64,000 bases of DNA. It comes from Minisyncoccota bacterium. GTDB taxonomy: Bacteria > Patescibacteriota > Minisyncoccia > Phycocordibacterales > JAACPR01. Numbering within the stretch: the stretch's first letter is position 1; the number at the start of each line of letters is the position of its first letter. Of the stretch, positions 1 to 64,000 are shown piece by piece. The notes below the pieces were generated by a model. The model had not been told where the DNA came from. It searched no databases and worked only from the letters and a program-made list of their open reading frames with translations. Both the position numbers and the translations under genes were made by a program. Where the stretch lies: contig JBAYWG010000002.1 of the NCBI GenBank assembly GCA_041674225.1, forward strand, positions 34,841 to 98,840, read 5' to 3'.

Positions 1-1
1 A

Positions 2-478
2 ATAATCTTGGTGATACTCGGTTTTACTTTTAAATTTATCAACGACGCTGAGGTTGTAAAGCAGAACCAAATTGAAGATGAAATAAAAAACGACGACGAT
101 ACTTTTGATCCAAACAAAGAACCTGTAATTGCACCGACGTATAAAAATGCTTCAGCTGATTTAATTCAAGTTGAGCTTCCTTATCCAGGAGCTGTGACAG
201 GAAAGGAATTCACAATTATTGGAAAGGCGAGAGGCTACTGGTTTTTTGAAGCTTCATTTCCTGTGGAGCTTCAAACTCTAGAGGGAAATATCCTTGGTGG
301 TGGAGTTGCAACAGCACAAGGTGAATGGATGACAGAAGACTTTGTGAATTTCACTGCAGAGATGCAAACGCCCTCAGCTTTTACAGGCCCAGCGATTTTG
401 ATTTTGAGAAAAGATAATCCTTCTGGATTACCTGAAAACGACGCCTCAATTTCATTTCCAATTAATGTTCAATTTTAA
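2..478 (+). CDS. hypothetical protein, 5'-truncated at window edge (open frame continues upstream)
   Basis: ORF is open from window start; TTG at 8; no recognisable family. Confidence 0.35.
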   Translation: MILVILGFTFKFINDAEVVKQNQIEDEIKNDDDTFDPNKEPVIAPTYKNASADLIQVELPYPGAVTGKEFTIIGKARGYWFFEASFPVELQTLEGNILGGGVATAQGEWMTEDFVNFTAEMQTPSAFTGPAILILRKDNPSGLPENDASISFPINVQF

Positions 479-479
479 T

Positions 480-1175
480 ATGAAAAATATAATTACAATT
501 TTGCTAGTAGTCGGAATTCTTGTTTTGAGTGGATATATTTTGAACATAGGAAAAACTCCTCAAAATATTCAGGGAGAAAATATAGTTAAAGTGGATGACA
601 AAATAAAAACAGACGAAAATATTCCTGAAGAAAAACCTCCAATTAAAAATAACGGTTTAAAGATTGGTGAGACTTATGATTATGGAACGGTTTCTATCAA
701 ACCACTTTTAATTGAAGAAGATAGTCGATGTCCTATAGATGTGACTTGTATTCAAGCTGGAACTGTTAAATTAAAAATTGAAGTAATTTCGAAGGTTGGT
801 AATAGCAATAACAATATTCACGTTGTGACTTTGGGTGTGGCTAAGGTAATTCATGGAGTAAATGTTGTTCTTTCATCTGTGAATCCTGTTGCTAATTCAA
901 AAATAAATCTTTCACCTGGTGATTACGGATTTACTTTTGATGTTACAAAGAAAACTGATCCAGTAACTCCACCGGAACCAGTTGCAAAATGTTATGTAGG
1001 AGGATGTTCTAGTGAGGTGTGTAGTGATAGGGATGATGTTGCAACTAATTGTATGTATCGCGAAGAGTTCGCTTGTTATCAAACTGCTAAATGTGAGAGA
1101 CAATCAACAGGAAAATGTGGTTGGACAGAAACAAATGAGTTGAAGGTATGTTTGCAGAATTCTCGGCCAGAATAA
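480..1175 (+). CDS. membrane-anchored hypothetical protein with C-terminal Cys-rich domain
   Basis: ATG at 480 (MKNIITILLVVGILVL, N-terminal TM); C-terminus has about 10 Cys (CYVGGCSSEVC...CGW). Confidence 0.45.
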   Translation: MKNIITILLVVGILVLSGYILNIGKTPQNIQGENIVKVDDKIKTDENIPEEKPPIKNNGLKIGETYDYGTVSIKPLLIEEDSRCPIDVTCIQAGTVKLKIEVISKVGNSNNNIHVVTLGVAKVIHGVNVVLSSVNPVANSKINLSPGDYGFTFDVTKKTDPVTPPEPVAKCYVGGCSSEVCSDRDDVATNCMYREEFACYQTAKCERQSTGKCGWTETNELKVCLQNSRPE

Positions 1176-1183
1176 ATGCTTGT

Positions 1184-2350
1184 TTATTGTTCAGTTATTT
1201 TTTTAAAATAATCCGCCACAGTAATATCATTGTCTTGAAATAATTTAAGTAATTTATTTGCAAGTTCTTTTCTCGTAGAATCATATTTTTTCCAATCCCA
1301 ATTTTTTAATGTATTTATAATATCTTCTTTACTGACTCCGTTCATACAATTTCTTGAATCAATGTGTGGTATGTGCATGATTTGGCAAAGTTCAAGAGTT
1401 CTTAGATCTATACAGATACAAAGTGAGGGTATCCCTGCTTGAATCCCAGTCATTGTTCCATGAATTCTAGTCCCGACAACAACATCAAAATGTTTTAATG
1501 TGTCTATCCATTCTGGAACACTAGAAAATATATAGCTTTTAAACTTGAACCATTTAATGAAATCCTCATCTGTGAGCTCTGGACTTATAAATTTTTTTGC
1601 ACTCAAAAAATCTTCTTTAGAAACATTATTTAAATCTTGTCTCGACAATCTGATCATTATTTCTGGATTTTGACATATGTATAATCCGTCTGATGCATTG
1701 ATTAAATTTATTAAGGATTTTTCAATTAAATTAAATTGTGGTCGTACAGGATTACCTGCAGATACTGCAAATCTAGGATTTTCTGGAATTTCCTTTTTTG
1801 AAATTTCTTCTCCAAGATTTACGGATGGATTTATAAAATTAGAAGGACAACCAGTCACTACACAGTGATTTTGTTTGTTTACTTTAGTTAATAAATCATA
1901 AGTAGAATTTCCTCTTAATGAAATGTTTGGAACACCCTCTTTAGAGTGTTCAGTAATTTGATTAAACCACTGCCATGTTCCATCTGAAATGTCGCTAGGT
2001 GTAATTGATTTTTTTAAAAGATTATAAGGATATTGAATTCCAAGACCAACTCCAACAACTGGTAAATTTATTTCACTTAAAAACTCAGCAGCTTTAAGCA
2101 AATCAGTATGTGGACCTAGTTGGTTTGCTAAAGTCATTACAAGTATGTCTACTTCAGAAAATTTATCTTTTGATCTTTCATTCCAACTTATTGCAATAGG
2201 ACTTATATCTAAAATTTGTGATAAAGCGTAAGAATATACAAAGTTACCGTTATTTGCACCATATTTTTTAATAAAATCTTCGGTTGATAAAAATGGTGCA
2301 TCTGGAATATATGAAGATAAACCAAATAGCCGAACTCTTTTTATAGCCAT
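1184..2350 (-). CDS. polysaccharide pyruvyl transferase family protein (CsaB/WcaK-like)
   Basis: 388 aa; GTRIHG...GIPSL motif region typical of PS pyruvyl transferases. Confidence 0.45.
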   Translation of the reverse strand: MAIKRVRLFGLSSYIPDAPFLSTEDFIKKYGANNGNFVYSYALSQILDISPIAISWNERSKDKFSEVDILVMTLANQLGPHTDLLKAAEFLSEINLPVVGVGLGIQYPYNLLKKSITPSDISDGTWQWFNQITEHSKEGVPNISLRGNSTYDLLTKVNKQNHCVVTGCPSNFINPSVNLGEEISKKEIPENPRFAVSAGNPVRPQFNLIEKSLINLINASDGLYICQNPEIMIRLSRQDLNNVSKEDFLSAKKFISPELTDEDFIKWFKFKSYIFSSVPEWIDTLKHFDVVVGTRIHGTMTGIQAGIPSLCICIDLRTLELCQIMHIPHIDSRNCMNGVSKEDIINTLKNWDWKKYDSTRKELANKLLKLFQDNDITVADYFKKITEQ

Positions 2351-2416
2351 AATTTAATGATTGTATCATGACTTTTAAAATTTTGACTTCCTTGATTAAT
2401 GAGGTAAATTTAAAAC

Positions 2417-2737
2417 ATGAAAAAAATAATTGCAATTATAGTTTTATTAATTATTGGAGCTGGGTTTTATTACTGGGTTGAGATGAATCAAATTTCAGAA
2501 AATGAAATTTATGAGATGCCTTACGAACAAGAACAAAAACAAGACAATGTCGTGCCATCACAATCAGTTGGAAAAATAAATATTGATGAAGTGTGTGCAA
2601 ACGCTCTTATCAGAATGACATTTACAGATGGTGAAAGCGCAGCAAAATTTGTTCAAGAATGTAGAGAAGGAAAACACCCTGAAGTGATTGAACAATTTAA
2701 AGCAGAAATGAATTTGGGAGCCGGAGCAGAGATTTAA
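2417..2737 (+). CDS. small secreted or membrane-anchored hypothetical protein
   Basis: N-terminal hydrophobic helix MKKIIAIIVLLIIGAGFYYW; 106 aa. Confidence 0.4.
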   Translation: MKKIIAIIVLLIIGAGFYYWVEMNQISENEIYEMPYEQEQKQDNVVPSQSVGKINIDEVCANALIRMTFTDGESAAKFVQECREGKHPEVIEQFKAEMNLGAGAEI

Positions 2738-2810
2738 TTTAAAAAATAAAAAACGCCAAGAAGATTTTGCCTTCGAAGCGTTGATGTGATGAGTGACAGA
2801 TGTCAGTTCA

Positions 2811-3176
2811 TCAATTGGTAGACACGGGAATTCCGTTTCCGATGAGTACCATTTTTCCGATGTGTGCATGTTTCCAGTTGAATAACATGTGGATGTGCAC
2901 AAATATTGCGATAAGTGGAAGTAATAGTACAACAGCTGGTACATTGAAAAGACCGATGTCTTCTCTGTGCCATTCCAACATTCGCTGCCAAACTTCCCAT
3001 TTTCCCCATGCAATCCAGACGAATGCTGTGAATAGTATAAGTAGCGATAGTATGTTTGAGAGGATAAAAAATTTAACTGACTTTGCACATCGGATGGTCT
3101 CCTTTGTGTAGTTATCACTGAAGGACCCAATCCTTATAGTTCTTGATGCGAGTTTGTATAGTTGGTACGGATTCAT
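2811..3176 (-). CDS. possible small membrane protein (two predicted TM helices); start chosen at internal Met
   Basis: C-terminal part of ORF 2811..3410 has TM-like segments; the upstream part looks non-coding. Confidence 0.25.
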   Translation of the reverse strand: MNPYQLYKLASRTIRIGSFSDNYTKETIRCAKSVKFFILSNILSLLILFTAFVWIAWGKWEVWQRMLEWHREDIGLFNVPAVVLLLPLIAIFVHIHMLFNWKHAHIGKMVLIGNGIPVSTN

Positions 3177-3311
3177 TTTTAAGTTTGGTGAACATTTGTT
3201 GTCATGGCTAGTCTTAAGCGCAGACAAATTCCTAACCATATAACAACGTTGTACACAAAAAGTCAAACCAGCTTTTAAATAAGCCTTTATTGTGGTATTG
3301 TTTTTTAACTT

Positions 3312-4634
3312 ATGGATAAAGTAATTACACGTTTTCCACCATCTCCAACAGGGGAAATTCACATCGGCAACATGCGGACAATGTTGTTTAACTATCTTTT
3401 TGCAAGACATTTCAATGGTGAGATTGTTTTGAGATTCGAAGACACTGATAAAGAGAGAAGTAAAAAAGAATTCGAGCCATTTATCCTTGATGGATTAAAA
3501 GCTGTTGGTTTAAGTTTTGATCACGGACCTTTTCGACAATCTGAGAGAAATGATATTCATAAAGAAAAATTATTAGAATTGATAAAAAAGGGACTTGCTT
3601 ACGAGGCGGAGGATTCTTCGACTGGTTCTGGAAAAGTTGTTAGATTTAGAAATCCAAATAAAACTATAATTTTTGATGATCAAGTTAGAGGTCCTATTTC
3701 TTTTGACTCATCTATTTTTGAAGATTTTATTATCGCGAGAAATATTGATAATCCAATTTATCATTTCGCTGTGGTAGTGGACGACATGGAAATGGGTGTG
3801 ACTCATGTGATCCGAGGAGAAGAACACCTTACAAGCACACCGCGACAAATTCTTTTGCTAGAAGCGCTTGGTGCAAAAGTTCCTTTGTATGCGCATCTTC
3901 CTTTGATTGTGGGTGATGATAAAAAGAAATTATCAAAAAGGCACGGCGCCACTTCTGTGAGCGGATTTCTTTCACAGGGTTATTTACCAGAAGCACTTGT
4001 GAATTATTTAGCATTTCTTGGTTGGAATCCGGGTGGAGAAAGAGAAATATATTCTCTCGAGGAATTGGTTGATATTTTTGATTTGAGCAGAGTGGGTAAA
4101 AACCCTGCGAAGTTTGATTACAATAAATTGAATGATATCAATTATCACTACATGATTAATTTGTCTGACGAGGACTATCGTGAAAAACTATTGAAGTTCT
4201 TAAACGAAGAATACACAAAACTTTTTGAAGAAAATGTAGAAGCGTCAAATTTGATTATAAAAGAAGTTATAAAAACACGAATCAAAAAATTTGCAGATAT
4301 TAAAACTATGATTTCAGAAGGTGAACTTGATTATTTTTTCAAAAAACCAGATATGAATTTGGAAATAATTTGTTTCAAAGATAATTCTCTTGAAAAGACA
4401 AAAGAAACATTAAAAATTACAAGAGATGTTTTGGAAAAAATTCCGGAAGATAAATGGAGTATTGATTTTATTAAAGAAAATCTAAATACACTCTTTGCAG
4501 AAAACGGTGTTGGAGCTATCTTGCATCCATTGCGTGTAGCTTTGTCTGGGAAAAAACAATCACCGGATCCTTTTACACTCAGTTATCTTTTGGGTAAAAA
4601 AGAAGTTTTGGAGAGATTGGATGCTACTATATAA
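3312..4634 (+). CDS. gltX: glutamyl-tRNA synthetase
   Basis: HIGH motif (PSPTGEIHIGNMRT) and KMSKS variant (KLSKRHG); class I GluRS architecture. Confidence 0.9.
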   Translation: MDKVITRFPPSPTGEIHIGNMRTMLFNYLFARHFNGEIVLRFEDTDKERSKKEFEPFILDGLKAVGLSFDHGPFRQSERNDIHKEKLLELIKKGLAYEAEDSSTGSGKVVRFRNPNKTIIFDDQVRGPISFDSSIFEDFIIARNIDNPIYHFAVVVDDMEMGVTHVIRGEEHLTSTPRQILLLEALGAKVPLYAHLPLIVGDDKKKLSKRHGATSVSGFLSQGYLPEALVNYLAFLGWNPGGEREIYSLEELVDIFDLSRVGKNPAKFDYNKLNDINYHYMINLSDEDYREKLLKFLNEEYTKLFEENVEASNLIIKEVIKTRIKKFADIKTMISEGELDYFFKKPDMNLEIICFKDNSLEKTKETLKITRDVLEKIPEDKWSIDFIKENLNTLFAENGVGAILHPLRVALSGKKQSPDPFTLSYLLGKKEVLERLDATI

Positions 4635-4638
4635 ATAA

Positions 4639-6228
4639 ATGATAAAAATTACAAAACTCTCAAAGTATTTCGGTGAAAAGACGGTCTTGAATAAGATTTC
4701 TTTTAATATTGAAAAAGGGAACAAGATTGCTTTAACTGGATTCAATGGTTCCGGAAAAACTACTTTATTAAAAATTTTGGTTGGAGATGAGACTTACTCA
4801 AACGGTTTATTTGAGTTACAAAAAAATGTAAAAAGGGGATTTGTTCCTCAAGATCCGAGTGGTCACGGTAAATTAAAAGTGGTTGATTTTCTTTTAACTG
4901 CGAAAAAAGAATCTGAAGATAAAAAAGATTTTTTAAGAAGAGTGGATATTATGTTTGCTGGATTTATGCTTTCAGAAAATCTTAAGGATAAAAAAATCGG
5001 TGAATTAAGTAGTGGGCAGAAAACAAAAATATTTTTAACAAATTTTCTTTTACAAGATGTTGATTTACTTTTGCTAGATGAGCCCACAAATAATCTGGAT
5101 CTCCCTGCGCTTATTTGGTTAGAGTATTACCTTCAAAATTTCAAAGGTGCTTTCATTGTTGTATCCCATGACAAAACATTTTTAGATAATGTGACTAATA
5201 AAGTTTTTGAAATAGATTGGCACGATCATTCTTTGAGAATTTCAAATGCAAAGTACTCGAATTATTTGATGGAACGACAAATTGAGTTTAATAGTCTGAA
5301 TCAAAAGTATTCACAACAAAGAGAAGAGGTTTCTCGTCTTAAGGGTGTTGTGGCTGCTAAACAAGAGAAAGGGCTCCTAGGGGCAAAATGGAAGAGTGGA
5401 GACAACGATAAAATGCTTCAAGGCTTTAAAAGAAATCGTGCGGGGTATTCTTTAAATGATGCAAAAGTGACTATGAACCGAATCAAGAGAATGGACTTTG
5501 TTGAAAAACCAAAAGAAAGAAATGAGCTTTCTTTAAAAATTGAATCACAAATTAATTCACCCGCTTTGAACATCGCTTTGAAAGATGTTATTTCTGGATA
5601 TAAGGGAGATTTTATTTTAGGTCCGATAAATCTAGATGTTCGTTATGGAAAAAGAATTTGTATCGTTGGACCAAACGGAGTTGGAAAAACTACAATTTTG
5701 AAAACAATTACAGGGATGCTAAAAAATATTAGTGGAATTGTGAGTGTAGATAGCGGAGTTCATTTTGGGAATTTTATGCAAGAACACGAAAATCTTCCAC
5801 AAGATAAAACTCTACTGGCTTTTTTGAAAGATCATTTAGGAGTTGAAAAAGAATTAGTTCACAATCATTTAACTAAATTTGGTTTCAGTGATGAAGACAT
5901 AAAATCTAAAATTGGAAATTTGAGTCCTGGAGAAAGAGCTCGACTTCTTTTTGCATATTTTACAGCGACAAATGTGAACACATTGATCTTAGATGAACCA
6001 ACAAATCATTTAGACATTGAAGCCGAATTGGCTCTGGAAGAATCTTTGAAAGATTTTATGGGAACAATTATCGCCGTGTCTCATGATAGAAGTTTTGTCA
6101 AAAATGTTCATTTCGATGAATACTATGTTTTGTCTGATAGAGGTTTAGAAAAATTGATTGATTTTAATGATTATATTGTGGAGATGGAGAAGCGTTCGAA
6201 GAAACTTATCAGAATGTTAGAAAAATAA
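4639..6228 (+). CDS. ABC-F family ATPase (tandem ABC domains, no TMD; EttA/Uup-like)
   Basis: Two Walker A motifs (GFNGSGKTT, GPNGVGKTT) and two LSGGQ-like signatures (LSSGQKTK, LSPGERAR). Confidence 0.85.
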   Translation: MIKITKLSKYFGEKTVLNKISFNIEKGNKIALTGFNGSGKTTLLKILVGDETYSNGLFELQKNVKRGFVPQDPSGHGKLKVVDFLLTAKKESEDKKDFLRRVDIMFAGFMLSENLKDKKIGELSSGQKTKIFLTNFLLQDVDLLLLDEPTNNLDLPALIWLEYYLQNFKGAFIVVSHDKTFLDNVTNKVFEIDWHDHSLRISNAKYSNYLMERQIEFNSLNQKYSQQREEVSRLKGVVAAKQEKGLLGAKWKSGDNDKMLQGFKRNRAGYSLNDAKVTMNRIKRMDFVEKPKERNELSLKIESQINSPALNIALKDVISGYKGDFILGPINLDVRYGKRICIVGPNGVGKTTILKTITGMLKNISGIVSVDSGVHFGNFMQEHENLPQDKTLLAFLKDHLGVEKELVHNHLTKFGFSDEDIKSKIGNLSPGERARLLFAYFTATNVNTLILDEPTNHLDIEAELALEESLKDFMGTIIAVSHDRSFVKNVHFDEYYVLSDRGLEKLIDFNDYIVEMEKRSKKLIRMLEK

Positions 6229-6416
6229 AGAAACAATGAAGACTTTAGTTGGGTACTAGTATTTATTTATAAAAGCTTTAATATCAGTATGAGAAGATGT
6301 TGGGCAAATGAGCACATTACAAAAAAGGTCTAAATATCGGAATTTATGGTGGAGTTTGGGCACAAACTACAGTCGATTTTTTTAAAACGATTGGACTTTT
6401 TGCCGATGGGGTTTCT

Positions 6417-6821
6417 TTGTTTGAATATACTCACAGAGAAGCTTTGTCTTTCGATCAGTACGATATGTTTATCATTACTGATTTTGGTAAACCTGCGGAA
6501 GCGGGTTGGAATGACAACAATGGCTATTGGCTACAGAGACTAAATGAAATGCGTGAAATTATTTGGAGTCGTTCGATGAAGAGTGTAATTTTTGCAAATC
6601 ATAATGATGCAGATGTATACAAATCTCTTAGGAGTGCGTGTACAGATGTGGTAGAAGTTGAAACTTTTTTAAAGAAAAACAATAGATTTCCAGAAGCATC
6701 AATTATTCCACAGTCCTTTGCACTTGCGGTTTTAACACATTGTTATGTGAAGAAAAAACAAGAAATCATCAGTCAGCCTTTGGTTTTTCACGAGGAATTC
6801 CTGGAGGCATCAGTGGCCTAA
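6417..6821 (+). CDS. hypothetical protein (TTG start in ORF track; true start uncertain)
   Basis: 134 aa ORF; no family recognised. Confidence 0.35.
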   Translation: MFEYTHREALSFDQYDMFIITDFGKPAEAGWNDNNGYWLQRLNEMREIIWSRSMKSVIFANHNDADVYKSLRSACTDVVEVETFLKKNNRFPEASIIPQSFALAVLTHCYVKKKQEIISQPLVFHEEFLEASVA

Positions 6822-6844
6822 AAACCTAAAATTAACCTTAACAT

Positions 6845-6866
6845 AGCGCTTCGGCGCTTTTTCTTT
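6845..6866 (+). terminator. rho-independent terminator
   Basis: agcgcTTCGgcgct stem-loop followed by tttttcttt. Confidence 0.6.
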
Positions 6867-6895
6867 GATACTTATTTTTATGTTAAAATTGGTAA

Positions 6896-7657
6896 ATGGA
6901 TTTAAAAAACTTGCCGCAAAAGAAGAAAAGAGACAGTAGATGGAATTATGGAGGCTCAAATTGGAAGCTTTCAAGATCGAAAATTGATTTGTTTGTAGAG
7001 TGTCCTAGATGTTTTTATTTAGATAATAAAATGGGAATCGCGCGACCAAAATTTCCTTCGTTTCTTTTAAACACCGCGGTAGATACACTTTTTAAAAAAG
7101 AATTTGATATTCATCGCGCAAATGGCACTCCTCATCCTTTGATGACGACTTATGGAGTTGATGCTGTGCCTTTTGAACATCCTAAAATGGACACTTGGCG
7201 AGAAAACTTTGAAGGAATTCAATTTCCTCACACAGACACAGGAATGATAATTTCTGGAGCAATAGATGATATTTGGGTGAAGCCAGATAATTCTCTAATT
7301 GTCGTAGATTATAAATCTACGAGCAAGGACGAAGAAATAACATTGGATGATAAATGGAAAGAGGGATACAAAAGACAAATGGAAGTGTATCAGTGGCTTT
7401 TGAGAAAATTAAATTTTAATGTTTCTGAGTTGGGATATTTTGTTTATGCAAATGGAAAAACAGATGCAAAAAGTTTTGATGGAAAATTAGAATTCGATGT
7501 GACCCTAATTCCATATGAAGGAGATACTGCGTGGGTGGAAGATACAATTTTTAGAATTAAAGAGACTTTAGATAAAGATGAAGTGCCAATACCTAGTGCG
7601 GAGTGTGAACAATGCCAGTATGTTTATGGCCGAGTTTCTGCTGAGGAGTCTAAATAA
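6896..7657 (+). CDS. PD-(D/E)XK nuclease, Cas4/RecB-like family with 4-Cys cluster
   Basis: N-terminal CPRC and C-terminal CEQC cysteines; IDDIWVK...IVVDYKS resembles the D...(D/E)xK core. Confidence 0.6.
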   Translation: MDLKNLPQKKKRDSRWNYGGSNWKLSRSKIDLFVECPRCFYLDNKMGIARPKFPSFLLNTAVDTLFKKEFDIHRANGTPHPLMTTYGVDAVPFEHPKMDTWRENFEGIQFPHTDTGMIISGAIDDIWVKPDNSLIVVDYKSTSKDEEITLDDKWKEGYKRQMEVYQWLLRKLNFNVSELGYFVYANGKTDAKSFDGKLEFDVTLIPYEGDTAWVEDTIFRIKETLDKDEVPIPSAECEQCQYVYGRVSAEESK

Positions 7658-7662
7658 AAATT

Positions 7663-8448
7663 ATGAGTTTCTCTAATAATGATTTAAATAAAAGTCGAGG
7701 ATTGGATACTAATGTACTGAAAGTTTTAGATTATCGTAAAACTATTAGAGACAATAAGGCTAAGACTTTAAAAAGAAAACAAGTCGAGCAAGAAATACTT
7801 GTTTTACGTACAAGATTGAATGTTATCGATAGAGAAATTCAAAGACTTAATGTCTCAGAGAGAAGATTTCATGGGGATGAATCACGTGCAGAATTAGAAT
7901 TAGCAGAAGAGACCAAAACTTTAGAAAATCTAACAAAAGAATTGGAAAAACATTCTTTGAATGTACAAGAACTTCAAAAAACATTGAGTTCGAAAAAGAT
8001 GTATTTTGGGAGGTCGAAACCTAAAATTAGTTTTAGTACTCAGAACGCTGAAAAAGAAATGCAGAGCTTGCGATCTGAGTTGAAAAGAGTTAATCAAGAA
8101 ATTGAACAATTAAATGCAAAGAAAAGAAGATTAATAACAGAGATGGGTTTGGTTGAAACAAAGTCTCATGAAGCAGAGGAATTGCAACAAAAAACTGATT
8201 ATCAAAATAAAGAAGAGGAAATTGCAATGCAAAAACTGACTCAAGAGATGAACTCAGAGGAGACTTTGATAAGCCGTTTTAAATCAAGATTTTTAAATCA
8301 ACAAAAAAGCGTCTTAGAAAAGAAAAGGCAATTTGAAGAAGTAAAAAATAGACTGAAAGGTTCTCGAACAGTTTCACCTGCTTTGGAAAATGAAAAACAT
8401 CGAATAGAACAAAAAATACAATCTTTAGAAGTAGATTTAAATAAGTAA
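7663..8448 (+). CDS. coiled-coil K/E/Q-rich protein; starts 6 bp after the nuclease gene stop
   Basis: Heptad-like charged repeats throughout; 261 aa. Confidence 0.5.
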   Translation: MSFSNNDLNKSRGLDTNVLKVLDYRKTIRDNKAKTLKRKQVEQEILVLRTRLNVIDREIQRLNVSERRFHGDESRAELELAEETKTLENLTKELEKHSLNVQELQKTLSSKKMYFGRSKPKISFSTQNAEKEMQSLRSELKRVNQEIEQLNAKKRRLITEMGLVETKSHEAEELQQKTDYQNKEEEIAMQKLTQEMNSEETLISRFKSRFLNQQKSVLEKKRQFEEVKNRLKGSRTVSPALENEKHRIEQKIQSLEVDLNK

Positions 8449-8449
8449 T

Positions 8450-9820
8450 ATGTCAGAAAATGTGCCATTTAAAATTGTGATTTTTGGAGGAACCGGGGAT
8501 TTGGTTCGGAAGAAAATTATTCCTGCGATATTTGATTTATATCAAAATGGATTTTTACCTGAAAATTTTGAAATTATAGGTGTATCGAGAAAGAATCTTT
8601 CAGATGAGGAGTTCGGGGATTTTGTAAAAGATTCTGTTTCTAATAAAAAGTTTGATGATAAACATTTGCAGGATTTTTTGAAAAAGAGTAGATATTTTTC
8701 TGCAGATATTTCAAATGAAGAAACTTTAAAAGAGTTAGGGAATTTTTTGAAAACAAATAAAAGTAATAATATATTTTATTTAGCGATTTCTCCAAATTTA
8801 TATGAAGTGGCTTTTAATAATCTGAGTCAGTCTGGGTTGATGCAACAATCAGAAGATAATTGGTCTAGAATTTTGGTAGAGAAGCCTTTTGGAAATGATT
8901 ACAATCACGCAGAAAAGTTGGACAAAATGCTTGGAGAGTTATTTTCTGAAAATCAGATTTTTAGAATAGATCATTATTTGGCGAAAGAGACTTTGCAGAA
9001 TATTTTAACTTTTAGATTTGCGAATTCAATTTTTGAACCGATTTGGAATTCCAGTGCGATTGAGGAAATTAATATAAAAATGTTTGAAAGTCTAGACGTA
9101 GATAATCGAGCAAGTTTTTATGATGGTGTTGGAGCTTTGAGAGATGTCGGACAAAATCATATTTTACAGATGTTGGCTTTGATAGCGATGGAAGATCCGG
9201 GTTCTTTGAAGGTGGAGGATATAAGGTTGAAGCGCGCGGCGATACTGGAAGAGATTAGTCTCGCCGAGCCGGTGCCGCCGCGCGCCCAATACACTGGATA
9301 CAGTGAAATTACCGGAATCAACCCTGAAACTAAAACAGAAACTTTTTTCTCAATACAAGCAGAAATAAATAATCCTCGTTGGAAAGGTGCAAAATTTAAT
9401 TTAACTAGCGGAAAAGCTCTTAAAGAAACTCTGACGGAAATTTCTGTTGTATTTAAAGAAAAATGGACAAGTGTTGTACCAGCTGAAGATGAAAGAAATT
9501 ATCAAAATATTGTTACTTTTAAAATCCAACCAAAACAAGAAATTTCAATTCAATTTTGGTCAAAAAAATCTGGATTTACTTATGAAGTTGATCCGCAAGA
9601 ATTGAGTTTTAATTATGAAACTTCAAATTCCAGAATTCCTGATGCTTACGAAAGAGTGCTTTTTGATTGTATAAAAGGCGATCAAACTTTATTTATATCA
9701 ACACGAGAAATAATGGCTCAGTGGAATTTTGTAGAAAAAATCCTAAAAATCTGGGAAAATGAACCAATTAAAAAATATCCAAAAGGTGTTGACCCGAGTG
9801 AAATATTAAGTACGATTTAA
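8450..9820 (+). CDS. zwf: glucose-6-phosphate 1-dehydrogenase
   Basis: N-terminal GGTGDL NADP motif and RIDHYLAKE active-site signature. Confidence 0.85.
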   Translation: MSENVPFKIVIFGGTGDLVRKKIIPAIFDLYQNGFLPENFEIIGVSRKNLSDEEFGDFVKDSVSNKKFDDKHLQDFLKKSRYFSADISNEETLKELGNFLKTNKSNNIFYLAISPNLYEVAFNNLSQSGLMQQSEDNWSRILVEKPFGNDYNHAEKLDKMLGELFSENQIFRIDHYLAKETLQNILTFRFANSIFEPIWNSSAIEEINIKMFESLDVDNRASFYDGVGALRDVGQNHILQMLALIAMEDPGSLKVEDIRLKRAAILEEISLAEPVPPRAQYTGYSEITGINPETKTETFFSIQAEINNPRWKGAKFNLTSGKALKETLTEISVVFKEKWTSVVPAEDERNYQNIVTFKIQPKQEISIQFWSKKSGFTYEVDPQELSFNYETSNSRIPDAYERVLFDCIKGDQTLFISTREIMAQWNFVEKILKIWENEPIKKYPKGVDPSEILSTI

Positions 9821-9822
9821 TT

Positions 9823-10464
9823 ATGAATTATTCTGATAAAAAAATTATAGACATATCTTTACCACTTTATTCTGCGACAATTGTTTATCCAAACAACGTT
9901 CCACTTGAGATTGAGACTCATGCCCACATGCCAGAATCTACAACTCATTTATCAAAAATCACTATGGGAACACATACTGGGACTCACATAGACGCTCCGA
10001 TGCACGCTGTGCAAGGTGCTAATACTCTAGATCAAATCCCGCTAGAAACTTTTGTTGGATTGTGTCGGGTGGTAGATGTGACACATCGCGGCCCAGGCGA
10101 ATCTGTGAAAAAAGGGGATTTAGGGGATGTGGTAAAAGGTGAAAGAATTTTGATAAAAACTTCTAATTCTGTTCGAGGTTTTAAAGAATTTTATAATGAT
10201 TATGTATATCTAGACGGAGATACTGCGGATTGGTTGGCTGATATTGGTGTAAAATTAGTTGGTATTGATTATCTTTCAATAAAACAAAAAGGTTCAAAAG
10301 ATCAAAGACCCCACACTTCACTTTTAGAAAAAAACATCCCAATTATAGAAGGGATAAATTTAAATCATGTTGGAGCCGGTCTGTATGAATTGATTTGTTT
10401 GCCTTTAAATTTTGTCGGAGTAGAGGGAGGACCAGCCAGAATAATTTTACGAGAATTAAATTAA
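9823..10464 (+). CDS. cyclase-family metal-dependent hydrolase (kynurenine formamidase-like)
   Basis: HTGTHIDAPMH motif characteristic of the putative cyclase / KynB fold. Confidence 0.7.
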   Translation: MNYSDKKIIDISLPLYSATIVYPNNVPLEIETHAHMPESTTHLSKITMGTHTGTHIDAPMHAVQGANTLDQIPLETFVGLCRVVDVTHRGPGESVKKGDLGDVVKGERILIKTSNSVRGFKEFYNDYVYLDGDTADWLADIGVKLVGIDYLSIKQKGSKDQRPHTSLLEKNIPIIEGINLNHVGAGLYELICLPLNFVGVEGGPARIILRELN

Positions 10465-10469
10465 ATAAC

Positions 10470-11426
10470 ATGGAAGACTCAATAATAAACTTTAATAAAC
10501 AATTTGATTACGAGCCTGTAATTCGAAATGCAGAAAAATTAAAAGAAAACTACGAGCATTTTGTTTTGTGTGGAATGGGTGGATCTCATTTGGCAGCTGG
10601 AATTGTGAAAATGCAAAAACCTGGAGTTGAATTATATGTTCACAAGGATTACGATCTCCCTCCATATTCTGATGATTTTTTGAAAAAGAGTTTATTGATT
10701 GCGAGTTCACATTCTGGAAATACTGAAGAAGTTTTAAGTTTCTTGAGATTTGCACTTGAAAAAGGTTACGACACGGCTGTGATTACAACTGGTGGAAAGT
10801 TATTTGAAATTGCTGTAGCTCAACAATTACCTCACATAGTAATGCCAAACGACGGGCTACAACCTCGTCTTGCAATTGGGTTTTCTACACTTGCACTTTT
10901 GAAAATAATGAAAGAAGAAGATTTAATTTCGACTTTAAAAAATGTTGGACGAAATATTGATTCAAGTAAATTAAAATCAGAGGGAGATTCTTTGGCAAAT
11001 TCTATTGGAGATAAAGTGCCAGTTATTTATGCTTCAAATCAAAATCTACCTATTGCGTATAATTGGAAAATTAAATTCAATGAAACAGGGAAGATACCAG
11101 CTTTTTATAATCTATTTCCAGAATTAAATCATAACGAAATGCAAGGTTTCGACGATGAAAAATATTCTGATAAATTCCATTTTATATTTTTGCATGATAC
11201 AAACGATAATCCTAGAATTGAACAAAGAATGAAAGTTTTGAGTACTCTCTTTGAAGAGAAGGGATTTGTTGTTACAAATTTAGAGCTGTCGGGGCAAACT
11301 GCTTTTGAAAAAGTTTTTTCAAGCCTACTTATAGCTGATTGGACAGCACTAGAGTTGGCAAAAATAAAAGGCACAGATCCGCAATCTGTACCTCTTATTG
11401 AAGACTTTAAGAAAAGATTAAACTAG
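10470..11426 (+). CDS. bifunctional phosphoglucose/phosphomannose isomerase (SIS domain, archaeal-type PGI)
   Basis: [14 protein letters not shown] motif; start placed at ATG 10470 (MEDSIINF) after the upstream stop. Confidence 0.65.
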
Positions 11427-11857
11427 TTTCTATTTAGTTTATCTCTAATTTCTCTAAGCAGTAAAACTTCCTCTGGAGTTTTTTCTGGTTCACATGGTGG
11501 ACACTCTTCCTTTTTTGCAACACTTTCTCTTAGTTTGTTAATACCTTTTACAACCAAAAATATTGCCCAAGCTACTATTATGAAGTTTATTAATACTGTA
11601 ATAAACAAACCGTAATTTAGCGTAAGTTCAGCTTGAGCTTCTGTGGCTTTCTTTAAAACTATAACTTTGTCTGAAAAATCAACACCTCCTGTTAGAAGTC
11701 CAATTATTGGGTTAATTATATCTTCTACTAAAGAAGTTACTATTTTTCCAAATGCTGTACCAATAACAACTCCGACAGCTAGGTCGACTGCATTACCTTT
11801 TGATATAAAACTTTTAAATTCTTCGATAACTTTTGATCCTTTTTTTATTGCTTCCAT
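11423..11857 (-). CDS. mscL: large-conductance mechanosensitive channel MscL with Cys/Pro/Glu-rich C-terminal tail
   Basis: [20 protein letters not shown] signature; 144 aa. Confidence 0.85.
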
Positions 11858-11874
11858 GCATGGAATATATCAAA

Positions 11875-12510
11875 TTATGCGTATTTTGGCGACTTAATGA
11901 CCTGTATTACCGTACCGTTGATCATGAAGCTGTCATCTTCGTGAATAAATATTGGTGGAATGCTTTGAGTTGAATCAGAGGCTAGAACTACTTGGTTATT
12001 TTTTTCATCCCAAATATATCTTTTAACATTGGCCATATCGTCTATAACAGAAAGAACAATCTCTCCGTTTCTAGGAGTTTTTCTGTCTGTGTCTATGATT
12101 AGATAATCTCCATCTTCTATTGTTTTTCCATCGATCAAAGCTTTGTTCATAGAAAGCCCTTGTGCTCGGATAGCAAAAATATTTTTACATTTCTTCAGAA
12201 TATTTTTTGAAATCTTTAAATAACCTTGAATGTTTTCTGTAGCTAAAATAGTTGCCGGACCACAGTTGGCTGTACCAGCGATAGGGACTGATACAAGACC
12301 TGTGTTTTTGTTTGTGCCAGAAGTTGCGCGGGTGATTGTTTTAGAATCTTTGTCTATTTTAATTAAACCTTTTTTCTCTAACTGCATTATGTGGTGCTTT
12401 ACTTTTTGTGGAAATTTCTCACCAATCATTTCTCCAATTTGTCTAAGAGTCATACCTCTCAAGCCTTCTTGCCCAATTTTTTGTAATATTTTTTCTTGTA
12501 GGGAATGCAT
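11875..12510 (-). CDS. lexA: LexA repressor
   Basis: N-terminal wHTH; Ala-Gly cleavage site (VPIAGT); S24 peptidase Ser/Lys (GLSM...K). Confidence 0.8.
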   Translation of the reverse strand: MHSLQEKILQKIGQEGLRGMTLRQIGEMIGEKFPQKVKHHIMQLEKKGLIKIDKDSKTITRATSGTNKNTGLVSVPIAGTANCGPATILATENIQGYLKISKNILKKCKNIFAIRAQGLSMNKALIDGKTIEDGDYLIIDTDRKTPRNGEIVLSVIDDMANVKRYIWDEKNNQVVLASDSTQSIPPIFIHEDDSFMINGTVIQVIKSPKYA

Positions 12511-12789
12511 GTTTTTACAGGTTATTAATAAATATACGCATTATTATAATTGAAAACTAGAAAAAAGTAAAAAAGTTATCCACATTTATTTAAAACTAGA
12601 AAAGTTGACATACTTTAAATAAATAATAAACTATATTTATTAAAAAATAATTCAAATATCATGTTCTACGATTTTCAAACAAGAAAAAACAGATTACAAA
12701 AGAGAAATAATTTCACAACTAAATTGCACAACGCTCTAAAAGCCTCATCTACATTCAAGTTAACAATGTTCTAGTTGAATTTTACTTCA

Positions 12790-12798
12790 TGATATAAT
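12790..12798 (+). promoter_or_regulatory. extended -10 element (TGaTATAAT) upstream of the DUF378 gene
   Basis: tgatataat about 45 nt upstream of ATG 12841. Confidence 0.3.
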
Positions 12799-12840
12799 TT
12801 CATGTGTAGTTCAATTATTTAAAATAATTTTAGATTCAAT

Positions 12841-13056
12841 ATGAAAATTCTAAAGAAGGTTGCGTATGTTCTTGTAATAGTAGGAGCTTTGAATTGGGGA
12901 CTTGTAGGTCTGTTTAATTTTAATTTAGTTATGGCTATTTTTGGTGGAGCACCAACAATTGAAAGACTGGTGTATTTATTAGTAGGTATTTCTGCACTTT
13001 TGGTATTAGTTACAAAATGTAAATGCAATACTTGCGATTGTTCTTCTTGTAAATAA
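12841..13056 (+). CDS. DUF378-family small membrane protein with C-terminal Cys cluster
   Basis: GALNWGLVG motif; C-terminus CKCNTCDCSSCK. Confidence 0.55.
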   Translation: MKILKKVAYVLVIVGALNWGLVGLFNFNLVMAIFGGAPTIERLVYLLVGISALLVLVTKCKCNTCDCSSCK

Positions 13057-13057
13057 T

Positions 13058-13435
13058 TTAGTAGTAAAACTCTCTAACCATTTCAGAAACAAATCTAGCG
13101 ATTTCTTCTATTGGAACAGGTCCTAATGCCATGGTTTTTACTCCGTGTTGTTGAAGGAAAGTTAATTCAGCACCTTCGATTAATTTTCCGATGTATAAAA
13201 TTCCAGTTTTTTCCATTTCGGGAACTTCTCGAATTTCTCTTACAAAACCAACAATCGATTCCCAATAAACAGGAACTAAGAAAACAATTGCACCAGGGAG
13301 AGCTACTTTTGCATATTCTAATCCTTCTTTGAAACTTTCTGTTTGATAAACGGCGATATTTTCTCTTTCAAATATAGATAAAAAAGCTTTTGCGTCTGTA
13401 AGTTTCGATATTAAAAGTAGTTGTTTCTGTGCCAT
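13058..13435 (-). CDS. hypothetical protein
   Basis: 125 aa, alpha/beta-like; no catalytic motif recognised. Confidence 0.4.
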   Translation of the reverse strand: MAQKQLLLISKLTDAKAFLSIFERENIAVYQTESFKEGLEYAKVALPGAIVFLVPVYWESIVGFVREIREVPEMEKTGILYIGKLIEGAELTFLQQHGVKTMALGPVPIEEIARFVSEMVREFYY

Positions 13436-13457
13436 GTTAGTTTTAATAGTTTATCAC

Positions 13458-13500
13458 AGAACACAAAAGACGCTTCTTTTGGAAGCGTCTTTTGTGTTCT
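13458..13500 (-). terminator. perfect 19-bp stem hairpin (terminator downstream of csp)
   Basis: agaacacaaaagacgcttc-ttttg-gaagcgtcttttgtgttct. Confidence 0.6.
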
Positions 13501-13514
13501 ACAAACATATTTTA

Positions 13515-13715
13515 TTATGCTCGTGAGATTTTTGAAGCTTGTGGGCCTTTTGGTCCATCTGTAACTTCGAAAGTAACTCGATCACCATCTCGAAGGTCGT
13601 TGAATGCAACATCAACTAGTTCGTTTGCGTGAAAGAATAGATCTTTGTCTGCACCGTCTCGTTTGATGAAGCCGAAACCTCGATCAGTAACTCGGGCAAT
13701 AATTCCAAATTCCAT
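13515..13715 (-). CDS. cspA: cold-shock protein (CspA family)
   Basis: GFGFI and FFHAN RNP motifs; 66 aa. Confidence 0.9.
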   Translation of the reverse strand: MEFGIIARVTDRGFGFIKRDGADKDLFFHANELVDVAFNDLRDGDRVTFEVTDGPKGPQASKISRA

Positions 13716-13864
13716 ATTTTTTTGTTTACTACTGCTAACTTCAAATGCTAAGACTGGGCTAACTCACCTGACCTTGTGTTCCTGCAGCAAAGATTTGACC
13801 TATATATATTAAACGATAAAATGATTTTTGTCAATGCAATCTGGTGTACTGTGTAAAAGTCTTT

Positions 13865-13885
13865 GGTTGTGGGTTTTACTGGTAT
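13865..13885 (+). promoter_or_regulatory. putative promoter (TTGGTT-14-TGgTATAAT), short leader
   Basis: Extended -10 tggtataat 11 nt before ATG 13897. Confidence 0.4.
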
Positions 13886-13896
13886 AATTTGTCTCT

Positions 13897-14541
13897 ATGA
13901 AAATACATAAAATAGTTGCGCTATCTTGTTCTCCATCAAAAGGAAGAAACTCCGATACTATGCTGAATTCATTTATTGAGGGAGCATCTTCTGTTTCTGG
14001 TGTGGAAATTGAAAAAATCTATTTGAATGATATTTATATTGAGACTTTTAAATTTGAAAACAGCACTGGACCAACTGAAAATGAAAAAGAATTTGCAGAA
14101 CTTGTAGAAAAGATAAAAAATTCTGATGCTTTGGTTATTGCAACTCCAACATATAATTTCTCTGTACCTGCTCAACTGAAAAATTTTATAGATCGAATGC
14201 GATTTTTTTCTTTAGATTTGAATGAAAAAAACTTTTTGAAACAGCCAGTGGGAAAACTTTGTTATCTAAAAACTTATTTTATTGTTTCTGGCGGTACTCC
14301 AAATTGGGCTCAGAAGATTTTGTTTTTTGCATTTCCGCCGTTTTGGCTAAGAGGGATTTTTCTTTATTACAATGCTCATGTGTTAGGAGCTTTGTATAGT
14401 GGAAATGTTAGAACTTTTGAAAATAAAAGTATTTTGAATAATGCAAAAAGAAAGGGAATTAAGTTTGCTCAACACGTAAGAAAAGATAAGAGAAATCGTG
14501 TTCTTGAAAGAATATTCTTTAGGCCACCTCAAGTAGATTAA
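13897..14541 (+). CDS. NAD(P)H-dependent FMN reductase-like flavoprotein
   Basis: ALVIATPTYNFSVPAQLKNFIDR flavodoxin-like segment. Confidence 0.5.
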   Translation: MKIHKIVALSCSPSKGRNSDTMLNSFIEGASSVSGVEIEKIYLNDIYIETFKFENSTGPTENEKEFAELVEKIKNSDALVIATPTYNFSVPAQLKNFIDRMRFFSLDLNEKNFLKQPVGKLCYLKTYFIVSGGTPNWAQKILFFAFPPFWLRGIFLYYNAHVLGALYSGNVRTFENKSILNNAKRKGIKFAQHVRKDKRNRVLERIFFRPPQVD

Positions 14542-14562
14542 TATAATGTATAATTCCAAGAT

Positions 14563-15531
14563 ATGTTTTTAACAATAGTTTTTTTGATAGCAGGTTTTCT
14601 ATTATTAATTAAAGGTGCGGATTTGTTGGTTGATGGTTCTTCTTCTGTTGCAAAAAGATTTGGGATTTCGGATTTGATTATCGGTTTAACAGTTGTTGCT
14701 TTTGGAACATCGGCTCCTGAGCTTGTTGTGAATATTGTTTCGGCTGTGCAAGGTAATTCTGAAATAGCGATTGGAAATATTTTAGGAAGTAATATCGCAA
14801 ATATATTATTAATTTTGGGTATCACTGCGATAATTGTTCCTATAACTGTACAACGTTCTACAACTTGGAGAGAAATTCCTTTTGCTTTGCTTGCTGTATT
14901 GATGTTGGGGGTAATGGCAAACGACGTTCTGATCGATGGATTGCAATCATCTTTCATTTCTAAGTCTGACGGGGTGGTGATGATAGGATTTTTTTCAGTA
15001 TTCATGTATTACATTTTTGGATCAGCAAAGAAAAATGTTCAAGAGTATGGAGATGAGGAAAGTAATACAAAGCAGTATGGTGTTATAAAATCTTTGCTTC
15101 TGATTGTTGGAGGTTTGATCGGATTAGTTTTGGGAGGAAAATGGGTTGTGGATAGTGCAATTTATTTAGCAACTGCTTGGGGAATGAGTGAAGCTGTTAT
15201 TGGGTTAACTGTGGTAGCTATTGGAACATCTTTGCCAGAGTTAGCGACATCAGTTGTGGCTGCGACAAAAGGAAAAGCCGATATTGCTATTGGAAACGTT
15301 GTTGGTTCAAATATTTTTAATATCTTCTGGATATTGGGAGTTACATCTTTAATTGCACCACTACCTTTTTCTGAAAGTAGTAATATTGATATTTTTGTCA
15401 CAATTTTTGCGACAATATTATTGTTTGTTTGGATGTTTACAGGAAAAAAACACAGACTTGATCGATGGCAAGGTGTGATTTTTGTGATTCTTTATGCGGT
15501 TTACGTGTATCTTTTGCTGACTCTTAGATAG
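14563..15531 (+). CDS. Ca2+/Na+ antiporter (CaCA family, YrbG-like)
   Basis: Two alpha-repeats GTSAPEL / GTSLPEL with GxxxGSNIxNI. Confidence 0.8.
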   Translation: MFLTIVFLIAGFLLLIKGADLLVDGSSSVAKRFGISDLIIGLTVVAFGTSAPELVVNIVSAVQGNSEIAIGNILGSNIANILLILGITAIIVPITVQRSTTWREIPFALLAVLMLGVMANDVLIDGLQSSFISKSDGVVMIGFFSVFMYYIFGSAKKNVQEYGDEESNTKQYGVIKSLLLIVGGLIGLVLGGKWVVDSAIYLATAWGMSEAVIGLTVVAIGTSLPELATSVVAATKGKADIAIGNVVGSNIFNIFWILGVTSLIAPLPFSESSNIDIFVTIFATILLFVWMFTGKKHRLDRWQGVIFVILYAVYVYLLLTLR

Positions 15532-15568
15532 GTGTATACTATTTCTCCAATAAGTTAAGTTTATTTAA

Positions 15569-16885
<1,317 letters not shown>

Positions 16886-16889
16886 TTAT

Positions 16890-18377
16890 ATGAGTAAACA
16901 AGTAGCACTAATTGTTTTGGATGGTTGGGGTTATCGAGAAGACTCTGAGCACAACGCTGTTGCAGTCGCCAAGACTCCAAATTTTGATGAACTTTGGAAT
17001 AAATATCCACATAGTTTGTTGGAAGCATCTGGACTGCATGTTGGTTTGCCAGAAGGGCAGATTGGTAATAGTGAAATTGGTCACACAACAATTGGTGCTG
17101 GGAAAGTAATTGATACTGATTTGGTTCGTATTAATAAATCTATCGAAGATAATTCTTTTTCTGACAATGAAGTTTTTGAAGCTTTGTTTGAGCAAACTAA
17201 AAATAATAATTCCAAACTTCATGTTTTGGGCTTGATTGGAAAAGGTGGGGTGCATTCACACCAGGATCATCTGTTAGCATTTTTAAAACTTTGTAAACAA
17301 AAAAAAATTTCAGAAGTTTATCTTCATTTATTTACAGATGGTCGTGATGCTTCTCCTTATGAATCTGTAAAAGATATTGAGGAAATTAAAAAGGTAATTC
17401 AAGAAGTGGGTATTGGGGAAATTTGTAGTATTTCTGGAAGATATTTTGCGATGGATAGAGATAACAATTGGGACAGAGTAGAACAAGTTGAAAAGATAAT
17501 CTTTCATTGTGAAGGAAATATTTGTCAGGTGACTCCAGAAGAAGAAATTCTTGCTCAACATCAATCTGGAAAAACTGATGAACACATTGAACCATTCATT
17601 GTGCGAGAAGTGCCGATTTCACAAGGTGATGCTGTTTTGTTTTTTAATTATCGAGCGGATAGAGCTAGAATGTTGACTGAAAGAATTTTAGCCAGAAAAG
17701 AAGAAATGAATTTATTTTTTGCAACACTGACAGAATATTCTAAAAATTATGAATGCGCTGTAGCTTTTCCTCCGATTGCTATTGAGACAACAATTGCAAA
17801 TGAAGTTTCAATTGCAGGATTAACACAAGCTCATATTGCTGAGACAGAAAAATTTCCTCACGCTACATATTTTTTAAATGGTGGAAAAGAAGAACCACAT
17901 GACGGCGAAGAACATGTGATGTTGCCGAGTCGAAAAGATGTGCGAACTCACGATGAAGCTCCAGAAATGAGAGCAGAAGCGATTGCCGATGAAGCGATAA
18001 AAAGACTTGAAGACGGTGTGAACTTTATTTTTATAAACTTCGCAAATCCAGACATGGTGGGGCATACAGCAAATGTTGAAGCGATTGTGACAGCGGTGGA
18101 AACTGTTGATAGAGAATTGAAACGCGTTTTGGATGTTTTGCATGAAAGAGGTGGAGTTGCTTTCGTGACTGCGGATCATGGAAATGCTGAAGTGAATTTT
18201 GATTCTGAGAAAAATGAAAAACACACAGCTCATACTTTAAACAGAGTGCCTGCGATTATTACAAAAAATGGAATTGAAATGATTGATGGTTCACTGAAAG
18301 ATATTGCTCCGACAATTTTGAATTTGTTGGATTTGGATAAACCAAAAAGTATGACTGGAGAGGTTTTGTTTAAGTAG
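16890..18377 (+). CDS. gpmI: 2,3-bisphosphoglycerate-independent phosphoglycerate mutase
   Basis: ALIVLDGWG N-terminus; 495 aa iPGM architecture. Confidence 0.9.
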   Translation: MSKQVALIVLDGWGYREDSEHNAVAVAKTPNFDELWNKYPHSLLEASGLHVGLPEGQIGNSEIGHTTIGAGKVIDTDLVRINKSIEDNSFSDNEVFEALFEQTKNNNSKLHVLGLIGKGGVHSHQDHLLAFLKLCKQKKISEVYLHLFTDGRDASPYESVKDIEEIKKVIQEVGIGEICSISGRYFAMDRDNNWDRVEQVEKIIFHCEGNICQVTPEEEILAQHQSGKTDEHIEPFIVREVPISQGDAVLFFNYRADRARMLTERILARKEEMNLFFATLTEYSKNYECAVAFPPIAIETTIANEVSIAGLTQAHIAETEKFPHATYFLNGGKEEPHDGEEHVMLPSRKDVRTHDEAPEMRAEAIADEAIKRLEDGVNFIFINFANPDMVGHTANVEAIVTAVETVDRELKRVLDVLHERGGVAFVTADHGNAEVNFDSEKNEKHTAHTLNRVPAIITKNGIEMIDGSLKDIAPTILNLLDLDKPKSMTGEVLFK

Positions 18378-18410
18378 AATTAGAAAAAATAAAAAAAAAC
18401 GAAGCCCGGG

Positions 18411-18446
18411 CACACACAATTGTGTGCCCGGGCTTCTTGGACTTCA
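18411..18446. terminator. 16-bp perfect palindromic hairpin between convergent genes
   Basis: gaagcccgggcacaca-caat-tgtgtgcccgggcttc preceded by an A-run. Confidence 0.55.
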
Positions 18447-18651
18447 TTGAAGTTTTGGTGGCGACAGGATTACTCCTCTTCGCCTTCTTCGATGCGTTGA
18501 TGTGGAATTCCGAGATTGGTTTTCATGGTGTTTTTGGGTTCAAAAACAAAGTCTTTCTAGGTCAGTTGACCAGAATTTAGAAAGAGCATTTGTTAAGTCG
18601 GGCATTAGTATAAATATTAATAAAAATTTGTCAACACTAAAATACGCACTT

Positions 18652-19017
18652 TTATAAGACGATTTTTTGGTCGTCATGGGTCAGACTAAAGTTGTGTTTA
18701 ATACTGAAATTTTGCAGGGTTTTGAGAGTTCTTTCAAAATTATTCGAGTATAGATAGATCTCTTGTTGGCTGGCGTTGTCTCTAATTGAAAGCAAAACAG
18801 CGGGATGTTTTTGTGATACTTTTATTCTTCTTTTGCCACGAAGAGATGGTAATCCCGCTTTGATTATTCCTGGAGAAATTTTGGACACACTAGAGCACTT
18901 TGAAAGATAATCACAAACCAAAATACCGGCAGGAATCAAAGACGTATGATTACCGCTAAATTTACCTCCGTTTCGAGAATTCTTGGACATGCATTGAATA
19001 TACATCTTTATCCTCAA
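18652..19017 (-). CDS. hypothetical protein
   Basis: 121 aa basic protein; no family recognised. Confidence 0.3.
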   Translation of the reverse strand: MRIKMYIQCMSKNSRNGGKFSGNHTSLIPAGILVCDYLSKCSSVSKISPGIIKAGLPSLRGKRRIKVSQKHPAVLLSIRDNASQQEIYLYSNNFERTLKTLQNFSIKHNFSLTHDDQKIVL

Positions 19018-19096
19018 AATATCATTAAAATAAAAAATATCTAAAATATGATAAAAATCCTTTAGAACGCAGAGCCTTCAAATATGTTAAAATCGC

Positions 19097-20794
19097 TTGG
19101 TCATGATGACTCAAACAGAAGCACTAAAAATATTGAAAATGGGAAAGAATGTTTTTTTGACGGGTCCTGCCGGATCAGGAAAAACATATATTCTAAATGA
19201 GTATATTAATTTTTTGCGACAGCACGGTGTGGATGTGGCGGTGACTGCTTCTACTGGTATTGCTGCAACTCACTTAAAGGGAACTACAATCCACTCTTGG
19301 GCTGGGATCGGAATTAAAGATTTTCTAACTGATTATGATTTAGATAATTTGCAACAGAAAGAATATTTGTGGAAACGTTTTGAAAAAACAAAAGTTTTGA
19401 TTATTGATGAAATTTCGATGTTGAGTTCATCTACTTTGGATTGTATAGATAGAGTCGCAAAAATTTTTAAAAGAAACGAAGAACCATTTGGAGGATTGCA
19501 GATTATTTTTTCCGGAGACTTTTTTCAGCTGCCACCGATTGAAAAAAGACCAGTTTATAATGAGCAAACTATTTTTATGGATGAAGAGGAAAATTCTAGA
19601 ATTCCTTTTGCGTTTAAATCTAAAGCTTGGAAAGATTGTGATTTGCACACTTGTTATTTATCTGAACAATTTCGGCAAGAAGACAATGAACTTTCGACAG
19701 TACTTTCGGAAATTCGTGATGGAGAACTTTCGCAAAAATCTTTGGAAATTTTAACTAAAAGAATTATCAAAGAAGATAATCCTGATATTACAAAACTATA
19801 TACTCACAATATAAATGTTGATACTTTCAATCAGAAGAAACTAGAAAGTTTAAATACTGAAGGGAAAAATTATTTAATGATTGGAAAAGGGAAACCAAAT
19901 CTTTTGGATGCTTTAAAAAGAGGGTGTTTGGTACAAGAAAAATTAACTTTGAAAAAAGGTGCTTTGGTTATGTTTGTAAAGAATAATCCTATCGCTGGTT
20001 ACGTAAATGGAACTGTTGGAGAAATTATTGGTTTTGAAGAAGGTTATCCTGTGGTTCTTACAAAAAATGGTGAAAGATTTGTGGCTGCGCCTCAAAGTTG
20101 GGCGGTGGAAGAAGGTGATAAGGTTTTGGCAGAAATATCTCAGGTGCCTCTAAAACTAGCTTGGGCTGTGACAATTCATAAAAGCCAGGGAATGACTCTA
20201 GATAAAGCGATTATAGATTTGTCGAATTCTTTTATTGAAGGACAGGGTTATGTGGCACTTTCGCGGGTAAAAACTTTGGATGGATTATTTTTGAAAGGTT
20301 TTAATAAGATGGCTGTGGCTGTGCACGATGAAATATTAAATTTAGATAAAGATTTGAGAGATCATTCAGATAAGCTTTGTATGTATGTGAATGGATTAGA
20401 GGTTGATGAATTTCAAGATGAACACCAAGAATTTTTTGAAAAAATTGGTGCAAAGAAACATAAAGTAAAAGATGAGGTGGGTGAAAAACTAAGCACTTAT
20501 GAAATTACTCACAAAATGATTAAGTCTAAAAAATCTTTAGAAGAAATGGCAGAAGAAAAAGTGGTAAAAGTTTCGACAATTTTAGCTCATATTGAAAAGC
20601 TTTTGGAAGAAAAAGTTATTACAAAAAAAGATATTGAATATTTAAAGCCAGATACAAAAGAATTTAATAAAATGTTTAAAGAGATTAATGTGGTTTTAAA
20701 AAAAGTTGGTGCGGATAAACTAACTCCTATTTTTAATGCACTAGATGGTAAATATACATTTGAGGAAATAAAGTTTACGAAGATTTTTTGTTAA
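19097..20794 (+). CDS. Pif1/RecD-like SF1 DNA helicase with C-terminal extension
   Basis: Walker A GPAGSGKTY; LIIDEISM Walker B; RecD-like motifs. Confidence 0.75.
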   Translation: MVMMTQTEALKILKMGKNVFLTGPAGSGKTYILNEYINFLRQHGVDVAVTASTGIAATHLKGTTIHSWAGIGIKDFLTDYDLDNLQQKEYLWKRFEKTKVLIIDEISMLSSSTLDCIDRVAKIFKRNEEPFGGLQIIFSGDFFQLPPIEKRPVYNEQTIFMDEEENSRIPFAFKSKAWKDCDLHTCYLSEQFRQEDNELSTVLSEIRDGELSQKSLEILTKRIIKEDNPDITKLYTHNINVDTFNQKKLESLNTEGKNYLMIGKGKPNLLDALKRGCLVQEKLTLKKGALVMFVKNNPIAGYVNGTVGEIIGFEEGYPVVLTKNGERFVAAPQSWAVEEGDKVLAEISQVPLKLAWAVTIHKSQGMTLDKAIIDLSNSFIEGQGYVALSRVKTLDGLFLKGFNKMAVAVHDEILNLDKDLRDHSDKLCMYVNGLEVDEFQDEHQEFFEKIGAKKHKVKDEVGEKLSTYEITHKMIKSKKSLEEMAEEKVVKVSTILAHIEKLLEEKVITKKDIEYLKPDTKEFNKMFKEINVVLKKVGADKLTPIFNALDGKYTFEEIKFTKIFC

Positions 20795-20802
20795 GATTTT
20801 GA

Positions 20803-20831
20803 AAAGAAAAAACTGTAACGCGAGTTACAGT
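20803..20831 (-). terminator. hairpin overlapping the stop of the small minus-strand gene
   Basis: actgtaac-gcga-gttacagt with an A-run on the plus strand. Confidence 0.4.
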
Positions 20832-21019
20832 TTGGGGTCTGGTGTGACCACTCCTATCATACAAGGCAGGATGTATATTTCCGATAGTTTTTTGTCTGGA
20901 AAATGTTCTTTGATTGCATTGACCAGATCTTCTGCTGTCACTTTTCCGACATGATAGAAGGATAAAGATATAGTTTTTCCTGACTTTTTATTAACAGTGA
21001 ACTTTTGTTCTTCTGGCAT
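20825..21019 (-). CDS. small hypothetical protein
   Basis: 64 aa ORF. Confidence 0.35.
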   Translation of the reverse strand: MPEEQKFTVNKKSGKTISLSFYHVGKVTAEDLVNAIKEHFPDKKLSEIYILPCMIGVVTPDPKL

Positions 21020-21151
21020 TGGTAATTGGGTTGATGTTCAGTTTTTTAAAACATTAACTTTTTAATCAATAATGTCAAATGGTGTTTTTAAAATGGTGTA
21101 AAATAAATGCAAAGTTCTTAAATAATTAAACAAATAGAAAGGGTATTATCG

Positions 21152-22009
21152 ATGAATAAATATAAAATATCTAGATATTGGTGGAAACACCATGCCTATA
21201 AGCCTGTGGTTTTTGGGATGATTGGATTGCATTTATTGGCCGCTTTGGCTTTTTTACCTCAGTTTTTCAGCTGGAGTGGACTGGTTATTTTTGCGTTTTT
21301 GTATTGGGTTAGTGGTGGTTTGGGTATTACGCTCTGCTACCATCGCTTGCTCACACACAAGTCTTTCAAGACGCACCAGTGGTTTAAAAATATTCTAACT
21401 ACATTCGCTTGTTTGGCTGAGCAAGGGTCTCCTCTTGTTTGGGTGGATACTCATCGTTATCATCACAAACACTCGGACGAGGATTTGGATCCTCATTCTC
21501 CTGTGCATGGATTCTTTTGGGCACACATGCTTTGGGTTTTGACTAAAGTTCCGGAAGATTTCAATGCAACAGACAGAGTAAAAGACTTGAAGAGAGAAAA
21601 AGCAATGTTGTGGTTTCATCGGTATTGGTGGTTACCTCAAATTGTTTTGATGGTCTTACTCTTTTTTGCAGGGTTACTCTTCGGAGGATTTAATTTGGCG
21701 ATCTCTTGGGTGGTGTGGGGAATTGCTTTACGAACAGTCGCGGTATTCCATGCGACATGGTTTGTGAACTCTGCAACACACACGTGGGGGTCTCGAAATT
21801 TTAGTGATACCGGAGATAATTCTCGAAATTTGTGGTGGGTTGCACTACTTTCTTTTGGAGAAGGTTGGCACAACAATCATCATGCGGATCAAAATTCTGC
21901 ATCTCATGGGATGCGTTGGTATGAATTTGATATAACATATCAGACGATTAAGTTCTTAGAGCTTATTGGTTTGGCTTGGGATGTGAAATTGCCAAAGGTG
22001 AAATTGTAA
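21152..22009 (+). CDS. acyl-CoA/acyl-lipid delta-9-type fatty acid desaturase
   Basis: Three His boxes: HRLLTH, HRYHHKHSD, HNNHHAD; membrane helices. Confidence 0.85.
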   Translation: MNKYKISRYWWKHHAYKPVVFGMIGLHLLAALAFLPQFFSWSGLVIFAFLYWVSGGLGITLCYHRLLTHKSFKTHQWFKNILTTFACLAEQGSPLVWVDTHRYHHKHSDEDLDPHSPVHGFFWAHMLWVLTKVPEDFNATDRVKDLKREKAMLWFHRYWWLPQIVLMVLLFFAGLLFGGFNLAISWVVWGIALRTVAVFHATWFVNSATHTWGSRNFSDTGDNSRNLWWVALLSFGEGWHNNHHADQNSASHGMRWYEFDITYQTIKFLELIGLAWDVKLPKVKL

Positions 22010-22023
22010 AAAGTTTAAAAATA

Positions 22024-22054
22024 AAGCCGCGGACCTTGGTCCGCGGCTTTTTTA
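22024..22054 (+). terminator. rho-independent terminator
   Basis: agccgcggacc-ttgg-tccgcggc then tttttt. Confidence 0.65.
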
Positions 22055-22420
22055 CTAAGTAAAAGCATATAGTACTAGAGCATTTATTACTAAATGCAGA
22101 GTATTATCTACAATTACAGTTAACCAAAAACCTAACCAAATCGGCACTTCGATTTCATTCGCGGAAGACCAAAGCCGAATTGGACAGATATAATTTCGAG
22201 CCATGCAAACGTATTTTGCTAGTGAAAATCTATCAATCAAGAAATGAGTTCCTGAAATCAGAATCAATGCATAAACATTTGTGGTCAAAACACAAAACGG
22301 AAGAGTATAAAACATTGCATGAACGAAAGCTGGGAAGCTTTGTTTATTTTTATTCAAACCCATCCATCCTGACTGAAGCACGTAATCGCCAACTAAATGA
22401 GCTAGGAGTTCATAATACAT
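22055..22420 (-). CDS. DUF3307-like membrane protein
   Basis: HLVGDYVLQ motif; paralog of the gene at 55807..56184. Confidence 0.45.
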   Translation of the reverse strand: MYYELLAHLVGDYVLQSGWMGLNKNKQSFPAFVHAMFYTLPFCVLTTNVYALILISGTHFLIDRFSLAKYVCMARNYICPIRLWSSANEIEVPIWLGFWLTVIVDNTLHLVINALVLYAFT

Positions 22421-22525
22421 ATTCGAGGATCCTTTCGACTATAATTACATCACCTATGTGATTTATTTAAAAATAAAATGTCGAAAAAAGCGACACTTTT
22501 TTTGAATATATGCTAGACTTCCAAT

Positions 22526-23266
22526 ATGATAGATACATCTATGAATACATTAAAAAGTTTGGGTTTATCAGATAAACATTCCAAGATTTATTTAGTGGCT
22601 TTAGAAAACGGAGAATGCACCGTAAGTTTTCTGGCTCAAAAAAGTGGCGTAAAGAGAACTACTGTTTACGAAATTGTAGAAGACTTAGTTGATGATGGAT
22701 TTTTGTTTGAAACACAAGTTGGTAAGAAGACTCTGTATGGAGCCGTAACCCCAAGACAAATTTTAAAATTAAAAAGACGAGCACTTGAGAGAGTTGAAGA
22801 AGAAATAAATCATTTAGAAGCAAAACATTATTCTTCTTTTGATATTCCTAAAATAAAGTTTCATTATGGAAGTGTTGGGTTTAAAAATATTTGGGATGAT
22901 ATTTTGGATCACACTAAAAAAGAATACAAAATAATTACAAACGGATCTATTTTTGAAAAATACATTACAAATAATTATTTATTTGACGAGATTATAAAAA
23001 AGAAAAAAGATAAAGGTTTGTTTAGTAAACAGCTAATTGTTGATTCTGGGCTGGCTAAAAGAATCATTGCCAGAGACAAACAAGATAATAGAGTCACCAG
23101 AACTTTGCCGCCAGATACTCAGATAGAATTCACCGAAGTTATTTCTGATTCTTCTGTAGCCTTTATTTCTGAGCCTGAACACAACTTTCAATTTATTGTT
23201 GAAAGTAAAGCCTTTGCACACTTCAGAAGACAGTTATTTGATGTTGTTTGGGATGGTTGTAAATAA
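22526..23266 (+). CDS. TrmB-family transcriptional regulator
   Basis: N-terminal wHTH LGLS...KIYLVALENGECTVSFLAQKSGVKRTTVYEIVEDLVDDGF. Confidence 0.6.
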   Translation: MIDTSMNTLKSLGLSDKHSKIYLVALENGECTVSFLAQKSGVKRTTVYEIVEDLVDDGFLFETQVGKKTLYGAVTPRQILKLKRRALERVEEEINHLEAKHYSSFDIPKIKFHYGSVGFKNIWDDILDHTKKEYKIITNGSIFEKYITNNYLFDEIIKKKKDKGLFSKQLIVDSGLAKRIIARDKQDNRVTRTLPPDTQIEFTEVISDSSVAFISEPEHNFQFIVESKAFAHFRRQLFDVVWDGCK

Positions 23267-23325
23267 ATTATAAAGACATACATTTATATAGTAGTATTTA
23301 ATGGTGTAAAAACACTAGATTGGAA

Positions 23326-23362
23326 AAGAAAAAACCCCGCATCGGCTTCGCCGATGCGGAGG
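23326..23362 (-). terminator. rho-independent terminator for the TPM operon
   Basis: ccccgcatcgg-cttcg-ccgatgcgg with an A-run on the plus strand. Confidence 0.55.
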
Positions 23363-23373
23363 TGTATTTTGTC

Positions 23374-23829
23374 TTAACAGAAAACAACGTCATCTGTTAA
23401 TTCGTTGCAATCTCCAGAGTCATGAGGAGGGAAGTGCTTTGCGAGCTCTTCACCCATCTTTTTGACGGCCTCGATGATTCCCACCACCAAGTCGTCTCTC
23501 TTTGCATTTTCTGTGATGAGCTTCACCACTTCCGGCCAACCATCTTTGAAGACTGCATTGATTGCATCATCTCCATAAATGGCGACTCGATGATCAACAG
23601 GAGAAACCAAAATGATGATACCTGTGCTGTGTCGAGTATTACCGATTCCCAGTTCGTTGAACATGTGAACCGCTTTCTTCTCTACAGATACCGAGATATC
23701 TTCACCCTCAATGTGGCATGATTCTTTTGCCACACAGACTTTGATTTCACCTGCTGTTTTGAACTCAGCGATTTGAATTATGTTTCGTATGAGTGCCAGG
23801 TCCGCTATGTTTAGGATGTGATTTTTCAT
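23374..23829 (-). CDS. TPM-like domain protein (cytoplasmic)
   Basis: NTRHSTGIIILVSPVDHRVAIYGDD resembles the TPM/DUF477 core; third gene of the LemA operon. Confidence 0.45.
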   Translation of the reverse strand: MKNHILNIADLALIRNIIQIAEFKTAGEIKVCVAKESCHIEGEDISVSVEKKAVHMFNELGIGNTRHSTGIIILVSPVDHRVAIYGDDAINAVFKDGWPEVVKLITENAKRDDLVVGIIEAVKKMGEELAKHFPPHDSGDCNELTDDVVFC

Positions 23830-23831
23830 TG

Positions 23832-24659
23832 TTACCAGCTACCAGAGGCGCCTCCACCACCAAAACTTCCACCACCAAAACTCGAATTCGAAGAAGATGA
23901 ATATCCACTAGAGTAGCTTCCACTTGAAGAAGATCCTCCTCCTTCACTTTCAGCTATTATTCTGAGAATAAATCCCCCGATGACACCTACGATCGCACCA
24001 AGGATAACCCCCAAGATGATAAATCCGGGTCCGAAAAGAATCCAGAATATAAAACCTCCGATAATTCCTCCAGAGATACCGCCTGCTATCCATTGGAATG
24101 CGCCGATTAGAGCTATCACAAAAGCGCATGCTCCAAGTACTAACAGATTTACATCCGAAGATATTTCTTCTTGGACGTTTTCTTCTGTGTACTCTCCATC
24201 AATGACTTTGATAATCATGTCGACACCACTTTTGATGCCTTCATAAAAATTTCCGTCTTTGAATTCGGGTGTGATTTCTCCATCGACAATCCGACCTGAT
24301 AGAACGTCAGTAAGTGTTCCCTCAAGACCATAACCAACTTCTATTCGAATCTTCCTATCTCTTTTTGAGATGAGGAGAAGGACACCGTTGTCCTTCTCCT
24401 TTTTTCCGACACCCCATTGTTGAGCGACTTTTACAGAGTATTGTTCGAGAACTTCTCCTTCAAGTGAATCAATAATGAGCACAGCTATTTCGTTGGAGGT
24501 TGTCTTTTTGTAAGAAAGTAACAACTCTTCCAACTCAGCTTCCTGATTTGTTTTGAGCATTTTTGCTAAGTCTGTCACATGACCCGAAGGTTCAGGAACA
24601 TCTTTTGCAAAAATGCTCGTAGCCAACATAATGCTGGCTAGGAAAACAATAATTCTCAT
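23832..24659 (-). CDS. TPM-domain protein (YgcG-like) with signal peptide, TM and Gly/Ser-rich tail
   Basis: GVGKKEKDNGVLLLISKRDRKIRIEVGYGLEG TPM core. Confidence 0.7.
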   Translation of the reverse strand: MRIIVFLASIMLATSIFAKDVPEPSGHVTDLAKMLKTNQEAELEELLLSYKKTTSNEIAVLIIDSLEGEVLEQYSVKVAQQWGVGKKEKDNGVLLLISKRDRKIRIEVGYGLEGTLTDVLSGRIVDGEITPEFKDGNFYEGIKSGVDMIIKVIDGEYTEENVQEEISSDVNLLVLGACAFVIALIGAFQWIAGGISGGIIGGFIFWILFGPGFIILGVILGAIVGVIGGFILRIIAESEGGGSSSSGSYSSGYSSSSNSSFGGGSFGGGGASGSW

Positions 24660-24662
24660 TCT

Positions 24663-25298
24663 TTATTGAAACGAAACTTTCGGCGCGATTTCTGAACCTG
24701 CGGTAGCCTCGAATGACTGGCGCACATTAACACCAGACATTCCAGAGACCATCCGTCCCAAGATTCCACGAACAGATTTGTTCAGTGCCGCAACGTCCGC
24801 GTTGTATCTTTGTCTTGCGACATTGATACGATTTTCCGTTCCTTCCAGCTGATGCTGAAGATCGAGGAAGTTTTGATTTGCTTTTAGGTCTGGGTATTTT
24901 TCAACCGTAACCAAAAGGCGACTCAGAGCGCTGGACATTTGTTCCTGTGCACCTACAAGTTTTTGCATCGCAGCAGCGTCGAGCTCTCCGGCAGTCCCAA
25001 TTTCAGCTTGAATATTGGTCACCTGTTGTCTTGCTTCAGTAACTGCTTGTAGCGTTTCTTTTTCGTGAGCGGCGTAGCCTTTCACTGTTTCAACAAGGGA
25101 AGGGATGAGGTCTGCGCGACGTTGATACGTGGCTTCGACATCACCCCAGGATTTGTTGGCGTTTTCGTCATTGTTGATTTGGTTGTTGTAGATCCCCGCA
25201 ACTGTAATAAGGATGATCCCTAAAAGGGTTGTGATTATGATTAGTGCTTTGTTCATTAGTCGGTTTATTTTGTTTTTATTGGTTTGCTCAATCGACAA
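24663..25298 (-). CDS. lemA: LemA family protein
   Basis: N-terminal TM plus WGDVEATYQRRADLIPSLVETVKGYAAHEKETL. Confidence 0.8.
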   Translation of the reverse strand: MSIEQTNKNKINRLMNKALIIITTLLGIILITVAGIYNNQINNDENANKSWGDVEATYQRRADLIPSLVETVKGYAAHEKETLQAVTEARQQVTNIQAEIGTAGELDAAAMQKLVGAQEQMSSALSRLLVTVEKYPDLKANQNFLDLQHQLEGTENRINVARQRYNADVAALNKSVRGILGRMVSGMSGVNVRQSFEATAGSEIAPKVSFQ

Positions 25299-25373
25299 AA
25301 ATGTTGTTAATGTCCAATTGATTTCTTGCGTTTTATATCATTAAAAATATGAAAAGTCAATTATTGAGGTTGT

Positions 25374-25410
25374 GAAAAAGAAAAAACCCACCATCTTGCA
25401 ATGTGGGTTT
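25374..25410 (-). terminator. rho-independent terminator (AAAAAACCCAC...GTGGGTTT family)
   Basis: aaacccac-catcttgcaat-gtgggttt with A-run. Confidence 0.5.
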
Positions 25411-25435
25411 ATTAGATGTGTTTGTTATGAGGGTT

Positions 25436-25690
25436 TTAATTTCTGTATCGTAAAAATACAGCTATAAAAAATCCAAAAAAAACAGTAAAGAGTAAGATCA
25501 ATGCCGTTAAGAATCCATTCGATATACCATTCTCATTTTTAGAAGTCTCTATAACTGAGTCTTCGGATCCAGGAAAAAAAGTTTTAATAATAAGAAGTGT
25601 GGATACAACTATTGCTCCTGCAATTACCATTCCTATGATTGTTTCGATGTGCCCACTTTCTCTGCTCCTTTTTTGGTTTACAATTTTCAT
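25436..25690 (-). CDS. small membrane protein, hypothetical
   Basis: Two hydrophobic segments; 84 aa. Confidence 0.35.
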   Translation of the reverse strand: MKIVNQKRSRESGHIETIIGMVIAGAIVVSTLLIIKTFFPGSEDSVIETSKNENGISNGFLTALILLFTVFFGFFIAVFLRYRN

Positions 25691-25955
25691 TGTTTAATCC
25701 TTTCGTTTGTATTTTATTTTTGGCGCTTCGATCGAGATAGTTTTCTGACCATCTTTTGCTACGATATATCGAAATAGTATAAAAAGAGGCATGAAAAATT
25801 CAATAAAACCCTCCTTGAAACTGTTTGTGATGATTTTGTTTATTTTACTCATGTTTAGGTGCTGTTTTAAAAGTAAAACTACCACTTGAGTTTATTGTGC
25901 GCAAGGCTGAAAAGAAAAAGAGCTTCACAGACTCGGGTCTGTGAAGCTTGTAATT

Positions 25956-26342
25956 TTACCAACTTAAATATGCTCGATCGAACATTCGAATCATGTCGAA
26001 GTGCATCGGAGTATTTTTCTCCGCTACGGCCATCACTTTACTCCGGTGCACGGAATAAATATTTTTTTCAATGTAACCAGAGGTCCCATCTAGATAAATA
26101 ATTACCCATTTGTTTTCCGTATCATATTCAATGATGGCAATTGTTCTGCGCACTCCGTCTTCCGGATTGAAACAGAGAATGTCTCCACGATCGGCATACT
26201 CGTTGAGTAAATTAAAGACTGCTTCCGCTTTCTTTTCTTCTTGAAGGGTTAATTTGGGATTTGATTTTGTGCATGAGCACATGATGACTGACGATACGAT
26301 CAGTCCCAGCAGGATTATTTTTTGAAGTGATTTCATGAACAT
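25956..26342 (-). CDS. secreted/lipoprotein-like hypothetical
   Basis: Signal peptide then Cys (VIMCSC). Confidence 0.4.
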   Translation of the reverse strand: MFMKSLQKIILLGLIVSSVIMCSCTKSNPKLTLQEEKKAEAVFNLLNEYADRGDILCFNPEDGVRRTIAIIEYDTENKWVIIYLDGTSGYIEKNIYSVHRSKVMAVAEKNTPMHFDMIRMFDRAYLSW

Positions 26343-26388
26343 TCAAAAAGCACATTATCATAAAGCAACATAATGTAAATAGTGTCAA

Positions 26389-26802
26389 TTAATGTTTACC
26401 CACAACTTTAAAAGTAAAAAATAAATTCATTAAATAATTGTAGCTACCAACTATTCCAGCAATAATAATTCGCGCAATCAAAAAATCAAAATTTAGTTTT
26501 TCCACAAATAAAGCCATTAATGCTACCACCATCAATAATCCAATTACTGTAACAGTTATAAAAATATAATATCCAGTCTTTAGTTCTCGTGTAGTTCTTG
26601 AAAATACAAATTTGCGGATGAAATAATAATGTATAGATACAGAAACTATAAAAGATAAAGCTGTAGATATTAGATAATTTATTAATAAAATATCTGTAAG
26701 AAAATATAATAGAAACAAATCAAGCAAAAAAGTAGAAAAACCTATTGAGAAATATTTTAGAAATCTAGATAAAGCTTTGTTCAAGGTAATTAAATTTAGC
26801 AC
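26389..26802 (-). CDS. GtrA-family membrane protein
   Basis: 137 aa, 4 TM; FSIGFSTFLLDLFLLYFL. Confidence 0.45.
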   Translation of the reverse strand: MLNLITLNKALSRFLKYFSIGFSTFLLDLFLLYFLTDILLINYLISTALSFIVSVSIHYYFIRKFVFSRTTRELKTGYYIFITVTVIGLLMVVALMALFVEKLNFDFLIARIIIAGIVGSYNYLMNLFFTFKVVGKH

Positions 26803-26831
26803 TTTTAAATTTATACTAAGATTGGTTTTTG

Positions 26832-27257
26832 TTAAAAATCCTTCAAAGCTTCATTAGTTTGAGATTCACTTCCTCTTTCGCCGTCTACGTATTGTTGAAG
26901 GTCTTCTTCGGTAACAGGGAACACTTGTCCGTCAACTTCTATTTCTTTTAACACATTTTGTGTTTTTCTATAATTGATGGTTTGACCTGGAACTATTTCT
27001 ATACCTTTCATCAAAGCAATTTCTTTTACTATTCTACCCTCATTAATACTTTCATCGACTCGCGCTGCCGCTCTGTCAAATCTGTCAGGTTTAAATCCAT
27101 CATCTGTTTTTTGTGTTTCTGAATCACTACATGCATTTAAAGCCGCCATTGTAAGAACTGCTCCAAATGTCTGTGCCATTTGTTTAATTCCTTTGTAATT
27201 CTTTTTCTCTTCTTTCGGTTGTTCCGCTTCAGGTTCAATATATCTTTCCATATTCAT
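26832..27257 (-). CDS. lipoprotein, hypothetical
   Basis: Lipobox LNAC after the signal peptide. Confidence 0.45.
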   Translation of the reverse strand: MNMERYIEPEAEQPKEEKKNYKGIKQMAQTFGAVLTMAALNACSDSETQKTDDGFKPDRFDRAAARVDESINEGRIVKEIALMKGIEIVPGQTINYRKTQNVLKEIEVDGQVFPVTEEDLQQYVDGERGSESQTNEALKDF

Positions 27258-27284
27258 ATGATGATAATTATATACTAGTTAGAA

Positions 27285-27314
27285 AAGAAAAAACCCGCCA
27301 GCGACGCTGGCGGG
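27285..27314 (-). terminator. rho-independent terminator
   Basis: cccgccagc-gac-gctggcggg with A-run. Confidence 0.5.
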
Positions 27315-27326
27315 TTGGTTTGTTCT

Positions 27327-27629
27327 TTACTCGACCACAATGATAGTGCCCGATTTAGGATCAAGAATTCTCAAAAGCTGCCCACTTAAATCACTTTTGA
27401 GTTCGTTTATAGCATCCAGTGTTCTTTGACGACTATCGTCATCTCCGAGATGAAGCACATTTGCAATTCCTCCGGCGTAATGCCAGTCGACTTGAGCTCC
27501 AGCTTTTTTTGCGACAGCTTGCACCCATTCCTCAACGGCGTTAGAACTCCCATAGATTGTGCAAATTGTACTACCTTCTTTGAAAATTTTGGGGTCGCAA
27601 GGTTTTGGGGTAGGTCCATCAGTTGCCAT
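27327..27629 (-). CDS. hypothetical protein
   Basis: 100 aa ORF. Confidence 0.4.
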   Translation of the reverse strand: MATDGPTPKPCDPKIFKEGSTICTIYGSSNAVEEWVQAVAKKAGAQVDWHYAGGIANVLHLGDDDSRQRTLDAINELKSDLSGQLLRILDPKSGTIIVVE

Positions 27630-27702
27630 AGTTTTGTTTTCCTTTCGTTTTTGTTGAATTAGAGCTAATCAATTAATAAATTATCACATAATATTACATG
27701 TG

Positions 27703-27963
27703 TCAATTTTTATAAACAAAAAACTGCACAACGACAACCCAAGACATTATTGATCCGATGGACATTGGAATAATGATAACTAAGTCTTTTAAAACAATTC
27801 CGTAGATAACCCAAAAGCTATATGAAATTGCGAGGATAAAGAAGTAGAAGAAAGATAATCCTTCCATACTTTTTCTTTGCTTATTCTTTTTAACTTGAGA
27901 ACTTAATCCAAGTCCTGTTACGACTAATGAGAGTATGACGGTGATAATTCCGATTGGTGACAT
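27703..27963 (-). CDS. SemiSWEET / PQ-loop sugar transporter (3-TM)
   Basis: 86 aa with 3 TM helices and PQ-loop-like spacing. Confidence 0.55.
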   Translation of the reverse strand: MSPIGIITVILSLVVTGLGLSSQVKKNKQRKSMEGLSFFYFFILAISYSFWVIYGIVLKDLVIIIPMSIGSIMSWVVVVQFFVYKN

Positions 27964-27995
27964 GAGGAAATTGTAACAGAAAAAACAAAATTAAA

Positions 27996-28004
27996 TTGTT
28001 ATAA
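27996..28004 (+). promoter_or_regulatory. extended -10 (TGtTATAAT) 8 nt before ATG; near-leaderless
   Basis: attgttataat-taatctc-ATG. Confidence 0.35.
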
Positions 28005-28012
28005 TTAATCTC

Positions 28013-28468
28013 ATGGAAAATATACCAATACAAAAACATATGGGAGTGTATGGAGTTGCAATGAAAGATGGAAATATATTATTGATTAAAAAATCCAGAG
28101 GTCCTTATACCGGTATGTATGATCTGCCAGGTGGAAGAATAGAGGAGGGGGAGAAAATTGAAGATGCTTTGCATAGAGAATTTATTGAAGAAGTTGGTTG
28201 TGAAATTAAGGAACTTTCGTTTTTAACTCAAGAGGAGGATAGTCTTGAGTACATGCATCCAGCGCAGGGAAATACACTTTTTGAACATTCAGGAACTTAC
28301 TACAATGTGGTTTTGTCGGACTATTGTGAAATCAAAGACGAGCCTGATGAGCATGATTCGCTTGGTGCTGAATGGATTAATTTGCAGGATGCATACGATG
28401 GAAAAATTCAAGTTCCAAATATTGTAAAGAAAGTTTTGGATTGTTGTGTTGCTTCGGAGATAATATAA
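28013..28468 (+). CDS. NUDIX hydrolase
   Basis: Nudix box GGRIEEGEKIEDALHREFIEEVG. Confidence 0.8.
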   Translation: MENIPIQKHMGVYGVAMKDGNILLIKKSRGPYTGMYDLPGGRIEEGEKIEDALHREFIEEVGCEIKELSFLTQEEDSLEYMHPAQGNTLFEHSGTYYNVVLSDYCEIKDEPDEHDSLGAEWINLQDAYDGKIQVPNIVKKVLDCCVASEII

Positions 28469-28510
28469 AAAGAGCACACCCGCATTTCTGCAAAGTGTGC
28501 TCTCGCTCTT

Positions 28511-29098
28511 CTATGGAAGCCAATGATCAGGACACTGTACATAAATAATTCCAGAATTGATATTTTGGAGTTTCTCGATGAAACCTCTGATTGTCACTGG
28601 CATTTGAAGAACTTTTTCACCCTCCTCGAGATCTCTTTGCTCTGCAGATCTACTTGAACCATCTGGAATCCAGAATTTATCGCGTAGTCTGCGCAAAGCT
28701 TTCGTTTCCAATTCCATTTCAGCAAAAGGTAAATCATCTGGGAGACTCCGCACATATTCTTCGGATTTACCTTCGATTTCTGCCAGTGCTTTGTAAAATT
28801 TTGCAGCGGCATGTGCGAGTGTCCATGATGGTCTAATAACTTCACACCCACAAGGTAAACATTGTCCTCGTTGGAGTTGCTTTAGTTGATTTGTCCGTTC
28901 AGCTTCGCTCTCAGCAGAAGGGAATTCAACTGTTACTCGAGCTCTAAGTTTTGGCAGGTGACGGCTGAATCCAATCATTCGATCGTGACACTTCTCGCAC
29001 TTCTCGATGTGATCATCAATCTCTGACAAGTATTGTTTAATAAAACTGTGAAAGTCAAAATTTCTCTCCTGTATTATTTCATGTATTTTCATTGGCAC
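28511..29098 (-). CDS. Cys-rich (zinc-binding?) hypothetical protein at the left edge of the cassette array
   Basis: CEKCHDR...CLPCGCE...CPDHW. Confidence 0.45.
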   Translation of the reverse strand: MPMKIHEIIQERNFDFHSFIKQYLSEIDDHIEKCEKCHDRMIGFSRHLPKLRARVTVEFPSAESEAERTNQLKQLQRGQCLPCGCEVIRPSWTLAHAAAKFYKALAEIEGKSEEYVRSLPDDLPFAEMELETKALRRLRDKFWIPDGSSRSAEQRDLEEGEKVLQMPVTIRGFIEKLQNINSGIIYVQCPDHWLP

Positions 29099-29165
29099 TT
29101 TAAAGTACTAGTTGGTCTTAATCGTCATATTATATTTTTTAGGTTAAAAGTAAAGATGATATTTT

Positions 29166-29207
29166 AAAAAGAAAAAAGACCCTCAGAGATTTGAACTCAG
29201 TCAGGTC
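29166..29207 (-). terminator. weak hairpin plus T-run terminator of the leftmost cassette
   Basis: gacc...ggtc stem with an A-run on the plus strand. Confidence 0.3.
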
Positions 29208-29232
29208 TTGTAGCAACTTCAGTTTCAGGATG

Positions 29233-29427
29233 CTAAGCCTTTACCCACTCGAGCTTTTCCGTAGTGCCAGGGAACGAGGAATGGACGTGGAACCAAAACG
29301 ACCAGGATCCAGGGCAGGCAATCGTTTCGAATTCATGGTATTCACGGTCTTTCTCGTGGTCCTCGTTGCTCTGGAAGATTCCTTGTGGGTAGTTGATGAA
29401 TGCGATAAGGTACTTGGGCATAATCAA
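29233..29427 (-). CDS. cassette gene, hypothetical (64 aa)
   Basis: Preceded on the minus strand by TTGACA-16-TATAAT then 7 nt then ATG. Confidence 0.4.
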   Translation of the reverse strand: MIMPKYLIAFINYPQGIFQSNEDHEKDREYHEFETIACPGSWSFWFHVHSSFPGTTEKLEWVKA

Positions 29428-29461
29428 AATTATAATATAAATATTAGATATGTCAAATGTT

Positions 29462-29493
29462 TACTATGCGGACTTGTACTAGTCCGAACTAGT
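29462..29493 (-). repeat. R0: degenerate copy of the tRNA-3'-end-like direct repeat (tactatgcggacttgtactagtccgaactagt)
   Basis: Aligns to consensus tgctccgcggacttgggctagtccgaaccagt. Confidence 0.6.
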
Positions 29494-29525
29494 TTAGTGG
29501 GTAGAGAAAAACTAAACAATAAGAA

Positions 29526-29561
29526 AACCCACTGCAAGCAGGGGTTCCTGTTGAGTGGGTT
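29526..29561 (-). terminator. hairpin terminator for cassette 29576..29806
   Basis: aacccact...agtgggtt. Confidence 0.45.
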
Positions 29562-29575
29562 CAAGCTCCTAATTG

Positions 29576-29806
29576 TTATAGAGTGTTCACAAAGATAATC
29601 AATTGCATAAGTAGAAGACTGAGTTCGTAATCCACGATGCGATCATAGTCGATCTTTGTTTTTGTTGCTGTAAACATCTCTTCGACAATCAGTTGCTGTT
29701 CAGGGTTCAGGTACTTCTGTGTATTCACACCTCTGGAAACAAAATCTGCCATGCTTCCGTAATTGCTTTCTAGTGATTTTACAAAGTTGAATGCGTTTTG
29801 CGTCAT
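29576..29806 (-). CDS. cassette gene, hypothetical (76 aa); N-terminus and 5'UTR paralogous to 30840..31097
   Basis: Shared upstream ttggttgattgtgaaa and MxQ.aF N-terminus. Confidence 0.4.
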   Translation of the reverse strand: MTQNAFNFVKSLESNYGSMADFVSRGVNTQKYLNPEQQLIVEEMFTATKTKIDYDRIVDYELSLLLMQLIIFVNTL

Positions 29807-29903
29807 CTGTTTTCGGTTGGTTGATTGTGAAAAGTAAAAAAATCTTTCAAATAAATAATAACACTCTATAATTATTTGTCAAATATTTAATCAACAGACA
29901 TGT

Positions 29904-29919
29904 GTTGGTCCGAACCAGT
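29904..29919 (-). repeat. R1: truncated repeat (ttggtccgaaccagt)
   Basis: 3' half of the consensus repeat only. Confidence 0.45.
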
Positions 29920-29935
29920 TGGTAGCGTAGGAAAA

Positions 29936-29967
29936 TAAAAAACTCCACTATCTTGCAATAGTGGGTT
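29936..29967 (-). terminator. hairpin terminator (ccactat-cttgca-atagtgg)
   Basis: Near-identical to the terminator at 25384..25410. Confidence 0.5.
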
Positions 29968-29984
29968 TCTGGGTTGAGTGTGAT

Positions 29985-30167
29985 TTATAATCCAAAATCT
30001 TCTTCCTTTGGCATTTTTTTCAACCACCGCTCTCTCATGATTTTGGCATTTTCCTTCCTTTGTGAACCTTTTCCCATTAAGTATACGTACTCATTGAAAC
30101 TAAATGGACCTTTAAGCCCCCAACAGAAGAAGCTCCAAATGTATCTTATCTTTCGGACTATTTTCAT
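29985..30167 (-). CDS. cassette gene, hypothetical (60 aa)
   Basis: ORF between R2 and its terminator. Confidence 0.35.
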   Translation of the reverse strand: MKIVRKIRYIWSFFCWGLKGPFSFNEYVYLMGKGSQRKENAKIMRERWLKKMPKEEDFGL

Positions 30168-30211
30168 TCTAATTTAGATAAAAACATTATTATAAATCTT
30201 TGTCAAATATT

Positions 30212-30243
30212 TACTCCGCGGACTGAGACTAGTCCGAACCAGT
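30212..30243 (-). repeat. R2 repeat (tactccgcggactgagactagtccgaaccagt)
   Basis: Matches the consensus. Confidence 0.65.
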
Positions 30244-30275
30244 AACAATATTTGAAAATAATTATACAAAATAGA

Positions 30276-30309
30276 ATCCGCCCAGATCCTTAGTCGGAGC
30301 TGGGCGGAT
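30276..30309 (-). terminator. hairpin terminator (atccgcccag...ctgggcggat, 10-bp stem)
   Basis: Inverted repeat downstream of cassette 30351..30644. Confidence 0.55.
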
Positions 30310-30350
30310 GAAGTATCGGGTAGAACTTTTTCGAATTACACTGCCTCTGT

Positions 30351-30644
30351 CTAGAAACGAAGCTTAGCGATGATTTGTTCAAAAAGGTTCTCACCTTCAA
30401 CGATTTCTGCACATGTAACTATGCACGGATGGTTGTCGGGGTGCTGTTGAACGTGGATGTGTAATTCCACAAACGGTGGCCACACCCGAATCTCTTGCTT
30501 GCCATCATGAATAAGAACGTGTGCGTTTGTCACATCATCATCTTCGCTGAGGAGTGTGACGTTGGATATTCTCGATAAGTATTCCTGGAGAGCTGTGGCA
30601 AGAGGACTATCTTCAAGTCTGATACAAATCAAAGTGTGGTTCAT
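30351..30644 (-). CDS. cassette gene, hypothetical (97 aa)
   Basis: ORF with an upstream consensus promoter. Confidence 0.45.
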   Translation of the reverse strand: MNHTLICIRLEDSPLATALQEYLSRISNVTLLSEDDDVTNAHVLIHDGKQEIRVWPPFVELHIHVQQHPDNHPCIVTCAEIVEGENLFEQIIAKLRF

Positions 30645-30734
30645 GGGTATTGTAGTTTATGTTGTTTACTTGGACAGAATGCGAAAGTACTTTTAAACAA
30701 TATTATAATACATATTTATAAATATGTCAAACAA
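30645..30734 (-). promoter_or_regulatory. consensus sigma70 promoter TTGACA-17-TATAAT abutting R3
   Basis: Minus strand reads ggagcattgTTTGACAtatttataaatatgtatTATAAT. Confidence 0.55.
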
Positions 30735-30766
30735 TGCTCCGCGGGCTTGAGCTAATCCGAACTAGT
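30735..30766 (-). repeat. R3 repeat (tgctccgcgggcttgagctaatccgaactagt)
   Basis: Matches the consensus. Confidence 0.65.
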
Positions 30767-30789
30767 GTGGTGGTGTAGGAAATAAAAAA

Positions 30790-30832
30790 CCCACTATCTC
30801 ACGACAGGGATTTCCTGGTTGAGATAAAGGGT
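30790..30832 (-). terminator. imperfect long hairpin terminator
   Basis: ccc-act-atctca...tgagat-aaa-ggg. Confidence 0.4.
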
Positions 30833-30839
30833 TGTGGAT

Positions 30840-31097
30840 TCAACGGCAACTGTTGATATAGGTCGCGAGCGACAGGGTCATTTCGTAGCTTTCGATATCA
30901 GCATCTACGTCACCTTTAACGGTAACGGGTTTCGAAAAGATACTTGTTACTTTAGTGTAAACAAAAAACTGTTGTCGTTCACTCAGGATGGCTTCTTCAT
31001 TGATGGCGTCTCTGAGTTCACCGAGGAAGTGCCATTGGAAAGAGTCGGTTTTGAATTCCTTTGACATTTCATTTAAAAAATCTCTCGCGCTTTGCAT
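30840..31097 (-). CDS. cassette gene, hypothetical (85 aa)
   Basis: Paralogous N-terminus/UTR to 29576..29806. Confidence 0.4.
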   Translation of the reverse strand: MQSARDFLNEMSKEFKTDSFQWHFLGELRDAINEEAILSERQQFFVYTKVTSIFSKPVTVKGDVDADIESYEMTLSLATYINSCR

Positions 31098-31168
31098 TCG
31101 TTGGTTTTTGGTTGATTGTGAAATAACTTCTTCAATAAAATATAATAAATATTCAGTTTAGTCAATTT

Positions 31169-31200
31169 TGCTCCCTTTAGTGGACGAGTTTAGAACTCAG
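31169..31200. repeat. R11: degenerate repeat (tgctccctttagtggacgagtttagaactcag...gggttg)
   Basis: Partial match to consensus; about 80 percent match to R12. Confidence 0.4.
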
Positions 31201-31296
31201 AATTGGGTTGAAATAAAAAGGGAAGTTGAAATTTTCGGGATTTGGAGTTTGTTTCAAAGCATAGAAATAAGTAATTAATTTTAGTATCATTGGAGG

Positions 31297-31719
31297 ATGA
31301 GTAAACCATCTATGACACCCGTTGGAGCATATTACTTGTTCATATTTTTTATTGTTGGTGTTGCATTTGTATTATTTTTACATTTAGCACTAGTTCAAGA
31401 GGTTGTATTTTTTCAAAACATATATACAAATGGAATTATTATTTTGAGTTTTGTGATGTTATCCCTAGTTGTCCCTTTTAATATTAAGGAAATCATAGGA
31501 CAAAAAATAATCCCAATTTTTAAAATGTTTATAGCAATTAGAGGTGGTAGAGGAAGTTTTGACTTATTTGAATCAGAAGTGCAAGAACGAGCGAGGTTGC
31601 GCGTTGAATTGGATAGTAAAATAAAATCCAATACATTACTTTATTCTGTTTTTGTTGTACTTATTATTATCTCAATAATCGGCTTTATTGGTTTAATGAT
31701 TTATTCCGCAACTTTTTAA
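31297..31719 (+). CDS. membrane protein, hypothetical (only plus-strand cassette)
   Basis: GGAGG RBS 13 nt upstream; 4 TM helices. Confidence 0.5.
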   Translation: MSKPSMTPVGAYYLFIFFIVGVAFVLFLHLALVQEVVFFQNIYTNGIIILSFVMLSLVVPFNIKEIIGQKIIPIFKMFIAIRGGRGSFDLFESEVQERARLRVELDSKIKSNTLLYSVFVVLIIISIIGFIGLMIYSATF

Positions 31720-31731
31720 ACACTTTACTAT

Positions 31732-31786
31732 GCTTTACAATTACTCGGATACAGGGACGCATTTAGAACTTTTGATTGGGTTAGTT
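31732..31786. repeat. R12: degenerate repeat (ggacgcatttagaacttttgattgggttag)
   Basis: Direct repeat of R11 flanking the plus-strand gene. Confidence 0.4.
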
Positions 31787-31857
31787 TGTATCCAAATCCT
31801 GAATATCATTTAGAAAGAATAGGTAAGTTGTTGGTTTTAGCGAGATATTTTGTGTAA

Positions 31858-32355
31858 TTAATTTCTTTTTCTTAATAAACTTATGATTGCAGATAGACAA
31901 AGTATTCCTTCAGCTACAGCTCCTCCGATTGATCCTGAAAAAATATCATACAAAATCCAGCTTAGGTGTGATGGTATAAAAAGTACGCGCATTTTTTTGG
32001 TATTAAGTTGCCAACTTGCTACGATCGCAAATACTCCACCCACAAACGCTGCAATACCCCAAAGTGATTCAAGTGTGAAATATGTAGAAATACCAAGTAA
32101 TAAAATAAATAGCCACATTACAATCGGTTTACCAATCCAATTTGTATTGGTTTTAAATGAAAAGAGAGCCAATCGTAGTGCTGCAACGCTAGCAAGAGCT
32201 GCACCTGTGTATGCCTCAATAAGAATAAAGTGTGTAATCCAAAATACAAAACTTAAAAGTTGAACCAAGAGAATAGTTTTTCTTGAATTAAAATGATACG
32301 AAGAAAACCAGATACCCAAAGCAATTATAGCTAGTAATTGAATTAAAATTGCCAT
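31858..32355 (-). CDS. YgjV-like inner membrane protein
   Basis: 165 aa, multiple TM; resembles the YgjV family. Confidence 0.45.
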   Translation of the reverse strand: MAILIQLLAIIALGIWFSSYHFNSRKTILLVQLLSFVFWITHFILIEAYTGAALASVAALRLALFSFKTNTNWIGKPIVMWLFILLLGISTYFTLESLWGIAAFVGGVFAIVASWQLNTKKMRVLFIPSHLSWILYDIFSGSIGGAVAEGILCLSAIISLLRKRN

Positions 32356-32373
32356 ACATTGAGTTTATCAGAT

Positions 32374-32416
32374 AAAAGAAAAAACGGTGCAGACCTCAAA
32401 TGAGAATCTGCACCGC
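32374..32416 (-). terminator. hairpin terminator (cggtgcaga...tctgcaccg)
   Basis: 9-bp stem with A-run on the plus strand. Confidence 0.5.
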
Positions 32417-32440
32417 TAGGTGAATTGTTTTGTGATACTT

Positions 32441-33154
32441 TCAGAACTTCATCGAAATTCCGACACCACCAGCGATCTCGCTGTTGCCCTGGCCTGTGAG
32501 GGCTCGGGTGGAGAAGAACAACGTTGTGGTGTCATTCAATTCCAGGTTCAGCGTAAGATTGCTGCCGAAGTAAAGTCCAGGAGTGACTCCGAACCCGTCG
32601 TCATAAGACATAAACGGATTGACGTCGACTGAGACTTTATCAGCTACGGGAAAACGAGCATTGATGCCCGTGGAAATGTTCCAACCATTTCCAAGGAAAT
32701 TGTTACTGGTGTGGTAGTAGCGAGGTTGGATATACCAGCTCGTCGCAACTTCATCCCAGACAACAAAATCTTTTCCGAAAGTGACGTGAGCTGTGACGAT
32801 GTCGTCCCAGACCGATGCAGTTGGATTCACATTCCAGATACCAACTCCAGTGTTGAAGTTGAAACCGAGGATTTTGTGAGCCCAACCGAGGTTGAGATCA
32901 ATTTCGTCGCCCGCCGATGTTCCGCCGAGATCTTCAGAAGACCATATGCTTGCGTTGAAGCCGTGTGGCAGATTGATGACCAGAAGCGATTGAAGGCTGG
33001 GCTGGTCACTGACAACGACGGGGACTTGAAACAGCAGGTATTTGTCCCACACGGATGTGGAAACAAGACCTGAAAATTCGTAGCCCATTTCTTCAGCTTT
33101 GGAGGTGTTGCAGAAACCGATTGTAAGTATCACGATGGTAAAGAACTTTTTCAT
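32441..33154 (-). CDS. secreted beta-rich protein, OMP beta-barrel-like (signal peptide, C-terminal Phe)
   Basis: MKKFFTIVILTIGF signal; alternating hydrophobic pattern; ends ...ISMKF. Confidence 0.45.
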   Translation of the reverse strand: MKKFFTIVILTIGFCNTSKAEEMGYEFSGLVSTSVWDKYLLFQVPVVVSDQPSLQSLLVINLPHGFNASIWSSEDLGGTSAGDEIDLNLGWAHKILGFNFNTGVGIWNVNPTASVWDDIVTAHVTFGKDFVVWDEVATSWYIQPRYYHTSNNFLGNGWNISTGINARFPVADKVSVDVNPFMSYDDGFGVTPGLYFGSNLTLNLELNDTTTLFFSTRALTGQGNSEIAGGVGISMKF

Positions 33155-33434
33155 TTGTACAATAGAGTAGGTTTGATTTTGGTGTAGATTCACAAGTTAC
33201 TGATCACTCTTTGAAAGAGTCAGTTATGAAGCTACTTCCAGAATCAAAATAACTATATATTCCAACGAAATTTACTAATATTATAGCAATAAATATGCAT
33301 TATGTCAAGTCTATGTAGTGTAGGTCAAAGACGGGTTTTAAAATGCTATTGTAAAAAGTTCGAACCCTATTTACAGGTACGAGATTTCAGACTGTTGACT
33401 CTATGTTTATCAACGTGTTTTAGACGTTTTATTT

Positions 33435-33466
33435 TGCTCCGCGGACTTGCACTGGTCCGAACCAGC
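33435..33466 (-). repeat. R4 repeat
   Basis: tgctccgcggacttgcactggtccgaaccagc. Confidence 0.65.
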
Positions 33467-33491
33467 ACTTTGAAATTTATTTAATCTAAAA

Positions 33492-33977
33492 TTACTCAAC
33501 AATCTTAATTCTGTCAGAAGAAGGCATATCTTTTGATGTAACCTCAATAACATCTGAAGGTTCAACTTCTTCATAGGACCTCCATTCCATTGAATCAGTA
33601 GTTGCCACTTGGTCTCTTTTATATGGTTCGAAGTTGTTTTTATCAAAAACATACACAAAGCCTTTTTTATCTTTTACCTCTTTTAATACGTCCTCTGAAG
33701 AAACTCTAAATTCCGCATTACCGTCTCTTATGCCAAAACCACTTGTGTGATTTATAGAAACATTTTCTCTATTTATAAGCGCTCTAAAAGTTGCAAGTTC
33801 TGCATATGGAGTTGCTGAAACTGCTGGATTACCATCTAAGGTTGTTTCATCTGGTTTTGACCAATCAGGAACATGTCTTCCTTGTCGTGGTTCTAAGGAT
33901 TTGATGCTTCCATTAGGCGAACCATGAAATACATGTTTTCCTTCTTGCTCAAGTTTTTTAAGTTTTTCTATGGACAT
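33492..33977 (-). CDS. cassette gene, hypothetical (161 aa)
   Basis: Driven by a copy of the tRNA-proximal promoter flank. Confidence 0.45.
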   Translation of the reverse strand: MSIEKLKKLEQEGKHVFHGSPNGSIKSLEPRQGRHVPDWSKPDETTLDGNPAVSATPYAELATFRALINRENVSINHTSGFGIRDGNAEFRVSSEDVLKEVKDKKGFVYVFDKNNFEPYKRDQVATTDSMEWRSYEEVEPSDVIEVTSKDMPSSDRIKIVE

Positions 33978-33989
33978 AATTTAATTTTT

Positions 33990-34060
33990 TATACAAAAAG
34001 TATACCAAAGTTCGAACCTTCGGTCAGGGGTTAAAAATATATGTTTTAAAATAAAGACGA
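33990..34060 (-). promoter_or_regulatory. copy of the tRNA-Asn downstream flank carrying promoter CTGACC-17-TGgTATACT
   Basis: About 85 percent identical to 37330..37400. Confidence 0.5.
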
Positions 34061-34062
34061 AA

Positions 34063-34094
34063 TAAAGTGCTCCGCGGACTTGGGCTAGTCCGAA
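34063..34094 (-). repeat. R5 repeat (exact consensus)
   Basis: tgctccgcggacttgggctagtccgaaccagt. Confidence 0.7.
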
Positions 34095-34112
34095 CCAGTA
34101 TTGTGGTGTGAA

Positions 34113-34146
34113 ATAAAAATTGCGCCCTGTAGCTTGCTTTAGCTAA
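34113..34146 (-). terminator. hairpin terminator (tgcgccct...agggcgca)
   Basis: 8-bp GC stem plus inner stem. Confidence 0.55.
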
Positions 34147-34170
34147 AGGGCGCAGTTGAAAACATTTTTC

Positions 34171-34473
34171 TTAGTGCGGTAGCCGCTTATAACCAGTTTT
34201 CTTGTTTAGGATGCGATGGTAATTGGTCGATGTTGGATGAGGAATGACTCTCACCTCCACTAGTTCGAATTCAGGAACGCTGAGGAGGATGTTGTGCTCA
34301 ACTTCGGTCACCATCAATCTGACGGTCGTATTAAAACCACTACCACGGCTGTTAATCGAAGAAAACATGACCTTTATTGTTTCTCCAACTCGTGGCACTG
34401 CGTTTCTTTTTACATCAACGATATTGTAATACCACAAACCGTTTGCAAAAAGGTTTAATTGAACTCGGTACAT
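34171..34473 (-). CDS. cassette gene, hypothetical (100 aa)
   Basis: ORF between R5 and R6. Confidence 0.4.
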   Translation of the reverse strand: MYRVQLNLFANGLWYYNIVDVKRNAVPRVGETIKVMFSSINSRGSGFNTTVRLMVTEVEHNILLSVPEFELVEVRVIPHPTSTNYHRILNKKTGYKRLPH

Positions 34474-34586
34474 CTTTGATAATTTGGTGTATGGTTTGGC
34501 ACACCTGGGTTCCTCCTAGAACCACTAGCCGTTTTAAAATAACTTCTTCGTTAAATTACAATGAAAAATATATAAAGTCAAATATT

Positions 34587-34618
34587 TGCTCCTCGGACTT
34601 GGGTTGGTCCGAACCAGT
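34587..34618 (-). repeat. R6 repeat
   Basis: tgctcctcggacttgggttggtccgaaccagt. Confidence 0.65.
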
Positions 34619-34642
34619 GTTGCGGGGTAGGTAAATAAAAAG

Positions 34643-34675
34643 GGCCTGAAAGACATTCAGTCAAACAGGCCTTTG
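34643..34675 (-). terminator. hairpin terminator (agggcctg...caggcctt)
   Basis: 8-bp stem with one G-U. Confidence 0.45.
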
Positions 34676-34681
34676 GGTTTG

Positions 34682-35017
34682 TTAATCAATGATTTCGAAT
34701 ACGAAATTCTGAGCTTCATCGGCGTCGCCGTCTGGTCCCATGACGCATTGACACGCGCCGTCTTTTAAAGGACCTTGAATCACGAAACCGTTTTGAAGTT
34801 GAATTTCAATACCCCAAGCTAAATTTAAACTGTTATCTTCGTCTGAATTTTTATCGTGCCGATAAAAATTGAGACCAGATACGGTCGAAACTATTGTTCC
34901 AATGCTGTGTTCCTCATGACGAGTTACAGAACATTTTTTCCCAATGATTTCTGATGCTGACGGAAGACCAGCTTCGGTTAGTTCAGAATTAAGAACTTGC
35001 AAGTTTTGGTTTTTCAT
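34682..35017 (-). CDS. cassette gene, hypothetical (111 aa)
   Basis: ORF between R6 and R7. Confidence 0.4.
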   Translation of the reverse strand: MKNQNLQVLNSELTEAGLPSASEIIGKKCSVTRHEEHSIGTIVSTVSGLNFYRHDKNSDEDNSLNLAWGIEIQLQNGFVIQGPLKDGACQCVMGPDGDADEAQNFVFEIID

Positions 35018-35073
35018 AGAATAAAATACATTTTTTTTAAATTAACATAATATAACATCTATGTCAAATAATT

Positions 35074-35105
35074 TGCTCCGCGGACTTGTGCTAGCTCGAA
35101 CCAGT
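35074..35105 (-). repeat. R7 repeat; abuts the stop codon of the GNAT gene
   Basis: tgctccgcggacttgtgctagctcgaaccagt. Confidence 0.65.
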
Positions 35106-35558
35106 TTATTTAGATAAATCTTTAATTATGTGAGTTGCTTTATGTTCCTCAGTTTTTTCAAATCCAAGAGATTCATAGAGTGAAATTGCGACTGGATTTT
35201 TTGTAGAAAGACGCAGGGATGTGAAGTGTTGTTTTGCTCTGTTTATAATGAGCTTCATTAAAATTTTTGATAATCCTAATCCTCTATATTTTTTCATAAT
35301 ATAAACATGACGCACCCTACCAACTTCTGGATTTTCAGTATAAGGGTCTTGATTTAAACCACCTAATCCAATGATTTCATCATCTATTGTAAGTCCCCAA
35401 AGTTTTTCACTTGGTTTTGAGAAAGTGTTTACACCACTTCGCCATTCATCGATAGTTTTTTGAATAAAAAGGTCTCCATCAAGTGTAGATTCGTTAGCCA
35501 TATCTTGAAGTATTGATATATTCGAATCATTAATTTCTATAATTTTATAGTCAGGCAT
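35106..35558 (-). CDS. GNAT-family N-acetyltransferase (AAC-like size)
   Basis: Acetyl-CoA motif RGLGLSKILMKLI; 150 aa; TGaTATAAT 6 nt upstream (leaderless). Confidence 0.6.
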   Translation of the reverse strand: MPDYKIIEINDSNISILQDMANESTLDGDLFIQKTIDEWRSGVNTFSKPSEKLWGLTIDDEIIGLGGLNQDPYTENPEVGRVRHVYIMKKYRGLGLSKILMKLIINRAKQHFTSLRLSTKNPVAISLYESLGFEKTEEHKATHIIKDLSK

Positions 35559-35580
35559 TATTAAATTATATCAAATGTAT

Positions 35581-35612
35581 TTGCACCGCGGACTTGGGCT
35601 AGCTCGAACCAG
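35581..35612 (-). repeat. R8 repeat
   Basis: tgcaccgcggacttgggctagctcgaaccagt. Confidence 0.65.
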
Positions 35613-35632
35613 TTTGTAAATAAAAACACGAA

Positions 35633-35665
35633 AGCCCCAACCGAAGTCGAAGCTTCGTGGGGCTG
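35633..35665 (-). terminator. hairpin terminator (agcccca...tggggct)
   Basis: 7-bp stem plus extended pairing. Confidence 0.45.
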
Positions 35666-35667
35666 TT

Positions 35668-35865
35668 TCAGATGAAAAGCATGACAATGAACGGAGCAAT
35701 TAAGGCGCCCGTTACCAAAGAGAGTGTCCAAGTTGTTTCCTGTGTCCATTTGCGGTTTTTGTCGATGGACTTGATGGTGAGACCAACAACCAAAGCAATG
35801 ACGATAATGAGAACTAGGCACAAAACTTGAAAACCAAATGACGATGGTGTTCCTGATGGTAGCAT
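35668..35865 (-). CDS. small membrane protein (65 aa) with strong RBS
   Basis: AGGAGG 8 nt upstream of the ATG; two TM helices. Confidence 0.5.
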   Translation of the reverse strand: MLPSGTPSSFGFQVLCLVLIIVIALVVGLTIKSIDKNRKWTQETTWTLSLVTGALIAPFIVMLFI

Positions 35866-35945
35866 CTTATACCTCCTTTCTATTTTAATGTTTAAACTAA
35901 AGAACGAATCTTACTTATATAATAAATATTACATAACGTCAATTT

Positions 35946-35977
35946 TGCTCCGCGGACTTGTGCTAGTCCGAACCAGT
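35946..35977 (-). repeat. R9 repeat
   Basis: tgctccgcggacttgtgctagtccgaaccagt. Confidence 0.65.
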
Positions 35978-36011
35978 GTGGTGGGGTAGGAAAAGACAAT
36001 TGGGATGGTAA

Positions 36012-36722
36012 CTACTTTATAAACTCTTGTATCATTTTCTTCGTGTATGAGTCCACTTTGTCCTTATTTTCTAAAAGGTGTTGTTTACAATATCCAGCAT
36101 CTTTGTTCTTATAAAAAATATCGATTAACTGGGATTCTTCTTCGTTAGCTTTTTGTTTTATGTTTGTGTAAGAAAAAGGGAAGTGTTCATTTCTCTTGAG
36201 TTGAGAATAGTAAATTATTCTCATGATTCCTTTGAGATGATATTGCACAAAACCATCTCCTACATTTGTTGAATCATCCCATTGGTCTCTGATTATTTTC
36301 TTTATTTCCAGACTAATTAATTCATCTGGTATAGCAGGGTTGTTAGTAAAGTCTTCAGTTGAATATATTTTTCCGAATACTTGCTTCCAGTCTTTCATAT
36401 CTGAAAGTAATATTCTTGGATGTATCACTGTGGTAATTGAGCTATCTTTTCCGACACCTTCTTTTAGCTCGTCTTCTCTGATTACATTAAATCCAAAATA
36501 TTTGAAATCATCAAAACATTCATTAATCTTTTCTTTAATAGAAGATTGGTCAATCGAATTCTCTGACTTAACTATTGCGATAATATCTATGTCACTTGTT
36601 TCAATATCAAACTCTCCAGTAGTTATTGAGCCCCATAGATATGCTGAAAGTAATCCATCTTTCTCATATTCTTGAAAGAATTTATTTAAATGCTCCTCTA
36701 GATTGTTTTTATCGAATTTCAT
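36012..36722 (-). CDS. nucleotidyltransferase, ANT(3'')(9)/Lnu-like
   Basis: NTase motif YLWGSITTGEFDIETSDIDIIAIV (compare AadA LYGSAVDGGLKPHSDIDLLV); helical C-terminal domain; TATAAT 6 nt before ATG. Confidence 0.6.
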   Translation of the reverse strand: MKFDKNNLEEHLNKFFQEYEKDGLLSAYLWGSITTGEFDIETSDIDIIAIVKSENSIDQSSIKEKINECFDDFKYFGFNVIREDELKEGVGKDSSITTVIHPRILLSDMKDWKQVFGKIYSTEDFTNNPAIPDELISLEIKKIIRDQWDDSTNVGDGFVQYHLKGIMRIIYYSQLKRNEHFPFSYTNIKQKANEEESQLIDIFYKNKDAGYCKQHLLENKDKVDSYTKKMIQEFIK

Positions 36723-36776
36723 TTTGACATTATAGCAAAGTCTTAAAACTCTACTAATAAAATCGGATTTTTCAAT

Positions 36777-36808
36777 TGCTCCGCGGACTTGGGCTAGCTC
36801 GAACCAGT
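36777..36808 (-). repeat. R10 repeat
   Basis: tgctccgcggacttgggctagctcgaaccagt. Confidence 0.65.
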
Positions 36809-36819
36809 TTGGAATGTCA

Positions 36820-37329
36820 TTAGTCCTGTATCTCCATTAAAACAGAGTCCATTACTTCTCTGGGTTCCATATTTGTAGTATCAATTACCTTGAAACCTAA
36901 GTGGCTACGATTTTTAAAAATAGAAATATTATTTCTAGCTCGTTCTTCTGTTAGGTCACCGTTATTTTCTTGAGTTCTTTTTACTACTCTTTGAAGAGCA
37001 ATATCTGGATTAGCATGTAATTGAAATTTATAACAATGAATTTTTCTATCTTGAGCAAGAGTCGTGTAGAAATCAATCTCTTCCTCCGTTTTAAATGGAT
37101 TCTCAACTATTACAGATAATCCAAGGTCTAAGTATTTTGCTGCCATTACCATGGTTACTTCTCGGGCTATTTGATTATCTTGAATTCCTCTTTCAAAGTC
37201 AGATATAAACCTTTTAATTTTATCAAAACCAACGATTGCTGTTCTAGGAAGTTCTTTTGATAAGGATTTTGATAGTGTGGTCTTTCCAGCTCCAGACATT
37301 CCGTCTAATAGTATTAATTTTTGTTTCAT
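36820..37329 (-). CDS. P-loop kinase, chloramphenicol-phosphotransferase-like (AAA_33 family)
   Basis: LILLDGMSGAGKTTLSKSL...AIVGFD resembles CPT MIILNGGSSAGKSG...LAFGVD; 169 aa. Confidence 0.55.
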   Translation of the reverse strand: MKQKLILLDGMSGAGKTTLSKSLSKELPRTAIVGFDKIKRFISDFERGIQDNQIAREVTMVMAAKYLDLGLSVIVENPFKTEEEIDFYTTLAQDRKIHCYKFQLHANPDIALQRVVKRTQENNGDLTEERARNNISIFKNRSHLGFKVIDTTNMEPREVMDSVLMEIQD

Positions 37330-37400
37330 ATAAAAAGTATACCAAGGTTCGAACCTTCAGTCAGGGGTTAATAATATATGCTTTAAAATAAAGGTGTACT
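37330..37400 (-). promoter_or_regulatory. promoter immediately downstream of tRNA-Asn (CTGACC-17-TGgTATACT) driving the kinase gene
   Basis: Minus strand cccctgactgaaggttcgaaccttggtatactttttatATG. Confidence 0.45.
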
Positions 37401-37404
37401 AAAG

Positions 37405-37478
37405 TGCTCCCCCGGCAGGATTCGAACCTGCGACCCATCGCTTAACAGGCGATTGCTCTACCGCTGAGCTACAAGGGA
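37405..37478 (-). tRNA. tRNA-Asn (anticodon GTT)
   Basis: Minus strand TCCCTTG-TA-GCTCAGCGGTAGAGC-A-ATCGC-CTGTTAA-GCGAT-GGGTC-GCAGGTTCGAATCCTGC-CGGGGGA-G; cloverleaf with U1-A72 and discriminator G as in E. coli tRNA-Asn. Confidence 0.85.
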
Positions 37479-37548
37479 ATGTAACAACTTTGCTATGTTA
37501 TCAATCCAAAAGGCTTATGTCCAGCTTAATTTTTGCTATATTTGAGAC

Positions 37549-37773
37549 ATGTATATTCATTTAAAAGTTCACACCAAAGCTAAAGATGAAATTTTCAAAA
37601 AATTAAAAGAAGATCATTTTGAGGTGTGGGTTAAAGAGCCGGCTGAGCGAAATTTGGCTAATAAAAGACTTATCGAGATAGTTCGGGAAAATTTTCCAGA
37701 AGCAAAAAAGATAAAATTGGTTTCCGGACACCACTCTCCATCAAAGCTTTTTTCAATAGATTTTGAAGACTAA
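37549..37773 (+). CDS. DUF167 (YggU-like) protein
   Basis: VKEPAERNLANKRLIEIV...VSGHHSPSK. Confidence 0.55.
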   Translation: MYIHLKVHTKAKDEIFKKLKEDHFEVWVKEPAERNLANKRLIEIVRENFPEAKKIKLVSGHHSPSKLFSIDFED

Positions 37774-37797
37774 GCTTTTGTGATAAAATAGAAGAGT

Positions 37798-38169
37798 ATG
37801 GCAATAAATTTTCATATAAAAACTACAAATATTGACCTTACACCAGAAGTGAGCTCACAAGTTCACGAAAAACTGAGTGTGGTTGAGAAATATTTACCAG
37901 TTCAAGAAGATAGAGAAATTTTGGCAGAAGTTGAATTAGGTTTAGTTTCAAAGCATCATAAAAAAGGTGATGTGTATCGAGGAGAAATAAATGTTAGTTC
38001 AGATGGAAATTTTTACCGAGCTGTTACAAAAAAGTCATCTGTAGTTGAAGTAATGGATGATTTGAAAGATCAAATTGGAAAAGTGATCAAAAGAAAAACA
38101 AACAAAAAAGATTCTTTGTTTAAAAAAGGAGGAAGATTATTTAAAAAAATGTTGAAAGGACAAAAATAA
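37798..38169 (+). CDS. hpf: ribosome hibernation promoting factor (RaiA/HPF family)
   Basis: MAINFHIKTTNIDLTPEV...; basic C-terminal tail. Confidence 0.7.
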   Translation: MAINFHIKTTNIDLTPEVSSQVHEKLSVVEKYLPVQEDREILAEVELGLVSKHHKKGDVYRGEINVSSDGNFYRAVTKKSSVVEVMDDLKDQIGKVIKRKTNKKDSLFKKGGRLFKKMLKGQK

Positions 38170-38170
38170 A

Positions 38171-38815
38171 ATGGGAACTTTAAAACAAGTAGTTGTGGCG
38201 ATTTTGGTTTTGGTATTGTTGGCAGGAATAATTATTTTTGCTACAAACAAAGTTGAACCAAATAAAATTGATAATAATAACGTAGCAGAAGTGAAGGAAG
38301 AGCAGAAATATAATTTAACTGAACTTAACGAAAAAAATATGAAGGCAACAATACAAACAAATAAAGGAAATATAGTTTTGGAATTATTTGCTGAACAAAC
38401 TCCAAAAACTGCAGGTAACTTTGCAAAATTAGCAAAAGAAGGATTTTATGACGGAACAAAATTTCACCGAGTGATTGATGGATTTATGATTCAAGGTGGT
38501 GATCCTCAAACAAAAGATGATTCACTTCAAATGAGATGGGGAACAGGTGGACCTGGGTATCAATTTGAAGATGAGATTGTTGCAGGTTTGAGCAATGTTG
38601 TTGGAACTATTTCAATGGCGAATGCTGGTCCAAACACAAACGGTAGTCAATTCTTTATAAACGTTGGAGACAACACTTTCCTAGATGGTAAACACGCTGT
38701 GTTTGGAAAAGTTATTGAAGGAATGGATATTGTGATGATGATTTCTCAAGTTCAAAAGAATGAAAGGGATGTGCCAGTAGAAGCGATTGTTTTGGAAAAA
38801 GTTACTGTTGAATAA
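38171..38815 (+). CDS. peptidyl-prolyl cis-trans isomerase, cyclophilin type, membrane-anchored
   Basis: FHRVIDGFMIQGGDP and SMANAGPNTNGSQFFI. Confidence 0.85.
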   Translation: MGTLKQVVVAILVLVLLAGIIIFATNKVEPNKIDNNNVAEVKEEQKYNLTELNEKNMKATIQTNKGNIVLELFAEQTPKTAGNFAKLAKEGFYDGTKFHRVIDGFMIQGGDPQTKDDSLQMRWGTGGPGYQFEDEIVAGLSNVVGTISMANAGPNTNGSQFFINVGDNTFLDGKHAVFGKVIEGMDIVMMISQVQKNERDVPVEAIVLEKVTVE

Positions 38816-39671
38816 ATAAAGAATAATCAATTTCTTTTTTTCCCTCAGGAATGACACGCAAAATCTCAAGCGTGTCATTTTTGTATTGTGCAGAAACAAT
38901 TTTCACACGAATTTGTTTTCCATTTTTTTCTGTAAAGAAATATGCTCCTGGGTGTGGAGTGTAGGCCATAATTTTTAGGAAGTTTTTTCGAGGTGAATCT
39001 GAAAGTTTAATTTCTGCGTCAGATTTTTCGATTTTTTTTGTGAAAGTTGCATCTGCGTGATTTTGCTCAACAGGTTCAATTTCACCGGATATGTAGTGCG
39101 GCAAAATTTTTGCCAAAATTTTGCCGCCAACCTCAGCCAACTTTGCAGATACAACATTTTTATTTTCCCATTCTTTAAATTCAACAATTTCTTGAGACAA
39201 AATAGGTCCATGATCAACTTTTTCATCAATCAACATTATTGTGACACCAGTTTTTAATTCATCATTTAAAATCGCTGTTTCGATCGGTGAAGGTCCTCGG
39301 TATTTTGGCAGAAGTGAAGGATGAACATTTACGATTCCTTTTTTTGGTATTTCTAAAACATCTTTGGGAATAATTTTTCCATAAGACACAACAACGAATG
39401 CATCCCAATCTAAATTTTTTCCGTCCTCATCTTTATAACTTTTTAGTTGCACAAAGAAATCTCCAGAAAGTCTTTCAGGTTGAAAGTTTTTAGTTCCGTT
39501 TTCTTCAGCCCAAATTTTTACAGGGCAGGGAGTTAATTTAAGACCTCGACCTTGCAAACTGTCCGGAGTTGTAATAATTAAATTCGGCATTAAGTCTGCA
39601 GATTTGAGTTGATTTAAAACATCAACGCTAAATTCGCTCGTGCCAAAAAATATGTAATTATTTTTTTTCAT
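38802..39671 (-). CDS. fmt: methionyl-tRNA formyltransferase
   Basis: NVHPSLLPKYRG motif; downstream of def. Confidence 0.85.
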   Translation of the reverse strand: MKKNNYIFFGTSEFSVDVLNQLKSADLMPNLIITTPDSLQGRGLKLTPCPVKIWAEENGTKNFQPERLSGDFFVQLKSYKDEDGKNLDWDAFVVVSYGKIIPKDVLEIPKKGIVNVHPSLLPKYRGPSPIETAILNDELKTGVTIMLIDEKVDHGPILSQEIVEFKEWENKNVVSAKLAEVGGKILAKILPHYISGEIEPVEQNHADATFTKKIEKSDAEIKLSDSPRKNFLKIMAYTPHPGAYFFTEKNGKQIRVKIVSAQYKNDTLEILRVIPEGKKEIDYSLFIQQ

Positions 39672-40167
39672 TATTTAATTTTAGTTCAGTTATGTTTGTG
39701 GCTTTGTCGATAAATAAAACGCCGTCTAGATGATCTATTTCGTGTTGAAAAATTTGTGCAAGTAGTCCAGCAGCTGAAACACTGAATTCATCTCCATTTT
39801 CATCTTTTGCTTCCACAGTCACCCGGCTAGATCTTTTTACTACTCCATAAAGCGGACGAACAGAAAGACATCCTTCATCCATTTTCTTTTTATCTTTTGA
39901 AATTTTTGTGATAACAGGATTTATGTAAACAAGTGGTAGATCTTTTGGCGCAGATCCGTCTTTCAAAATTTTTGGACTCACAACAAAGATTCTTTTTGTG
40001 ATTGCTATTTGAGGAGCGGCCAGTGCGACACCATCGTCTTGAGATTCTAATGCTTCGCGCATATCTTCCAGATTTTTCAAAAGTTTAACAGAACCGAATT
40101 CTTTTTCGGCTACTTCATCTGCAATTTTCCGCAGTGCTTTATGTCCGTCTTGAACAATTTCTACCAT
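39658..40167 (-). CDS. def: peptide deformylase
   Basis: GVALAAPQI, EGCLS, HEIDHLDG motifs; start placed at Met19 of ORF (MVEIVQDGHKALRK). Confidence 0.85.
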   Translation of the reverse strand: MVEIVQDGHKALRKIADEVAEKEFGSVKLLKNLEDMREALESQDDGVALAAPQIAITKRIFVVSPKILKDGSAPKDLPLVYINPVITKISKDKKKMDEGCLSVRPLYGVVKRSSRVTVEAKDENGDEFSVSAAGLLAQIFQHEIDHLDGVLFIDKATNITELKLNNEKK

Positions 40168-40214
40168 ATGGCCTAGTATATAGGAATTTTCAAAAGAAAA
40201 AACCCCCGAAGGGG

Positions 40215-40754
40215 TTACCAAGTTTCGCCATTTGGTTTTTCTTTATATTCTTTCAGTTTATAGACTGTTGTCTCATTAGCTTCGAGTTTTTCCCATCTTT
40301 TTGCAGGATTATTGTCGTTTTTGCGACTAAACAATTCAATTACTCTTTCCTTGATTAGACCCAGAGAAGGATGTAAATCGCTCTTGTTTATTTTCTCTGT
40401 TTGCAACTCTGTTCTTACTATTTGGAAATAGCTCGAGTTAGATTCAGAAATCTCTCGGACTGATTTAATAGGAATCGAATTAAAAGTGACACCCTTTTTC
40501 ATCAGTATTAATATTTTGTATTCTGGAACATATCCTCCGAAACCAACATTGTATTGCAGTACAATCACTGCAATTTTGCGGTCAAAGATTAACACCGGAT
40601 TAGTGATCATCTCACCTTTCTGGAGTAGGAGAGCAATTGTTTCCTCGAGTTTTTCGCAAAAATTACGAAACTTAAACATATCTTCTACACTGTTCATTTG
40701 TACTGTTGTTTGGAATTCAAATTCAAAACTACACTTCCAAAAATAAAAAGTCAA
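40215..40754 (-). CDS. hypothetical protein, tandem paralog A
   Basis: Paralogous to 40785..41291; terminator aacccccgaaggggtt overlaps its stop. Confidence 0.45.
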   Translation of the reverse strand: MTFYFWKCSFEFEFQTTVQMNSVEDMFKFRNFCEKLEETIALLLQKGEMITNPVLIFDRKIAVIVLQYNVGFGGYVPEYKILILMKKGVTFNSIPIKSVREISESNSSYFQIVRTELQTEKINKSDLHPSLGLIKERVIELFSRKNDNNPAKRWEKLEANETTVYKLKEYKEKPNGETW

Positions 40755-40784
40755 TTAAATAAAAAACCCCCGGAGGGGTTGTGG

Positions 40785-41291
40785 TTATTCTGGTGAAATA
40801 GTATAGGTGACTTGTTTTTCCGCATACAATTCCTCCCATCCATGTTGTGGAATTTCGGTGTTAATGTTAAAAATTCCTCCCATAACTTTTTTCAGCTGCT
40901 CGATTGCCTCAAGTTGTCTCTTGGCGAAAAATAATTGCTTATCTTCTGCGGGTTTAAATTCCGTTGTGGATTTAAAACTGGATGTAAGAACTAGATTTTT
41001 TACACAAGTATCCCATTCCATTTTGGTAATTACTTCAAGATTACCACAAGGATCCCAATTGAATCCCTTTGGAATTATCACAATCAATTCAACTACTGTG
41101 AATTCCGGAGGAATCCCCGCATCACCTGAGTTTTCACAGATAACTAAACCTGCTAATTTTCTGTCATAGATTTGAATTGGACTCACAATATCAAATCCTC
41201 TTTTCTGAAAATTTAATAAGTCAGTGATAGAATCAGTCAATTCATTAATAAAGTTTACAAAAGCATACGCATCTTTTATACCTGGACTCAT
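40785..41291 (-). CDS. hypothetical protein, tandem paralog B
   Basis: Shares IYDRK...PEF...KG motifs and duplicated UTR/terminator (aacccccggaggggtt). Confidence 0.45.
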   Translation of the reverse strand: MSPGIKDAYAFVNFINELTDSITDLLNFQKRGFDIVSPIQIYDRKLAGLVICENSGDAGIPPEFTVVELIVIIPKGFNWDPCGNLEVITKMEWDTCVKNLVLTSSFKSTTEFKPAEDKQLFFAKRQLEAIEQLKKVMGGIFNINTEIPQHGWEELYAEKQVTYTISPE

Positions 41292-41370
41292 TATAATGTA
41301 CTTAATTGGTTAGTTTTGAATTCAAATCTCAAAATACACCTCTAAAAAATAAAAGTCAATTTGCGAAAAA

Positions 41371-43275
41371 TTAAAGTACACTCGGAGTATCAACGATGAT
41401 TTTGAATTGTGGGGGAAGAGTCATTAATTTCTTTCGGAGCGTTTCGTCAGGCCAACTTTTTGGATCAATTTTCAAAACTCCGTTCCAAATCATTTTACCT
41501 TTTTGTCTTTCTGTAAAAGCTGGATAAACCAAAAGATCATAAGGCTCTAGAAATTTCTTTGCTTCCAAAATCGCTTTCTCGGCAGCTTTCGGTGTACCTC
41601 CAACAGAAATTTTTATCAATCGCACAAAAGGCGGATAGCTATATTTTTTTCGATCACAAAATTCATTTCGATAAAAATCCGCTAAGTTTCCTTGTCGAGC
41701 ATTTTCAAAAATAGTATCGTCTGCACGCCGTGTACTGATTTGAAATCTTCTTGTAGCTTTGGCACGTAGACGAAGCAGAATTCTCAAAATTCTTTCACGA
41801 ATAGCAAAGTCTGGAATTGAAAAAAGAGAATCAATCGAAGCAATTAAAACATTTTCAACTGGTTCGTTCATATAGTGAAGTGCCATTTCTGTCCCGATTA
41901 ATACACTTCCTGGTTTTGCATAAAAAGCCTCAATAATTTCTCGTGCTTGTTTAGAAGTCTTTGCATGCTGACTATCTAAAATAAATAAATTTAAATCAGG
42001 AAATGTTTCTTTTATTTTTTCTGCGACACCTTCGACTCCGATTCCAAGCATTTGCAATCTCCAGCTATCACAATGCGCACATTTTTCTCCTGCTCTCCGC
42101 ACATCTCCGCAAGTGTGACATTGAAAAATATTTCCACCTTGTGTTGGATCTTTCCCGTACAAAACTACGGGAGTACTACAGTTTTTGCATATCACCACAG
42201 TTCCACAATCAGAACACACAATAGATGGCGCTAATCCACGGCGTGCTGTGAAAATAAAAGTATTTTCGTTTTCTGATTTTGCGCTCTTTAAAATCTCAAA
42301 AGTTTCGTTTGATAAAATTGAAAAAACATTTCCAGAATTTGAATAATCTTTTTTCATGTCGATTATTTTTGATTCTGCTGTTGAAAGAGCACGAAACTTC
42401 AATGTCCCTTCTTCTAAAAATTCATGAGTGTCATATCGAGACAATGTCTCTACGCGCAAAGCAATATCTCCCAAGAAAAATCTCGCTCCGATAATGCTCG
42501 CATAATTTTCTGCGCAATTTCTAATATCTATATACGGCATAAATTGAGTTCGATATGAATTAGAACTTTCTTGTTCAATTATGATTGTGCCAATATCGTG
42601 GCGTGGAATTGAGATAAAGCTTCCAGTTCCGATAATCAAAACCGGTCGATTGTGTTCGATGACATTGTTCCAAGATTTTATAAGTTGAGATTTTGTCATT
42701 GCGCTGTTGAAAGTGAAGGTGTGGTCTTCGATTCCTTTAGAAATTAATTTCTTGGTTCTTTCTATGTCTTCGATTGTTGGACAAATAAAAATCACTGAAC
42801 TATTTCTCGCAAAAGATTCTCGAACCAAACTTTTATAACTCGCATATCTTTCATCAAACTGATCTTGAATTACATATTTTTCACTTTGTTCATTTAAATC
42901 ACAGGGAGATATTTGAGATGGTGGATTTTTTAATTCTTTTATATTTTCAAATATTTTTTTCGGAACCAGTGCGCTGATAATTGCTCCTGTTGATGTTGCA
43001 AAATGTTCAGCCGATTTTCCACAAGCTTCTATGAATTGATTTTGTAGGATTGTATTTTTTGAAATTCCACGAATTCTTTTTAAAGTAAATTTTTGAGATT
43101 TTAATTCTTCTTTGCTTGCGAGCGCTGGTTTTTTATTCAAAACTATTCCGTTGACAATCTTTTTCCGTAGTTCAATTGTCACTAAAGATCCTATCTCAAT
43201 ATCTTTGGTCGAAAAATAAGACAGGTGCTCCACCCGAATACTTTTAGTTAATGGCATTATCTCGAGAATATACAT
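41371..43275 (-). CDS. priA: primosomal protein N' (PriA) homolog with degenerate ATPase motifs
   Basis: Aligns to E. coli PriA helicase core (PVLIIGTGSFISIPRHDIGTIIIEQESSNSYRTQ vs IVIGTRSALF...VIVIDEEHDSSYKQQ); Cys4 zinc ribbons CSDCG...CKNC...CHTCG...CAHC; Walker A replaced by DERYASYKS and DEEH by EQES. Confidence 0.7.
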   Translation of the reverse strand: MYILEIMPLTKSIRVEHLSYFSTKDIEIGSLVTIELRKKIVNGIVLNKKPALASKEELKSQKFTLKRIRGISKNTILQNQFIEACGKSAEHFATSTGAIISALVPKKIFENIKELKNPPSQISPCDLNEQSEKYVIQDQFDERYASYKSLVRESFARNSSVIFICPTIEDIERTKKLISKGIEDHTFTFNSAMTKSQLIKSWNNVIEHNRPVLIIGTGSFISIPRHDIGTIIIEQESSNSYRTQFMPYIDIRNCAENYASIIGARFFLGDIALRVETLSRYDTHEFLEEGTLKFRALSTAESKIIDMKKDYSNSGNVFSILSNETFEILKSAKSENENTFIFTARRGLAPSIVCSDCGTVVICKNCSTPVVLYGKDPTQGGNIFQCHTCGDVRRAGEKCAHCDSWRLQMLGIGVEGVAEKIKETFPDLNLFILDSQHAKTSKQAREIIEAFYAKPGSVLIGTEMALHYMNEPVENVLIASIDSLFSIPDFAIRERILRILLRLRAKATRRFQISTRRADDTIFENARQGNLADFYRNEFCDRKKYSYPPFVRLIKISVGGTPKAAEKAILEAKKFLEPYDLLVYPAFTERQKGKMIWNGVLKIDPKSWPDETLRKKLMTLPPQFKIIVDTPSVL

Positions 43276-43342
43276 AATTTGTTGATTTCACTATTCTTCC
43301 AAAAAGTAGGAAAATAAGCTAGACTTTGCGTACTAAAACTCT

Positions 43343-44356
43343 ATGGGATTTTTCACACCAAAATTAGGTATCGATTTAGGAACTGCTAACACCCTTGTTT
43401 TTGCACCTGGAAGGGGAGTTATCTTGAATGAACCATCTGTTGTGGCTGTTTCAGAACAAGACAATAAAATCTTGGCCGTGGGTAATGAAGCTAAAGAAAT
43501 GATTGGTAGAACTCCTGAAAGTATTGTGGCGTATCGACCGATGCGTGATGGTGTAATTGCTGATTATCGTGTGACAGAAGCGATGCTTAGTTATTATTTT
43601 TCAAAAGCTCTAGGTAAATGGAATATTTGGAAACCAGAAGTAATGGTGAGTGTGCCAGCAGGTGTGACTTCGACAGAACGTCGAGCTGTAATCGAAGCTG
43701 CTATTAAAGCTGGAGCAAAAAATGCATACGTGGTGAAAGAACCGATTCTTGCTGCTATCGGTGCTGGAATTCCAATTCATGAAGCGCAAGGTCACATGGT
43801 GGTAGATATCGGAGGAGGAACAACTGACGTCGCTGTGATTTCTTTAGGAGGAATTGTTGCTTCTACTTCTGTGAAAGTTGCCGGAAATAAAATTGATCAA
43901 GCAATAATTGATTACATTAAAAAAACTTTCAATCTTGCGATCGGAGATAAAACTGCAGAGCAGATAAAAATAAAAGTTGGTTCAGCCGTTTTTCTAGAAG
44001 AAGAATTGGAAATGATTATTAAAGGAAGAGATTATCTAACAGGTCTTCCGCGTTCTACAAGTATAAAAACAAATGAAATTGTAAAAGCAATAAGTCGTGA
44101 ACTTCGAGAAATGATTAAAGCGATTAAAGATGTGTTGCAAGAAACTCCACCTGAATTGGCTGCAGATATTATTGATCACGGAATTACGATGACAGGAGGT
44201 TCTTCAATGCTCCGGAATCTTCCAGAACTTGTTTATCGTCGAACAGGTGTGAAAGCACAACTCGCAAAAGATCCTCTATATTGCGTGGCAAAGGGAACCG
44301 GAATTGCTTTGAACCATTTGGATACTTATAAGAAGACAATAATCACTAAACGATAA
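43343..44356 (+). CDS. mreB: rod shape-determining protein MreB (paralog 1, stand-alone)
   Basis: LGIDLGTANTLVF...NEPSVVAV; actin-fold motifs. Confidence 0.85.
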   Translation: MGFFTPKLGIDLGTANTLVFAPGRGVILNEPSVVAVSEQDNKILAVGNEAKEMIGRTPESIVAYRPMRDGVIADYRVTEAMLSYYFSKALGKWNIWKPEVMVSVPAGVTSTERRAVIEAAIKAGAKNAYVVKEPILAAIGAGIPIHEAQGHMVVDIGGGTTDVAVISLGGIVASTSVKVAGNKIDQAIIDYIKKTFNLAIGDKTAEQIKIKVGSAVFLEEELEMIIKGRDYLTGLPRSTSIKTNEIVKAISRELREMIKAIKDVLQETPPELAADIIDHGITMTGGSSMLRNLPELVYRRTGVKAQLAKDPLYCVAKGTGIALNHLDTYKKTIITKR

Positions 44357-44358
44357 AC

Positions 44359-44491
44359 ACACAGAAAATTACTAATTCACAGACGCGCGTTCGAGAATTT
44401 TTAAATGCTTCGCATTCAAAAATCTCTCGCCGCTACAGGCTCGGCCTTGAAGGGCCTGCGCAGTGTCTGTGAATTAGTAATTTTCTGTGTG
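44359..44491. repeat. 28-bp perfect inverted repeats flanking a 77-bp GC-richer core (MITE-like element or long hairpin RNA)
   Basis: acacacagaaaattactaattcacagac ... gtctgtgaattagtaattttctgtgtgt. Confidence 0.5.
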
Positions 44492-44765
44492 TTTGTACTT
44501 TAATTAAATTGTTATAAAAGAAAATGAGCTCTGTCGGTGTGAAAACCGACAGAGCTCGCTCAAACTTGATTTAACTCAAGTTTGATCTTAACGTCCGGTG
44601 CAGTCAGTGCCTCATTTTGTGTCTTTCGACTACCGGTCTACGAAACAAGTTCGTAGTTAGAGCTGTTGAATTTTATAATACACTTTTTGTTAAAAAGCAA
44701 GTAATGTGGTTTTAAATAAAACAGGACACACTCTAGTGAGTGTGTCCTTGTGCTTGTGTTGTGTT

Positions 44766-45035
44766 TTAAAACAACTGGATACCCATTAATGGTATTTTAA
44801 AAACACAGCAAATCCCAAATGAAATCACAAATACTGTCCCCACAGTTTTGCCTGGAGTATAAGTTTTTTTTGCGTAAGTTTCAAAAAGTCTTAACCTTGA
44901 TTTGGAAAAAAAATCAATGCCAAGACACACTATTGCTCCAAACATCCATACTGCATATAGCAAGAACGAAGTGTTAATTGCCAGCTCACATAGTAGTAAA
45001 AGAACATCTTTTTTCATTTCAATATATAAACACAA
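44766..45035 (-). CDS. small membrane protein, hypothetical
   Basis: 89 aa, 2-3 TM helices. Confidence 0.3.
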   Translation of the reverse strand: MCLYIEMKKDVLLLLCELAINTSFLLYAVWMFGAIVCLGIDFFSKSRLRLFETYAKKTYTPGKTVGTVFVISFGICCVFKIPLMGIQLF

Positions 45036-45083
45036 TATTAGATTTATGTCAATTAAACATAATCTATTTCATACTGCTATAAT

Positions 45084-45791
45084 TTGAGCATGCAAAGTTT
45101 AATTGACTCATATAAAAACACAGGCACATTGCATCATGCGTATGTTGTGGAAGGCGAGACGGATCACGCTTATAAAAACGTATGTGATTTTTGCGAGAAG
45201 GATTTAAATTTTCAGATAAAGGCCAATCCACATTTTATTTACGAAGCATACGATAAATTTTTGGTTGATGACGCACGGCGAATTCGAGAGTTGCAAATGA
45301 ATAAAACAAAAGAAGGTCAAAGAAAGATTTTTGTAATCTCTTTTAATTTTATTACAGAGCAAGCACAAAATTCTTTGCTAAAAGTTTTGGAAGAACCAAC
45401 CAAAGGAACTCACTTTTTTATTTTGACACCATCTTCAGAAGTTTTTCTAGATACAATTCGTTCGCGCGTTTCGATTCTTAGTGCAATCGGTACAACAGAA
45501 AATTCTGAGGCATTAGATTTTCTTTCTCTGAGTGTACCTAAAAGAATTAAATTTATTGCTAATTTAGTGCAAAAAATAAAAGATGAAAAAGCTAGTAAAT
45601 TTGATGCGATCAAATTGATTAAAGGTTTAGAAATAGAAATTCATAAAAAAGCAGTTTCAAATTCTGCTACTCCAGAAGAAAGAAAAGAATATTTTAAAAA
45701 ATTAAAAAACATCAATAAAGTTGGGGATTATTTAAATGACAATTCTGCTTCTGTAAAACAAATTCTCGAATATACTTCGACCATAATTTAA
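45084..45791 (+). CDS. holB: DNA polymerase III delta'-like clamp-loader subunit (no P-loop)
   Basis: LHHAYVVEGE resembles HAYLFxG of HolB; AAA+ lid-like region. Confidence 0.45.
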   Translation: MSMQSLIDSYKNTGTLHHAYVVEGETDHAYKNVCDFCEKDLNFQIKANPHFIYEAYDKFLVDDARRIRELQMNKTKEGQRKIFVISFNFITEQAQNSLLKVLEEPTKGTHFFILTPSSEVFLDTIRSRVSILSAIGTTENSEALDFLSLSVPKRIKFIANLVQKIKDEKASKFDAIKLIKGLEIEIHKKAVSNSATPEERKEYFKKLKNINKVGDYLNDNSASVKQILEYTSTII

Positions 45792-45830
45792 TTTTTACTA
45801 AAAAGCTGATTTCTGCTAATATATAAACAT

Positions 45831-46385
45831 ATGTCATACGATTTTTCAGATTTCAAAAAACAACTTATTAATATTGAGGATTGGTTAAAAAAAGAATTTT
45901 CAGGTTTACGGGCTGGGCGTGCGAGTATTTCTATTTTAGATAATGTTTTTGTAGAATCTTATGGTTCAAAAATGTCTCTAAATCAAGTAGCTAGTCTTTC
46001 TGTGGAAGATTCTCGAACAATTAGAATTTCTCCTTGGGACAAAACTCTAGTTGGCTCAATCGAAAAGGCGATTACTCTTGCTGATATTGGTGTTTCAACT
46101 GTTTCTGATGGAGAAGGTGTACGTGCAATTTTTCCAATTCTTACAACAGAGAACAGAGAAAAACTTGTGAAGGTAGCAAAAAACAAAACTGAAGAAGCAA
46201 AAATTTCTGTAAGAAATGATAGAGCGACTGTTGTTAAGGAAATTGAAGCTGCACAAAAAAGTGGAGAGCTACCAGAAGACGATGCAAAAAGAGACAAAGA
46301 AAGTGTTCAGAAAATGGTAGATGAGGCAAATACGAAACTAGATATTTTGTTTAAGCAAAAAGAAGAAGAAATTCTATGTCAATAA
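45831..46385 (+). CDS. frr: ribosome recycling factor
   Basis: 184 aa; LRAGRASISILDNV...RISPWDK. Confidence 0.9.
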   Translation: MSYDFSDFKKQLINIEDWLKKEFSGLRAGRASISILDNVFVESYGSKMSLNQVASLSVEDSRTIRISPWDKTLVGSIEKAITLADIGVSTVSDGEGVRAIFPILTTENREKLVKVAKNKTEEAKISVRNDRATVVKEIEAAQKSGELPEDDAKRDKESVQKMVDEANTKLDILFKQKEEEILCQ

Positions 46386-47473
46386 TTATTTTCCTAATAA
46401 TTTTAGGTGTACTGATTTTTGTCCACGAGTTGGGGCATTTTTCAATTGCAAAATGGGCAAAGATTCGCGTAGATGAATTTGCTGTTGGTTTTCCTCCGAA
46501 AATAATTTCTTATACAAAAAACGGCACAAAATACGCTTTGAATTTAATTCCTTTTGGAGGTTATGTGAAAATTTTTGGAGAAAATCCAGATGAAGAATCT
46601 TTGAATCCAGAAGCTGATAATAGCTTTGTAAATAAAAGTAAATGGATACAAGCGGCTGTTTTGATCGCTGGAATTACTTTCAATATTATTTTTGCGTGGA
46701 TGCTTATAAGTGCTAGCTACATGATGAGTTTCCCTGCAATTGTAAATGAAGAGAATTTTTCTAAAGTAGAAAATGTACAAACTCACATCACACATGTTGC
46801 TCCTGGAAGCCCTGCAGAAAATTCTGGACTGCAAGTTGGAGATACGATTCAAAGTTTAATTGCTGGAGAAAACAGTTTATTAAAAACTGAACAAACTAAA
46901 ATTGAAGATATTCAAAATTTCATTGCAGAAAATTCCGAAGAGGAAATTAAAATTGTTGTAGATAGAAATGATGAAGAACAAACTTTTTCTGTTGTGCCAA
47001 CAAGTGGTTTGGTGGAGGGAAAGAAAACAATCGGAATTGTGATGTCTGAATTGGGAGATTTGCAATTGAGTTTTTTTCCAGCACTATGGCAAGGTGCTAA
47101 AACAACTGCTACTTTGTTGAAAGAAACAGCTGTTGGTCTGGCTTTATTTATTGGTACAGCAATTACCGGCCAAGCAAATCTTGATCAAGTATCTGGTCCT
47201 GTTGGAATTGTTGGTCATGTAGGAGACGCTGCACAATTTGGATTTTCTTATCTACTTACTTTCACTGCATTTATTTCAATTAACCTGGCTGTGATAAATC
47301 TAATTCCTTTTCCAGCATTAGACGGTGGAAGATTACTTTTTGTTGCGATCGAAGGAATAATTAAAAAACCAATCAAACCAAAAATTGCGAATACTTTAAA
47401 CTTAATCGGATTCGCACTTCTAATGCTTCTCATGATTTCTGTAACTGTTAGCGATATTGTAAAACTTTTCTAG
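46376..47473 (+). CDS. rseP: RseP-like site-2 zinc metalloprotease (M50) with PDZ domain
   Basis: HELGHF HExxH motif; LDGG; PDZ region. Confidence 0.8.
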   Translation: MSIIIFLIILGVLIFVHELGHFSIAKWAKIRVDEFAVGFPPKIISYTKNGTKYALNLIPFGGYVKIFGENPDEESLNPEADNSFVNKSKWIQAAVLIAGITFNIIFAWMLISASYMMSFPAIVNEENFSKVENVQTHITHVAPGSPAENSGLQVGDTIQSLIAGENSLLKTEQTKIEDIQNFIAENSEEEIKIVVDRNDEEQTFSVVPTSGLVEGKKTIGIVMSELGDLQLSFFPALWQGAKTTATLLKETAVGLALFIGTAITGQANLDQVSGPVGIVGHVGDAAQFGFSYLLTFTAFISINLAVINLIPFPALDGGRLLFVAIEGIIKKPIKPKIANTLNLIGFALLMLLMISVTVSDIVKLF

Positions 47474-47494
47474 ATAGTGTATTTTCATTTTTAG

Positions 47495-47962
47495 ATGAAA
47501 AGAATTTTCACTGATCTTGCTACTAACTATATTTATAGTGTCTTTGTTGAATTGACTTATGAACAGAAAAACAAGGCATACTTCAACTTCGCTTTTGAGA
47601 GTGAACAGGTAAAATCGGATATCGTTATTGTTGATTCATTTGATGAACTGATTAATTTCGAGAAACTTTTCGAAGATTATATATTGAAGCGCATTAAAGA
47701 AAACCGGCCAATTATTTTCATAATCGAAACCGTTTGTGAAAAATCTGAGAAACCTTGCAGAAATTTTGAGGAGGTGTGTGATGTTTTGTACATTTGTGAT
47801 TCTGAATATATTCATGAATTAATCTCTAGTATGATTCCTCCCGTAGTCGTTTTACCAGAGACGCTAATTGCTGATAAACCGAAGGTTGTTTGCAACTTCG
47901 GTTTGTATCTAACTCTTTGTTCGGAGTCGGAAAAATATAAACTTCAACCAATCTTTGACTAA
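47495..47962 (+). CDS. hypothetical protein
   Basis: 155 aa ORF. Confidence 0.4.
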   Translation: MKRIFTDLATNYIYSVFVELTYEQKNKAYFNFAFESEQVKSDIVIVDSFDELINFEKLFEDYILKRIKENRPIIFIIETVCEKSEKPCRNFEEVCDVLYICDSEYIHELISSMIPPVVVLPETLIADKPKVVCNFGLYLTLCSESEKYKLQPIFD

Positions 47963-47969
47963 AACCAAC

Positions 47970-47994
47970 AACCGCCTCGCGCGGTTTTTTCTTT
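47970..47994 (+). terminator. rho-independent terminator
   Basis: aaccgc-ctcgc-gcggtt then tttttcttt. Confidence 0.6.
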
Positions 47995-48021
47995 TATATG
48001 AACAAAAGATAGTATAGAATA

Positions 48022-49284
48022 TTGCTTATGAGACAATCAAAACTTTTTACAAAGACTAGAAAAGAATCACCAAAAGATGAAGTATCAAAAAATGCAGATT
48101 TATTAATTCGTGCGGGATTTATTCATAAAGAAATGGCTGGAGTGTATTCTCTTCTTCCTCTTGGTTTGAAGACGATGAATAAAATTGAAGAAATTGTGCG
48201 TGATGAAATGAATAAAATCGACGGACAAGAAGTCTCTTTGGCTGCACTACAAGAAAAAGAACTTTGGGAAAAAACAAATCGTTGGGATGATGTAGTAGTA
48301 GATAACTGGTTTAAAACAAAATTAAAAAACGAGACTGAATTAGGTTTAGCTTTTACACACGAAGAACCGATCACTCGTCTGATGAAAGATCATATTTTGT
48401 CATACAACAATTTACCTAAATATGCATATCAATTTCAAACAAAATTTAGAAATGAAACACGTGCAAAATCTGGAATATTAAGAGGAAGAGAATTCTTAAT
48501 GAAAGATTTATATTCTTTTTCTAAAGACGAAGCTCAACACAATGAATTTTATGAAAAAGCGAGTGATGCTTATAAAAATATTTTTGATCGAGTTGGTATT
48601 GGTCATTTAACATATAAGACTTTTGCATCAGGTGGAGTGTTTGCAGAATTTTCTCATGAATTTCAAACTGTTACAGATGCTGGTGAAGATTTGATTTATA
48701 TTGATGAAGAGAGTGGAATGGCAGTAAATAAAGAAGTTTTGACTGATGAAGTTTTAAATAAATTAAAATTGAGCAGAGATAAATTAGTTGAAAAGAAATC
48801 AATCGAAGTTGGAAATATTTTTAGCTTAGGAACAAAATTTTCTGAACCTTTGGAATTAATTTTCACAGATGAAAAGGGAAATCGTGTGCCAGTTATCATG
48901 GGATGTTACGGAATTGGTATTGGAAGATTGATGGGAACTGTTGTAGAAGTTTTATCTGACGACAAAGGGATTGTGTGGCCAAAAAGTGTGAGTCCTTTTG
49001 ATTTGCATTTGATTTGTTTAAATACTGATAATGCAGAAGTACTCGATGAAGCCAATAAAATTTATGAAAGCCTAAATAAAAATGGATTTTCTGTTTTGTT
49101 TGATGATAGAGACAAACAAGCTGGAGAAAAATTTGCCGATAGTGACCTAATTGGTATTCCAACAAGAATTATTGTGAGCAAAAAGACTTTAGTTTCAGGC
49201 GCGCACGAAGTAGTAGACCGATCTAGTCAAGAGGTGTCAGAATTCTCAACATCTGCTATTGTAAGTGGTGCGTTTTTAAAATAG
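48022..49284 (+). CDS. proS: prolyl-tRNA synthetase (short form lacking INS editing domain)
   Basis: N-terminus matches bacterial ProRS (LLIRAGFIHKEMAGVYSLLPLG); class II motifs; C-terminal anticodon-binding domain. Confidence 0.8.
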   Translation: MLMRQSKLFTKTRKESPKDEVSKNADLLIRAGFIHKEMAGVYSLLPLGLKTMNKIEEIVRDEMNKIDGQEVSLAALQEKELWEKTNRWDDVVVDNWFKTKLKNETELGLAFTHEEPITRLMKDHILSYNNLPKYAYQFQTKFRNETRAKSGILRGREFLMKDLYSFSKDEAQHNEFYEKASDAYKNIFDRVGIGHLTYKTFASGGVFAEFSHEFQTVTDAGEDLIYIDEESGMAVNKEVLTDEVLNKLKLSRDKLVEKKSIEVGNIFSLGTKFSEPLELIFTDEKGNRVPVIMGCYGIGIGRLMGTVVEVLSDDKGIVWPKSVSPFDLHLICLNTDNAEVLDEANKIYESLNKNGFSVLFDDRDKQAGEKFADSDLIGIPTRIIVSKKTLVSGAHEVVDRSSQEVSEFSTSAIVSGAFLK

Positions 49285-49298
49285 CGTTCTACTAAAAT

Positions 49299-50390
49299 AT
49301 GGTAAATGAAAAGAAAGAAAAATGGAGCTTTAAAGGCCTTTTGGATAAAATCTGGCGCTCTCTTTCTAATGATATTGGTATCGATTTAGGTACCGCAAAT
49401 ACTCTTGTTTATGTTCCTGGGAAAGGTGTGGTTTTGAATGAACCTTCTGTTGTGGCTGTTAACACAAAGACTGGTCAAGTGGTAGCGGTGGGATCTGAAG
49501 CAAAAAGAATGCTAGGACGGACACCTGGTCACGTTCAAGCGATACGTCCACTTGTTGACGGAGTTATTTCTGATTTCGAAGTGACAGAAGAAATGATTAG
49601 TTACTTGGTGAAGCGAGCTATTAAAGAACATAAAACTATTTTAGGTCCGAGAGTTGTTGTGGGTGTGCCTTCTGGTGTGACAAACGTGGAGTCTCGAGCT
49701 GTGAGAGATGCAGTAATAAATGCGGGAGCAAGAAAAGTTTATATTGTAGAAGAACCAACTGCAGCTGCGATTGGAATTCGTCTTCCGATAAATGAACCAG
49801 TTGGAAATATGGTGATTGATATTGGAGGAGGTACTTCTGATATTGCTGTAATTTCTTTGGGAGGAATTGTTCGTTCAAAAAATTTAAAGATTGCCGGAGA
49901 TAAATTAAATAATGATATTTCCTCATATATTCGAAGTGAATTTAAAATTTTAATTGGTGAAAGAACTGCTGAAGAAATAAAAATTCAACTAAGCAATATG
50001 GTGCAAGGCGAACAACCTTTGGAAGCTCCTATTAGAGGAAGAGATCTTGTTACAGGATTACCAAGAGAAGTTATTATCACCGACTCTGATATACGAGAAG
50101 CTATTGCGCATTCAATTGGCGCATTGGTAGAAGCTACAAAAGAAGTTTTGGAATCAACTCCACCAGAAATTGTTGCGGATATTATGAAGAGAGGAATTTT
50201 TCTTGTGGGAGGTGGAGCACTAATAAAAGGTCTAGATGTGTTGCTTGAATCAGAATTGCAGATTCCTGTGTATGTAGCACAAGAACCACTAACCGCAGTT
50301 GCGCGAGGTACTGGTGTGATTTTAGAAAACCTAGAAGAGTATAAAGAGGCTATAATGGTAGATGATGATGCATTACCGAAAGAAAAATAA
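49299..50390 (+). CDS. mreB: rod shape-determining protein MreB (paralog 2, in mreBCD-pbp2 operon)
   Basis: IGIDLGTANTLVYVPGKGVVLNEPSVVAV. Confidence 0.85.
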   Translation: MVNEKKEKWSFKGLLDKIWRSLSNDIGIDLGTANTLVYVPGKGVVLNEPSVVAVNTKTGQVVAVGSEAKRMLGRTPGHVQAIRPLVDGVISDFEVTEEMISYLVKRAIKEHKTILGPRVVVGVPSGVTNVESRAVRDAVINAGARKVYIVEEPTAAAIGIRLPINEPVGNMVIDIGGGTSDIAVISLGGIVRSKNLKIAGDKLNNDISSYIRSEFKILIGERTAEEIKIQLSNMVQGEQPLEAPIRGRDLVTGLPREVIITDSDIREAIAHSIGALVEATKEVLESTPPEIVADIMKRGIFLVGGGALIKGLDVLLESELQIPVYVAQEPLTAVARGTGVILENLEEYKEAIMVDDDALPKEK

Positions 50391-51138
50391 AAAATCATAT
50401 TTACTTTTCTTTGTCGCTGTTATTGTAATTTTTTTATTGGGATTTTTGAGTATAAAGTGGCCACAAGCTATTGCAAGAACAATTTCAAATCCTATTTACA
50501 CGGTAAAAAATTTAGTTTCAAAACCTTTTGTTGCGTTAGGAACTTCTTTTCAAGACAAAAAGGAATTAGAAGAAAAGATTTTTACATTAGAAGAAGAATT
50601 AACAAAATTAAAAATTTCTCTCATTGCACAAAATTTTGTAAATTCTCAAATTGAAGATTACAATTTGGAATTAGAAAAAAATTCTGGTGGTGCGATTTCA
50701 AAAGTTTTAAATCGTCCTCCTTTTTCTCCGTACGACACACTGCTTATCTTGAAAGGAGAAAATCAAATTGAAGTTGGAGATTTAGTTTTTATTTATGGTC
50801 TTTATATTGGAGACATTGTAAGTGTTGATACTTATACTGCAAATGTGAAGCTGCGTTCTTCATCTGGAGAAAAGACATTAGTGCGACTGGCAGATATTGA
50901 AATCGAAGCCGAAGGAAAAGGGGGTGGACAATTTATCATTAAGATTCCTAAAGATTTGGAATTAAGTATTGGAGATGCTGTAATGGTTCCTGGATTGAAT
51001 TATGCTTTGATCGGTTCTGTTGGGCAGATTAAAGAAGATCCTATTGCAACCTTTAAAACTGTTTATTTCTCAATTCCTGTGGCGTTTCAAAACATGAATT
51101 TTGTATCAGTGGTTAAAAAATACAGTGTGTTAGAATAG
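50362..51138 (+). CDS. mreC: rod shape-determining protein MreC
   Basis: N-terminal TM, coiled coil, beta-rich C-terminus; position after mreB. Confidence 0.6.
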   Translation: MMMHYRKKNKKSYLLFFVAVIVIFLLGFLSIKWPQAIARTISNPIYTVKNLVSKPFVALGTSFQDKKELEEKIFTLEEELTKLKISLIAQNFVNSQIEDYNLELEKNSGGAISKVLNRPPFSPYDTLLILKGENQIEVGDLVFIYGLYIGDIVSVDTYTANVKLRSSSGEKTLVRLADIEIEAEGKGGGQFIIKIPKDLELSIGDAVMVPGLNYALIGSVGQIKEDPIATFKTVYFSIPVAFQNMNFVSVVKKYSVLE

Positions 51139-51145
51139 TGTCACT

Positions 51146-51403
51146 ATGTTTTGGAGGGTTATTTCAGTTATATTTTTAATTATTTGCATATTCACATTAC
51201 CGTGGTGGATAAATATTATATTTATGGTGTGTGCGGCTTTTTATTTTAAAAGTTTTTATGAAGTAGTTGGACTGGGATTGTTGATGGATTCTATTTTTGG
51301 AAGTGTCGCAATCTTTGATAATTTTTCTTATTTTTTTACATTAGTATTTTTAGTTTCAGTTTTCTTGATTAATAAGGTTAGAGAAAAATTAATCATGTAT
51401 TAA
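51146..51403 (+). CDS. mreD: small membrane protein, probable MreD
   Basis: 85 aa polytopic; synteny between mreC and pbp2. Confidence 0.4.
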   Translation: MFWRVISVIFLIICIFTLPWWINIIFMVCAAFYFKSFYEVVGLGLLMDSIFGSVAIFDNFSYFFTLVFLVSVFLINKVREKLIMY

Positions 51404-51408
51404 ATAAT

Positions 51409-53112
51409 ATGTTTCAAAAAAGAATTAACAAATTCAAACAAAAAAGATATTCAGCCAAAGACATTGCATTGGACGAAGTTTTTTTGGATTCTCACAACTT
51501 ACCAGATTATGATACAAATCAATTAGAAGGTCGTATTGAAAAACCAATTTCAAAAAAAGTTGTTAGTGTGATTTTTTTAGTTTTTATATTTATTTTTCTT
51601 TCTTTTCTTTTTAAAATTTGGAATTTGCAGATTGTGAATGGGCAAAGTTTTGCAAAAATTAGTGAAGAAAACAGTTTGAGACATACTTTGATTTTCTCTG
51701 ATCGTGGAATTGTTTATGACAGAAATCATGTGCCTTTGATTTGGAACGAAAATACAGATGAGGATATAGATTTTAGTTTTAGAAAATATATCGATAAACC
51801 AGGCTTTGCTAACTTGTTGGGTTATGTTAAATATCCTAAAAAAGATTCATCAGGGTTTTATTACACAGAATCTTTTGAAGCTCTCGGAGGTGTGGAACAA
51901 TATTTTGATGAAATAATTTCTGGAAAAAATGGATTGAAGATTATTGAAACAAACGCAACAATGAACGTGGTGGGAGATAATACAATCCAAGATCCTGTTT
52001 CTGGACAAACACTTTCTTTAAGTATTGATGCTGAACTACAATCAAAGCTTTATTCAACAATTGCAGATATTGCAAATCAAGTAGGATTCAAGGGTGGATC
52101 TGGTGTGATCATGGATGTGAACACAGGAGAAGTTTTGGCAGTGACATCGTATCCAGAATTTGATTCAAATGTTTTAACTGAAGGGTCAGACAAAGAAAAA
52201 ATAAATTCATTTCTTAATGATTCAAATAATCGTTTTCTAAATCGCGCGACAAAAGGTTTGTATACTCCTGGATCGATTATGAAACCATTCGTTGCACTTG
52301 GAGCTTTGAATGAAGGAGTAATCTCTCCTGAAAAAGAAATTTTGAGTGTAAAAAATATGGAAGTGCCAAACCCATACGATCCCTCGAACCCATCTATTTT
52401 TACGGACTGGAAAGCTCATGGGTACGTAAATGTTTATGGTGCGTTGGCATATTCTTCAAACGTTTATTTTTATCAAGTGTCTGGTGGATACACTCCAACA
52501 GGACAAAAGGGAATTGGAATCACAAAACTAGAGGAATATTTTAGAGCGTTCGGTTTTGGTGATGATATTAATGATGAGTTTTTGGGAGGAAAGTCTGGAA
52601 CAATTCCAAATCCAAAATGGAAGATAGAAAATTTTGATGGAGATGATTGGCGACTCGGTGATACTTATTTCACAGCAATTGGACAATACGGAGTGCAGGT
52701 GACGCCGATGCAAATTGCGCGAGCTGTATCTGCGATTGCAAACGGAGGAAAATTAATTGAACCAACTGTGAAGCTTGACGATTCTGTAACTATTTTAAAA
52801 AACATAGATAACATTTCACCTCAGAATTTTGACATTATTCAAAAAGGAATGAGAGATGCTGTGGTGTATGGAACAGCAAGAGGTCTTAATTTGAGTAATG
52901 TGGAGATAGCTGCAAAGACTGGTACGGCTGAGCTCGGTGTTTCTAAGGAGAGTGTGAACTCTTCGGTTGTCGGATTCTTTCCTTATCAGGAGCCAAAATA
53001 CGCTTTTGTGGTGATGCTGGAGCAAGGAAGCAGAAGTAATCTAATCGGAGGAGTTGCTGTCATGAGACAGGTTTTAGACTGGATAAACATATATAGACCC
53101 GAATATTTCTAA
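51409..53112 (+). CDS. mrdA: penicillin-binding protein 2 (elongasome transpeptidase)
   Basis: SIMKP (SxxK), SSN, KTGTA motifs. Confidence 0.8.
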   Translation: MFQKRINKFKQKRYSAKDIALDEVFLDSHNLPDYDTNQLEGRIEKPISKKVVSVIFLVFIFIFLSFLFKIWNLQIVNGQSFAKISEENSLRHTLIFSDRGIVYDRNHVPLIWNENTDEDIDFSFRKYIDKPGFANLLGYVKYPKKDSSGFYYTESFEALGGVEQYFDEIISGKNGLKIIETNATMNVVGDNTIQDPVSGQTLSLSIDAELQSKLYSTIADIANQVGFKGGSGVIMDVNTGEVLAVTSYPEFDSNVLTEGSDKEKINSFLNDSNNRFLNRATKGLYTPGSIMKPFVALGALNEGVISPEKEILSVKNMEVPNPYDPSNPSIFTDWKAHGYVNVYGALAYSSNVYFYQVSGGYTPTGQKGIGITKLEEYFRAFGFGDDINDEFLGGKSGTIPNPKWKIENFDGDDWRLGDTYFTAIGQYGVQVTPMQIARAVSAIANGGKLIEPTVKLDDSVTILKNIDNISPQNFDIIQKGMRDAVVYGTARGLNLSNVEIAAKTGTAELGVSKESVNSSVVGFFPYQEPKYAFVVMLEQGSRSNLIGGVAVMRQVLDWINIYRPEYF

Positions 53113-53189
53113 TGTTGTTAAGTTGATTGACTTTATCTCAAAAAAGGTTATAAATATGTCTTATTTTAATGATAAAGTCCTAATAGATT

Positions 53190-53654
53190 ATGCCAAATAA
53201 GCAATATTTAACTCAAGACAAATATACTGAACTGCAAGAAGAATTGCGGGTTTTAATTCATGAAAAGCGAAGAGAAGTCGCTGAACACCTTGAATATGCT
53301 AAATCTATGGGTGATTTATCTGAAAACGCTGAATATCAAGAAGCTCGAGACGAACAAGCTAAAGTAGAGGCTAGAATCTCTCAAATAGAAGAATTGCTAA
53401 AACACGCTCAAATTTTGCAACACAAGAAAAGTGATGTTGTTGAAGCCGGTTCAAAAGTGGTGATCCAAAAGGGTGGAGACAAAGAAAAGAAAGAGTTTAT
53501 TCTAGTTGGATCTGAAGAAGCAGATATGGCAGAAGGTAAACTTTCATACGATTCACCATTAGGAGAAGCTTTGCTTGGAAAAAAGAAAGGTGATGCTGTC
53601 TCAATTGATACTCCAAAAGGAAGTGTAGAATACAAGATTATTTCTGTAGAGTAG
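53190..53654 (+). CDS. greA: transcription elongation factor GreA
   Basis: MGDLSENAEYQEARDEQ; 154 aa. Confidence 0.85.
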   Translation: MPNKQYLTQDKYTELQEELRVLIHEKRREVAEHLEYAKSMGDLSENAEYQEARDEQAKVEARISQIEELLKHAQILQHKKSDVVEAGSKVVIQKGGDKEKKEFILVGSEEADMAEGKLSYDSPLGEALLGKKKGDAVSIDTPKGSVEYKIISVE

Positions 53655-53664
53655 AGTATAATTT

Positions 53665-55152
53665 TTGATTATGACTTCAATAGAAGATTTAAAAAAAGTT
53701 AGAGAAGATAAAATAAATATTTTAAAAGAAAACGGAATCGACGCTTATCCAAGTATTACAAACCGCACACACGAGCTTAAAGAAGTTTTAGAAAAGTTTG
53801 ATGATCTTGAAAAAGATGCGAGGGAAATTCGTGTTGCTGGAAGAATAATGTCTCTACGTGGACAAGGAAAAATTTTCTTTTCAGATATTTATGACGGAAC
53901 TGAAAAATTTCAGATTGTAATTCGTATTGATAATAATCCTATTTATACTGGAATTGAAAATTCAAATGGTATTTCACTTTTTGAAAAAACTGCGGACATT
54001 GGAGATTTTATTGAAGTGGGTGGAAATGTTTTTGTTACAAAGTCAGGGCAAAAAAGTGTTGATGTAAAAGATTGGAGAATTCTTACAAAATCTATTGCAC
54101 CGATTCCGGATACTTTTTATGGTTTGAAAGATGAAGACGAAAGATATCGAAAGCGATATTTGGATTTACTTTTGGATACAGAAAGAAAAAATTTGTTTTA
54201 TAAAAAAGCATCATTCTGGAATGTTGCTCAAAGTTTTTTCTTAAAGAATAATTTTCTTCCTGTAGAGACTCCGACTTTAGAAATCACAACAGGAGGTGCA
54301 GAAGCAAGGCCATTTAAAACTCATCATAATGATTTTGATATGGATGTGTTTTTAAGAATCTCAGTTGGTGAGCTGTGGCAAAAGAGATTGATGGCAGCTG
54401 GTTTTCCTAAAACTTTTGAAATTGGAAGAGTATTTAGAAATGAAGGATCAAGTGCTGAGCATCTACAAGAATTCACAAACTTGGAGTGTTACGCTGCTTT
54501 CATGAATTTAGATGAAGGAAGAGAATTGGTTAAAGAACTTTATCAAACATTAGGAAAAGAAGTTTTTGGTACAACTAAATTTACAGTTGGAAATCATGAA
54601 TTTGATTTAGCTGATGAATGGACTGAGATTGATTATGTTTCTCATATTAAAGAAAAGACGGGAATTGATGTTTTGAATTCTAGTGAAGAAGAGATGATGA
54701 GTAAGTTGAATGAATTGGGAGTGAAGTTTGAAGGAAAAAATAAAGAGAGAATGACAGATTCACTTTGGAAATATTGTCGAAAGGCGATTGCTGGTCCTGC
54801 ATTTTTGATTAATCATCCAAAAATTGTTGCACCACTTTCAAAATCTTTACAGGGAGATGATTTTAGAACAGAAATGTTCCAAGTTATTTTAGCTGGAAGT
54901 GAAGTGGGGAGAGCTCATGCAGAGTTGAATGATCCTATTGAACAACACAATCGTTTAAATACTCAACAAGATTTAATTAAGAGTGGAGACGAAGAGGCGA
55001 TGATGAAAGACGATGAGTTTGTGGAGATGTTAGAACACGGAATGCCTCCGACTTTTGGGTTCGGTTTTGGGGAAAGACTTTTTGCGTTTATGGCGGGGAC
55101 TTCTGTGAGAGAAGCGCAGTTGTTTCCTTTGATGAAGCCTAGAGATAATTAA
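53665..55152 (+). CDS. lysS: lysyl-tRNA synthetase (class II)
   Basis: OB-fold N-terminus; FEIGRVFRNEG motif 2; motif 3. Confidence 0.9.
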   Translation: MIMTSIEDLKKVREDKINILKENGIDAYPSITNRTHELKEVLEKFDDLEKDAREIRVAGRIMSLRGQGKIFFSDIYDGTEKFQIVIRIDNNPIYTGIENSNGISLFEKTADIGDFIEVGGNVFVTKSGQKSVDVKDWRILTKSIAPIPDTFYGLKDEDERYRKRYLDLLLDTERKNLFYKKASFWNVAQSFFLKNNFLPVETPTLEITTGGAEARPFKTHHNDFDMDVFLRISVGELWQKRLMAAGFPKTFEIGRVFRNEGSSAEHLQEFTNLECYAAFMNLDEGRELVKELYQTLGKEVFGTTKFTVGNHEFDLADEWTEIDYVSHIKEKTGIDVLNSSEEEMMSKLNELGVKFEGKNKERMTDSLWKYCRKAIAGPAFLINHPKIVAPLSKSLQGDDFRTEMFQVILAGSEVGRAHAELNDPIEQHNRLNTQQDLIKSGDEEAMMKDDEFVEMLEHGMPPTFGFGFGERLFAFMAGTSVREAQLFPLMKPRDN

Positions 55153-55164
55153 AGAAAATAAAAA

Positions 55165-55200
55165 CCACCTCCTACAAAAAGTAACGAGGTGGTGTGTTTC
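55165..55200. terminator. hairpin terminator (ccacctc...gaggtgg)
   Basis: 7-bp stem, A-run before and T-rich after. Confidence 0.5.
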
Positions 55201-55207
55201 CGTTCAA

Positions 55208-55705
55208 TCACTCACTGCAATTGAATAAAAAGAAGAGGCTCTGTTTTGAATATTTTCCATCAGCGACGAATTTTACCTTTTCGAATTCGAAAAAGGGAAC
55301 TTCGCTGGTGCCTTTGTAGATTTTGGTTAGTTGTTCTTCTTGTGGATTATCTTGATCAGGATCAAAAGAGTAAATATCTTTTCCTGCTGGTATTTCTTTG
55401 AATAATTGGGTCAAGCATAGTGCTGCACCTAATTGACCAAGCATTAAATGATCTTGAGAATATAAAAACTCGAATCTTTCTTGAGTTGTGGTTTCATCAA
55501 TCATTTGACTTACGATGGTCACATCTATTTTACTTCCAGGTTCGGGTAGCTCGATTACACTTGATGAGGTGTAAAAATAGGTCCTGTGTCGGTTGTTTAC
55601 AACAAACTCCAGAAACCACTGAGTCCATGAAAAATCTTCTGGTATTTCAAGAACTCCAATTTTGTTCAAATTAAAGTTGCCGATAGTCTTTTGATCATGC
55701 ATCAT
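55208..55705 (-). CDS. hypothetical protein
   Basis: 165 aa ORF. Confidence 0.4.
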   Translation of the reverse strand: MMHDQKTIGNFNLNKIGVLEIPEDFSWTQWFLEFVVNNRHRTYFYTSSSVIELPEPGSKIDVTIVSQMIDETTTQERFEFLYSQDHLMLGQLGAALCLTQLFKEIPAGKDIYSFDPDQDNPQEEQLTKIYKGTSEVPFFEFEKVKFVADGKYSKQSLFFLFNCSE

Positions 55706-55806
55706 TTTTATTTTTCTTTGTTCAGGTTCTTTAATTGCAAATTACATTTAAAATATATTTTAGTCAAATAAAAATCCCTCGCTAATAAAAGCAAGGGAAG
55801 TTTGAG

Positions 55807-56184
55807 TTATAGAAAACCTAGTAGAATTTTGAGACACAATATATGCAGTATTTGGTCCATTACTACATAAATCACAGCTCCAAAACTTTTTTGTAAAGGA
55901 TCTATGGAGTAAAACAAATTATCTCTCCCGATAAATTTCATCCACTTTGCAGCGAGTGAATATCTATCAATAATCCAGTGAGGAAAGAATATTCCAGCAA
56001 TGAAAAGCATTGAGAAATTACTGGTCCCAACACTAATGATTGTGGTGTAAACGATGACATGAATTGTGCACCATTTGAAACCAGATTTTGTTGGTAAATA
56101 TTTTTGCTCAGACATTTCTCTAGTTTGAAAGAAGAAGTCTGCAATAAAATGCCAAAGTACTAAGTGGATAAACGCATCATTCAT
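55807..56184 (-). CDS. DUF3307-like membrane protein (paralog of 22055..22420)
   Basis: HFIADFFFQT motif. Confidence 0.45.
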   Translation of the reverse strand: MNDAFIHLVLWHFIADFFFQTREMSEQKYLPTKSGFKWCTIHVIVYTTIISVGTSNFSMLFIAGIFFPHWIIDRYSLAAKWMKFIGRDNLFYSIDPLQKSFGAVIYVVMDQILHILCLKILLGFL

Positions 56185-56297
56185 TTTTGTTGGGGTTGAG
56201 TTTTTCTATTAGTAAACTACTTTTTTGCACCAATTTAGTCAAGGAAAGATTTTTATGGGTTGTAATACTGAAAATGTGGATAAAACATTGCACTAAA

Positions 56298-56343
56298 TGG
56301 GTAATAGTGGGGTACAATAGTAATCAAGTGGGATGATGTGGGA
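56298..56343 (+). promoter_or_regulatory. putative MraZ operator: four TGGGN direct repeats (two pairs with 10-bp phasing)
   Basis: TGGGTaatagTGGGGtacaatagtaatcaagTGGGAtgatgTGGGA about 50 nt upstream of mraZ. Confidence 0.5.
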
Positions 56344-56389
56344 AATCGCAAGTTAACCTCAAAATACCGCTTAAAATAAAGATAAAATC

Positions 56390-56824
56390 ATGCTGATTGG
56401 CGAATTCAAACATACACTGGATGACAAAAACAGAGTTTCGCTTCCTTCGAAATTTCGCAAGGAGGTTGGAAAAAAAATAATTGTCACTCATGGTTTGGAT
56501 AACTGTTTGTTCCTTTACACTTTGAAAGATTGGGAAAAAATTGCAGAACAATTTAGTTCTTTGAGTGTTGGTCAAGCTGAAACAAGAGCCTTCAACCGTT
56601 ATATGTTGGGAAGTGCTTCTGAAGTTTTGGTTGATTCAGCTGGAAGAATTTTGATCCCAGAAAATCTAAAAGAAGTTGTTGGTTTAAAAAACAAAGTTGT
56701 ATTCGCTGGTTTGTATAATCGAATCGAAATTTGGCAGGAAGAAGAATGGGATAAATATAAAGCTCAAGTAGTGAAGAATGCCGATCAAATGGCTGAAAAG
56801 CTTGGACAGATCGGGGCAATCTAA
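56390..56824 (+). CDS. mraZ: transcriptional regulator MraZ
   Basis: Duplicated DxxxR motifs (DDKNRVSLP, DSAGRILIP). Confidence 0.85.
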   Translation: MLIGEFKHTLDDKNRVSLPSKFRKEVGKKIIVTHGLDNCLFLYTLKDWEKIAEQFSSLSVGQAETRAFNRYMLGSASEVLVDSAGRILIPENLKEVVGLKNKVVFAGLYNRIEIWQEEEWDKYKAQVVKNADQMAEKLGQIGAI

Positions 56825-56828
56825 TCTT

Positions 56829-57719
56829 ATGAGACACATAACAGTTCTTTTAAAAGAAACAGTAGATGGTCTTTCACCTAAATCCGGAGGCATTTATGTC
56901 GATGGGACTTTGGGAGGAGGTGGTCATACTGAACAAATTTGTAAAGTGGCTCCAGGTAGCACAATCATTGGAATCGATGCCGACTCTGAAGCAATTGAAA
57001 GATCAAAAGCTCGATTGGCAGGGTTTCCTTGCAAGCTTATAACTTCATTAAATTTCAACGACAAGATTGATGAAATTTTAAATGAAAATGAAATTGAAGA
57101 AGTTGATGGAGTTTTGCTTGATTTAGGAATGAGTTCAGATCAATTGGATCGTTCAGGAAGAGGGTTTTCATTTCTAAGAGATGAACCTTTGAAAATGACA
57201 ATGCAATCTGAAGTTTCTAAAGATGATTTAGATGCTTATAAAATTGTGAATCATTTTAATGAAGAACAATTGGCAACAATTATTTATGGATACGGAGAAG
57301 AAACTTATTCAAGAAGAATTGCAAAAGGAATTGTGGAAGCAAGAGAAATTTCTGAAATTAAAACAACAGGACAACTTGCAGACATAATAAAAAAGTCAGT
57401 TCCTTTTAAATATCGAATTGGAAAAACTCATCCAGCTACAAAAACTTTTCAAGCTTTACGAATTTCAGTTAATGACGAACTAGAAAGATTAGAAACTACT
57501 TTAGAAAAATCTTTTAACAGATTAAAAAAGGGTGGGAGATTGTCGGTGATTAGTTTCCATAGTTTGGAAGACAGAATTGTAAAAAGATTTGCAAAAGCAA
57601 AATACGATGAAGGTCTTGCAAATTTAATTACAAAAAAGCCAACAATCCCAACTCCAGAAGAAACAAAAGAAAATCCACGAGCAAGAAGTGCAAAATTAAG
57701 AATCATTGAAAAAAAATAA
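56829..57719 (+). CDS. rsmH: 16S rRNA (cytosine1402-N4)-methyltransferase RsmH
   Basis: DGTLGGGGHT SAM motif; start at ATG 56829 after the mraZ stop. Confidence 0.85.
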   Translation: MRHITVLLKETVDGLSPKSGGIYVDGTLGGGGHTEQICKVAPGSTIIGIDADSEAIERSKARLAGFPCKLITSLNFNDKIDEILNENEIEEVDGVLLDLGMSSDQLDRSGRGFSFLRDEPLKMTMQSEVSKDDLDAYKIVNHFNEEQLATIIYGYGEETYSRRIAKGIVEAREISEIKTTGQLADIIKKSVPFKYRIGKTHPATKTFQALRISVNDELERLETTLEKSFNRLKKGGRLSVISFHSLEDRIVKRFAKAKYDEGLANLITKKPTIPTPEETKENPRARSAKLRIIEKK

Positions 57720-58071
57720 CTTTAAAAATATTATGAATTACAGAAATCAAACAAGAGCAAAAGCAAAAACTAACGTATTTCTTTCCCAAAATACTATATT
57801 TTGGACACTGTTAGCTTCAATTGCTTTCTTTGCTTTGTTTTATGTATATCTTATAAATGCGACTGTGATGAATACTGCCCAACTTGGAAAAATAGAAGAG
57901 CTTGTCGTAGACACTCGATCAGAAATCAGTCAGTTGGAATTTAAATTAATCGAAGAAAATAAAAACTTTACAAAAGAGTATGCATCTCGAATTGGTTTGG
58001 TGGATGTAGAAGAACCAGTTTTTGTAGCAAGAAATTCAAATTCTGGACTATCTCTTAATGAGCAAAGATAA
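57706..58071 (+). CDS. ftsL: FtsL-like cell division protein
   Basis: Single TM plus coiled coil; dcw synteny. Confidence 0.5.
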   Translation: MKKNNFKNIMNYRNQTRAKAKTNVFLSQNTIFWTLLASIAFFALFYVYLINATVMNTAQLGKIEELVVDTRSEISQLEFKLIEENKNFTKEYASRIGLVDVEEPVFVARNSNSGLSLNEQR

Positions 58072-59785
58072 CAATATAAGAATAAAAGTAGTTTTTGGCT
58101 GCGTTTTATTTGTAGCTTTTGTTTTGATTTTTAGATTGTATAGTTTGCAAATAATAAATGGCCAAGAATACATGGACGCGGCCGAGAAGAAATATGTTAC
58201 AAAAGTTCCGAACGTTTTTAACAGAGGAAGTATTTCTTTTACAACTAAAGACGGCGAAAAAATTGATGCGGCGACTATCCAAACTGGCTACACTGTTTCT
58301 TTTAATCCGAGTCTGATCACAGAACCTGCTGATGTTTATAACAAACTTTCTTTTGTTTTGGATGTGGATGCTGAAACTTTCACTGAAAGATTTGAGAGAC
58401 CAGATTCTCGTTATGCTGAAGTAGAAAAAAAATTAGATCAAGAAACTGCTGACAAAATTTTAGATTTAAAAATTAAAGGAGTTGGAATCAATAAAGAACG
58501 ATGGCGATTTTATCCTGGTAAAAATTTGGCATCAAATGTAATCGGATTCATGGGTTGGAAAGATGAAATTTATAAAGGTCAGTATGGATTAGAGAGACAA
58601 TATGAAGATCTTTTGAATAGAAATAAAGAAGATAACTATGAAAACTTTTTCGTGGAGATTTTTTCTGGAATAGGAGATGCTTTCAAAGGACGTGATTCTG
58701 ATGGTTCAATTGTGACAACTATCGAACCAACTGTACAATCTTTTGTTGAAGAAGAACTTCAAGAAACTCAGGCTAAATGGAATTCTAAAACAGTGGGTGC
58801 AATTGTGATGGATCCTTACACAGGTGAAATTATTTCAATGGCTAGCTATCCGACTTTTGATTTAAATAATTTCCGTGAAGTAGATGATGTTTCAATTTTT
58901 AATAATCCAATGGTGGAAGATGTTTATGAAATGGGTTCTATTGTAAAACCACTTACAATGGCAATTGGTTTGGAAACAAAAGCCGTCACAGCAAAAACTC
59001 AATACGAAGACACTGGAAGTTTGACCTTGAATGGTTTTACTATTCGTAACTATGACAAAAAAGCTAGAGGTGTAGTGACCATGCAAGACGTTTTAAATAA
59101 GTCTTTGAACACAGGAGTTGCTTTTGTTGTGAATAAGGTTGGTAATCAGATATTCGTAGATTATTTGAAAAAATTAGTCGCTGAAAAAACAGGAATTGAT
59201 TTACCAAACGAAGCACACCCTTTGATTGAAAACTTAAAAAACAATCGAGACATTGAATATGTTTCTGCATCTTATGGTCAAGGTATTGCTGTGAGTCCTA
59301 TTTCAATCACTAGAGCACTGGCAACACTTGGTAATGGGGGATTTCTTGTGACACCACATTTAGTAAAAGAAATAAAATATGAAAGTGGTCTGACTAAAAA
59401 AGTTTCTCCAGAAGTTGGTGAAAGAATTTTTTCTCAAGGTACATCAGAAGAAATTTCTAGAATGTTGACCAATGTTGTGGATGAAGCTTTGGCTGGTGGG
59501 GAAGTTGCTTTACCAAATCATTCGATCGCTGCCAAAACTGGAACCGCGCAAATAGCAGTAAAAGGTGGACGAGGGTATTACGATGATCGATTTTTACACT
59601 CATTTTTTGGGTACTTTCCGTCATTTAACCCTAGATTTATAGTGTTTATTTATCACACAGAGCCTACAGGAGCCGACTATTCTTCACAAACACTGACAGA
59701 ACCCTTTATGGACATTACGAAGTTTTTGATTAATTATTATGAGATTCCGCCCGACCGACAATTAAATGATAAAGGAAATATTTAA
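58058..59785 (+). CDS. ftsI: penicillin-binding protein FtsI (PBP3-like transpeptidase)
   Basis: GSIVKP (SxxK), SLN, KTGTA. Confidence 0.8.
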   Translation: MSKDNNIRIKVVFGCVLFVAFVLIFRLYSLQIINGQEYMDAAEKKYVTKVPNVFNRGSISFTTKDGEKIDAATIQTGYTVSFNPSLITEPADVYNKLSFVLDVDAETFTERFERPDSRYAEVEKKLDQETADKILDLKIKGVGINKERWRFYPGKNLASNVIGFMGWKDEIYKGQYGLERQYEDLLNRNKEDNYENFFVEIFSGIGDAFKGRDSDGSIVTTIEPTVQSFVEEELQETQAKWNSKTVGAIVMDPYTGEIISMASYPTFDLNNFREVDDVSIFNNPMVEDVYEMGSIVKPLTMAIGLETKAVTAKTQYEDTGSLTLNGFTIRNYDKKARGVVTMQDVLNKSLNTGVAFVVNKVGNQIFVDYLKKLVAEKTGIDLPNEAHPLIENLKNNRDIEYVSASYGQGIAVSPISITRALATLGNGGFLVTPHLVKEIKYESGLTKKVSPEVGERIFSQGTSEEISRMLTNVVDEALAGGEVALPNHSIAAKTGTAQIAVKGGRGYYDDRFLHSFFGYFPSFNPRFIVFIYHTEPTGADYSSQTLTEPFMDITKFLINYYEIPPDRQLNDKGNI

Positions 59786-61070
59786 AAAAATCATAATAGC
59801 TATACTGACACTAGAATCTAAAGCTGTTTTATTTAGATTTAAACCAAAGATAATAGCTATCACAGGTAATGTTGGAAAAACTTCTACAAAGGATGCAATC
59901 TTTACAGCTTTGTCGAACAATTTAAAAATTCGAAAGAATCAAAAAAGTTTCAATAGTGAAATTGGAACACCACTGACAATTCTAGGATTAGAAAATGCAT
60001 GGAACGATCCTTTCCTTTGGATAAAAAATATTTTTATTGGGGCATGTGTTCCTTTTAAAAATAAATATCCAGAATGGTTAGTATTAGAAGTTGGAGTTGA
60101 TAGACCTGGAGATATTCCAAGAGTTGCAAAGTGGTTGAAGCCTAATGTTGTAGTGATAACATCTCTTCCAAAAATTCCTGTGCATGTAGAATATTTTTCT
60201 TCACCTGACGCTGTGATAAAAGAAAAGCTTTCCCTTATAAATTTTTTAAAGAAAGATGGAACTTTGATTTTGAATGCTGACGATCCTTTAGTTTTTGCTG
60301 CAAAAGAAAAATTTGATGGAAATGTTTTAACTTACGGAAGCGATTCTACCGCTACCGTTTCTTATTCAAACAAAAATATTATTTATATGGAAAACGATGG
60401 GGTGCAATTGCCTGCAGGTATTTCTTTTAAAATATCACACTCCGGAAACTCTGTGCCAATGTCATTGCCGAAAGTGTTGGGAGTACAGCATATTCTGCCC
60501 GTGGTAGCTTCGATTGCCGTAGGGATTTCGCAAAATGTTCCTTTTTTGGATATGGTGAATTCTTTTGCAAAATTTGACCCGCCAAAAGGAAGGATGAATC
60601 TTATTTTAGGAAAAAATAATAGTATTGTAATAGATGATACTTATAACGCTGCACCTCTTGCTATGCAAAAAGCTGTAGAAGTTTTAGCAGAAATAGAAAC
60701 TAATGGGAATAAAATTGCTGTATTGGGAGATATGTTGGAGATTGGTCAGTATTCTGCGTCAGAACATAAAAAAATTGGCGAGCAAGTAGAAAAATCAAAA
60801 ATAAATTTATTAATTACTGTCGGCATTAGAGCACGATCGATCGCTGAATCTGCGATTGAGTCTGGTATGGATCAAAATTCAGTTTATCATTTTAAAGATT
60901 TTAAAGATGTTTCAACTTTAGTTTTGAGTAATTTGAAACCGTCGACAGTGGTTTTGGTAAAAGGATCTCAAGGTATCCGTTTAGAAAAAGTGGTAGAAGA
61001 TTTAATTTCAGAAGATTTAAATAAAACAGATTTATTGGTGCGTCAAGAAAAAGATTGGAAGAATAGGTAA
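59766..61070 (+). CDS. murF: Mur ligase, MurF-like (UDP-MurNAc-peptide D-Ala-D-Ala ligase)
   Basis: IAITGNVGKTSTK P-loop; IDDTYNAAP like MurF DDSYNANP. Confidence 0.6.
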   Translation: MIKEIFKKIIIAILTLESKAVLFRFKPKIIAITGNVGKTSTKDAIFTALSNNLKIRKNQKSFNSEIGTPLTILGLENAWNDPFLWIKNIFIGACVPFKNKYPEWLVLEVGVDRPGDIPRVAKWLKPNVVVITSLPKIPVHVEYFSSPDAVIKEKLSLINFLKKDGTLILNADDPLVFAAKEKFDGNVLTYGSDSTATVSYSNKNIIYMENDGVQLPAGISFKISHSGNSVPMSLPKVLGVQHILPVVASIAVGISQNVPFLDMVNSFAKFDPPKGRMNLILGKNNSIVIDDTYNAAPLAMQKAVEVLAEIETNGNKIAVLGDMLEIGQYSASEHKKIGEQVEKSKINLLITVGIRARSIAESAIESGMDQNSVYHFKDFKDVSTLVLSNLKPSTVVLVKGSQGIRLEKVVEDLISEDLNKTDLLVRQEKDWKNR

Positions 61071-61116
61071 CCTTTTTGTTGGCTAAAATATTAACTATTG
61101 TGTATAATGAGCATCC

Positions 61117-61446
61117 GTGATTTTTTCATGGGAGTTTTTTATGAATACTGGCAACGCTGAAAACGATATAATCAGAATGGAAAAAGAGCGAGAGGGCTAT
61201 ATAACAAAGCTGTTTTGGTTTGCTTTGGAAATTGCGCTTATATTTTTGGTACCAGCGCTAATTGCAGTTTTTATTTCAATAGAATTTTGGGGGAAAAAGG
61301 CGGTGTGGTATGCACTGCCTTTTACTTTTGTTTTGTCTTGGGTAATAGTAGTGATCCGTTGGAGAAAAATAAATAAAATTTTAACAAAATTAGATAAAGA
61401 TATTTTGGAATTAAAGAAACAAAAACATTATGATCGGGATAATTAG
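61117..61446 (+). CDS. small membrane protein, possible AtpI/AtpZ-like
   Basis: 2 TM; located immediately before atpB. Confidence 0.3.
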   Translation: MIFSWEFFMNTGNAENDIIRMEKEREGYITKLFWFALEIALIFLVPALIAVFISIEFWGKKAVWYALPFTFVLSWVIVVIRWRKINKILTKLDKDILELKKQKHYDRDN

Positions 61447-62212
61447 AGACATCACACCAATAAAATCTGCAGAGGTTTTTTCTTTGTATGGTTTTACAAT
61501 TGCCAATTCAACACTATTTATAATGATGATTTCTGTAATTGTTTTATTGTTCGGAGTTTTAGTTGTTAGAAAATTTTCTTTAGAAAATCCAAGTCGATTG
61601 CAGGTTGCAACTGAATCAGTTTACCTTGGGGCTTTTGATTTAATTCAAAATATTATTAATGACGAGAACAAAACTAGAAAAGCTTTTCCTGTTATTGGAG
61701 CTCTAATGTTTTATTTAATAATTGCAAACATAATTGGACTTATTCCTGGATTAGAACAATTAACTTTAAATGGAGAAGGGGTTTTTCGTACACCAACATC
61801 AGATTTTAATACAACATTTGGAATTGCTTTGGCGGCGATTGTGATTGTGAACTTCATTTCATTAAAGGAAAAGGGAATTCTTTTATATCTAGAACAATTT
61901 TTTAAATTTGGCGCAGTTTGGAAAGGATTTAAAAAAAGTATTGGTGATGGATTTATGGCAATCATAGATTTCTGTATTGGATTACTAGATATTGTTGGTG
62001 AATTTACAAAAGTTATTTCTTTATCTCTTCGACTTTTTGGAAACATGTACGCTGGACAAGTCTTAGCTGTAATCATTATGGGATTTTTCGCTGTCATTGT
62101 GCCATCAATTTGGTTGGCAATGAATCTATTTGTAGGAGTTCTTCAAGCTGTAGTCTTCGCCTCATTGGTGGCCTCCTATTATATGTTGGCCACAATCGAG
62201 GCAGAAGAGTAA
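61430..62212 (+). CDS. atpB: F0F1 ATP synthase subunit a
   Basis: SLRLFGNMYAGQ signature. Confidence 0.8.
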   Translation: MIGIIRDITPIKSAEVFSLYGFTIANSTLFIMMISVIVLLFGVLVVRKFSLENPSRLQVATESVYLGAFDLIQNIINDENKTRKAFPVIGALMFYLIIANIIGLIPGLEQLTLNGEGVFRTPTSDFNTTFGIALAAIVIVNFISLKEKGILLYLEQFFKFGAVWKGFKKSIGDGFMAIIDFCIGLLDIVGEFTKVISLSLRLFGNMYAGQVLAVIIMGFFAVIVPSIWLAMNLFVGVLQAVVFASLVASYYMLATIEAEE

Positions 62213-62239
62213 TAGATAATTATTAATTTAAAAAATTTT

Positions 62240-62455
62240 ATGGATCCAGTATCAGCAGCATTAATCGCCAAAGGAATGACAACATTATCAATGTTTGGTT
62301 CAGCTATTGGCGAAGGTTACCTTATCGGAAAGGCGCTTGAGGCTATGGGAAGAAACCCAGAAGCTTCAGGAGTTTTGTTTACAAGAATGATTATCGGAGT
62401 GGCGCTTGCTGAATCAACAGCGATTTACGCTTTCGTTGCATTCTTCCTAATTTAA
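62240..62455 (+). CDS. atpE: F0F1 ATP synthase subunit c
   Basis: 71 aa hairpin; GAIGEGY...LAESTAIYAFVAFF. Confidence 0.85.
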   Translation: MDPVSAALIAKGMTTLSMFGSAIGEGYLIGKALEAMGRNPEASGVLFTRMIIGVALAESTAIYAFVAFFLI

Positions 62456-62458
62456 TTT

Positions 62459-62911
62459 ATGGAAGCAGGAATACTTACAAAAATAGGATTTGATTTAGAA
62501 GTTGCATTGGCAAACTTTGTAAACTTTTTAATTATTTTCTTATTATTCAAAATATTCTTGTTTAAACCGATTCAAAATCTTATAGACAAAAGACGAGAAG
62601 AAATTAAAAATGGATTAGCACAAGCTTCGCAAGCACAAATTTCTTTAAATTTAGCTGAGGAAGAATCAGAGAAATTAATAAAGGAAGCGAGATTAAAGGC
62701 TAACAGTATTTTGTCAGAAGCAAAAAGTCATGCAGACGATATTTCTGAAAAAGCAATTTTGGAAGGTAGAGCAAATGCTTTGAAAATTAAAGAAAGAGCA
62801 GAGCATGATATAGCTCAAGAAAAAGACAAGATGCGTCAGGACGTTGAAAAAGAAATGACGAGTTTAGTTTCTTCTTTGACTGAAAAAGTTGTAAGAGGAG
62901 AATCAAAATAA
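62459..62911 (+). CDS. atpF: F0F1 ATP synthase subunit b
   Basis: N-terminal TM plus long charged helix. Confidence 0.65.
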   Translation: MEAGILTKIGFDLEVALANFVNFLIIFLLFKIFLFKPIQNLIDKRREEIKNGLAQASQAQISLNLAEEESEKLIKEARLKANSILSEAKSHADDISEKAILEGRANALKIKERAEHDIAQEKDKMRQDVEKEMTSLVSSLTEKVVRGESK

Positions 62912-62912
62912 T

Positions 62913-63269
62913 ATGAGTATTGGTAGAAAACTAGCAGAAAAAACTTCAGGAAAAAATTCTTTAAAATCAGAAATGGTTTTGGATAGTTTAAAAAAATATA
63001 ATTTAGAATCTATTTTGCCTAATTTCGGAAAAAGTTTTAAAAAAAATATTCAAAATGAAGAATTTTACAAAGTGTGTAGAATTTTCTCATCAGAAAAATT
63101 GAGCGATTCTGAAATTAATAATATAAAAGATAAATATAAAATCCCTGCAGATGTTGAAACTAGTACTCATTTAGACGAGAATATTTTAGGTGGAGTGGTG
63201 GTTTATTATCAAGGAAAAAAATGGAACGATAGTGTACGTGGTGCATTAAATCGTTTCAATGAAATGTAG
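62913..63269 (+). CDS. atpH: F0F1 ATP synthase subunit delta (short)
   Basis: Synteny; C-terminal ILGGVVVYYQGKKWNDSVRGALNRF. Confidence 0.5.
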   Translation: MSIGRKLAEKTSGKNSLKSEMVLDSLKKYNLESILPNFGKSFKKNIQNEEFYKVCRIFSSEKLSDSEINNIKDKYKIPADVETSTHLDENILGGVVVYYQGKKWNDSVRGALNRFNEM

Positions 63270-63274
63270 AATTT

Positions 63275-64000
63275 ATGAGTGATTCATTAGTAAAAAGATT
63301 AGAACAAAAGATAGAAGCGCTTTCTATTGATACTGAATACAATGAAATTGGTAAGGTTGTCAGTATTTCTGATGGTATTGCTACAATTTCAGGATTGTTC
63401 AATTGTAAATCAATGGAACTTTTATCTTTTTCGAACGGACTACGCGGAATTGCTTTAAACTTAGAAGTTGATAGCGTCGGAGCTGTTATCTTGGGAGATT
63501 ATAAAAGTATTTCTGAAGGGGACGAAGTAAAAAGAACAAATCAAGTTTTGTCTGTACCTGTTTCAGATGAAATTTTGGGAAGAGTTGTGAATCCTTTAGC
63601 TGAAGCGATTGATGGAAAATCTGATTTAACAAAAGGAGAACCTCAATTATTGGAAAAAGTTTCACCGGGGGTAATCGAAAGGGAGTCAGTTTCTGTCCCA
63701 CTTCAAACTGGTATTAAAGTAATTGATGCTTTGGTTCCTATTGGACGTGGACAAAGACAATTGATTTTGGGAGATCGACAAACAGGAAAAACTACAATCG
63801 CTGTCGATACAATCATCAACCAAAAAGGAAAAGGAGTGAAATGCGTTTATGTTGCTGTTGGTCAAAAACAATCAAAAGTTATGCAACTTGTTCAACTTTT
63901 AGAAAAAGCTGGAGCAATGGAATACACAACGGTTGTTTTGGCTGGAGCATCTGATTCACCTTCATTTTTATATTTAGCGCCTTACACAGGAGTAACAATC
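63275..64000 (+). CDS. atpA: F0F1 ATP synthase subunit alpha, 3'-truncated at window end
   Basis: GDRQTGKTTIAVDTIINQ Walker A; N-terminal beta-barrel domain. Confidence 0.85.
   Translation, partial: MSDSLVKRLEQKIEALSIDTEYNEIGKVVSISDGIATISGLFNCKSMELLSFSNGLRGIALNLEVDSVGAVILGDYKSISEGDEVKRTNQVLSVPVSDEILGRVVNPLAEAIDGKSDLTKGEPQLLEKVSPGVIERESVSVPLQTGIKVIDALVPIGRGQRQLILGDRQTGKTTIAVDTIINQKGKGVKCVYVAVGQKQSKVMQLVQLLEKAGAMEYTTVVLAGASDSPSFLYLAPYTGVTI

What the first reader, a model, noticed from the sequence alone, without database searches (positions are those of the whole stretch)
41371..43275. PriA homolog with both Walker A and Walker B motifs degenerate
The protein aligns well to the PriA helicase core and retains the Cys4 zinc-binding insertions. 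The Walker A site (GVTGSGKTEVY in E. coli) reads DQFDERYASYKSL. The DEEH box reads IEQESS. No GK[ST] P-loop occurs anywhere in the 634 aa. This suggests an ATPase-dead PriA retained as a structural replication-restart or primosome scaffold.
Basis: seen in the sequence. Interest (0 to 1): 0.5.

Follow-up and report, generated by a model that had tools for sequence, protein, structure and literature searches.

The report
ATPase-dead PriA of Parcubacteria
This gene encodes the replication-restart protein PriA of a tiny uncultured (candidate phyla radiation) bacterium, and in hundreds of related species it has kept its DNA-fork-binding and zinc-finger parts but lost the ATP motor. A motor-less PriA was previously shown only for Deinococcus.

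Summary
ORF 41371-43275 (-) is an intact 634-aa PriA homolog: hhalign probability against E. coli PriA is 99.9%, the AlphaFold model has pLDDT 87, and Foldseek TM against PriA crystal structures is 0.75. Walker A GVTGSGKT reads QDQFDERY, DEEH reads EQES, and motif III GSATP reads GDIAL. Motif VI has lost five residues (AGRAG). The winged-helix domain is absent. All eight CRR cysteines, the 3'-end-binding domain, the motif Ia/Ic/IV/V regions and the C-terminal domain are kept.

This is not an error or gene decay. All 377 homologs collected, down to 34% identity, show the same state, and the substitutions are fixed (Q137, R143, E236 and D270 are almost invariant). Family-specific matches occur in 330 GTDB species genomes. 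dN/dS is about 0.08, and the gene sits in a priA-def-fmt arrangement.

The best reading is a lineage-wide PriA pseudohelicase that senses forks and serves as a loading platform. The kind is already known from the D. radiodurans PriA pseudohelicase and the E. coli priA300 (K230R) allele. This is therefore a new member of a known kind, more radically stripped than those two, and apparently undescribed for Parcubacteria. Loss of ATPase activity is inferred, not measured. A second priA elsewhere in the genome could not be excluded.

The parts
41371..43275 (-). Complete priA-like CDS: 634 aa plus a stop codon at 41371-41373. The ATG at 43275 is supported by the conserved N-terminus MYI..V.P in homologs.
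   Evidence: TIGR00595 210.9 bits; hhalign probability 99.9% against E. coli PriA; Foldseek TM 0.74-0.75 against PriA structures
42961..43275 (-). 3'-end-binding domain (3'BD), residues 1-105. Y20 aligns with E. coli Y18 and K59 with K61, so both are retained; D17 is replaced by S19. The domain contains the non-conserved GKS tripeptide at residues 86-88.
   Evidence: Pfam PF17764 at 21.4 bits, just under its cutoff, but precomputed in most homologs; hhalign; pocket residues as listed in PMC5778457
42886..42960 (-). Short low-confidence linker, residues 106-130, standing where the E. coli winged-helix domain (residues 109-181) would be. The WH domain is absent.
   Evidence: hhalign leaves about E. 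coli 107-215 unmatched; pLDDT is 58 for residues 121-130; the hit with the highest pair of TM-scores (0.75/0.74) is E. coli PriA with the WH domain deleted, 6dcr
42286..42885 (-). RecA-like lobe 1, residues 131-330, carrying the disabled motifs I, II and III and the retained motif Ia (P166, D170) and Ic (T217) regions.
   Evidence: dN/dS for this lobe is 0.07-0.095
42844..42867 (-). Former Walker A, residues 137-144: QDQFDERY in place of GVTGSGKT. Q137 and R143 (aligned with K230) are invariant in the family. The P-loop glycines are replaced by acidic residues.
   Evidence: in the model the helix starts at residue 140
42565..42576 (-). Former Walker B (DEEH), residues 234-237: EQES. The family consensus is E-[RKQ]-E-[SN].
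42457..42471 (-). Former motif III, residues 269-273: GDIAL in place of GSATP. D270 is invariant among close homologs.
41716..42285 (-). RecA-like lobe 2, residues 331-520, with retained motif IV (ARRGLAP, residues 344-350) and motif V (VLIGTEMAL, residues 458-466).
42070..42216 (-). Cysteine-rich region (CRR), residues 354-402, with four CxxC pairs expected to bind two zinc ions. All 8 Cys are invariant in 120/120 homologs.
   Evidence: the CxxC pattern is as described in PMC5778457
41764..41769 (-). Site of the 5-residue deletion in motif VI, between L503 and R504. E. coli QVAGRAGR loses AGRAG, including R584.
   Evidence: the gap is present in all 120 + 146 aligned family members
41374..41715 (-). 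C-terminal domain, residues 521-634, with the conserved GN..F..R...YPPF signature shared with canonical PriA.
   Evidence: hhalign extends to E. coli residue 696; PF18074 is precomputed in some homologs; pLDDT is about 90

Best explanation
This is the PriA ortholog of a Parcubacteria-type (Patescibacteria/CPR) bacterium, and it has become a pseudohelicase. It has the PriA body plan without the winged-helix domain: 3'-end-binding domain, two RecA-like lobes, a two-zinc cysteine-rich region and a C-terminal domain. Every element that binds or hydrolyses ATP has been rewritten into a different, conserved sequence. The P-loop is replaced by the start of a helix carrying acidic residues and an invariant Arg at the Lys230 position. 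DEEH has become E-x-E-S. The motif III Ser has become an invariant Asp. Motif VI is shortened by five residues.

Inferred mechanism: the 3'BD captures the 3' end of the nascent leading strand. The two motor-less RecA lobes hold lagging-strand-template DNA statically through the retained motif Ia/Ic/IV/V regions. The CRR and CTD then present a docking surface for the next factor that reloads the replicative helicase, either DnaB directly or through an unidentified adaptor. Such a protein could only act on forks that already have single-stranded lagging-strand template, because it cannot unwind a duplex lagging arm.

Shown here: homology, fold, motif states, lineage-wide conservation, purifying selection and synteny. 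Inferred: lack of ATPase activity, DNA binding, the restart role and the identity of the partner.
For: PriA identity rests on several results. TIGR00595 scores 210.9 bits over residues 148-577 and NF004069 scores 168 bits over residues 14-571. phmmer gives 8e-25 against K. pneumoniae PriA. hhalign gives 99.9% over E. coli 17-696. The AF2 model has pLDDT 86.9 and pTM 0.86, and Foldseek gives TM 0.74-0.75 against 8fak, 6dcr and 4nl4.

The motor is disabled. Motifs I, II, III and VI are all changed. In the model the P-loop is two residues long.

This is not decay. Among the 120 closest homologs, Q137, R143, E236, D270 and all 8 Cys are invariant. R143 is present in 145 of 146 representative clusters at 34-59% identity. 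None of 377 sequences has a P-loop at the site. dN/dS is 0.07-0.10 in every domain.

The family is broad. 330 GTDB species genomes carry the family-specific motif V, and 2277 clusters at 50% identity score E<=1e-30.

Orthology is supported by synteny. def-fmt lies directly downstream in 54 of 80 loci and mreB lies divergently upstream in 69 of 80.

Precedent exists. D. radiodurans PriA carries the same K-to-R change, has no ATPase or helicase activity, and still binds forks and DnaB (PMC4504706). [quoted passage not shown] The residues that stabilise the E. coli CRR-UP state (R427, R428, H455, E492) correspond here to conserved R345, R346, Y/H373 and E415.
Against: No biochemistry exists for this protein or any family member. 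A second, canonical priA elsewhere in the genome was excluded only for this 64-kb window. The strict invariance of Q137, R143, E236 and D270 shows that the pocket is under selection for something. That something could be more than structural stability, for example a ligand or a partner contact. The downstream partner is unknown, and no priB, dnaT, dnaB or loader gene was found among the window ORFs scanned against Pfam. TIGR00595 scores below its curated cutoff (210.9 against 230.35).
Confidence: 0.72

Rival explanations
1. The former ATP pocket has been repurposed rather than merely inactivated. The acidic residues at the start of helix 140-156, invariant R143, E234/E236, the basic residue common at position 235 in the family, and D270 would form an internal salt-bridge network. 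That network would mimic a bound nucleotide, or bind another ligand or partner. It would lock the RecA lobes and CRR in a loading-competent state.
For: The replacements are fixed, not random. Q137 and R143 are invariant, E236 is 120/120 and D270 is 120/120 among close homologs. The P-loop glycine positions are D/E in most members. The catalytic-Glu position is R or K in 102 of 120. Lobe 1 has a dN/dS as low as any other domain. In E. coli the CRR position is allosterically coupled to the ATPase site (PMC13594977).
Against: No coordinates were available, so no distances were measured. The conserved Arg and Glu residues may simply keep the fold stable. The window protein itself has Q, not R or K, at position 235.
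Confidence: 0.2
2. The protein is still an NTPase or helicase that uses a non-canonical nucleotide-binding mode or a second site.
For: The RecA-like fold of both lobes is retained. A second, weaker nucleotide site has been proposed for E. coli PriA (PMC5778457).
Against: There is no glycine-rich loop at all, and the site is acidic. The Lys is replaced by Arg, a change that alone abolishes E. coli PriA ATPase activity. The Walker B Asp and His are changed, and the motif VI loop with R584 is deleted. D. radiodurans PriA, with milder changes, has no ATPase activity.
Confidence: 0.04
3. The gene is a neofunctionalised paralog that no longer acts in replication restart, and the real PriA function is supplied by another gene or has been lost.
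For: TIGR00595 scores below its cutoff and NCBI calls this protein 'hypothetical'. The rest of the genome could not be examined. A Pif1-like helicase with an intact P-loop lies in the same window.
Against: The gene occupies a priA-def-fmt position that is conserved among its relatives. The PriA-specific 3'BD, CRR and CTD are all retained and conserved. No second priA-like sequence is present in the window.
Confidence: 0.04
4. The finding is an artefact: a pseudogene, a frameshift or an assembly error.
For: None found.
Against: The ORF is uninterrupted and colinear with hundreds of homologs of 620-660 aa from independent assemblies. dN/dS is about 0.08.
Confidence: 0.005

Closest known systems
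Canonical PriA DNA helicase (E. coli / K. pneumoniae primosomal protein N'; TIGR00595; PDB 4NL4, 6DGD, 8FAK)
   Same: The domain order 3'BD, RecA lobe 1, RecA lobe 2 with an inserted 4x CxxC zinc-binding CRR, then CTD is the same. Motif IV RRG.AP, motif V IGT[QE]M, Y234/Y147 and the C-terminal PPF/PPW signature are shared. The fold matches at TM 0.75.
   Different: Sequence identity is only about 16-21%. There is no winged-helix domain. The Walker A, DEEH and SAT motifs are replaced, and motif VI is shortened by 5 residues. The curated TIGR00595 cutoff is not reached.
Deinococcus radiodurans PriA pseudohelicase, Deinococcus-Thermus type (Lopper et al. 2015, PMC4504706)
   Same: Both are natural PriA orthologs with poor Walker A and B motifs, including Arg at the catalytic Lys position. 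Both are conserved across a whole lineage, and the proposed role as a non-motor restart factor is the same.
   Different: The phylum is different (Patescibacteria/Parcubacteria). Here the glycine-rich loop is gone altogether, motifs III and VI are also altered, and the WH domain is missing. The D. radiodurans protein has been tested biochemically and this one has not. Whether the two losses are independent was not tested, because no Deinococcus sequence was obtainable with these tools.
E. coli priA300 (PriA K230R), an engineered ATPase-dead allele
   Same: Arg sits at the P-loop Lys position. That allele shows that PriA can assemble the primosome and support restart without ATPase activity (PMC5778457; PMC13594977).
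   Different: It is a single engineered substitution in an otherwise intact helicase. It works with PriB and DnaT, which were not found among the window ORFs scanned here and are not known for this lineage.
E. coli PriA with the winged-helix domain deleted (PDB 6DCR)
   Same: It is the PDB hit with the highest pair of TM-scores (0.75/0.74). It has the same WH-less architecture.
   Different: It is an engineered deletion that keeps an active ATPase and helicase core.

Membership tests
PriA (primosomal protein N') as a homologous family | N-terminal 3'-end-binding domain (PF17764) | tested here: met
   PF17764 scores 21.4 bits over residues 25-105, just under GA 22.7. It is precomputed in most homologs. 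hhalign aligns it to E. coli from residue 17 on, with Y18 and K61 conserved. Foldseek matches the full length.
PriA (primosomal protein N') as a homologous family | Two RecA-like lobes with the PriA-type zinc-binding CRR (CxxC x4) inserted in lobe 2 | tested here: met
   All 8 Cys are invariant in 120/120 homologs. TM is 0.74-0.75 against PriA structures.
PriA (primosomal protein N') as a homologous family | PriA C-terminal domain | tested here: met
   hhalign extends to E. coli residue 696. PF18074 is precomputed in several homologs. The model is confident here, with pLDDT about 90.
PriA (primosomal protein N') as a homologous family | Winged-helix DNA-binding domain between the 3'BD and the helicase core | tested here: not met
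   About E. coli 107-215 has no counterpart. Only a 25-residue low-confidence linker is present. The hit with the highest pair of TM-scores is the WH-deletion structure 6dcr.
PriA (primosomal protein N') as a homologous family | Score above the curated TIGR00595 equivalog cutoff | tested here: not met
   The score is 210.9 bits against a cutoff of 230.35. This is consistent with NCBI naming this protein 'hypothetical protein'.
PriA (primosomal protein N') as a homologous family | Gene order with priA upstream of def and fmt. That this order is typical of priA in other bacteria is from my own knowledge; it is supportive, not defining. | tested here: met
   def and fmt lie directly downstream in 54 of 80 related loci. 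In this window they follow after a two-ORF insertion.
PriA helicase (active DExH SF2 motor) | Walker A / motif I GxxxxGK[ST] | tested here: not met
   The site reads QDQFDERY. None of 377 family sequences has a P-loop at this position.
PriA helicase (active DExH SF2 motor) | Walker B / motif II DEEH | tested here: not met
   The site reads EQES, and the family consensus is E-[RKQ]-E-[SN]. Only 2 of 377 sequences retain DEEH.
PriA helicase (active DExH SF2 motor) | Motif III (SAT) and motif VI (QxxGRxGR, arginine finger) | tested here: not met
   Motif III reads GDIAL. A 5-residue deletion removes AGRAG in all aligned members.
PriA helicase (active DExH SF2 motor) | DNA-dependent ATPase and 3'-5' unwinding activity | not testable with these tools
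   This needs purified protein.
PriA pseudohelicase (Deinococcus-Thermus type, PMC4504706) | PriA ortholog whose Walker A Lys is replaced (K to R), with poor Walker A and B matches, conserved across the lineage | tested here: met
   R143 aligns with K230 and is present in 120/120 close homologs and 145/146 representative clusters.
PriA pseudohelicase (Deinococcus-Thermus type, PMC4504706) | No ATP hydrolysis or unwinding, with fork/ssDNA binding and DnaB binding retained | not testable with these tools
   These are biochemical criteria; only sequence-level inference is possible here.
PriA pseudohelicase (Deinococcus-Thermus type, PMC4504706) | Common descent with the Deinococcus-Thermus PriA clade | not tested
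All named relatives are Parcubacteria/Patescibacteria.

The most novel reading that the evidence does not exclude
A whole major branch of the candidate phyla radiation (Parcubacteria/Paceibacteria) restarts replication with a motor-less, WH-less PriA. This branch has at least 330 species genomes in GTDB and likely more than a thousand 50%-identity clusters. In this reading the former ATP pocket was not just inactivated. It was rebuilt into a conserved internal charge network (acidic helix cap, invariant R143, E234/E236, D270) that acts as a built-in 'nucleotide mimic' and fixes the protein in a loading-competent conformation. That would allow helicase reloading without ATP, PriB or DnaT.
Probability: 0.2. 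Interest if true: 0.6.

Novelty: new member of a known kind. Interest (0 to 1): 0.38.

Why it matters
[quoted passage not shown] This finding adds a second and much larger lineage in which PriA has no ATP motor. The changes are also more radical: there is no P-loop at all, motif VI is truncated and the winged-helix domain is missing. This strengthens the view that PriA's essential job is fork recognition and platform assembly rather than unwinding. It also provides a natural minimal PriA of about 630 aa for structural and biochemical work. It raises the question of how genome-reduced CPR bacteria deal with forks whose lagging arm is duplex. On the practical side, curated models score these proteins just under threshold, so many are deposited as 'hypothetical protein'.

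Tried and rejected
(1) A frameshift or sequencing artefact was rejected. The ORF is intact and colinear with hundreds of homologs.

(2) A mis-aligned P-loop was rejected. Three alignment methods agree. A regex scan finds only a GKS at residues 86-88 in the 3'BD, without Walker context.

(3) No second priA is present in the window. tblastn with E. coli PriA and with the window protein finds only this locus. The rest of the genome could not be reached.

(4) I tried to find the taxonomic boundary of the trait, that is, where intact-motif PriAs begin. The full-library search listed only family members among its best 150. A second homolog search seeded with P0199, an atypical member that still has DEEE and GATTP, again returned only family members without DEAD/ResIII domains. 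The boundary remains undetermined.

(5) Literature searches for PriA with Patescibacteria, Parcubacteria or candidate phyla radiation gave nothing relevant.

(6) The afdb50 fold library was unavailable, and PMC6166810 (the PriA WH paper) is not held.

(7) Model coordinates are not exposed, so the proposed R143-E234/E236-D270 contacts could not be measured.

(8) PHROGs and Pfam gave nothing for the two small ORFs downstream of priA.
Full report
**Observation**

The ORF at 41371..43275 (minus strand) is an uninterrupted 634-aa reading frame starting with ATG.

Three independent alignments place these strings on the E. coli/K. pneumoniae PriA motifs:
- phmmer against PDB aligns IIIEQESSNSY with VIVIDEEHDSSY of K. 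pneumoniae PriA (E=8e-25).
- MAFFT with E. coli PriA (taken from NC_000913) and 120 homologs aligns QDQFDERY with GVTGSGKT, EQES with DEEH and GDIAL with GSATP.
- hhalign of a 68-sequence family profile against E. coli PriA gives 99.9% probability over E. coli residues 17-696, again with R143 opposite K230.

The eight cysteines of the zinc-binding region are all present.

One detail of the finding is literally wrong. There is a GKS tripeptide at residues 86-88. It lies in the N-terminal domain, has no Walker context and is not conserved, so the substance of the claim ('no P-loop') stands.

- Motif VI (QVAGRAGR) carries a 5-residue deletion that removes AGRAG.
- Motif III is changed.
- The whole winged-helix domain is absent. 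It is E. coli residues 109-181 according to PMC5778457. hhalign leaves about E. coli 107-215 unmatched, and only a 25-residue low-confidence linker is present.
- The AlphaFold2 model is confident (pLDDT 86.9, pTM 0.86). Its best Foldseek hits are the PriA structures at TM 0.74-0.75, and the highest pair of TM-scores (0.75/0.74) is for E. coli PriA with the WH domain deleted, 6dcr.
- In the model, strand 133-137 is followed after only two residues by helix 140-156. The glycine-rich phosphate-binding loop therefore no longer exists as a loop.

**Not an artefact, and not decay**

The first homolog search returned 940 hits. The best 120 are 41-100% identical proteins of about 630 aa from Paceibacterota/Parcubacteria MAGs, and none carries a DEAD or ResIII Pfam domain. 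The exhaustive search of 1.84 billion representatives found 2277 clusters at E<=1e-30, and the best 150 go down to 34% identity. A scan of GTDB species genomes with the family-specific motif V pattern confirmed 330 relatives. The named ones are Nomura-, Zambryski-, Taylor-, Yonath-bacteria, Parcubacteria and Minisyncoccia. A second search seeded with an atypical member added Lloydbacteria and others.

Across the 377 collected sequences, none has a P-loop at the aligned position and 358 carry [ED]-R-x3-[YWF]-[KR] there.

The replacements are fixed rather than random. Among the 120 closest homologs:
- Q137 is 120/120.
- R143 is 120/120, and 145/146 among representative clusters.
- E236 is 120/120.
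- D270 is 120/120.
- The 5-residue motif VI gap is present in every aligned member.

The motif Ia/Ic/IV/V regions, which I take to be DNA-contacting, are kept: P166 and D170 (Ia), T217 (Ic), RRG.AP (IV) and IGTEMA (V). Nei-Gojobori dN/dS against two relatives that are 82% identical is 0.08-0.09 overall and 0.07-0.095 for the former ATPase lobe. dS is close to saturation.

**Context**

The window is ordinary core genome of a small, low-GC (about 34%) bacterium. priA is followed on the same strand by two small unknown ORFs, then def and fmt. mreB is divergent 67 bp upstream, and holB and frr lie beyond it. In 54 of 80 related loci def and fmt follow priA directly, and in 69 of 80 mreB is upstream. 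That conserved placement supports orthology with priA, on the premise that priA-def-fmt is a common priA arrangement in other bacteria; that premise is from my own knowledge. tblastn finds no second priA-like sequence in the window.

**Mechanism**

Shown here: a full-length PriA fold lacking the WH domain, loss of all ATP-site motifs, conservation of the 3'BD pocket residues, the CRR, the motif Ia/Ic/IV/V regions and the CTD, and strong purifying selection. In the 3'BD pocket, Y20 aligns with Y18 and K59 with K61, while D17 is S19.

Inferred: the protein binds an abandoned fork through the 3'BD and the motor-less RecA lobes. It then offers its CRR/CTD surface for reloading of the replicative helicase, without unwinding.

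The inference rests on published work:
- E. coli PriA K230R has no ATPase, helicase or translocase activity, yet behaves nearly like wild type in vivo and assembles primosomes in vitro (PMC5778457).
- D. radiodurans PriA has the same K-to-R change. It is a natural pseudohelicase that still binds ssDNA, fork DNA and DnaB (PMC4504706).
- The residues that stabilise the CRR-UP (PriB-docking) state in E. coli are R427, R428, H455 and E492. They correspond to conserved R345, R346, Y/H373 and E415 here. A CRR switch may therefore be retained.

A consequence of this reading is that forks with a duplex lagging arm would need another helicase or could not be restarted. A Pif1-like helicase with an intact P-loop is encoded in the window, but no link to PriA was shown.

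**Rivals**

- The strict invariance of the replacement residues leaves room for a repurposed pocket, either an internal salt-bridge network that mimics a nucleotide or a new ligand or partner site. I give this about 0.2. It could not be tested because model coordinates are not exposed.
- A cryptic NTPase is unlikely, given the acidic loop-less site and the deletion in motif VI.
- A neofunctionalised paralog is unlikely, given the synteny and the retained PriA-specific domains. It can only be excluded by scanning complete genomes.
- An artefact or pseudogene is refuted.

**Comparison with what is known, and novelty**

By descent this is a PriA. By the defining motifs it is not a PriA helicase. 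TIGR00595 scores 210.9 bits against a cutoff of 230.35, and NCBI deposited this very protein as 'hypothetical protein'.

The kind, a PriA pseudohelicase, is established for Deinococcus-Thermus. Reviews cite that as the sole exception to helicase conservation. I found no paper linking PriA motif loss to Patescibacteria, Parcubacteria or the CPR in the held library.

I therefore rate this a new member of a known kind. It has notable extra features: the P-loop is eliminated rather than point-mutated, motifs III and VI are altered, there is no WH domain, and the clade is very large. Whether the loss is independent of the Deinococcus-Thermus one, and where within Patescibacteria it begins, remain open.

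**Verdict**

The finding is of moderate interest (0.38). It is a solid, lineage-wide natural example that broadens a known exception, not a new type of system.

Noticed in passing
window 40215-40754 (-) and 40785-41291 (-): Two small paralogous ORFs of 179 and 168 aa (31% identity over 89 aa, E=1e-11) are inserted between priA and def. Neither has a Pfam or PHROGs match. In most relatives def starts 5-60 bp after priA. L002 has a distantly similar ORF (8539-9006) plus a second ORF (7991-8461) at the same spot. This looks like a fast-evolving lineage-specific insertion in the priA-def-fmt gene cluster.
   Followed up: partly
window 19097-20794 (+): A Pif1-like SF1B helicase of 565 aa (PF05970, 3e-39) has an intact Walker A (GPAGSGKT), a Pif1 2B domain and a C-terminal HTH_40 domain. 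It is a possible alternative source of fork-remodelling helicase activity in a genome whose PriA has no motor. No link to PriA was shown.
   Followed up: no
window 43343-44356 (+) and 49299-50390 (+): There are two full-length MreB paralogs, each scoring about 450 bits on PF06723. The second is followed by mreC and a PBP2-type transpeptidase (51409-53112). The first is divergently transcribed from priA, 67 bp away, and this arrangement is conserved in 69 of 80 related loci.
   Followed up: partly
window 11875-12510 (-): A LexA-like repressor is present (Peptidase_S24 plus a weak LexA DNA-binding domain). The organism may therefore keep an SOS-type response despite its reduced genome.
   Followed up: no
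window 41371-43275; proteins P0001, P0101, P0272, P0310, P0316, P0322, P0366: Annotation is inconsistent. This protein and many family members are deposited at NCBI as 'hypothetical protein', while others are called 'primosomal protein N''. TIGR00595 scores just under its cutoff. P0001 was also called from Met7 (628 aa), whereas the conserved N-terminus supports the 634-aa start.
   Followed up: partly
proteins P0217, P0328, P0199 (family members): Rare family members still have DEEH (P0217, P0328) or DEEE plus a GATTP motif III (P0199), while lacking the P-loop and carrying the motif VI deletion. This suggests the P-loop and motif VI were lost first and motifs II and III drifted afterwards.
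   Followed up: partly
loci L002, L003 and many others: Many TPA_asm MAGs labelled 'uncultured Candidatus Saccharibacteria bacterium' encode PriA proteins up to 82% identical to this Paceibacterota protein, with the same synteny. The taxonomic label of those records is probably coarse or wrong.
   Followed up: no
window 36820-37329 (-) and 36012-36722 (-), next to tRNA-Asn 37406-37478: A small AAA_33/zeta-toxin-like P-loop kinase and a nucleotidyltransferase-domain protein lie beside the only tRNA gene in the window. They may be a toxin-antitoxin-like or mobile insertion.
   Followed up: no

What the first reader, a model, noticed from the sequence alone, without database searches (positions are those of the whole stretch)
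44357..44765. Hairpin-rich 400-bp non-coding stretch containing a 28-bp perfect inverted repeat (MITE-like element or structured RNA)
Directly after mreB, 44359-44386 and 44464-44491 are perfect 28-bp inverted repeats (acacacagaaaattactaattcacagac / gtctgtgaattagtaattttctgtgtgt) enclosing a 77-bp GC-richer core. Four more strong hairpins follow: gagctctgtcgg...ccgacagagctc; tcaaacttga...tcaagtttga; tacgaa...ttcgta; aggacacactc...gagtgtgtcct. No ORF of note is present. A perfect long inverted repeat suggests a recently mobile MITE or a long double-stranded RNA hairpin. The downstream hairpins could be an sRNA or a multi-terminator.
Basis: seen in the sequence. Interest (0 to 1): 0.55.

Follow-up and report, generated by a model that had tools for sequence, protein, structure and literature searches.

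The report
Conserved capped hairpin behind mreB
Right after the cell-shape gene mreB, about 140 bases fold into a long perfect stem capped by three small hairpins; three related uncultured bacteria keep this fold through matched changes on both sides of the stem, so it is a maintained structured element, most likely part of the mreB message, and not a recently jumped mobile element.

Summary
The inverted repeat is real, with slightly different coordinates. Perfect 30-bp arms lie at 44355-44384 and 44465-44494 around an 80-nt, GC-richer core that folds into a four-way junction.

It is single-copy in about 72 kb of its own genome, a Candidatus Paceibacterota MAG. It matches nothing in Rfam 15 or in the phage, plasmid and viral collections.

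Two related species (loci L090-L092 and L095) carry an ortholog at the same place behind mreB.
- The core is 96% and 91% identical, while four-fold degenerate sites of the neighbouring genes are only 50-60% identical.
- Nine base pairs of the outer stem changed on both sides, and a 1-bp deletion is matched on the opposite arm. No pair is broken.

This rules out a freshly inserted MITE. It points to a long-maintained structured element, most likely the 3'-end RNA of the mreB transcript (insulation, processing or stability) with a protein- or RNA-recognised cap. A domesticated REPIN/Correia-like DNA palindrome remains the main rival.

The other hairpins mostly belong to a convergent minus-strand unit: a small membrane-protein ORF and two minus-strand terminators.

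Relatives also carry dispersed families with the same architecture next to stop codons. Kinship with those families is unproven.

The parts
43343..44356 (+). mreB (337 aa). Its stop codon overlaps the first two pairs of the hairpin.
   Evidence: Pfam MreB_Mbl, E = 8.7e-136; ORF list
44355..44494 (+). The whole capped-hairpin element: long outer helix plus a three-hairpin core.
   Evidence: Orthologs at L090 283-417 and L095 3148-3280. The covariance model (CM) R3, built from the three orthologs, scores them 135-155 bits on the + strand and finds nothing else in 1.1 Mb.
44355..44390 (+). 5' strand of the outer helix. The distal 28-30 nt pair as perfect Watson-Crick. The proximal part, GCGCG(U), contains two invariant G-U pairs.
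   Evidence: helix 1 has 34 pairs; 9 changed on both sides, 0 on one side only; 99% of cells are paired.
44393..44428 (+). P2: AT-rich 15-bp hairpin (GAGAAUUUUU.AAUGC UUC GCAUU.AAAAAU.CUC). Only the loop, one mismatch position and one bulge vary between species.
44429..44440 (+). P3: GCC-GCUACA-GGC hairpin. The stem is invariant; L095 has a 1-nt loop deletion.
44443..44456 (+). P4: GGCCU-UGAA-GGGCC hairpin. It reads GGCC-CUUAAA-GGCC in L095.
44458..44494 (+). 3' strand of the outer helix.
44526..44557 (-). 13-bp perfect hairpin followed on the minus strand by AUUUUCUUUU. It is terminator-like for the convergent minus-strand unit. L095 has an equivalent A-tract plus hairpin at the same relative place.
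44560..44656 (-). Stretch between the two minus-strand terminators, with two further hairpins (44560-44585 and 44638-44656). It is either read-through 3' UTR or a candidate sRNA. No clear promoter and no homolog were found.
44723..44748 (-). 11-bp hairpin plus a U-rich tail, 17 nt after the orf83 stop codon. It is terminator-like for orf83.
44705..44807 (+). Possible second capped-stem element: a 12-bp outer stem around the 44723-44748 hairpin. It is the best match in the window to R2, the covariance model built here for a dispersed family in relatives. It overlaps the 3' end of orf83. Inconclusive.
   Evidence: R2 gives 25.7 bits, rough E about 0.001. Generic hairpins reach 11-17 bits with R2. 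With R3, plain terminators also reach E about 0.001.
44766..45017 (-). orf83, a small two-TM-like hydrophobic protein (MFA7193877.1). It is part of the lineage-variable filling of the mreB-holB spacer, not of the hairpin element.
   Evidence: Called as a gene; NCBI name; no homolog in the protein index; syntenic 76-aa homolog in L089, 35% identity, E = 1e-5.
45047..45083 (.). Divergent promoter region. TTGACA lies on the minus strand (45052-45047), conserved in L086, L089, L094 and L095. TGCTATAAT lies on the plus strand (45075-45083) in front of holB.
   Evidence: plus-strand site 45054-45083, with TG; sequence comparison.
45090..45791 (+). holB-like DNA polymerase III delta' gene (context).
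   Evidence: Pfam DNA_pol3_delta2

Best explanation
The element is a vertically inherited, selectively maintained structured element at the 3' end of mreB in one lineage of Candidatus Paceibacterota. It is most likely read as RNA on the mreB strand, as the end of the mreB transcript.

A helix of about 34 bp, of which the outer 26-30 bp are perfect, closes a four-way junction that carries three small hairpins.

Inferred role: the very stable helix forms the 3'-end structure of the mreB message. It would stop or pause transcription, block 3' exonucleases, and/or offer a double-strand-specific processing site. In doing so it insulates mreB from the convergent minus-strand unit and from the separately promoted holB. 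The sequence-conserved cap is presumably recognised by a protein or another RNA.

The perfection of the stem comes from compensated change. Besides selection, hairpin-templated correction during replication may keep it perfect.

Shown here: the fold, its conservation, the compensation, the fixed position, and single copy in the DNA sampled. Inferred: that it is transcribed, that it acts at the mreB 3' end, and that something binds the cap.
For: Orthologs
- Orthologs sit directly behind mreB in L090-L092 (three independent assemblies) and in L095. Identity to the window is 91% over 150-153 nt and 87.5% over 120 nt.
- The core differs at 3 of 80 positions in L090 and 7 of 80 in L095.
- Four-fold degenerate sites of mreB and rrf are only 50-60% identical between the same genomes.

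Covariation
- In the outer helix, 9 of 34 pairs changed on both sides and 0 on one side. 98% of cells are paired. 0 of 500 shuffles and none of the slid controls reach this.
- A 1-bp deletion in one arm of L095 is matched by a deletion in the other arm.
- All three sequences fold on their own into the same architecture.

Strand
- Two G-U pairs next to the junction are invariant on the + strand and would be C-A mismatches on the other strand.
- The + strand folds 10 kcal/mol better over the region.

Position
- The element starts 2 nt before the end of the mreB stop codon in the window, directly after it in L090, and 15 nt after it in L095.
- In L090 it fills the spacer up to the holB TGCTATAAT box.
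- Relatives without it (L086, L089) have an ordinary terminator hairpin at that very place.

Divergence and copy number
- Element divergence follows host divergence. HolB identity is 79% for L090 and 71% for L095.
- It is single-copy. R3 finds only the three orthologs in 1.1 Mb. A filters-off search of the window finds no second copy.
Against: - There are no expression data, so transcription of the element is inferred from its position only.
- No consistent U-tract follows the 3' arm, and the terminator scan does not call it on the + strand. It is therefore not a canonical intrinsic terminator.
- The outer helix has no G-U pair and no mismatch in 26-30 bp in any of the three species, and several double changes are transversion pairs. 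That is unusual for purely RNA-level selection and suggests a DNA-level process.
- The distribution is patchy. Sister lineages L086 and L093 lack it, as do L089, L094, L097, L003 and L004. Vertical inheritance therefore needs several losses.
- Nothing shows what the conserved cap binds.
- No RNase III signature was seen in the DNA sampled, but that covers only a small part of the genome.
Confidence: 0.5

Rival explanations
1. A REPIN/Correia/ERIC-like palindromic mobile element. It would be a non-autonomous DNA repeat propagated as a single-strand hairpin, which either landed at, or became fixed (domesticated) at, the mreB 3' end. Any RNA hairpin would be a by-product.
For: - The anatomy matches: about 140 bp, 28-30-bp terminal inverted repeats, a structured core and an intergenic location. 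Correia elements and REPINs look like this, and compensatory changes are common in REPIN hairpins (PMC2649163; PMC3116915).
- Relatives carry dispersed families with the same architecture, including two or more copies within 16-21 kb (L056, L064, L066, L055).
- One such element shows presence/absence between species that are 91% identical in mreB (L043 versus L040).
- In those families the stems are almost purely Watson-Crick, with G-U as rare as A-C (7 versus 6), which points to DNA-level pairing.
- The distribution of the window element among sister lineages is patchy.
Against: - No second copy exists in about 72 kb of the same genome or in 1.1 Mb of relatives.
- There is no target-site duplication.
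- The element sits at the same site in three species, with divergence that tracks the host.
- The core is under purifying selection.
- The arm 20-mer is absent from 185,579 species-representative genomes apart from one chance hit, and arm and core are absent from IMG/VR.
- There are no phage or plasmid matches.
- No transposase is nearby.
- The match to the dispersed-family model R2 is only 15.8-19.8 bits, against 11-17 bits for generic hairpins.
Confidence: 0.22
2. A free-standing small non-coding RNA of about 80-140 nt. It would be cut out of the mreB 3' UTR through the long stem and would act in trans or as a protein-bound particle. The stem would serve only as a processing handle.
For: - The core is more conserved than the flanking genes.
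- It forms a compact four-way junction with invariant G-U pairs.
- The distal stem varies freely in sequence so long as it pairs, as processing stems do.
Against: - No promoter is seen in or just before the element.
- Nothing in Rfam 15 resembles the core.
- The element is missing from most close relatives, so it is not an essential RNA.
- No associated protein gene co-occurs with it in the three loci.
Confidence: 0.15
3. A plain bidirectional terminator, or a neutral palindrome tolerated in a repair-poor genome and kept perfect only by hairpin-templated (quasipalindrome) correction. The cap would have no function.
For: - It lies between convergent transcription units in the window and in L095.
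- Relatives have ordinary terminators at the same spot.
- These genomes hold many long perfect palindromes.
- Template-switch correction of imperfect inverted repeats is a known mutational process (PMC7202029).
Against: - A neutral loop would not stay 91-96% identical while four-fold sites are 50-60% identical.
- In L090 there is no convergent unit, yet the element is kept.
- This genome's ordinary terminators are short, GC-rich hairpins with U-tracts.
Confidence: 0.08
4. An invertible DNA switch (inverton), or another site-specific recombination site whose arms are homogenised by recombination.
For: - The perfect inverted repeats evolve in concert.
- Logan contigs of one run break inside the core.
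Against: - No promoter-like site lies in the 80-bp core.
- The core has the same orientation in all three species and in every assembly seen.
- An 80-bp spacer is short for known invertases (own knowledge).
- The distal arms differ between species, so they are not a conserved recombinase site.
- No recombinase gene is nearby.
Confidence: 0.03

Closest known systems
[quoted passage not shown]
   Same: Extragenic. Two inverted arms around a spacer form a long hairpin in ssDNA or mRNA. Compensatory changes keep the hairpin (PMC3116915). They often sit just 3' of genes.
   Different: REPINs have conserved arms and a less conserved spacer, occur in tens to hundreds of copies, and go with a RAYT transposase. 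Here the cap is the conserved part and the distal arms vary. Only one copy was found, and no RAYT could be looked for.
Correia repeat-enclosed elements (CREE/NEMIS) of Neisseria and other bacterial MITEs such as ERIC
   Same: About 70-157 bp with roughly 26-bp terminal inverted repeats and a conserved core. When transcribed, the hairpin is an RNase III substrate and alters the stability of neighbouring mRNAs (PMC2649163).
   Different: CREE are present at over 100 copies, insert at TA with duplication, and carry promoter and IHF motifs. The window element shows no duplication and no extra copies, and it sits at one orthologous site in three species.
Intrinsic (Rho-independent) terminators and 3'-end stabilising hairpins
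   Same: Same position as the ordinary terminator hairpins of relatives (L086, L089). A very stable hairpin immediately after the stop codon.
   Different: The helix is three to four times longer, AT-rich rather than GC-rich, and carries an 80-nt branched, sequence-conserved cap. There is no consistent U-tract.
RNase III processing stems, such as those flanking rRNAs or between phage T7 early genes (own knowledge)
   Same: A long, nearly perfect duplex formed by sequences that flank a structured RNA. The duplex sequence is free to vary so long as pairing is kept.
   Different: No cleavage data exist and no rnc gene was seen in the sampled DNA. The enclosed RNA is unknown.
Dispersed 'capped-stem' family defined here (model R2) in other Paceibacterota
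   Same: A long, perfectly paired outer stem of variable sequence around an AT-rich hairpin and then GC-rich hairpin(s). It starts from 4 nt before the end of the upstream gene's stop codon to 34 nt after it and is usually co-oriented with that gene.
   Different: The window element scores only 19.8 bits against R2, and its orthologs 15.8-17.5, at the upper edge of generic hairpins. Its second-hairpin region differs, and it is single-copy.

Membership tests
MITE | Terminal inverted repeats on a short non-coding element | tested here: met
   30-bp perfect arms; 140-bp element; no ORF longer than 32 aa
MITE | Target-site duplication flanking the inverted repeats | tested here: not met
   The flanks are ...CGAT(AA) on the left and TTGTAC... 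on the right. No direct repeat is seen in any register, in the window or in L090/L095.
MITE | Several copies at unrelated sites in one genome | tested here: not met
   One copy in the 64-kb window plus the 8-kb extension. R3 finds only the orthologous copies in 1.1 Mb. The rest of the MAG could not be read.
MITE | A parent insertion sequence or transposase with matching ends | not testable with these tools
   The genome beyond the window is not available. No transposase is among the neighbours.
REPIN / REP | Conserved REP arms, many copies, and a RAYT gene in the genome | tested here: not met
   The arms are the variable part and the cap is conserved. Single copy. RAYT presence is untestable.
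Any Rfam 15 family | Score at or above the family's gathering threshold | tested here: not met
   No hit at gathering score in the window. With permissive E-value searches of the window, of the core alone and of the L095 ortholog, only generic long-hairpin (plant and animal miRNA precursor) models match, far below threshold.
Intrinsic terminator | Short GC-rich stem followed directly by a U-tract on the transcribed strand | tested here: not met
   Not called on the + strand. The arms have GC 0.30. The 3' flanks are TTGTACTTT, ATTAAGATTT and CTTAAATTTTTTTTT.
Intrinsic terminator (the other hairpins, 44526-44557 and 44723-44748) | Stem plus U-tract | tested here: met
   Both are called on the minus strand, with 13 and 11 pairs followed by ATTTTCTTTT and GTTTTATTTA.
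   Window element 19.8 bits, L090 17.5, L095 15.8. True members score 55-90 bits and generic hairpins 11-17.
Integron attC site | R''/R' boxes (RYYYAAC ... GTTRRRY), an unpaired central spacer and extrahelical bases (own knowledge) | tested here: not met
   The arms carry no such boxes, and the helix is perfect with no bulges.
Inverton | A promoter inside the invertible segment, both orientations observed, and a recombinase nearby | tested here: not met
   No promoter-like site in the core. One orientation in all assemblies and species. No recombinase among the neighbours.
tRNA / tmRNA-like | Detected by ARAGORN or Rfam | tested here: not met
   Only the tRNA-Asn at 37406-37478 is found.

The most novel reading that the evidence does not exclude
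The mreB hairpin may be one member of an undescribed, phylum-wide class of 'capped-stem' elements in Paceibacterota. These have sequence-conserved multi-hairpin caps enclosed by long, always perfectly Watson-Crick stems whose sequence turns over quickly. They are planted at or within a few bases of stop codons. In some genomes they are dispersed in several copies (R2 family, L064 family, L066/L074 family); in others they are fixed at one gene. Such a class would be either a new type of persistent intragenomic replicator, REPIN-like but with the roles of arms and centre inverted, or a new kind of RNA 3'-end or processing signal for these reduced genomes.
Probability: 0.3. Interest if true: 0.75.

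Novelty: new variant of a known kind. Interest (0 to 1): 0.6.

Why it matters
Very little is known about non-coding RNAs and repeat elements in the Candidate Phyla Radiation. Here is a compact element that matches no Rfam family. Its conservation is stronger than that of the neighbouring genes, and its stem covariation is textbook-clean. It is attached to the main cell-shape gene.

It gives a concrete target for metatranscriptomics and for in-vitro RNase or protein-binding tests.

The always-perfect stems raise a mechanistic question: is this selection, or hairpin-templated correction? These repair-poor genomes may answer it.

If the link to the dispersed families in relatives holds, it would define a new class of stop-codon-associated elements.

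Tried and rejected
- Rfam at gathering and at permissive thresholds, on the window, on the core alone, on the L095 ortholog and on the relatives' family: nothing but generic miRNA-precursor-like hairpin matches.
- tRNA/tmRNA scan: nothing in the region.
- Second copies in the window by pattern, blastn, inverted-repeat scan, nhmmer and covariance model: none.
- Arm 20-mer against 185,579 species genomes: one chance hit in a Ferruginibacter MAG.
- Arm and core patterns against IMG/VR: nothing.
- The 751-bp spacer against phage and plasmid collections: nothing.
- blastn and tblastx of the spacer against 80 MreB-anchored metagenome loci: nothing. The orthologs turned up only after searching with the faster-evolving HolB.
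- Replication origin or terminus: no skew change at the site.
- Sequence similarity between the window core and the cores of other long-inverted-repeat elements: none above shuffles.
- Homologs of orf83 in the protein index: none.
- RNase III signature motif in the sampled DNA: none, which is uninformative.
- A local RNALfold scan of all loci timed out and was replaced by an inverted-repeat finder.
- Two look-ups intended to extend the window on the left found no record.
- Retron, attC, inverton, type I toxin-antitoxin and SRP/6S readings were considered and dropped. There is no RT gene, no R boxes, no promoter or recombinase, orf83 and the element occur independently of each other (L089 versus L090), and Rfam gives no match.

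Full report
OBSERVATION

The repeat is there. The quoted 28-mer matches at 44357-44384 (+) and 44465-44492 (-) and nowhere else in the window, with none expected from shuffles. Perfect complementarity runs for 30 bp (44355-44384 / 44465-44494). It takes in the last two bases of the mreB stop codon and continues imperfectly to 38 nt. The 80-nt spacer has GC 0.525, against 0.30 for the arms and 0.346 for the window. The four further hairpins are at 44526-44557, 44560-44585, 44638-44656 and 44723-44748. The stretch folds 13.8-14.8 standard deviations better than shuffles. It is the only long inverted repeat of this kind in the 64 kb.

ANATOMY

On the + strand the element forms one helix of about 34 bp. 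The outer 28-30 bp are perfect. The inner GCGCG(U)/(U)GCGC.AGU part carries two G-U pairs and one bulged A. This helix closes a four-way junction with three hairpins:
- P2, 44393-44428: AT-rich, 15 bp.
- P3, 44429-44440: GCC-GCUACA-GGC.
- P4, 44443-44456: GGCCU-UGAA-GGGCC.

CONTEXT

The window comes from a Candidatus Paceibacterota MAG, from a contig of 106,604 bp. The gene order is priA-like(-) / mreB(+) / holB(+) / rrf(+) / M50 peptidase(+). This order is conserved in 80 metagenome loci fetched with MreB.

In most of those loci mreB and holB are 0-100 nt apart. L003, at 97% MreB identity, has 44 nt, and L004 about 40 nt. The window has 727 nt there. None of this spacer matched anything in those loci, in phages, in plasmids or in IMG/VR.

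Besides the hairpin element, the spacer holds a minus-strand unit:
- a TTGACA box at 45052-45047;
- an 83-aa hydrophobic ORF at 45017-44766, which has no homolog in the protein index but has a syntenic 76-aa homolog in L089 (35% identity, E = 1e-5);
- a terminator-like hairpin 17 nt after its stop codon (44748-44723);
- a second, stronger terminator-like hairpin at 44557-44526.

Both hairpins are called on the minus strand only. Most of the 'hairpin-rich' appearance downstream of the inverted repeat therefore belongs to a convergent transcription unit and not to mreB.

THE DECISIVE RESULT

MreB is too conserved to sort close relatives, so I searched with HolB and fetched contigs of the nearest homologs.

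Two further species carry the element at the same place. The first is represented by L090, L091 and L092, three independent assemblies, with HolB 79% identical to the window. The second is L095, with HolB 71% identical.
- In L090 the element starts right after the mreB TAA and fills the spacer up to the holB TGCTATAAT box.
- In L095 it starts 15 nt after the stop codon. As in the window, it is followed about 30 nt later by an A-tract plus a hairpin that reads as a minus-strand terminator.

Identity to the window is 91% over 150-153 nt for L090 and 87.5% over 120 nt for L095. The 80-nt core differs at 3 positions in L090 and 7 in L095. Four-fold degenerate sites of mreB and rrf between the same genomes are only 50-60% identical. 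The core is therefore under purifying selection.

In the outer helix, 9 of 34 pairs changed on both sides and none on one side only. 98% of all cells are standard pairs. No shuffle out of 500 and no slid control reaches these values. A 1-bp deletion in the 5' arm of L095 is matched by a 1-bp deletion in the 3' arm. Each ortholog folds into the same architecture on its own.

A covariance model of the three sequences (R3) scores them 135-155 bits on the + strand and 36-54 on the - strand. It finds nothing else in 1.1 Mb of relatives. With filters off it finds nothing else in the window except plain terminators.

WHAT THIS EXCLUDES

A perfect repeat was taken as a sign of recent transposition. 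Here the repeat is perfect because every change has been compensated over a divergence at which silent sites are near saturation.

There is no target-site duplication. There is no second copy in about 72 kb of the same genome. No transposase lies nearby. The site is the same in three species, and element divergence tracks host divergence. 'Recently mobile MITE' is not supported.

Other readings are also excluded:
- An inverton is unlikely. The core has no promoter, one orientation is seen everywhere, the spacer is only 80 bp, and the distal arms vary.
- It is not a canonical terminator. The stem is AT-rich and no consistent U-tract follows it.
- It matches no Rfam 15 family, and no tRNA or tmRNA is detected there.

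MOST LIKELY MECHANISM (INFERRED)

The element lies on the mreB strand, at or within 15 nt of the stop codon. Relatives L086 and L089 have an ordinary terminator hairpin at exactly that spot. holB has its own extended -10 promoter just downstream. Two G-U pairs are invariant on the + strand.

I therefore read it as the 3'-end structure of the mreB transcript. A very stable helix would halt or pause RNA polymerase, block 3' exonucleases, and/or be cut by a double-strand-specific RNase. It would insulate mreB from the convergent unit and from holB. The sequence-conserved cap implies a specific partner, a protein or an RNA, that remains unknown.

A variant of this reading is a small RNA released from the 3' UTR by cleavage in the stem.

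WHAT DOES NOT FIT NEATLY

The outer helix has no mismatch and no G-U pair in 26-30 bp in any of the three species, and several double changes are transversion pairs. Selection against a single mismatch in so long a helix should be weak. A mechanical process that copies one arm from the other, namely template switching at quasipalindromes (PMC7202029), may be what keeps it perfect. That process acts on DNA hairpins.

The distribution is also patchy. The element is present in the window, L090 and L095. It is absent from their nearest sisters L086 and L093, and from L089, L094, L097, L003 and L004. This requires several losses.

Both points keep a domesticated REPIN/Correia-like DNA palindrome alive as the main rival.

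RELATIVES CARRY SIMILAR THINGS

A scan of the 80 loci for long inverted repeats around a 25-150-nt spacer found 33. About 13 lie in the mreB-holB spacer, often starting within a few bases of the stop codon. About 6 lie just after rrf or holB. Several form families:
- L056 has two copies, one after mreB and one after rrf. Their cores are 98% identical, but the outer 9 bp of the stem differ and are self-complementary in each copy. Both are flanked by TCGCTC direct repeats.
- L064 has two copies with a compensated CCAG/CTGG to CCGG/CCGG change.
- L066 and L074 share an element after mreB, with different outer stems.
- A wider family was captured by a covariance model (R2). It covers L056, L064, L066, L027, L026, L043 and L055, with one more member in L095, and members score 55-90 bits. 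It has an AT-rich hairpin and a GCGCCGUCGCGC hairpin inside long stems of unrelated sequence. 14 of 24 consensus pairs show double changes. 9 of 11 members are co-oriented with the upstream gene and lie from 4 nt before the end of its stop codon to 34 nt after it. In this family G-U pairs are as rare as A-C (7 versus 6). The family is not in Rfam.

The window element scores 19.8 bits with R2, and its orthologs 15.8-17.5. Generic hairpins score 11-17. Kinship is therefore open. A second candidate in the window (44705-44807, 25.7 bits) is also inconclusive, because hairpin-rich sequence inflates these E-values.

COMPARISON WITH KNOWN SYSTEMS

The closest known systems are REPINs/REP (PMC3116915), Correia elements and other bacterial MITEs (PMC2649163), intrinsic terminators, and RNase III processing stems. 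The element shares the hairpin anatomy, the extragenic 3' position and compensatory evolution with the first two. It fails their defining features: copy number, conserved arms and target duplication. It shares position with terminators but not their form. It is best described as a new variant of the 3'-flanking structured or palindromic element, with the conserved part in the cap instead of the arms.

VERDICT

The MITE reading is rejected and the structured-element reading is upheld and sharpened. This is a previously uncatalogued, conserved element of unknown exact function. Its covariation is unusually clean, and it may be linked to a broader, undescribed class in Paceibacterota. Interest is 0.6.

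Noticed in passing
window 44766-45017 (-); L089 6912-7142 (-): orf83 (NCBI MFA7193877.1, hypothetical) has no homolog in the 5.8-billion-protein index. However, a 76-aa protein in the same position and orientation in L089 is 35% identical over 51 aa (E = 1e-5). It looks like a fast-evolving small two-TM protein wedged between mreB and holB. It occurs independently of the hairpin element.
   Followed up: partly
window 45047-45052 (minus-strand TTGACA); the same box in the mreB-holB spacers of L086, L089, L094 and L095: A minus-strand promoter-like box about 40 nt upstream of holB is conserved in five relatives. It points into the spacer. Downstream of it there is an ORF in the window and in L089, but no ORF in L086, L094 and L095. 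L094-L096 carry repeated GTAGCGC...AGCGCTT motifs there, which suggests a possible sRNA.
   Followed up: no
L056 6150-6261 and 7971-8084; L064 9985-10076; L066 17385-17503 and 14115-14192 (-); L027 1761-1844 (-); L026 6864-6973; L043 6335-6419 (-); L055 1168-1254 and 5400-5485; L095 13611-13719: A dispersed family (model R2) not present in Rfam. A conserved AT-rich hairpin plus a GCGCCGUCGCGC hairpin sit inside long, perfectly paired stems of unrelated sequence, mostly starting a few bases from the stop codon of a co-oriented gene. The two L056 copies have 98%-identical cores but different outer stems. Three elements are flanked by TCGCTC direct repeats.
   Followed up: partly
L064 7893-8009 and 10143-10245; L066 11020-11201 and L074 1467-1633; L031 4731-4855; L059 1307-1438; L055 3303-3532: Further unrelated long-stem, branched-core elements. 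Many lie directly after mreB. Some occur in two copies per locus or are shared between species, with compensated stem changes. The mreB 3' flank is a hot spot for such structures across the phylum.
   Followed up: partly
L020 16722-16761; L034 15092-15129; L038 3867-3904; L041 15561-15600; L049 8841-8890; L055 3345-3400; L064 17744-17779: Perfect palindromes of 36-56 bp with no spacer. These are unusual for bacteria and suggest tolerance of, or active perfecting of, palindromic DNA in these genomes.
   Followed up: no
window 44400-44409 (ends of Logan contigs L001 and L083, run SRR6484325): Two contigs of the same run are each 100% identical to the window. One stops and the other starts inside the element's core, overlapping by only 10 nt. 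This looks like a coverage gap at the apex of the P2 hairpin and not a repeat-induced break. Other assemblies read through.
   Followed up: partly
window about 49299-53100: A second mreB paralog (363 aa), followed by mreC, a small ORF and a PBP2-type transpeptidase, lies 5 kb downstream of the first mreB. The mreB that carries the hairpin is therefore a stand-alone copy.
   Followed up: no
L066 5273-5549 (-): A group I intron hit above the Rfam gathering score (70.2 bits) in a relative's locus.
   Followed up: no
L043 6257-6453 versus L040: Two species are 91% identical in mreB. They differ by about 150 nt between convergent genes, and the extra DNA includes an R2-family element. This is a presence/absence polymorphism consistent with gain or loss of such elements on short time scales.
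   Followed up: partly
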